Source of the DNA: a virus | Lineage: Duplodnaviria; Caudoviricetes | DNA: 24,220 nt | IMG/VR virus record: IMGVR_UViG_3300017548_000018 | Location: 1 to 24,220 of that record | Direction: 5' to 3' (one strand) | Shown here: positions 1 to 24,220 of the stretch, piece by piece | Position numbering within the stretch: position 1 is the stretch's first letter | Layout: each line of letters begins with the position of its first letter | Notes under the pieces: model-generated | What the model saw: only the letters and a program-made list of their open reading frames with translations | Database searches by the model: none | What the model was told of the DNA's origin: nothing | Position numbers and translations under genes: made by a program

Positions 1-1443
1 GCTACTGACGTCGTGACATCCGTTGCCGCGTTGACGACGGCGGTGCGAATCAACGCCGCTCCGTTTGCGAGGTCAAGCTCGAGCGCCGCGCTGACCAACT
101 GGGCCACGGTGACCCTCGCCGGCGACCTCTATCGCGGTCCGGGTGGAGTGCTCGATCCGAATTTCTGGCTGGATTCGGTTCCGACGCTGGGCACGACTCT
201 CTACTACGATCCGACTCATATCGCGATCGCGCCGAACGGCGAGATCAGCTCCGACAGCAACGACTGCTCGGCGCTGGTGCAGTTCTGGGACGGCACGAGC
301 TGGGCGCTCGGCGTGGTCGTTATCACGCCGTACCTGGTGGGCTACGCGAAAGACGCGGCCAGCGCATCGGCGCAGCTGAGCACCGGCATCGAACTCGCGG
401 CCGCCGCGCAGGCGCTCGCAACCGTCGCTGCCGCATTCAGTACGGGCGCGGGGTTGTCCGCAGACGCGAGCGGTATCGCATCTGCGAGCGGCTCACTGGT
501 GACCGGGATCCCGCTCAGCGCGTTGGCAGCCGACGTATCTACGGCCGTCGCGGATCTCACAAACCAGATTCAGTTGCAGGCCGCCGCCCTCGACACTTCG
601 ACGGCGACAGCGAACTTAAACGGCGTGATTTCGCTGAATGCCGCAGCGAGCGCGATCACAGCCTCGCTTGCCGCGCTTTCGAATCAGATCCGCCTCGATG
701 CGATCGCATCGGATACGGCTACCGCTGCCGGATCGCTCCGCACGGACATACGTGTCAGCGGCGCGGCTCAAGATGTTGTGACTGCGGCAGGTTCGCTGCT
801 GACATCGATTCGACTGGGCGGAGCTGCGAACTCCCTGGCTGCTGCGGGCGGCGATCTCACGACACGCAATCCGCTGCTGGCTGCGGCGATCGACGTAGCA
901 ACTGTGATCGCGACGCTTGCTACAGGGATATCGCTGGAAGCGAATGCCCGCTCGATCTCACGCGCGAGCGGCACCCTGGTCAGCTCGATCAACTTACTGG
1001 CCGAGGCGAAGGTCGAGGCCCGGGCGACCGCGGTACTGACCGATGTTATTGAGACGCCGCCAGTCGGCGTATACGCGAGCGATCCACGCTTCGTGGTCGC
1101 AAAGAGCCGCTGGTCATTCTTCGGGAAGAATCACACTCCAGAGTTTGCACCGAAGCACGCAATCGAGCGGGCCGTGCTGACGTTCGATCTGTCCGGCGTG
1201 CTCACGTCTGATGAGACGCTCGAAGGGCCGATTGAGCTGACCATCATTGCAACAAGTGGGACGGACGGTGACGCGCGCGCCGTGTTCAACGGGTATCCGG
1301 CGTACGACATGACGAAGCGCAAGATCCTGCTGCCGGTCAAGGCTGGCGTGTGCGGCTGCAACTATTACATCAAGGTCGCCGCCGCGACGTCGAACAATCA
1401 GAAGTATCTCGCGATTGCGGGACTGCTGCCCATTCGGGGATAG
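1..1443 (+). CDS. 5'-partial Ala-rich virion fibre-like protein with tandem 20-aa repeats and a C-terminal domain resembling phage fibre adaptor proteins
   Basis: Frame is open from base 1 (ATDVVTSV...), so the true start is upstream of the window. About 12 repeats L-x-A-x-A-x5-A-x-(A/G)-x-L-x3-I. C-terminus PKHAIERAVLTFDLS...DETL...AGVCGCNYYIKVAAATS resembles small adaptor-type domains (recall). Confidence 0.75.
   Translation, partial: ATDVVTSVAALTTAVRINAAPFARSSSSAALTNWATVTLAGDLYRGPGGVLDPNFWLDSVPTLGTTLYYDPTHIAIAPNGEISSDSNDCSALVQFWDGTSWALGVVVITPYLVGYAKDAASASAQLSTGIELAAAAQALATVAAAFSTGAGLSADASGIASASGSLVTGIPLSALAADVSTAVADLTNQIQLQAAALDTSTATANLNGVISLNAAASAITASLAALSNQIRLDAIASDTATAAGSLRTDIRVSGAAQDVVTAAGSLLTSIRLGGAANSLAAAGGDLTTRNPLLAAAIDVATVIATLATGISLEANARSISRASGTLVSSINLLAEAKVEARATAVLTDVIETPPVGVYASDPRFVVAKSRWSFFGKNHTPEFAPKHAIERAVLTFDLSGVLTSDETLEGPIELTIIATSGTDGDARAVFNGYPAYDMTKRKILLPVKAGVCGCNYYIKVAAATSNNQKYLAIAGLLPIRG
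334..1041 (+). repeat. About 12 degenerate 60-bp (20-aa) coding repeats
   Basis: LVGYAKDAASASAQLSTGIE / LAAAAQALATVAAAFSTGAG / LSADASGIASASGSLVTGIP / LSALAADVSTAVADLTNQIQ / LQAAALDTSTATANLNGVIS ... / LLAEAKVEARATAVLT, with an exact 20-residue period and no indels. Confidence 0.9.
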
Positions 1444-1447
1444 AACG

Positions 1448-2674
1448 ATGCGCCTTCAGATCTGTGACCGCGACTACTACACGGTGGCCGCGCTCGGAAA
1501 GTCGCGCGAGATCACTCCGGAGGGCTTCCTGCTCTGCCGTGGTGTGGCGATCGCCAGGATCGGCGTGCAGACCTACGACTCTGCAGACCTGCCGATCGAG
1601 GCCGGCAGCAACGGCAAGATCATCGCCGAGCGGTTGCCCGAGGAAGTGTTCCGTCGCGAGACATTGGCGAGCTTCGAGGGCAAGCCGGTCACCGTGAATC
1701 ACCCGGACGGCGAGTTTGTCACTCCAGAGAACTGGAAGCGCTACTCGGTCGGCATCACGCAGAACGTTCGCCGGGGCGACGGAAGCGAGAGCGATCTGAT
1801 GCTCGCGGATTTGCTGATCACCTCGGCAGACGCGATCGCGTATGTGAATCGAGAGTTCCCGCAGATCTCTGCGGGCTATGACTGCGACTACGACCGCGTC
1901 GGTCCGGGCAAATACGTTCAGCGAAACATCATCGGCAACCACGTCGCCCTCGTGCGGACTGGCCGTGCCGGTCTCCGTTGTGCAATCAAAGATGAGGATA
2001 CGACTGTGAGCAAGAAAGGTACTACTTCGGACAAGCGGACCATCTGGGCGCGCATCCGCACTGCCATGAAGGCGAACGATTCGGCTGCTGTCGAAGCAGA
2101 GCTGGCGGAGGCCGAGCGGGTTGAGGCGGTGGCGACGACCGACGCCGCCGTCGAGCAGCTCGTGGAGCGAGTGTCGACGGTCGAGACCGGGCTGACGTCG
2201 CTGCAAACGGGTCTCGCCGATATCAAGAAGCTGCTCACGAAGGACGCCGAAGAGGAGGCCGCTGCTGCTGCTGCTGCCGCCGCGTCTGCGGCCAAGCAGC
2301 CTGTGTACACAGCCGATGCGGTGCGCGAGATCGTCGCGCGCGCCGAGATCCTCGCGCCTGGCATCTCGATCCCGACCACCGACGCGCTTGCTGCCGGCGA
2401 CGCCGCGCAGCAGCTCATGGCCGCAGCTCTGGAGAAGGCTCACACCACCGACGCCGGCGCCGAGTGCATCAAGCCGTTCCTCATGGGACGCGAGCTGAAG
2501 GAGCTGACCGGCGATGCATTGCTGGGCGTGTTCAACGGCACGGCCGAACTCATGCGAACGCGCAACAACCAGCGTATCGGGCGGCCAGCCGCGGCGACCA
2601 CGGACAACAAGCCGCCGCTGTCGATCGACGACATCAATAAGGCGAACGCCGATTTCTGGGCGAACCGGAAGTAA
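1448..2674 (+). CDS. Prohead protease-scaffold fusion (DUF2213-like)
   Basis: Motifs TPEGFLLC..VAIARIGVQTY, SFEGKPVTVNHP, ISAGYDCDY, NHVALV..GRAG..CAI. Ala/Glu-rich helical C-terminal half. ATG at 1448, just after the upstream stop, is preferred to 1415. Confidence 0.9.
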   Translation: MRLQICDRDYYTVAALGKSREITPEGFLLCRGVAIARIGVQTYDSADLPIEAGSNGKIIAERLPEEVFRRETLASFEGKPVTVNHPDGEFVTPENWKRYSVGITQNVRRGDGSESDLMLADLLITSADAIAYVNREFPQISAGYDCDYDRVGPGKYVQRNIIGNHVALVRTGRAGLRCAIKDEDTTVSKKGTTSDKRTIWARIRTAMKANDSAAVEAELAEAERVEAVATTDAAVEQLVERVSTVETGLTSLQTGLADIKKLLTKDAEEEAAAAAAAAASAAKQPVYTADAVREIVARAEILAPGISIPTTDALAAGDAAQQLMAAALEKAHTTDAGAECIKPFLMGRELKELTGDALLGVFNGTAELMRTRNNQRIGRPAAATTDNKPPLSIDDINKANADFWANRK

Positions 2675-2707
2675 CAAACCCGATCCACTCTCACTGAGGA
2701 CTCAGCA

Positions 2708-3199
2708 ATGACTGCATATTTGTATCGGATGGGCCACGGGGTGGCGGGTGACATCACTCGTCAGTCACAGGCGACCACGATTGAACCCGCTGTGCTTGGC
2801 GCGACGCCGTTCCCGGCATACGGCCTATTCGGAAAGATGGTTTCCGGGAAATTCGTCCCGATCGGCGCTGGCGACACTGCGGATGATGTCCACGCGCTGC
2901 TTCTGCGACCGTTTCCGACACAGGGCGCGAACGCGAGCGATCCGCTCGCCACTGCTGTTCCGCCTACCTCTGGCATGGCGGACAAGCTTCGGCGTGGTTA
3001 CGCCGCCGTGAAGGTGAATGCTGGCGCTGCTGCGGACGAAGGCGCTGTGTACATCCGTGTCGATGCGGCGGCGGCCGGCAAGCCGATCAGCGGCATCGAA
3101 GCAGCTGCGGACGGCGCAAACACCATTGCGGTGCCCGGTGCCAAGTTCAAAAGCCCTGCCGACGCGAACGGCATCGCCGAGATCGAGTTCAACATCTAA
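2708..3199 (+). CDS. Head decoration / capsid cement protein
   Basis: 163 aa between protease and major capsid gene. N-terminal YLYRM..GVAGDITR and C-terminal ADANGIAEIEFNI are typical. SD GAGGA upstream. Confidence 0.8.
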   Translation: MTAYLYRMGHGVAGDITRQSQATTIEPAVLGATPFPAYGLFGKMVSGKFVPIGAGDTADDVHALLLRPFPTQGANASDPLATAVPPTSGMADKLRRGYAAVKVNAGAAADEGAVYIRVDAAAAGKPISGIEAAADGANTIAVPGAKFKSPADANGIAEIEFNI

Positions 3200-3225
3200 G
3201 CAACGCCGCCAACCCAGAAACCCAC

Positions 3226-3263
3226 AAAGGGCTCACCTCTCGCGAGGTGGGCCCTTTTCTTTT
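3226..3263 (+). terminator. Intrinsic terminator-like hairpin directly upstream of the major capsid RBS
   Basis: AAAGGGCTCACCTC-TCGC-GAGGTGGGCCCTTT (14 bp, one G-U pair) followed by TCTTTT. Confidence 0.7.
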
Positions 3264-3276
3264 GGAGCAAAGAAAC

Positions 3277-4317
3277 ATGATCTTCTCGAAGAGCAAACTG
3301 CAGCGCGCGGCTCAGGTCGCGTTGCTGAGCAAGCGGATCCAGACTCGTGACGGACTGATGACGTTCGACCAGGCAACGGTTGACTCGTCCGGTGCGTTCC
3401 TCGTTGGCGAGCTCGAGCGCCTCGATCAGACGCTGAACATGCCGCTCGCGTCCTACACGTGGAGCCGCGATATCGATCTGCGCAGTGACGTGTCGATGGG
3501 TGACGAGAGCAGCTCGTTCACCAACTCGTCCTTCGGCGCGGTGCCTGGCGTCCCGGGATCCGGCAAGGCCTGGATCAGCAAGAACGGGAACGCGATCACC
3601 GGCGTCAGTGTCGATATCGGTAAGACGCCGTCCCCGCTCACGTTGTGGGCCATGCAGCTCGGCTGGACCATCCCGGAGTTGGAGAGCGCACAGAAGCTCG
3701 GCCGACCGGTCGACACCCAGAAATTCGAAGGCATGCAGCTCAAGTACCAGATGGACGTGGACGAGCAGGTCTACATGGGTGACACCGCGCTCGGCTACAG
3801 GGGCATGCTGAATCACGGATTGATGCCGGTCTCGAATGCGCAGACGGGCAGTTGGGGCACCGCTACTGCCGCTCAGATGATCGATGACGTGAACGAGTTG
3901 CTCAACAGCGCATGGAAAGCGTCCGGCTATGCTGTGTGCCCGGAGATCCTGCTCCTGCCTCCGGAGAAGTTCGCAAAGATCGGTGCGACGATCGTCAGCA
4001 ACGCCGGTAATCAGAGCGTTCTGGAGTATCTGACGAAGAATTGCATCAGCAACCGCGTCAACGGCAAGCCGCTCGATGTGCGTCCGCTGAAGTGGCTGAC
4101 AGGCTCGACTTCAGGCGGTCAAGGTCCGGGCCAGTCTGGCGCCGATCGCATGGTCGCCTACACGAAGAGCAAGCGCTTCATCCGCTTCCCGCTCGTGCCC
4201 ATGCAGCGCACGCCGCTGGAATACCGCGATCTGCGCCAGCTCACGACGTACTTCTGCCGCCTCGGTGTGGTGGAGCTGGTGTATCCGGAGACCATCGCCG
4301 CGCGCGACGGCATCTGA
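3277..4317 (+). CDS. Major capsid protein (DUF2184-like)
   Basis: 346 aa from ATG 3277 with SD GGAG at 3264. Motifs GAFLVGELERLD, TWSRDIDLR, LGRPVDTQK, DRMVAY, GVVELVYPETI..DGI. Position in head module. Confidence 0.93.
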   Translation: MIFSKSKLQRAAQVALLSKRIQTRDGLMTFDQATVDSSGAFLVGELERLDQTLNMPLASYTWSRDIDLRSDVSMGDESSSFTNSSFGAVPGVPGSGKAWISKNGNAITGVSVDIGKTPSPLTLWAMQLGWTIPELESAQKLGRPVDTQKFEGMQLKYQMDVDEQVYMGDTALGYRGMLNHGLMPVSNAQTGSWGTATAAQMIDDVNELLNSAWKASGYAVCPEILLLPPEKFAKIGATIVSNAGNQSVLEYLTKNCISNRVNGKPLDVRPLKWLTGSTSGGQGPGQSGADRMVAYTKSKRFIRFPLVPMQRTPLEYRDLRQLTTYFCRLGVVELVYPETIAARDGI

Positions 4318-4352
4318 TCGGCAACGCATCTCTGGCAACGAAGGACCAGGCA

Positions 4353-4787
4353 ATGAAACTTATCGCATCGGCGCCGTTCGAGCTCACGCTGAAGAACGGC
4401 GAGAAAAAGCAGTACGTGCTCGGCGAGCAGATTGCCGCTGAACACGCCGATCACTGGTGGGTGAAGGCTCACTCGACGGAGGTCGATGCTAAGGCCGAGT
4501 CGGCACGCCTAGCTGAGCAGGAGGCCGGCGCGGCGGAGTTGCAGCGCCTCAAGGATGAGAACTCGCGGCTCTGGATCAGGAACTCTAATCTTGAGGAGGA
4601 CCTGGAGAAGCTCGCCGCGGAAGTGCAGCAGCTTCGGCCGCTGGTCGAGAGGGCTCAGGAACAAGAGAAGGAACTCGCAACGCTCCGCGCACAACGCGAT
4701 TCGCTCAAGGCAGAGCTGGCGGCGGGGACCGATCAGACGAAGGACGGCGGAAAGAAGAAGAGCGACAAGGAAACGTTGTCGAAGTAA
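4353..4787 (+). CDS. Phage head-associated protein with C-terminal coiled coil (STY1053-like N-terminus)
   Basis: ATG 4353. N-terminal PFELTL...ADHWWVKAH motif followed by an E/K/Q/L-rich heptad region. Lies directly after the capsid gene. Confidence 0.7.
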   Translation: MKLIASAPFELTLKNGEKKQYVLGEQIAAEHADHWWVKAHSTEVDAKAESARLAEQEAGAAELQRLKDENSRLWIRNSNLEEDLEKLAAEVQQLRPLVERAQEQEKELATLRAQRDSLKAELAAGTDQTKDGGKKKSDKETLSK

Positions 4788-4796
4788 GCTGCTGCC

Positions 4797-5183
4797 ATGT
4801 TCGTCGCCGAAATATTCCGCCAGCGATTCCCGGAGTTCAGGGATCCGGCACTGTATCCCAATGCAGTGCTGGATTTCTGGGCCGGGATTGCTGGCGCGAT
4901 TGTCAATGGCGATCGCTGGGGGCAGCTGCATGATCACGGCGTGAGCCTGGTACTTGCACATCACCTGGTGATCGCGGGCCGAAACAAGGAAGCATCCGAA
5001 GTCGGCGGCACACCGGGCGAGGTCAAGGGGCCGCTGAATTCGAGGACGGTCGACAAAGTCACGAATAGCTGGAACTCCGCTGCGGTATCTGAGAAGGATG
5101 CTGGATTCTGGAACTCGACGAGTTACGGCCAGGAATATATCCGGCTGGCGCGCTGGATCGGCGCAGGCGGCATTCAGCTGTGA
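4797..5183 (+). CDS. Head-tail adaptor (DUF4054-like)
   Basis: FRQRFPEFRD...YP, LVLAHHL, WNSTSYGQEY..L...GAGG motifs. Confidence 0.85.
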   Translation: MFVAEIFRQRFPEFRDPALYPNAVLDFWAGIAGAIVNGDRWGQLHDHGVSLVLAHHLVIAGRNKEASEVGGTPGEVKGPLNSRTVDKVTNSWNSAAVSEKDAGFWNSTSYGQEYIRLARWIGAGGIQL

Positions 5184-5761
5184 AGACTCTCAAGCGCCTG
5201 ACGGTCACAAAGGACTCAGTGTCCCAAGTGATTGCAAGCCTCACTGAGCTTGTACAACAGCAGGTTCTCGTCGGATACCCGGACAGCACGAGCGACCGCG
5301 ACGAAGAGACCGACGGGCCGATGACGAATGCGACCCTTGGTTACATTCACGAGAACGGCTCGCCGAAAGCGAACATTCCGGAGCGACCGCATCTGGTCCC
5401 TGGCGTGCGGAAGGCCGAGGAAAGGGCCGTCGCGTACATGGAGAAGGCAGCAAAGGCTACACTGAGCCGCGACCCAAAGAGGGCAAACGCGTATCTCAAC
5501 GATGCCGGCATCGTCGCAATGAACAGCGCTCGCAACGAGATCACGACGGGTGACTTCGTGCCGCTTCAGCCGGGCACGGTGGCCGCGCGCCATCGCAGCC
5601 GAAAGACCAAGTCGATGCGCAAGAGCGAGATCAAGTATCTCGAGCTGATCGCCCAGGGCATGGCGCCGGGGGCGGCGCAAGACGCCGCGGGAATCCGGCC
5701 GTTGATCAACACCGGGCAGTTGCGCAACGCGATCACGTACGTGCTGAGGAAGCGGAGCTGA
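5180..5761 (+). CDS. Neck / virion morphogenesis protein
   Basis: VLVGYP, NATLGYIHENGSP..NIPERPHL, PLINTGQLRNAITY. GTGA overlap with the upstream gene. Confidence 0.8.
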   Translation: MKTLKRLTVTKDSVSQVIASLTELVQQQVLVGYPDSTSDRDEETDGPMTNATLGYIHENGSPKANIPERPHLVPGVRKAEERAVAYMEKAAKATLSRDPKRANAYLNDAGIVAMNSARNEITTGDFVPLQPGTVAARHRSRKTKSMRKSEIKYLELIAQGMAPGAAQDAAGIRPLINTGQLRNAITYVLRKRS

Positions 5762-6156
5762 TGGCCCGCACCGATGTTACCGATGCGCTGCTCGATCCCG
5801 ATTTCATCGATCGACTGGTCTGCGAGCGTAATGTGCAGTCCGTTGGCGACGATGGCATCGCACGCAACACGCCGACCGAGCTGCCCGTCTACGGCTGCGT
5901 GACGACGAATTCTGACGCCGTGCTTGAACGCACGCCGACCGGCGAGCGAGTCAAGGGTGCGATCATCGTACACACGAAGTTCCGGCTCATTGCCGGCGAT
6001 GATGAGCACACGGCAGACGAGCTGCGGTGGAAGGGCCGGCGCTTTGTCGTCGCCGACGTAAATGACAACTCCCATTTCGGTCGCGGCTTCTGCCGGGCCG
6101 TCTGTGATCTGCTGCCGCTCAGCGGCGGCACGCGTACAGACAACGATCTGAGCTGA
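5761..6156 (+). CDS. Head closure / head-tail joining protein
   Basis: DVTDALLDPDF..D, ADEL.WKGRRFVV, FGRGF. TGATG coupling. Neck module position. Confidence 0.75.
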   Translation: MARTDVTDALLDPDFIDRLVCERNVQSVGDDGIARNTPTELPVYGCVTTNSDAVLERTPTGERVKGAIIVHTKFRLIAGDDEHTADELRWKGRRFVVADVNDNSHFGRGFCRAVCDLLPLSGGTRTDNDLS

Positions 6157-6161
6157 TCCCC

Positions 6162-6755
6162 ATGGCCAATGATTCGTCGACCGGTGGTTACCTGCTGCCG
6201 GCGGACGCCCCTGCGCCTGAAGAAGACGCGGAACTCGACGCGCTGTTCCAGGCGGCCGTTCGAAACATCACAGGCCTGCCTGGTTCTCTGGTGCGGCCAC
6301 GGTGGCAGCCAGGTAACCCGAAGCAGCCCGAGCCCGGCGTCGACTGGTGCGCGATCGGCGTGATGGTGCAGGAGCCTGATGCCGGACCGGCGTTGATCCC
6401 GGAAGGCGACGGGAGCGGCGCGACCAGGTCGGAGCGCCATGAAGAGATCGAGGTCCTCGCGACGTTCTACGGTCCGCACCGGCAGGCATTCGCCGCCAGG
6501 CTGCGAGACGGCATCGCGATCCCTCAGAACATGGAGGCGTTGCAGACGTCTGCAATCGGCTTCGTCGAGTGCGGTCCGATCCGATCCATCCCCGAGATCG
6601 TCAACCAGCAGTGGATACGCCGCAGCGACATGCTGCTGCGATTCCGCCGCAAGGCGACGCACATCTACCCGATACGAACCATCGCGGCCGCGGACATTCA
6701 CCTGTTCGACGACACGCACATCGATGAGTACATCACGGTGCCGCCAGCGCCATAA
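6162..6755 (+). CDS. Tail terminator / neck terminator protein
   Basis: MANDSSTGGYL.P, ITGLPG.LVRPRWQ, FYGP, NQQWIRR.D. Immediately before the sheath gene. Confidence 0.8.
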   Translation: MANDSSTGGYLLPADAPAPEEDAELDALFQAAVRNITGLPGSLVRPRWQPGNPKQPEPGVDWCAIGVMVQEPDAGPALIPEGDGSGATRSERHEEIEVLATFYGPHRQAFAARLRDGIAIPQNMEALQTSAIGFVECGPIRSIPEIVNQQWIRRSDMLLRFRRKATHIYPIRTIAAADIHLFDDTHIDEYITVPPAP

Positions 6756-6772
6756 ATTTGGAGTCTTCAACA

Positions 6773-8257
6773 ATGACCGGTCTACCTGTAAGCAACGTTG
6801 TCAATGTCACGGTCGAGCTGTCGCCGCTGGCAGCGCAGGAACGCAACTTCGGCAGCCTGCTGATCCTCACCGACTCGAACGTGATCGACACGCAGGAGCG
6901 GTTTCGGGCATATAGCTCGCTCGATAGCATCGCGGCGGACTCCGGCATAGAGTCGCCGGAGTACAAAGCGGCGCAGCTGTACTTCAGCCAATCGCCGCAG
7001 CCGCAAATCTGCTATGTCGGCCGGTGGGCGCGAACAGGCACGCGCGGCCAGTTGCGTGGCGCTGTCCTATCGGCCGCGCAGCGCGCCCTCGATAACTTCA
7101 CGTCGATTATCAGCGGTGGCATGAACGTCACCGTGGACGGCGTCGTACACGCGCTCGTAGGGCTGGATTTCTCGACCGTGACCAATTTGAACGGCGTGGC
7201 ATCGATCATCCAGACGGCGCTCGGTGTCGCTGGGACGGTGACTTGGGATGCGAACAACGGCCGCTTCATTATCCGCAGCGCGACGACCGGACCGACTTCC
7301 GGCGTCAGCTTCGCCAGTGCCCCGAACGCTGGCACCGATATTTCCACTCTGCTCGGGCTGCGCTCAAACTCCGGCGGCTACTCGGTCCAGGGCGTCGCCG
7401 CCGAATCACTGCTGACAGCGGTGCACGCTCTGGGCAGCGCGACGAGCAAGTGGTACGGCTTGGTGATTGCGGCATCGGTCACGCCGACGGATGCGGATTA
7501 CATCGCGGTCGCTGGCTACATCGAGTCCGCCCGCGTCTCTCGCATCTTCGGTGTCACGACGCAGGATCCATCCACGCTCGACCATGTGAGCACTGATGAC
7601 TTGGCGAGCCAACTCAAGGCGCTGAAGTTGAAGCGCACGTTCTCGCTTTTCTGCAGCAGCAACGCTCACGCTGCGGCGTCGATCTTCGGCCGCGCCTTTA
7701 CGGTCGACTTCGACGGCAGCAACACGACGATCACACTGAAGTTCAAGCAGCTGCCGGGCGTCGTCGCGGAGATGCTTACTGAGACGCAGGCCGCAGCCCT
7801 GGCCAGCAAGAGCTGCAACGTCTTCGTCACTTACAACAATGACACCGCCATCGTGCAGGAAGGCGTGATGGCGAATGGTTATTTCTTCGACGAAGTGCAC
7901 GGTACCGACTGGCAGCAGAATGCAATTGAGACGGAGCTCTACAACGCCTTCTACACGAGCCCGACGAAGATCCCGCAGACAGACCCGGGCGTCACCCAGC
8001 TCATCGCGGCGTGCAGCGTCGCCTGCGAGCAAGGCGTCGCGAATGGGCTCAGCGCACCTGGCGTGTGGAATGGTCCGCGAGTCGGCGCGATCAACCCGGG
8101 TGACACGCTCCCGGCTGGTTACTACATCTACGCGGCACCGGTCGCCACTCAGTCGCGGGCGGATCGCGAGGCGCGCAAGGCGCCGGTGATCCAGATCGCG
8201 ATCAAGCTTGCCGGCGCCATCCACTCGGCCAACGTGATCGTCAACGTCAACCGCTGA
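6773..8257 (+). CDS. Contractile tail sheath protein (DUF3383-like)
   Basis: 494 aa from ATG 6773 (SD GGAG). LPVSNVVNV, PEYKAAQLYFSQSPQP, TLKFKQLPGV, FFDEVHG.DW, KIPQTD.G, LAGAIHS..V.VNVNR. Confidence 0.93.
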   Translation: MTGLPVSNVVNVTVELSPLAAQERNFGSLLILTDSNVIDTQERFRAYSSLDSIAADSGIESPEYKAAQLYFSQSPQPQICYVGRWARTGTRGQLRGAVLSAAQRALDNFTSIISGGMNVTVDGVVHALVGLDFSTVTNLNGVASIIQTALGVAGTVTWDANNGRFIIRSATTGPTSGVSFASAPNAGTDISTLLGLRSNSGGYSVQGVAAESLLTAVHALGSATSKWYGLVIAASVTPTDADYIAVAGYIESARVSRIFGVTTQDPSTLDHVSTDDLASQLKALKLKRTFSLFCSSNAHAAASIFGRAFTVDFDGSNTTITLKFKQLPGVVAEMLTETQAAALASKSCNVFVTYNNDTAIVQEGVMANGYFFDEVHGTDWQQNAIETELYNAFYTSPTKIPQTDPGVTQLIAACSVACEQGVANGLSAPGVWNGPRVGAINPGDTLPAGYYIYAAPVATQSRADREARKAPVIQIAIKLAGAIHSANVIVNVNR

Positions 8258-8283
8258 TCCATTGCCCCGAATCGATTCAATGT

Positions 8284-8311
8284 GGCCGCCCAGGAGGCGG
8301 CTTCTTAATTT
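8284..8311 (+). terminator. Terminator-like hairpin between sheath and tube genes
   Basis: GGCCGCC-CAGGA-GGCGGCT followed by TCTTAATTT. Confidence 0.55.
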
Positions 8312-8326
8312 CTGGAGCATCGAAAG

Positions 8327-8770
8327 ATGAGTGACACATACAGCTTTATGGACGTTGCCGCGTCGCTGACCGGACCCGGCGGGCAGATCGATCTCGGCTA
8401 CGGTGCAGCCGTCGCCGAGGAAGGCATCACAATCGATCCGGCCGGCGACAAGAACACGATGACGATCGGCGCTGACGGCGAAGGCATGCACAGCATGCAC
8501 GCCGACAAGTCGGGCACGGTCACCGTTCGCTTTCTCAAAACGTCGCCGCAGAATGCGAAGCTGCAGCATCTGTATAACGCGCAGCAGCTCGCCCCGGCGC
8601 TCTGGGGTAACAACGTCATTGTCGTCAGGCTTCCTCGCACTGGCGAGATTACGACCGCGCGCAGCTGTGCCTTCAAGAAGAAACCCAGTGTCGTCTACGC
8701 GAAGGTCGGCCCGATGCTGGAATGGGTGTTCGACAGCGTAAAGATCGACACCGTGCTCGGCACGTACTAA
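8327..8770 (+). CDS. Tail tube protein (DUF3277-like)
   Basis: TYSFMDV.ASLTGPGG, AEEGIT, MTIGADGEGMHS.HADKSG.VTVR.LKTSP.N. Follows the sheath gene. Confidence 0.9.
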   Translation: MSDTYSFMDVAASLTGPGGQIDLGYGAAVAEEGITIDPAGDKNTMTIGADGEGMHSMHADKSGTVTVRFLKTSPQNAKLQHLYNAQQLAPALWGNNVIVVRLPRTGEITTARSCAFKKKPSVVYAKVGPMLEWVFDSVKIDTVLGTY

Positions 8771-8785
8771 CAGAGGGCCGCGCGC

Positions 8786-9226
8786 ATGATCGAGTTTGAT
8801 GTCGCCGGCAAGCAGTACCGCGCCGGTAAGTTGGACGTGTTCCAGCAATTTCACGTTCAGCGGAAAGTTGCTCCGCTCATTCCACCGCTGATTCCCGTTT
8901 TCCTAAAGGTCCAGGCGATGCAGGGCGGCCTAACCAAGAATCTCGCCGCCCTTGGCGAGGTGCTGCAGCCCTTCGCCGAGAACATCGCGAGCCTGCCCGA
9001 CAAGGACGTCGAGTACGTGATCAGCACGTGCTTGTCCGTCGTGAAGCGCCAGCAGGGTGATCATTGGGCGCCGATCTGGAGCGCGTCAGCGAAGGCCTTG
9101 ATGTTCGATGACATGGATCTCGGCGGCGCCATGCAGATCGTGGTGCGCGTCATCCGTGACAGCCTCGGCCCTTTTATTCAAGGGCTGCTTACGAGCCAGC
9201 AGCCCGAGACAGCACCGACGGAGTGA
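8786..9226 (+). CDS. Tail assembly chaperone (lambda G-like)
   Basis: 146 aa between tube and tape measure genes. EF.V.GKQYRAGKLDVFQQFHV.RK motif. Slippery site near the 3' end. Confidence 0.85.
   Translation: MIEFDVAGKQYRAGKLDVFQQFHVQRKVAPLIPPLIPVFLKVQAMQGGLTKNLAALGEVLQPFAENIASLPDKDVEYVISTCLSVVKRQQGDHWAPIWSASAKALMFDDMDLGGAMQIVVRVIRDSLGPFIQGLLTSQQPETAPTE
9169..9175 (+). promoter_or_regulatory. Programmed -1 frameshift slippery heptamer C-CCT-TTT
   Basis: X-XXY-YYZ pattern in the correct phase. The -1 frame is open from here to TAA at 9402. Confidence 0.75.
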
Positions 9227-9402
9227 ACTGGCGTTCGCTTCCGGAAGGCGAGGATTGGTTGATGCATCCCGTCAATGCAGGAATGTGCCGCTACGAGTCG
9301 CTCAAGGATGGAACGCTCGACCTCGCCGATATCGCACGCATGAACGACTACCTCGCGATGCGCGCTGACAACGAGCACCTCGCTCAAGAACTCGCGGAGT
9401 AA
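9223..9402 (+). CDS. Tail chaperone T-like ORF (DUF6889-like), absent from the ORF track; probably the C-terminus of a G-T frameshift product
   Basis: Translates (M/V)NWRSLPEGEDWLMHPVNAGMCRYESLKDGTLDLADIARMNDYLAMRADNEHLAQELAE. Lies in the -1 frame relative to the upstream gene and fills the gap before the tape measure. Confidence 0.85.
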   Translation: MNWRSLPEGEDWLMHPVNAGMCRYESLKDGTLDLADIARMNDYLAMRADNEHLAQELAE

Positions 9403-9406
9403 CGTC

Positions 9407-11083
9407 GTGGCCGACAGTAGCGTTATTCGTGAGTTCCTGGTCGCGCTCGGATTCAAGACCGACAAGCCCGCCCTCGACCAGTTCGAAGGCGGGATCGAGA
9501 AAGCGACCAAGTCCGTCGTGCGCCTGGCGTCGGCGATCGAGGCGACAGCGCTTGCGGTTGCCGCCGGCGTGACGCGCATGTCCTCCAACTTGGAGGCGTT
9601 GTACTTCGCGAGCATCAAGACCAACGCATCCGCCGCGAATCTCAAGGCCTTCGACAGAGGCATGCAGAACCTCGGCACACAAGCTGGCGAGGCGCTGGAA
9701 TCAGTGCAGGGATTGACGCGGGCTATTCGTGAAAATCCCGGTGTTGAGGGCTTGCTCACAGGCCTGGGTGTCAGGACGCGCGGCGAACTGGGCGAACTCC
9801 GCGACACAACCGACCTGATCCTTGATCTCGGCGAGCGCTTCAGGAATATGCCGTACCACCTCGCGAACCAATACGCGGGCATGCTCGGCATCTCCGAAGA
9901 CACACTGCGCGCGATGCGTAGTGCGGGCTTCGAGGAAGAGATCGATCGCATGCGTAAGAACATGGAGGGCACCGACTGGACGAAGGCAACCGTCGACGCC
10001 CACGAATTCATGATGGAGATGCGCGACCTCACGACGGTCGTGGAAGCGTTCGGGCTGCAGATCTACGAAGCGCTCTCGCGGCGCCTCGGTCTCAGTGTTC
10101 ACGACCTTACCACTTGGCTTCAGACCAACGGGCCTGCGGTCGCCGATCGCGTCGCCGAGATCGCGCTGAAGGTGCTCGATGTCGCCGAGAAGATCGGGAA
10201 GTGGATCGCTTGGCTCGTCGGCAAATTCATCGAATGGGACGAGGCAACGGGCGGCTGGAGCACGCGCCTGCTCGGTCTACTTGTAGTGCTGAAGCTGTTC
10301 GGCGGCGCCGAAATCATCGGCGGAATCGTTGCGCTCACTGCGGCTTTCGGCCGGCTCGGCCTCGGCATTGCTGGAGCGGCAGGGAAAGCGGTCAGCTCTT
10401 TCAGTGTGCTTCTTGCGCAACTTGGTCTGATTGGCGGCGCCGGCGGCATTGGCGCAATCCTGGGATCGGCGATCTATGACAAGTTGTCAGTTAATGCGCA
10501 GGACAAGATCGGCAAGGCGGTGGCCGCGACACTGGCTTTCTTCGGCAACGACAACGCGAAAGAAGCTCTCGCGATCGATGATCCAATGACCTATCTGCGC
10601 CTGGCTGGCTGGAAGTCGCACGAAGCCGCCGGCATCCTGGCGAACCTACAAGACGAGAGCGCGATGAATCCGCGCGCCGTTGGCGACGGTGGCAAGGCTT
10701 ACGGCTTGGCGCAGTGGCATCCGGATCGGCAGGAAGCTTTCAGCAAGTGGGCCGGCAAGGATATCCGCAGCTCGACCACGGCCGAGCAGCTCGACTTCCT
10801 CACTTACGAACTGACACGCGGCGCAGAGCGGCGTGCGGGCGATCTGCTGCGCGCAGCGACCAACGCCCGGCAAGCCGGTGAGATCGTGTCTCGCTACTAC
10901 GAGCGGCCGCGGGACGCCGATCGTGAAGCGCGCGAACGCGGTCAGTTAGCGGTGCACATCAGCCAAGAGAACAATTTCACGATCAGCAGCACCGATCCGC
11001 AGGGTGCCGGTCGTGAAGTCGACCGTTCACGTGATCGCGCCAACGCCGAACTCGTGCGCAACTTGCAGGTAGCGGTGCAGTAA
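9407..11083 (+). CDS. Tape measure protein with C-terminal tail-tip lysozyme-like domain
   Basis: IREFLVALGF start, helical body, Gly/hydrophobic segment, then AAGILANLQDES.MNP.A.GD.G.AYGLAQW...R (lysozyme-like, catalytic Glu in 'ES'). Confidence 0.9.
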   Translation: MADSSVIREFLVALGFKTDKPALDQFEGGIEKATKSVVRLASAIEATALAVAAGVTRMSSNLEALYFASIKTNASAANLKAFDRGMQNLGTQAGEALESVQGLTRAIRENPGVEGLLTGLGVRTRGELGELRDTTDLILDLGERFRNMPYHLANQYAGMLGISEDTLRAMRSAGFEEEIDRMRKNMEGTDWTKATVDAHEFMMEMRDLTTVVEAFGLQIYEALSRRLGLSVHDLTTWLQTNGPAVADRVAEIALKVLDVAEKIGKWIAWLVGKFIEWDEATGGWSTRLLGLLVVLKLFGGAEIIGGIVALTAAFGRLGLGIAGAAGKAVSSFSVLLAQLGLIGGAGGIGAILGSAIYDKLSVNAQDKIGKAVAATLAFFGNDNAKEALAIDDPMTYLRLAGWKSHEAAGILANLQDESAMNPRAVGDGGKAYGLAQWHPDRQEAFSKWAGKDIRSSTTAEQLDFLTYELTRGAERRAGDLLRAATNARQAGEIVSRYYERPRDADREARERGQLAVHISQENNFTISSTDPQGAGREVDRSRDRANAELVRNLQVAVQ

Positions 11084-11706
11084 TGGCCGCCAACATGGAA
11101 GAGGTGCTGGTCACCGCGAGAACATTCCCGAACGTGCTGGCGATGCCAGTCTCCGGCAAGTTCGGCGACCTCGAGGTGCAGACCACCGTAGAGGCCGTCC
11201 ACACGGACCGGCTCACGAAGACGAAGCACCCCGTCGAGGCTGGCGCGTCGATAACCGATCACGCGTACAAGGAGCCCGCCGAGGTTGTTATTCGCTGCGG
11301 CTGGAGCAACGCGAGCCTCAAGGCGCTGCTCGGGATCGTCACGGGCTTCTTCCGTGGCGGCACGATGTCGAAGAGCGATTACGTCTCCGGCATCTACTCG
11401 CAGCTGCTCAAGCTGCAGGAGTCGCGCGAGCCGATCGCGATCGCGACGCCGCTGAGGCAGTACGAAAACATGCTGATCACATCGCTGCAGGCCACGCGCG
11501 ATCCGAAGACGTCGCAGGTGCTCTCGGTGCTCGCGACGTGCGAGGAACTCCTGATCGTGAGCACGCGCTCCGCGACGTTGCCCCCGAAGGAAAGTCAGGC
11601 GGACCCGGCGAGCACGGCCGAGGTCGAGAACGTCGGCCCTCAGCAGGTCATCGAGAGTACTCCGGCGCCAGGCGGCGCTGTGCCGCCGAATGAGTGGACC
11701 AACTGA
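11083..11706 (+). CDS. Baseplate / tail tube initiator (Dit-like) protein
   Basis: H.D.L..TKHPVE.GA.ITDHAYKEP, Y.QLL.LQ..REP....T..RQYENMLI.SL motifs. TAATG coupling. Confidence 0.8.
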   Translation: MAANMEEVLVTARTFPNVLAMPVSGKFGDLEVQTTVEAVHTDRLTKTKHPVEAGASITDHAYKEPAEVVIRCGWSNASLKALLGIVTGFFRGGTMSKSDYVSGIYSQLLKLQESREPIAIATPLRQYENMLITSLQATRDPKTSQVLSVLATCEELLIVSTRSATLPPKESQADPASTAEVENVGPQQVIESTPAPGGAVPPNEWTN

Positions 11707-12023
11707 TGGCGTCCTACTTTCGCATTCCGTTCGCTGTCGGGCAGCCGCAGCGACTCACGGTCACGCTCGGGCAGGTTGAGTATCAGCTGACGCTGCGATA
11801 TCTCAACGTCGACGAGGGTGGCTGGATCCTTGATATCGCTGACGCGATCGGCAAGCCGATCGTGCTCGGGATTCCGGTGGTCACTGGCGCCGATCTGCTG
11901 GCGCAATACAAACATCTCGGCTTCGCCGGGCGGCTCTGGGTGCAGACGCTGTCGGATCCCGACGCCGTGCCGACCTTTGAGAATCTCGGCGCCGATGGCG
12001 TGCTGTGGTGGGTCACTGAATGA
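11706..12023 (+). CDS. Baseplate plug-like protein
   Basis: 105 aa from ATG 11706 (TGATG). GWILDI.D..G.PIV.GIP.VTGADLLAQY.HLG, PTFENLG. Confidence 0.8.
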   Translation: MASYFRIPFAVGQPQRLTVTLGQVEYQLTLRYLNVDEGGWILDIADAIGKPIVLGIPVVTGADLLAQYKHLGFAGRLWVQTLSDPDAVPTFENLGADGVLWWVTE

Positions 12024-12985
12024 GCGTGCAGCAGTATCGCCGCAAGTTCAGCCTGATCATCGGCGACAACGCCGGCGGCGCGGGCTTGGACCTGTCCGAC
12101 TTCCGTGTGACCTTTCGAGTCAAGCGGGGCGACTATCAGACGCCGAACTCGGCCGACGTGCGCATCTATAACGTCGCCGATCGGACGGCCAACAGGATCC
12201 GAAACGAATTCACGCGCGTCGCCCTACAGGCGGGATACGAGGGCAACTATGGCCTGATCTTCGATGGCGTGATCAAGCAGGCACGTCGCGGCCGCGTCGA
12301 CGCGAAGGACTCATACATCGACATCACAGCGGCGGACGGTGATCAGGCTTACAACTATTCGACGATTGCGTTGTCGCTCGCAGCGGGCAACCGGCCCGAC
12401 GACGCCGTGCAGGCCTTCGTCAAGTCGATGGCGGCGCAGGGCATCAGCCAAGGCTACACGCCGGAACTTTCGCAGAATGGCAGCGCGCGCGGCCGTGTGT
12501 TCTACGGCCTCACACGCGACGAGCTGCGCGAGTGGGCTGAAGTGGAGGATGTGCTGTGGAGCATCCAGGACGGCAAGCTGACGCTCATCCCGAAGACGTC
12601 GTACATCCCAGGCGAAGTGCCGGTGATCTCTTCGGCCACCGGCCTGGTCGGTGTGCCGGAGCAGACGGCGAACGGCATCGAAATGCGCACGCTGCTGAAC
12701 CCGGCGCTCAAGATTGGGCAAGTGGTGAAGCTCGACAGCACCATCAATCTGCATCGCTATGGCCTCGACGTGCGATCGCAGGCAACGAGTGAATTCCAAC
12801 GGCAGCAGATCAAAACGAATGCCGACGGCCTCTATTACGTGATGATCGGGGACTACATCGGCGACACGCGCGGAAACGATTGGTTCAGCGATCTGATCTG
12901 CCTCGCGGTTGATGCCACTGTGCCGCCGGCGATGGCGCCACGCGCGGCGATCGCGCCCGAAGCCGCAAGCATCAAACGGTACTGA
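12020..12985 (+). CDS. Baseplate hub protein
   Basis: DLSDFRV.F.V, TPNSA.VRIYN, LQAGYEGNYG.IF.G, WSIQDG, TGLVG.PEQT.NGI...LLNP, GDTRGNDW. Confidence 0.85.
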   Translation: MSVQQYRRKFSLIIGDNAGGAGLDLSDFRVTFRVKRGDYQTPNSADVRIYNVADRTANRIRNEFTRVALQAGYEGNYGLIFDGVIKQARRGRVDAKDSYIDITAADGDQAYNYSTIALSLAAGNRPDDAVQAFVKSMAAQGISQGYTPELSQNGSARGRVFYGLTRDELREWAEVEDVLWSIQDGKLTLIPKTSYIPGEVPVISSATGLVGVPEQTANGIEMRTLLNPALKIGQVVKLDSTINLHRYGLDVRSQATSEFQRQQIKTNADGLYYVMIGDYIGDTRGNDWFSDLICLAVDATVPPAMAPRAAIAPEAASIKRY

Positions 12986-12986
12986 C

Positions 12987-13667
12987 ATGGATCGACGTGA
13001 ACGATTCAGCACCGACGAAGAGGTGCTGCGGATTGCTATGCGCGCGCTTCAGGCGCGCCTCTGGACGGCATTGCCCGGGATCGTCGAGCGCTTCGATGCG
13101 GCTCGAATGACCGTCGACGTGCAACCGGCGATAAATGGGCGTGCTCGTTCCGAGTCGGGCGAGACATCGAGCGTACAGATGCCGATGTTGCTCGACTGCC
13201 CGGTGCAGTGGATTGGTGGGGGCGGCGCGACTTTCACGTTCCCGATCGCCAAGGGCGACGAGTGTCTCGTCGTGTTTTCGTCCCGCTGCATCGATGGCTG
13301 GTGGGCTAACGGCGGCGTGCAGGACTCGCGCGACATCCGCATGCACAACCTGTCGGACGGCTTCGCGCTGGTCGGGGTGCGATCGCTGCCGCGAGCCTTC
13401 AACGTGAATACATCGGCCGCCGAACTCCGCTCCGACGACGGCTCGACGTTCGTGCAGCTCGATCCGGCCGGGCAACTCGTCAAGGTCGCGGCGCCGGGTG
13501 GGATCGATCTGAACGGCGTGACGATCGACTCCTCGGGCAACGTGCAGACGCCTGCACGGGTCACCGCGGGCACCGACGTCGTCGCTGCAGGTGTGAGTTT
13601 GGTGAACCACCCGCACAGAAACGTCCAGCCTGGCACAGGCCAGAGCGGGACGCCTATCGCGAGTTAA
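12987..13667 (+). CDS. Central baseplate spike (Gp138-like)
   Basis: WTALPGIV..FD, TFPI.KGDECLVVFSSRCIDGWW, RMHNLSDGFA, and C-terminal H-x-H (NHPH) metal-binding tip. Confidence 0.9.
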   Translation: MDRRERFSTDEEVLRIAMRALQARLWTALPGIVERFDAARMTVDVQPAINGRARSESGETSSVQMPMLLDCPVQWIGGGGATFTFPIAKGDECLVVFSSRCIDGWWANGGVQDSRDIRMHNLSDGFALVGVRSLPRAFNVNTSAAELRSDDGSTFVQLDPAGQLVKVAAPGGIDLNGVTIDSSGNVQTPARVTAGTDVVAAGVSLVNHPHRNVQPGTGQSGTPIAS

Positions 13668-13670
13668 TCC

Positions 13671-14018
13671 ATGCGCTATCGAAAGCTCGACGCCAATGGC
13701 GATTACACCTTCGGGACCGGTGACGACTTCCACACCAACACGCCGGAGACGGTCGCACAGGCGATCAAGACGCGCCTCAAGCTGTGGAAGGGAGAGAGCT
13801 TCCACGACCTGGACGATGGCACGCCGTACCGCGAGGCAGTGCTCGACAAAAGCCGCAACCCGGATGTGGCAATCAAGCAGCGGATCCTCGGCACGCCTGG
13901 CGTGAGCGAGCTGCAGACCTTTGCTAGCACGTACGACGGCAACAGGCGCCGGCTGGTCGTAAGTGCGCGAGTGCAAACGATCTACGGTGCCGTGGACATC
14001 AACGAGACCTTGGAATGA
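13671..14018 (+). CDS. Baseplate wedge / sheath initiator protein
   Basis: MRYRKLDANGDYTFG, AQAIKTRL.LW.GE.F.D..DGTPY, RILGTPGV, TIYG. Confidence 0.85.
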   Translation: MRYRKLDANGDYTFGTGDDFHTNTPETVAQAIKTRLKLWKGESFHDLDDGTPYREAVLDKSRNPDVAIKQRILGTPGVSELQTFASTYDGNRRRLVVSARVQTIYGAVDINETLE

Positions 14019-15193
14019 CTTCACCGATCGCGCCTTACATCACGCCGGCCGGCATCGTGGTGCATGACTACGCCACGTGCCTCGCCTGGCTGCAGGGCCA
14101 ATACCGCTCGATCTACGGCCAGGACATCTATCTGGGTAACGACTCCCAGGATGGGCAATGGATCGAGATCCAGGCACGCGCGTTCGCCGATCTGAATGCC
14201 GCCGCGGCCGCGGTTTACAACGCGTACTCGCCGGCGACGGCGCAGGGCAATGGGCTGAGCAGCGGGGTCAAGATCAATGGCCTGAAGAGGCGCGTGCCTT
14301 CGGCGTCGACCTGCGATGTGACGATCGTCGGCGAGGCCGGCATCACCATCACCAACGGCCAGGTGACTGACGCTAGCAATCGCAACACGTGGCTGCTGCC
14401 CGCCTCGGTCGAGATTCCCGCATCGGGCGAGATCACGGTCACAGCAACGTGCTCGACGCGCGGCGCGATCACCGCTGCTCCGGGCACGCTCACGCGCATC
14501 AAGACGGCCGTGCGCGGCTGGCAGACGGTGACCAATTACGCTGCCGCCGTTCCTGGCCAGCCTGTGGAGCTCGATGCGGCGTTACGCGTGCGTCAGTCTC
14601 GATCGGTAGCGGCACCTTCGACGAGTATTCTCGACGGCGTGCTGGCGTCCATTGCTGACCTTGCTGGGGTCACGCGCCTGCGGGGATATGAGAACAACAC
14701 GAACGCCACGGACGCGAATGGCATCCCCGCCAAGAACGTGGCTATCTTTGTTGAGGGCGGCGATATCGCGGCGATCGCAGCGGCGATCGCGTTGAAGATG
14801 ACGCCGGGCACGTCGATGCTCGGCGCGATTACGAGGACGGTAGTGAGCCCAAAAAGATCGTCGCGAGTGGTGGCTTTCGCTCGTCCGACACCGGCTCAGG
14901 TCCACGTCGCTCTGACGCTCGAGGCTCTCGTCGGCTGGAACGTGAGCACCGAGCCGCTCATCGCGCGAGCGCTTGCCGACTACGCCAACACGCTGGCGAT
15001 CGGCGAAGGTGTGAGCTATTTCGATCTCGCCGAGCCGGCCAAGCTTCTGGGCAGTCCCTACGCGAAGACGTTCAAGCTCAAGGCGATGACCATCGCCAAG
15101 AATGCCGGTGCGCCGGGCACCTCGGACCTGGCGCTCGCATACAACGAGATGCCAGTCGTCGACGTTGCGAACGTGACCTTCACGGTGAGTTGA
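14015..15193 (+). CDS. Baseplate J-like wedge protein
   Basis: IYG.DIYL.NDSQDGQW, YSP.TAQG.GLS..VKINGL.R, E.DA.LR.RQ..SVA, YEN.T..TDANGIP, VEGGD. Confidence 0.9.
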   Translation: MTSPIAPYITPAGIVVHDYATCLAWLQGQYRSIYGQDIYLGNDSQDGQWIEIQARAFADLNAAAAAVYNAYSPATAQGNGLSSGVKINGLKRRVPSASTCDVTIVGEAGITITNGQVTDASNRNTWLLPASVEIPASGEITVTATCSTRGAITAAPGTLTRIKTAVRGWQTVTNYAAAVPGQPVELDAALRVRQSRSVAAPSTSILDGVLASIADLAGVTRLRGYENNTNATDANGIPAKNVAIFVEGGDIAAIAAAIALKMTPGTSMLGAITRTVVSPKRSSRVVAFARPTPAQVHVALTLEALVGWNVSTEPLIARALADYANTLAIGEGVSYFDLAEPAKLLGSPYAKTFKLKAMTIAKNAGAPGTSDLALAYNEMPVVDVANVTFTVS

Positions 15194-15194
15194 G

Positions 15195-15839
15195 ATGACG
15201 ATGGACTACACGTCGCTCATCACCAGCCAGCATCGTGACAAGCCCAAGTTCGTCGCGATGGTGCGCGAGATCGCTGGCGCCGTTGGCGATATCACAGCAG
15301 CGATCCAGTCGTTGCCGCAGACGTTCGACATTGATGACGCGGTCGGGAAGCAGCTCGACCACGTCGGCGAATGGGTTGGCCAGTCGCGCGTCGTTGCGGG
15401 TGTGCTGGAGTTCGGCTATTTCGGTTTCTCCGACAACCTGGTGGCCGAGCCATTCGGCGAGGAAGGCAATCCATCGATCGGCGGTCGCTTCTACGAAGAA
15501 GGCGAAGAGTTCACCAGGACCGCGGTACTCGCCGATCCTGAGTATCGGCTGGTGCTCAAGGCCCGGGTCATCCGCAATCACTACCAGGGCCGCACCGACG
15601 AGATCGAGGACGCCCTGCAGCTCATCTTCGGCGTTCCTGGCTTCGTGCGTGACGACGGCACGATGAACCTCGACATCGTGATCAACGGCCCGATCTCGCT
15701 CGTCGGCCAGTCACTGCTGACCAACTTCGACATCCTGCCGCGCCCGGCCGGCGTAGCCATCAGATCGATCATCTACACCGACATGGCGGCGCAGGCCTTC
15801 GGCATCGCGTCCTCAAGCGCGACGCTGCCACCTACCTGA
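15195..15839 (+). CDS. Baseplate wedge protein (DUF2612-like, P2 gpI analogue)
   Basis: Y..LITSQH.DKPKF, FDID.AVG.QLD.VG.WVG.SR, YR..LKA.VI.NH, LPRPAGV. Confidence 0.88.
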   Translation: MTMDYTSLITSQHRDKPKFVAMVREIAGAVGDITAAIQSLPQTFDIDDAVGKQLDHVGEWVGQSRVVAGVLEFGYFGFSDNLVAEPFGEEGNPSIGGRFYEEGEEFTRTAVLADPEYRLVLKARVIRNHYQGRTDEIEDALQLIFGVPGFVRDDGTMNLDIVINGPISLVGQSLLTNFDILPRPAGVAIRSIIYTDMAAQAFGIASSSATLPPT

Positions 15840-15849
15840 CGGAGTTTTC

Positions 15850-16968
15850 ATGGCGATTACAAAACCACCGGTTCTGCCGCCGTGGGCGGATACGGCTGCG
15901 CCCGGAACAGACATCGTGCAGCCGACCAACGAGCAGATCACTGCAGGATGGCAGCAGAGCACGACGCCGCCGAGTCGGCAGCGCTTCAACTGGCTCTTCA
16001 ACTTCTGCACGAATGCCGTGCGCTACTTCAGCCGCCGGGGCATCGTCGACTGGGATCCGGCTGAAACATACATGGCCGACGATATCGTTCGCGGCGACAA
16101 CGGCCGGCTCTATCGCTCGCTCCAGAACAACAACACGAACCGATTACCGAGTGCTGTGCTATCGGCCTGGTGGGGTTCGATCGAAACGGTCACGCCGGCG
16201 AGCGGCGATAACAGCAATAAGATCGCGACGACTGCCTACGTGCAGGCGAGCATCACGGGCAAGGCCAACACGAGCGGCAACTATCCGGGCCTCACGGTTG
16301 GAAACGCAGCGCAGGCAGCGCAGGCCGCGATCGCCGCCTCGGCCAGCTCTGTTCCGTGGAGCGGTGTCACTGGCAGACCCACGACGGTCGCCGGCTACGG
16401 CATCACGGACGCGATCACAACAGCGAACATCGGGGCGCAGTCCGTGAGCTACGCGAACAGTGCTGGTCGAGCGCACCCGTATCGGTGGGACGGAACTCCG
16501 ATCTCGATCATTTGGAGTGGCCAAGGTGGGCAGCCGAACTGGCTGCTCGGCAGCAACGACGGGACCAACTTCTACGTCTACAACCCCGCAAACTTCAGCG
16601 TCTACCAGGCGAGCTACGCCACCTATTCGGCGACGCAACCGGTCGGCACAAGCAATACGTCGATTGCGACGACGCAATTCGCAAATCCAGCTCAGAGCCA
16701 GGGGACCATCGGCTACGCGAGGCTGCCTGGCGGGGTGATTCTCCAGTGGGGAATCTCCGGGGTAATCGGAAGCCATGGCGCTGCGCAAGTGCAGACTTTC
16801 CCGGTTGCTTTCCCGAATGCGTGTCGTTCGGTGCAGATCACTCGCATCGGCTCAGGCGGCGTCGCGCAGTCGGCCGACTACGTGAGCAACATGTCGGCTT
16901 CATCGTTCTGGTTGCACAACGCTGCCTCGATCAGCTGCACGTTCTATTGGTTCGCAATTGGATACTGA
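15850..16968 (+). CDS. Tail fibre protein
   Basis: N-terminal baseplate anchor (WA, GW...PPSRQ.FNW), fibre motifs DNSNKIATTAYV and WSGVTGRPTTVAGYGITDA, C-terminal GYARLPGGVILQWG...FPVAFPNAC...WFAIGY domain. Confidence 0.92.
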   Translation: MAITKPPVLPPWADTAAPGTDIVQPTNEQITAGWQQSTTPPSRQRFNWLFNFCTNAVRYFSRRGIVDWDPAETYMADDIVRGDNGRLYRSLQNNNTNRLPSAVLSAWWGSIETVTPASGDNSNKIATTAYVQASITGKANTSGNYPGLTVGNAAQAAQAAIAASASSVPWSGVTGRPTTVAGYGITDAITTANIGAQSVSYANSAGRAHPYRWDGTPISIIWSGQGGQPNWLLGSNDGTNFYVYNPANFSVYQASYATYSATQPVGTSNTSIATTQFANPAQSQGTIGYARLPGGVILQWGISGVIGSHGAAQVQTFPVAFPNACRSVQITRIGSGGVAQSADYVSNMSASSFWLHNAASISCTFYWFAIGY

Positions 16969-16977
16969 GGAAGCTGC

Positions 16978-17169
16978 ATGATCGTTTATTACAGTCGAGC
17001 GACTCGCGGGTTTTACACGCCGGACGTCCACGGCTCCGGGGTGCCATCTGATGCCGTCAGCATTTCCGAGGACGAGTGGCGTGCGCTGCTCGATGCGCAG
17101 TCGAAAGGAATGGAGATACAAGGCGACGAGACTGGCCGGCCGATGGCGGTCCACCCGGGGGCGGCATGA
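16978..17169 (+). CDS. Short tail fibre assembly chaperone
   Basis: YYS...GFY...VHG..VP.DAV.IS...W.ALL.AQ.KG..I..D..GRP matches the N-terminal part of fibre assembly proteins. SD GAGG. ATGA overlap with the next gene. Confidence 0.8.
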   Translation: MIVYYSRATRGFYTPDVHGSGVPSDAVSISEDEWRALLDAQSKGMEIQGDETGRPMAVHPGAA

Positions 17170-17363
17170 ACGGCGCGCGCTTGGCGGATGTGGCCGCGGC
17201 CAGCTCTTTCATTGGATGGCTTGCCAGTCTCGCAGTGAAGGCGCTGCCGATCATCCAATGCCTCGCCGGCGTGATCGCAATCGCGGCCGGCATTGCTGCT
17301 TACCGATATCACACAGCTGCCCGACGTAACTTGACGGTGCGCGACCATGGACGTGATGATTGA
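17166..17363 (+). CDS. Putative holin (small membrane protein)
   Basis: 65 aa from ATG 17166. One or two hydrophobic helices and a charged C-terminal tail. First gene of the lysis cassette. Confidence 0.65.
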   Translation: MNGARLADVAAASSFIGWLASLAVKALPIIQCLAGVIAIAAGIAAYRYHTAARRNLTVRDHGRDD

Positions 17364-17796
17364 TAGGTTTGCATACCTGCCGTTTTGCACACTGGGCTGG
17401 CTCACGTGCGCGTCGCTGCGCCTGGCTACGATCGAGCGACCTTGGCTTCCGAACCCACACGGGCCCGGCGGCAAGCCGAGCCTCTCATGCGTACCGGATG
17501 GCGAGTACAAGTTGATCCCGCACACATCGCAGCGGTTCCCAAACACGTATGCGCTGATCAGCGAACCCTTGGGTGTCTATTACCAGCAGCGCCCGGCCGG
17601 CCAGGCATGGGGGCGGACTGCGATCTTGATCCATGTGGGGAACTTCGTCGCTGATGTGATCGGCTGTATCGCAGTCGGCCTGCGACACGGCGCAGACTGT
17701 GTCACGAATAGTCGCGATGCCATGGATCAGCTCCGCGCGGCCCTCGGCAGAGAACAGCATGGCCTGACGATCAGGCCACAAGGCACCGGGAGATAA
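17347..17796 (+). CDS. DUF5675-like protein, candidate endolysin with L,D-transpeptidase-like His/Cys motif
   Basis: TLG.L, TIERPW, SCVPDGEY, R.AILIH.GN...D..GCIAVG, SR.AM..L. Located in the lysis cassette. Confidence 0.8.
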   Translation: MDVMIDRFAYLPFCTLGWLTCASLRLATIERPWLPNPHGPGGKPSLSCVPDGEYKLIPHTSQRFPNTYALISEPLGVYYQQRPAGQAWGRTAILIHVGNFVADVIGCIAVGLRHGADCVTNSRDAMDQLRAALGREQHGLTIRPQGTGR

Positions 17797-17798
17797 CA

Positions 17799-18128
17799 AT
17801 GAACCTCAAGCTGGTGATGATGGTCGTCCTGGGTATCGTGCTGATCGTGGCAGTGATCTCACTGCGCCGACGCGATCGCTGCAGCTCGAGTGCGATCAAG
17901 CTCGAGGACCTGCTGATCGGCGAGGACGGCCGACTGTCGAAGGCAGCGGCAGTCATGATGGGCTCGTTCGCGCTCACGAGCTGGGTGATCGCGTATCTCG
18001 CTGTGAACGACAAGCTCACCGAGGGTTACTTCACGGCCTATGTCGCCGCGTGGGTGGCGCCAACCGTCACTGCGCTCGTTGTGCGCAGGTCGAGTGCGAC
18101 GAGCTCGAGCGAGAGTCCGCAATCATGA
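17799..18128 (+). CDS. Membrane protein, putative holin/antiholin
   Basis: 109 aa with about 3 hydrophobic segments and a DLL...DGRLSK motif. Lies between enzyme and spanins. SD GGAG. Confidence 0.65.
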   Translation: MNLKLVMMVVLGIVLIVAVISLRRRDRCSSSAIKLEDLLIGEDGRLSKAAAVMMGSFALTSWVIAYLAVNDKLTEGYFTAYVAAWVAPTVTALVVRRSSATSSSESPQS

Positions 18129-18565
18129 TCGCCCGCACCTGCTGGATCATCGTTGTGGCCGCTGCAGTCGTGAGCTTCGTTGCGGGATGGTCCATCAACG
18201 GCTGGCGCCGTGACTCCGCCGAGCAGGCAGCGATCGAGGCGGCGATCGCCAAGTCGGAGGCGGCATACAAGCAGCGCGACGCTTCCTTTGCGGAAGTGCT
18301 CGCTCGTGACCAAGCCTCAACCGCGCAGAACGCTCAGCTCAAGCAACAAATCATCGACCAGGCGCTCGCGCTGCAGGCGGCTACGCGAGGTCTCCAGCTC
18401 CTCGAGACGAAAGGAACCGAACATGATCAAAGCGCAGACGTCTGCACTGATTCTCGTCGCGGCACTACTTACCGCTTGTGTTTCAACGCCGCGGTATCTG
18501 GAGACGCCGCCAGCGTTGCCGCGTGCGAAGCCGAGCGAGGACATGGCGCCGTGCGTGGTGAATAG
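18125..18565 (+). CDS. Rz: Inner-membrane spanin
   Basis: ATG 18125 (ATGA overlap). N-terminal TM ending GW.INGWR, Ala/Gln-rich helical region, C-terminal cysteines. Confidence 0.82.
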   Translation: MIARTCWIIVVAAAVVSFVAGWSINGWRRDSAEQAAIEAAIAKSEAAYKQRDASFAEVLARDQASTAQNAQLKQQIIDQALALQAATRGLQLLETKGTEHDQSADVCTDSRRGTTYRLCFNAAVSGDAASVAACEAERGHGAVRGE

Positions 18566-18713
18566 CTGCGTTCTTCCGAGCTGGTACGACGAGGCCAGCG
18601 AAGCCGATCAGGCGTCGGTCGAGATGAACTGCGCGATCGTCAACGCTGCGGCAGCTCGGGAGTGTGCGCGCCGTCACGCACGCCTGGCTGAGTGGATCAG
18701 CGCCGCTCCGTAA
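18423..18713 (+). CDS. Rz1: Outer-membrane lipoprotein spanin overlapping Rz in the +1 frame
   Basis: MIKAQTSALILVAALLTA-C lipobox, Pro-rich linker, further cysteines. SD AAGGA upstream. Confidence 0.82.
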   Translation: MIKAQTSALILVAALLTACVSTPRYLETPPALPRAKPSEDMAPCVVNSCVLPSWYDEASEADQASVEMNCAIVNAAAARECARRHARLAEWISAAP

Positions 18714-18732
18714 GCCCCTCACGTATTTTAGA

Positions 18733-18830
18733 AGAGGGCGACTGCCGAGGTGCGCTAACACCACGACAGCCCCTTATCCCCCTGCATGACCAGGGAGCCA
18801 GGACGAGGCCCTCTGCTGTGATCACAGCGG
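18733..18830 (+). ncRNA. Candidate structured leader RNA upstream of the methyltransferase
   Basis: Closing stem AGAGGGC/GCCCTCT encloses two hairpins, followed by the palindrome GCTGTGATCACAGC. Folded by eye only. Confidence 0.45.
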
Positions 18831-18862
18831 GCCCGATCCTATCCACAATAACCAAGGCTCCA

Positions 18863-19645
18863 ATGAACGTATCTCCCGTTTCTGCTCCTATCATCCCTTG
18901 GATCGGCGGAAAGCGCCGACTTGCCGCACAGATCCTTCCTCTTTTCCCTGAACACACCTGCTATGTCGAGCCATTCGCCGGAGCGGCGGCTTTGCTCTTC
19001 GCCAAGGAACCGTCGAAGGTCGAGGTATTGAACGACACGAACGGCGATCTGGTGAATTTATATCGCTGCGTGCAGCACCACCTTGAAGAGTTCGTGCGGC
19101 AGTTTAAATGGGCACTGACTAGCCGAGAGATATTCCGATGGCTGCAGATCACTCCGCGGGATGTGTTGACGGATATTCAGCGGGCTGCGCGCTTCTACTA
19201 CCTGCAGCACCTTGCGTTCGGCGGAAAGGTCGAAGGCCAGACGTTCGGGACTAGCACAACCCATCCAGTGGCCTTGAACCTGCTGCGAATCGAGGAGGTC
19301 TTGAGCTCAGCCCATCTGCGCCTTGCGAGAGTGATGGTCGAGCGGCTCGACTGGAGTGAATGCATCGAGAGGTACGATCGGCCTCACACACTTTTTTTCA
19401 TGGATCCACCTTACTGGCAGACCGAGGGATATGGCGCTCCATTCGCTCCGGAGCAGTACACTTTGCTGGCCGAGAGAATGCGATCAATGCGCGGGAAAGC
19501 GGTCCTCACGATCAATGATGTCAAGCCGATGCGCGAAGCGTTCAAGGGATTCGAGATCAAGCGCGTCACAATCAACTATACGGTCGGCAGGCAGCAGAAG
19601 GCGCGCGCTCCTCGAGGCGAGCTGATCGTCATGAACTGGACGTGA
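18863..19645 (+). CDS. D12-class N6-adenine DNA methyltransferase (Dam-like, orphan)
   Basis: PW.GGKRRLA, YVEPFAGAAA, EVLND.NG.LVN.Y and catalytic DPPY. ATG 18863 is preferred because the upstream in-frame extension is not protein-like. Target specificity cannot be determined. Confidence 0.95.
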   Translation: MNVSPVSAPIIPWIGGKRRLAAQILPLFPEHTCYVEPFAGAAALLFAKEPSKVEVLNDTNGDLVNLYRCVQHHLEEFVRQFKWALTSREIFRWLQITPRDVLTDIQRAARFYYLQHLAFGGKVEGQTFGTSTTHPVALNLLRIEEVLSSAHLRLARVMVERLDWSECIERYDRPHTLFFMDPPYWQTEGYGAPFAPEQYTLLAERMRSMRGKAVLTINDVKPMREAFKGFEIKRVTINYTVGRQQKARAPRGELIVMNWT

Positions 19646-19647
19646 GT

Positions 19648-20019
19648 TCAACCGCGGCGCGGAGCGACCATTGGCTCCGCTAAGGTTGGCGATTCGCGCA
19701 AGCCGAGACTCAGGAACAGATACGCTCTAGTGATAGATGCACGTACGGTCTTTTTGTCCGTGCACATTGCTTCCGCGATCTGAGCCTGCGTTGCTCCGTT
19801 CCTGAACTGATAGAGCGCGAAATAATCTGCGTCCGGCAGCTCTTGCAAGAGCTGATCCAACGCTTCGTCGCAGGCATCGTCCTGAATCAATGTCGCCAAC
19901 CTCTTTCCCATGTCGTCAAGGATAGAACGGGGGTCATCCGTGTCGGGCATCTCCCGAAGCCTCTCCATCACCTCATCGAGAATGTGTGCAGGAACATCTC
20001 TTAGCGCCGGTGGCATCAT
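19648..20019 (-). CDS. Stand-alone sigma-70 region 4-like HTH protein
   Basis: ALDQLLQELP...FAL....GATQAQIAEAM...KKTVRASITRA..L matches the ECF sigma4 pattern. No recognisable region 2. SD GGGAG upstream. Confidence 0.7.
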   Translation of the reverse strand: MMPPALRDVPAHILDEVMERLREMPDTDDPRSILDDMGKRLATLIQDDACDEALDQLLQELPDADYFALYQFRNGATQAQIAEAMCTDKKTVRASITRAYLFLSLGLRESPTLAEPMVAPRRG

Positions 20020-20277
20020 TCATCTCCCGTTTTGTGTTGCTTCGGGCGGAGTGCTTTCAGGTGGGCGATTGCCGATCAGTTGGGCTAGGGCGGCCACGAT
20101 CCCGTCCATGCGAGAGGTGATGTCCGCGAGTTGCTTTGCCGTATCCTCGGGCGTGTCCTCGGTCATGACGAATCTGAGCAGGCGGCGGCTGTCGGCAATC
20201 GATCGGATTGCGCGCTCTATATACGTCCGCCGCAGGTGGCTTTGGTTACGAGTCGTAGTGAAGTCGAGTCGCCTCAT
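20020..20277 (-). CDS. Hypothetical protein (85 aa)
   Basis: ATGA overlap with the upstream gene. Stop abuts the start of the sigma4-like gene, giving operon-like packing. Confidence 0.6.
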   Translation of the reverse strand: MRRLDFTTTRNQSHLRRTYIERAIRSIADSRRLLRFVMTEDTPEDTAKQLADITSRMDGIVAALAQLIGNRPPESTPPEATQNGR

Positions 20278-20621
20278 CGGTTGACCTTGGGGTCGCAGAC
20301 GATGGTCCAAGTGTGTTCCTGGGTAGCCTGGAGACTGCCCTTCGGAGTTTCGATGTACGTCAAAAGCTCGGCGATTCGAAATCCCGAGCTACGGCACTCA
20401 CTCCGCGCGATCCGTTCTGACACTCTGCGACATGCAGAGTCGTTGCGGGTGTCTTGGCTGGTGCATTTGGCGAGCCGCCAGCCGGACACGGCTCCATCTG
20501 GGCCCTCAATTGGGAGAACTTCGACCATCATGGGATCTTCTGCGGAATCCCAACCGGAGAACAGCAACAACGCGAAAGCGGGTATTGCGAGAGCGATGAC
20601 GGCTTTGATTCGTGTCGCCAT
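20274..20621 (-). CDS. Putative exported protein with four cysteines
   Basis: MATRIKAVIALAIPAFALLLFSG signal peptide or anchor. SD GAGGAAGG upstream of ATG 20621. 115 aa. Confidence 0.65.
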   Translation of the reverse strand: MATRIKAVIALAIPAFALLLFSGWDSAEDPMMVEVLPIEGPDGAVSGWRLAKCTSQDTRNDSACRRVSERIARSECRSSGFRIAELLTYIETPKGSLQATQEHTWTIVCDPKVNR

Positions 20622-20630
20622 GGTCAAGGC

Positions 20631-20689
20631 GCCTTCCTCTGGTTCGATGGTTCGCCAGGTGGCTTGTCGTGCGCGACCCAGAGGAAGGC
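20631..20689 (-). promoter_or_regulatory. Inverted repeat sequestering the RBS of the 20621 gene
   Basis: GCCTTCCTCTGGTTCG (20631-20646) and CGACCCAGAGGAAGGC (20674-20689) are 15/16 complementary. Confidence 0.65.
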
Positions 20690-20746
20690 TCGAATCATCA
20701 TCTGGTCTCCCGTCCGTGCTCGTGACTTGGTACGCTCTGCGGCTGA

Positions 20747-21124
20747 ATGTCGAAGCGTCTGTCGAACCAAGACGCCGACGCATTACGACACTGGTTTGCT
20801 CTTACTGTCGGATCTCACGCCAACGCGAGCGACATCGGCCTTCGGATGGGTCGCCGTCCGCTGCGTCTGTTGGTGCTGGTGTATCTCGCGCTTCAACCCT
20901 CGGAGAGTGCGTTGCTCAACGAGGTGCGGCGCGCATGCAGGATAGAGCCGGAAAAGAGAGCGTTGGCGGCCGCAGTCGACTCGCTGTCGAAAGCTGGATT
21001 CGTCACGAAAGTTCGAACCCGCACTAGGTCCGGCGAGCGTGAACTGCGCCTGACAGACCAGGGTCGTATTGCGGTCGGCACATTTGCGCAATCTCGACAT
21101 CCCCACCCCGACGACTGTACTTGA
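20747..21124 (+). CDS. Winged-helix (MarR-like) DNA-binding protein
   Basis: LRLLVLVYL...LAAAVDSLSKAGFVTK......RELRLTDQGR pattern. Divergent from the three-gene operon. Possible extended -10 TGGTACGCT at 20728-20736. Confidence 0.7.
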   Translation: MSKRLSNQDADALRHWFALTVGSHANASDIGLRMGRRPLRLLVLVYLALQPSESALLNEVRRACRIEPEKRALAAAVDSLSKAGFVTKVRTRTRSGERELRLTDQGRIAVGTFAQSRHPHPDDCT

Positions 21125-21160
21125 TGTTCACTCGACTATAAGAGCGATCATCTGAACGGG

Positions 21161-21185
21161 CAAGGCAACCGGTGGTTGTGCCTTG
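21161..21185. terminator. Hairpin between convergent genes
   Basis: CAAGGCA...TGCCTTG stem with inner ACC/GGT pairing. No clear U tract. Confidence 0.3.
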
Positions 21186-21218
21186 GTGCGCCCCTCGGCT
21201 TGTACGTACTTCAGGTCG

Positions 21219-21437
21219 TCATTTGAACAGATGCCCGGTCCCGCCGTGCCGGTGCCACTCCGCCTCCCATTTGATCGTCTCGCGTGCTTTCTCTTCCGCT
21301 TCCTCCAGCCGGCCGGCCTGGGTGAGTCGCTTCCATTCGAGCGCGGCGGCGGTCGCGAGCGATCGGTACTTGAGCTGCTGCTGAATGTCGACAGGGGGAA
21401 CTGCTGTTCGGCGACGAACGCGCCGAGGGCCGGGCAT
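21219..21437 (-). CDS. Hypothetical protein (72 aa)
   Basis: ATG 3 nt after the upstream stop. Helical, charged composition. Confidence 0.5.
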   Translation of the reverse strand: MPGPRRVRRRTAVPPVDIQQQLKYRSLATAAALEWKRLTQAGRLEEAEEKARETIKWEAEWHRHGGTGHLFK

Positions 21438-21440
21438 GGG

Positions 21441-21617
21441 TCAGTGCTTCTCTGTCGAGACCAATGGTTCGTGCTCATCTTGGAGCCCGTGGTAGAGCAC
21501 CAAGGTGAAGTCGAGCGGATCGAACCATTGGTCGCACGTCGGACAGTGCTCAAGCGGCACGTCCCCTTCATCAACGTCCAAAGGACGGCCGCGGATACTT
21601 CGGTTCTCTTTGCTCAT
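21441..21617 (-). CDS. Small putative zinc-binding protein (CxxC...H...H)
   Basis: MSKENRSIRGRPLD...HCPTCDQWFDPLDFTLVLYH....HEP. Start uncertain (21617 or further upstream). Confidence 0.55.
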   Translation of the reverse strand: MSKENRSIRGRPLDVDEGDVPLEHCPTCDQWFDPLDFTLVLYHGLQDEHEPLVSTEKH

Positions 21618-21678
21618 GGCTGCAAGGTAACCGTCGGGCCATCGCAGAAGTTCACGCATTTCTGGGCGAAACCAGAGG

Positions 21679-21903
21679 CTATCGATCTCCTTTGTCCTCT
21701 GGCCGAGGGTAGGCCGCCCATTCCTGGGCATCTCTGACAGGATCCTCGATCGGTTCCGCCGCGACCGGCGTCGAGTCTTTTCCAAGCCAATGCACGGCGG
21801 CCATGATTACGAAGACGACGGCCGCAAAGGCCATCGAGATGAAGATCAGCAGGCCCGTTTCGGGTGGGATGGGCTTGTGCTCGGTTCGCGGCCGCTCGGT
21901 CAG
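21679..21903 (-). CDS. Possible small single-pass membrane protein; start uncertain
   Basis: Hydrophobic stretch GLLIFISMAFAAVVFVIMAAVHWLG followed by an acidic tail, downstream of the tRNA. Confidence 0.35.
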   Translation of the reverse strand: MTERPRTEHKPIPPETGLLIFISMAFAAVVFVIMAAVHWLGKDSTPVAAEPIEDPVRDAQEWAAYPRPEDKGDR

Positions 21904-21924
21904 AACGCTCTGGGAAGGCCCGGC

Positions 21925-22280
21925 AATAGTACAAGGGCCTTTTAATAGTACAGATGTGGTGCCGGCTGAGGGACTCGAACCCCCGACCCACGGTTTACAA
22001 AACCGTAGCTCTACCAACTGAGCTAAGCCGGCGTTTTTCTTCTGGATACAGGAGCTTACTGTATCCGGCGAGAGGTGTGCGGAAGTCTCCGCTGTGGTCC
22101 AGGCTGCGGCCGGATCTGCGGCCAGCCTTTTAGAGCCCAACTGATTACAAATCAGAGCGTCGGAATCCGAGTTTCTGTACATCGATCAATTCCTTATGCG
22201 TTAGGTTTGTACTATAGAGACGCCGATTTAGGCCGGCGCCGCTGTATTTTTTCTCGATCTTTTCGAGCGGAATAGTACAG
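21925..22280. other. Putative attP: core about 22137-22155, arm-type repeats WATAGTACAR, IHF-like site
   Basis: Non-coding region 3' of the integrase. Core CTGATTTGTAATCAG on the - strand. Repeats at 21925, 21944, 22271 (direct) and 22207 (inverted). GATCAATTCCTTA at 22184-22196 has one mismatch to the IHF consensus WATCAANNNNTTR. Confidence 0.75.
21957..22032 (-). tRNA. tRNA-Thr(UGU), complete, 76 nt with encoded CCA
   Basis: GCCGGCT TA GCTC AGTTGGTA GAGC T ACGGT TTTGTAA ACCGT GGGTC GGGGG TTCGAGT CCCTC AGCCGGC ACCA. All four stems pair and the anticodon is TGT. Confidence 0.97.
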
Positions 22281-22295
22281 CAGGCGCCGGGTATC

Positions 22296-23435
22296 TCAGA
22301 GCTGTTTTACCTTAAGCGGCTTGACCTTCGAGCCGAGACGCCGGTAGTGCTTCCGAGTGACTGCAACGTCTGCATGCCCGAGTCGCTTCTGCGCATCTTC
22401 ATCGGACTCCGAATCGCTGCCGGTCTTGCCTCGGATGTCCTTCTCCTGAAAGCGCTCTGTGATCTTCGTCTCCTTGAGCAGACGAGACATGAAACGCTTC
22501 CATATGCTGTCGAACCCGGGCGCGTTGCCGTCTTCGCCGACGTAGCACTCGCCGAACTTGTCGCAGAACAGCCAGGGCGATATATCGACGGGACGCGCGC
22601 GCTTCGCATCTTCCACGGCCTCGCGAAGCTCATCCGACCACTCGATCGTCTTGCGGTGACTGGTGGTCTTTGCCGTTTTCCGCGGCTTCACGAAGATACC
22701 TTCGTCCGTGAAATCGCTTGGCCGGAGGCGAAGCATGTCGGCACGCCGCAGGCCGGTTATATATTTGATGCGAATGTAGGCCTGGAGCATCTTAACCGAG
22801 CCCCGCTTCTGGAACGACGGCAGGCTCAGGGCTTCCTTGAGTTCCCAATCCTGGATGTATCGATCTCGCGCCTGGGAGTTCTCTGCGCCTTCGAATCGCA
22901 CCTTCTCGATGAACGGATGCTCGTTAAGGCCCGGCGCGCCCCAGCGCAAAGCGTGCGTGAAGGCGTGCGATAGCAGCGCGAACTCCAGCCTGGCGACACG
23001 CTTGCCGCCGCCGCCCTTCACTCGCCACTCAACGTAGGCGAACGCGTGCCGCGCCTTGATCTGGACGATCAGTGCCGGCGGTGGACCGGCGAAAAACTTG
23101 CGGAGATGGACAAGGTACTTGCGATTGTCGATCTGGGTGCGGAGCGCCTTCGTAGGGATCACGTCCCGCTCGTAGCGATCCAGCAACTGAAGGACGGTTT
23201 GAAGTATGGGGTCGTCGGCCGCAATCCCTTGCTGCTCCTGGGCTTTCTTCATCCCAGCCAGGCGCTTGCCGAACTCGGCATGCGCAGCCGACAAAGACTT
23301 CCCGAGCCGGAAGGTCCATTTGTTGTCGAAGAACGGCCGTTCGTCCTTGCGCACCTGGTAATAGTACGCACCGCGGGTGTGGCGCCACCGCGTCGGCAGC
23401 CCTCTGTTTTCTTTCAGCCGTCTTCTAGGTGGCAT
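22296..23435 (-). CDS. int: Tyrosine recombinase (phage integrase)
   Basis: TGLRRADML (Arg I), KTAK (Lys), EKDIRGK (Arg II), LGH, HY (Tyr). N-terminal arm-binding region LP......GAYYY. ATG 23435 overlaps the upstream xis-like gene. Confidence 0.95.
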   Translation of the reverse strand: MPPRRRLKENRGLPTRWRHTRGAYYYQVRKDERPFFDNKWTFRLGKSLSAAHAEFGKRLAGMKKAQEQQGIAADDPILQTVLQLLDRYERDVIPTKALRTQIDNRKYLVHLRKFFAGPPPALIVQIKARHAFAYVEWRVKGGGGKRVARLEFALLSHAFTHALRWGAPGLNEHPFIEKVRFEGAENSQARDRYIQDWELKEALSLPSFQKRGSVKMLQAYIRIKYITGLRRADMLRLRPSDFTDEGIFVKPRKTAKTTSHRKTIEWSDELREAVEDAKRARPVDISPWLFCDKFGECYVGEDGNAPGFDSIWKRFMSRLLKETKITERFQEKDIRGKTGSDSESDEDAQKRLGHADVAVTRKHYRRLGSKVKPLKVKQL

Positions 23436-23658
23436 CGTACAGCGCACCGTAATTCGGCTCCCACTCATCGAGAGCCTTGGTCGACTTAGATTTCACCGCT
23501 CCGAGCAAATGGTCAACGTGTCCGCGATGGACGAACACGCTGCCATCCGGTCGCGGAAGATGATCGATGCCCATGGCGCGCAACGCACGGATCTGTGCGG
23601 CACCCTGTTTCTTGCCGGTGATCTCGATCAGTTCTTCAGGGGTACAAGCGATAGCCAT
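23425..23658 (-). CDS. Excisionase-like protein (DUF4224-like)
   Basis: TPEEL.EITG.K...AQ.RAL..MGI....RPDGS..V...EPNY.AL. Overlaps the integrase start. Confidence 0.85.
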   Translation of the reverse strand: MAIACTPEELIEITGKKQGAAQIRALRAMGIDHLPRPDGSVFVHRGHVDHLLGAVKSKSTKALDEWEPNYGALYDAT

Positions 23659-23661
23659 ACA

Positions 23662-23871
23662 TCATCTATTCAAAGTAGCTTCGCTGCCATGACGGCAGAC
23701 TGATTCGTGATCGGTTGCCAACCGCTCGCCGCGCTTCACCATGTCCGGCACGGCTTCGACCTTCTTGCCGGTTGCCGCAGCGATCTGGCGGTTGGTGTAC
23801 CCCTCCCGTCGCATCTTGTATGCGGCGATCGCGAGCGCTCGTGAGCGCTTCTCGCTGCCACTACCCGCCAT
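23662..23871 (-). CDS. Small HTH DNA-binding protein
   Basis: AYKMRREGYTNRQIAAATGKKVEAVPDMVKRG. ATG 23871 with SD GGGAG. Confidence 0.65.
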   Translation of the reverse strand: MAGSGSEKRSRALAIAAYKMRREGYTNRQIAAATGKKVEAVPDMVKRGERLATDHESVCRHGSEATLNR

Positions 23872-24220
23872 GGTCCGCTCCCTTGGGTGTTGCGGCTGAT
23901 CTGCGCACCAGTTCGCCACGCTTCACGAGTTCGGCGCCCATGCGATCGGCGAGCTGCCAAAGTTCCTCGGTCGACCAGCTTGACGGATCGAGTTCGCCGG
24001 ATGACGGTTGCGCGGCTCTGGCGCCATCGCGCTGGTTGACGAGATCGACGATGACCTCGCTGGGGCACTCGCTCCACGAATAGCCCGGCAAATTCTTGTG
24101 GACGGCATCCATGAACGCACGGCCGATATTCTCCATGTCCTCGCGATTCGCTTCCGGTTCGGGAGCCGCGAGCCTGGCCTGTACCCACTCGATCGCGTGC
24201 GGCACGCAGGCGCCGTGCAC
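23861..24220 (-). CDS. Hypothetical phage early protein, probably 5'-partial
   Basis: Frame is open to the window edge and the stop overlaps the start of the next gene. Confidence 0.55.
   Translation of the reverse strand: MHGACVPHAIEWVQARLAAPEPEANREDMENIGRAFMDAVHKNLPGYSWSECPSEVIVDLVNQRDGARAAQPSSGELDPSSWSTEELWQLADRMGAELVKRGELVRRSAATPKGADHGG

Follow-up and report, generated by a model that had tools for sequence, protein, structure and literature searches.

A probable attP that would break the host tRNA-Thr(UGU) gene, with a complete tRNA-Thr gene between its core and its downstream arm sites, in a myovirus-type phage

Canonical attP sites of the anticodon-loop class, which carry the tRNA gene's 3' half, were reportedly described by Williams in 2002. 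Lysogeny that depends on a phage-borne tRNA gene (tRNA-dependent lysogeny) has been defined and proven in actinobacteriophages, namely Fionnbharth (K4), Cluster L phages and Gaia (X) (Guerrero-Bustamante and Hatfull 2024, PMC10865867). In the parts of that paper considered here, the tabulated common cores range from 8 to 17 bp, the origin of tRNA-dependent lysogeny is left open, and its spread and its relation to canonical sites are raised as questions. At least in the portions of the sources cited, the vTRX32-1-like phages of Rhizobium use a 12-bp anticodon stem-loop core and carry a tRNA-Leu devoid of this core, presumably as a protection against 'super-integration' (PMC8631192); tRNA replacement is also reported from Alphaproteobacteria (PMC11476347, which covers Lo5R7ANS-like Sinorhizobium prophages, and PMC12429752); and the pelagiphages HTVC019P and HTVC025P split a host tRNA gene for which a phage tRNA of like kind has been proposed as the replacement (bioRxiv 10.1101/410191). 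The mechanism, down to a replacement tRNA without the core, is already published for actinobacterial and proteobacterial phages, including phages of Rhizobium.

The stretch of DNA compared here with these systems, hereafter the window, is the 24,220 nt of the IMG/VR record IMGVR_UViG_3300017548_000018. On the comparisons set out below, it quite probably contains an attP with a 16-bp core (22155-22140), through which integration would break the tRNA-Thr(UGU) gene, present in a single copy, of a Steroidobacter-like host, and whose own tRNA would keep the lysogen alive. The layout of arm sites, core and tRNA, the canonical sister site, the type of host gene and the homology of the tRNA leader can be read directly from the sequences.

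The record encodes a head protease, a major head protein, a tail sheath, a tape measure, a baseplate and a tail fibre, together with a spanin, a DNA methyltransferase, an excisionase and a tyrosine integrase; the phage is most probably temperate and of the myovirus type. A long Ala-rich ORF (1-1443), open at the contig start and without any PHROG match, lies immediately ahead of the head protease gene. The integrase gene (22296..23435, - strand; longest ORF start at 23468) matches PHROG 1 (integrase, E 1.8e-29) and Pfam PF00589, and thus supplies the phage-encoded tyrosine integrase that characterizes tRNA-dependent lysogeny. Alignment identifies the residues R229, K252, R334, H353 and Y363 (numbering from 23432); the HxxR motif begins with Lys instead of His, a replacement also seen in five of eight close homologues. 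The excisionase gene (23425..23658, - strand) matches PHROG 1266 (excisionase, E 5e-13), and its product is 65% identical to that of a gene on the contig of L085, the sister locus described below.

The sequence-only reading had reported, 140 nt past the integrase stop (22296), a lone tRNA-Thr(UGU) anticodon stem-loop, preceded by no D arm and followed by no T arm, and, 108 nt further on, a complete tRNA-Thr(TGT) with the anticodon stem ACGGT/ACCGT. All of this holds: the stem-loop, CTGATTTGTAATCAG(TTGG), lies on the - strand at 22155-22137, the site as a whole falls in non-coding DNA past the integrase stop, and the complete tRNA is the sole ARAGORN call in the window. The stem-loop pattern has a single exact match in the window, and shuffled sequences gave a mean of 0.36 matches even with three mismatches permitted. 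Furthermore, TGTACTAT occurs in four exact copies in the 24,220 nt, at 22279, 22215 (inverted), 21952 and 21933, all of which bracket the site, two ahead of the stem-loop and two past the tRNA. These copies mark the putative arm-binding sites of the integrase. The first, P1 (TGTACTATT, 22271..22279, - strand), is identical in L085; the second, P2 (22208..22215, + strand, inverted), is separated by 64 nt from P1 and by another 64 nt from the core loop, both spacings being those of L085. Between P2 and the core is an IHF-like site (22184..22196, + strand; one mismatch), also in the register of L085; this site and those of L085 and L311, a second related locus, are called IHF-like by their match to the IHF consensus. 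The predicted common core, CTGATTTGTAATCAGT (16 bp, 22140..22155, - strand), is delimited by identity with L085 and by the 16 bp common to candidate host tRNA genes, that of G759 included, and contains the predicted strand-exchange region, the 7-nt loop at 22151-22145 (- strand). It is followed on the same strand by a proximal spacer without IHF-like site or promoter match (22086..22139), by a tRNA 5' leader with an 8-bp hairpin at 22066-22044 (22033..22085), homologous to the tRNA-Thr(TGT) leader of genome G748 and devoid of the host -10 box, and by the complete tRNA-Thr(TGT) (21957..22032), which includes CCA and has a T at position 26 (T26). The arm-type site P'1 (21944..21952, - strand) lies 4 nt past the CCA end; its distance to the isolated loop is 199 nt and that to the tRNA loop 49 nt, and P'2 (21925..21933, - strand) follows 19 nt after P'1, a spacing also found in L085 and L311. 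Of the elements expected in a lambda-type attP, the region has four putative arm motifs, on both sides of the core, and one P-side IHF-like site, the P' side having none; as a whole it folds no better than shuffled sequences (z -1.4). Two Logan contigs match the window with zero differences, X2 over 21628-22407 and X1 over 21960-22600, which argues against a mis-join, although not independently, as both come from one sample, possibly the source sample.

Among relatives with DNA context, L085 encodes the nearest integrase (76% identity). Its contig, 39,195 bp long and bounded by a 99-bp terminal repeat, is a circular phage genome (L483-L484, G002:C545, 39 kb) and has in common with the window only the integrase, the excisionase and a DUF5675 protein. 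Microbispora was considered as its host and rejected, the corresponding bin having the core once only, on the circular phage contig; judging from its att sequence, L085 points to a proteobacterial host. Its attP shows the same four arm motifs as the window, and its core passes directly into the 3' half of a tRNA-Thr(TGT). The two sites align without any gap from the first arm to the core, the distances P1-P2 (64 nt), P2-loop (64 nt) and between the P' pair (19 nt) are equal, and the last 12 bases of the core are identical (12/12) between flanks that agree at 44 of 109 positions. Because the spacings, the gap-free P arm, the IHF register and the core identity all match, the core position is taken by the isolated loop and not by that of the complete tRNA. 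The proposal that the isolated stem-loop is the crossover core is thus supported by the geometry of a canonical sister, from which the position of the core is deduced.

The second relative, L311, came from a scan for the tRNA 3' half that gave at least 122 genome loci out of about 330. It is an attL, in which a complete CTGA-stem tRNA-Thr(TGT) is followed by the arm pair of the window and by a 42-residue integrase remnant, 67% identical, whose best eight matches belong to the close clade. Genome G010 carries the corresponding empty site, since its 188 upstream bases are identical to those of L311 and the two diverge after the CCA end. An attB of this clade in a host tRNA gene is therefore seen through the attP of L085, the attL of L311 and the empty site of G010. 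The integrase remnant of L311 (252-365) is turned towards the P' arm pair, but in L085 and the window it is the P arm towards which the end of the integrase gene is turned; going by these sequences, the orientation of att relative to int has flipped within the clade.

The window departs from both relatives downstream of the core. Where L085 has the 3' half directly after the loop, it has 150 extra nt (spacer, leader and 5' half), so that host-gene homology stops after 16 bp at the core position instead of continuing into a tRNA 3' half. The core-to-P' distance is 199 nt, compared with 81 nt in L085 and 78 nt in L311, and the P'-side IHF-like site present in L085 and L311 (two mismatches each) is absent. 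The shift from 81 to 199 nt and the loss of this site mean that activity of the attP is not guaranteed; the 199-nt stretch may loop unaided.

A core that reaches a tRNA 3' half is recovered only if the crossover occurs in the loop of the complete tRNA itself (22001-21995). The phage would then integrate into an ACGGT-allele host and leave an intact tRNA at both junctions; the isolated stem-loop would be a leftover, or would act as an additional core in CTGA-type hosts. The 7-nt loop is indeed identical in both stems, the ACGGT stem occurs in 4 of 56 genus matches, and the 3' half is followed by the P' arms in a canonical-like manner, albeit at 49 nt from the loop, i.e. 32 nt (about three helical turns) nearer than in L085. 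However, the register of P1, P2 and the IHF-like site fits the isolated loop exactly and misses the tRNA loop by 150 nt, the isolated core is fully conserved between 40%-identical flanks, both clade sites seen (L085, L311) have CTGA-type half-sites, the 49-nt stretch contains no IHF-like site, and the tRNAs of G168 and G249, both hosts with the ACGGT allele, show six other differences from that of the phage. A crossover in the complete tRNA is accordingly quite improbable.

With the isolated loop as the core, the likely hosts belong, judging from sequence comparison, to a Steroidobacter-like genus, presumably gammaproteobacterial; the GTDB genus of the L311 and G010 genomes also contains records that bear the names Povalibacter and Steroidobacter in their titles. 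Hosts with the CTGAT/ATCAG stem that the sequence-only reading presupposed do exist, mostly with one copy of the gene: the tRNA pattern was found in 53 of 58 genomes of the genus and only once in 50 of these 53, many of the genomes being incomplete. The 56 genus matches, one of them from the unpublished G751, comprise 40 CTGA, 12 CCGCC and 4 ACGGT stems. At the family level, 123 of 151 genomes, many of them likewise incomplete, match the pattern, 116 once and 7 twice (the count includes one match from the unpublished G124). In seven genomes, with one copy each, the gene shares T26 with the phage tRNA and reads TCAGT past the loop, which lengthens the core in common with the phage to 16 bp. The phage capsid protein was not found in the 58 genus genomes with the query used, so that the host assignment is drawn from the att and leader homologies only. 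No integrase of the window family was found near the tRNA genes of the two-copy family genomes (five of the seven examined). Three anticodon-stem alleles of tRNA-Thr(TGT) coexist within the genus of G748, where this gene looks like an integration hotspot, and genome G747 has five matches to the loop and the start of the 3' half.

In the preferred reading, the crossover would take place inside the isolated loop and into the anticodon loop of the host tRNA-Thr(UGU) gene. As the attP keeps only the anticodon stem-loop of this gene, integration likely breaks the only copy of the host; the gene would be left broken at both junctions, and the complete tRNA between the core and the P' arms would sustain the lysogen. 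The earlier claim that neither host half is restored is supported by a simulated join of the window with G759, which gave an attR without any tRNA and an attL with only the phage tRNA. A 16-bp core unable to rebuild the tRNA is what tRNA-dependent lysogeny involves, here according to simulated junctions that depend on the inferred host; the phage tRNA, a tRNA-Thr(TGT), also corresponds to the isotype of the gene that would be lost. Under established wobble rules, ACA is read only by tRNA-Thr(UGU), and a single-copy host would therefore depend on the prophage gene. In the simulated attL, the phage tRNA lies 166 nt after the host -10 box. It would be transcribed from the host promoter, about 166 nt behind this box, a proposal that we regard as likely, with a confidence slightly above even.

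The alternative, a variant within tRNA-dependent lysogeny, is that the spacer contains a promoter of its own for the phage tRNA and that the host promoter is not needed. The tRNA of Fionnbharth does have a strong promoter of its own, according to the part of PMC10865867 that deals with it, and a -10-like hexamer, TACAGT, lies 25 nt ahead of the tRNA in the window. The promoter scan of the window gave no match, but this blank means little, because the same scan also misses the host promoter of G748. Against an own promoter, TACAGT forms one side of the leader hairpin, and its counterpart TATAGC is without the final T in G748, where the homologous leader sits behind a conserved host TACAAT box. 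Overall, we consider an own promoter somewhat unlikely.

The leader itself is traceable. The 53-nt leader of the sole tRNA-Thr(TGT) match of G748 is identical to window positions 22085-22033 at 37 of 53 positions without gaps; 155 other distinct loci give a mean of 12.6 and a maximum of 21, and none of 200,000 shuffles reaches 37. BLAST of leader and tRNA against G748 gives 83% identity (E 2.7e-33). In G748, the leader begins 13 nt past a TACAAT -10 box that is conserved at nine orthologous loci and absent from the phage; at the other eight loci, the tRNA follows the box after 17-20 nt, and the exact leader pattern occurs in only 1 of the 58 genus genomes. The hairpin is retained in G748 through G.U-compatible changes, which fit an RNA leader; a second copy of it was sought in the window and none was convincing, leaving a role as operator unsupported. 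The 53 nt thus appear in G748 (L467:1417-1469) as an insertion between the -10 box and the sole tRNA-Thr(TGT) match, absent from the eight orthologous loci, and the first bases of this insertion resemble those just after the CCA end of that tRNA. Leader and tRNA may have been taken up by the phage from a host like G748, which fits the identity of the G748 tRNA with that of G759, or the G748 leader may be a prophage scar, which fits a homology that stops at the point where G748 and G759 part. For the site itself, the likely ancestor is an L085-type attP that would have gained the leader and a 5' tRNA half and lost the P'-side IHF-like site. In a bolder version, which we find rather doubtful, leader and tRNA would make up a cassette without a promoter, turned on by the act of integration and exchanged between phage and host, the G748 leader being a prophage scar that became fixed downstream of the host promoter and the phage copy having taken the stem of a sister allele, which locked the arrangement. 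If this were true, the stem swap may permit lysogeny whatever the stem allele of the host, and the steps from a canonical attP to tRNA-dependent lysogeny would be visible within one clade.

The phage tRNA had been described as recoded. This stands only in part: the ACGGT stem is a common bacterial allele, but it appears to have been swapped onto a T26 backbone. The closest tRNA by plain distance, in the alphaproteobacterial L396, differs by 1 nt, and six further bacterial loci are 2 nt off; an origin of the stem as a phage invention was therefore rejected in favour of a natural bacterial allele. Pairs 29-41 and 31-39 and one acceptor-stem pair are all that separates the phage tRNA from the T26 host genes (from that of G760, the D arm as well). 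An ACGG stem on a T26 tRNA-Thr(TGT) was found in 0 of 52 viral and 0 of 7 host sequences with patterns that allowed ACGG, and all 59 other T26 sequences seen have a CTG-type stem. The simplest reading of these sequences would be a swap of stem alleles on a host T26 backbone; an ACGGT T26 tRNA may also have come from an unsampled donor. When a crossover of the phage tRNA loop with a CTGA host was simulated, each of the resulting hybrids had two broken stem pairs. Pairs 29-41 and 31-39 would lie in the half-sites predicted to bind the integrase around the core, and their exchange likely shields the phage tRNA from this enzyme. Were the phage tRNA host-stemmed, excision between attR and the tRNA loop would lead back to an L085-type attP.

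Searches for integrated copies gave no lysogen and no attL/attR junction of this phage, and those for further examples gave no second case. A CTGA-type 5' half cut after the core occurs in 0 of 401 family genomes, a full integrase of the close clade in none of 301 family genomes and none of 58 genus genomes, and the arm-pair pattern in 0 of 401 order genomes, a sample that leaves out the carrier G001; two scans of viral contigs for the arm-plus-core and core-plus-tRNA patterns gave 0 matches. The layout is a singleton: 286 integrase-family loci have 157 tRNA calls nearby, and the only one with this layout is that of the window; the other eight loop repeats near such loci lack a matching stem, and the baseline of the integrase family is the canonical att. 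In scans of viral, genome and metagenome collections, L085 was the sole close relative with DNA; seven further integrase homologues (P0002-P0008) show 65-75% identity, and a scan for the clade motif gave five viral and six genome loci, of which only L085 was relevant. Isolated phages include no close integrase (best 42%) and no match to the att region. None of the sequencing runs listed as carrying the sequence is an RNA run. The contigs show no joint and, among those listed, no loose end at the core, nor do they include a host locus like that of G748, but such contigs drop rare forms, so that this blank is no evidence either way.

These results bear on whether the site is functional at all. 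It could be a defective mosaic of an L085-type left arm and an attL-derived tRNA segment of a related element, without integration, the tRNA serving lytic growth, countering anticodon nucleases or being neutral cargo. The singleton layout, the altered P' spacing, the loss of the IHF-like site and the searches, which gave no lysogen, would fit such a mosaic. Against it, the integrase and excisionase genes are intact, and the four arm motifs and both core half-sites are perfect amid diverged surroundings. The anticodon loop is the usual target of anticodon nucleases, and that of the phage tRNA is identical to that of the host. We therefore regard a defective mosaic as improbable.

The junction expected of the integrated phage has a natural parallel in an AT-rich element unrelated to it. 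Locus L549 (2495-2807) consists of promoter-like TTGACA/TATAAG motifs, a tRNA-Thr(TGT) 5' half cut after the loop, about 200 nt and a complete tRNA-Thr(TGT), with an integrase-like ORF downstream (3086-4258). L576 (2777-2463, - strand) has the same arrangement, and the locus is intact, i.e. empty, in L555 and L561 (2494-2569). The L549 element shows a natural case of the predicted attL. The replacement tRNA of L549 and L576 keeps the host-type stem, which indicates that a changed stem is not required in every family.

Among the known systems, the actinobacteriophages resemble the window in their tyrosine integrase, their short anticodon-loop core, a host tRNA that is not rebuilt and a phage tRNA of the same isotype, and they also have canonical sisters, Boilgate and Omega, as far as the relevant parts of PMC10865867 go. 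They differ in that the window concerns tRNA-Thr(UGU) and a presumably gammaproteobacterial host and is known from its sequence alone. The tRNA of Fionnbharth, according to the same parts, lies away from attP with its own promoter, whereas that of the window lies inside attP. On direct sequence comparison, Gaia (KJ567043) comes near the layout of the window, its core being located downstream of int, about 113 nt before a tRNA-Leu on the same strand; however, Gaia has an arm-like pair between core and tRNA, and the window has the tRNA between core and arm sites. In Gaia (L461:10814-11304), 48-nt inverted repeats (81% complementary) enclose the att region together with the tRNA-Leu.

Of the proteobacterial systems, the vTRX32-1-like and Lo5R7ANS-like phages are described, in the parts of the sources cited above, as T7-like with a tRNA-Leu(UAG), the window being of myovirus type with a tRNA-Thr(UGU). 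Lo5R7ANS (NC_025431, L460:8527-8840) has nearly the layout of the window: a complete tRNA-Leu(TAG) with a different stem lies inside arm-like GTGACAAA repeats, 15 nt before an isolated core. Being located 5' of the core, this tRNA would not come under the host tRNA promoter, whereas that of the window is located 3' of the core with a host-type leader. The next two genes of Lo5R7ANS bear the annotation of tRNA splicing ligases. The pelagiphages involve tRNA-Cys and tRNA-Leu and, at least in the part of the preprint concerned, the HTVC019P tRNA is located among lysozyme and primase genes, outside attP. A tRNA placed between core and downstream arms with a host-type promoterless leader was found in none of the literature searched, which covered text outside subscription papers, figures and supplements.

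The window can also be compared with the canonical sites L085 and L311, which have the integrase clade and the arm motif in common with the window, and L085 also the P-arm spacings, the IHF-like site and the core loop; the 3' half carried by L085 would rebuild the host tRNA, whereas the core of the window cannot. The layout and its traceable origin are new details. One integrase clade thus holds a canonical and a tRNA-carrying attP with an unchanged left arm, the added piece being traceable to a host tRNA leader. The value of the system resides in this canonical sister, in the traceable leader and in the two-pair stem swap, and the pair formed by L085 and the window is well suited to testing switch-on by the host promoter, shielding by a two-pair change of the stem and the tolerance of a gene inside an attP arm.
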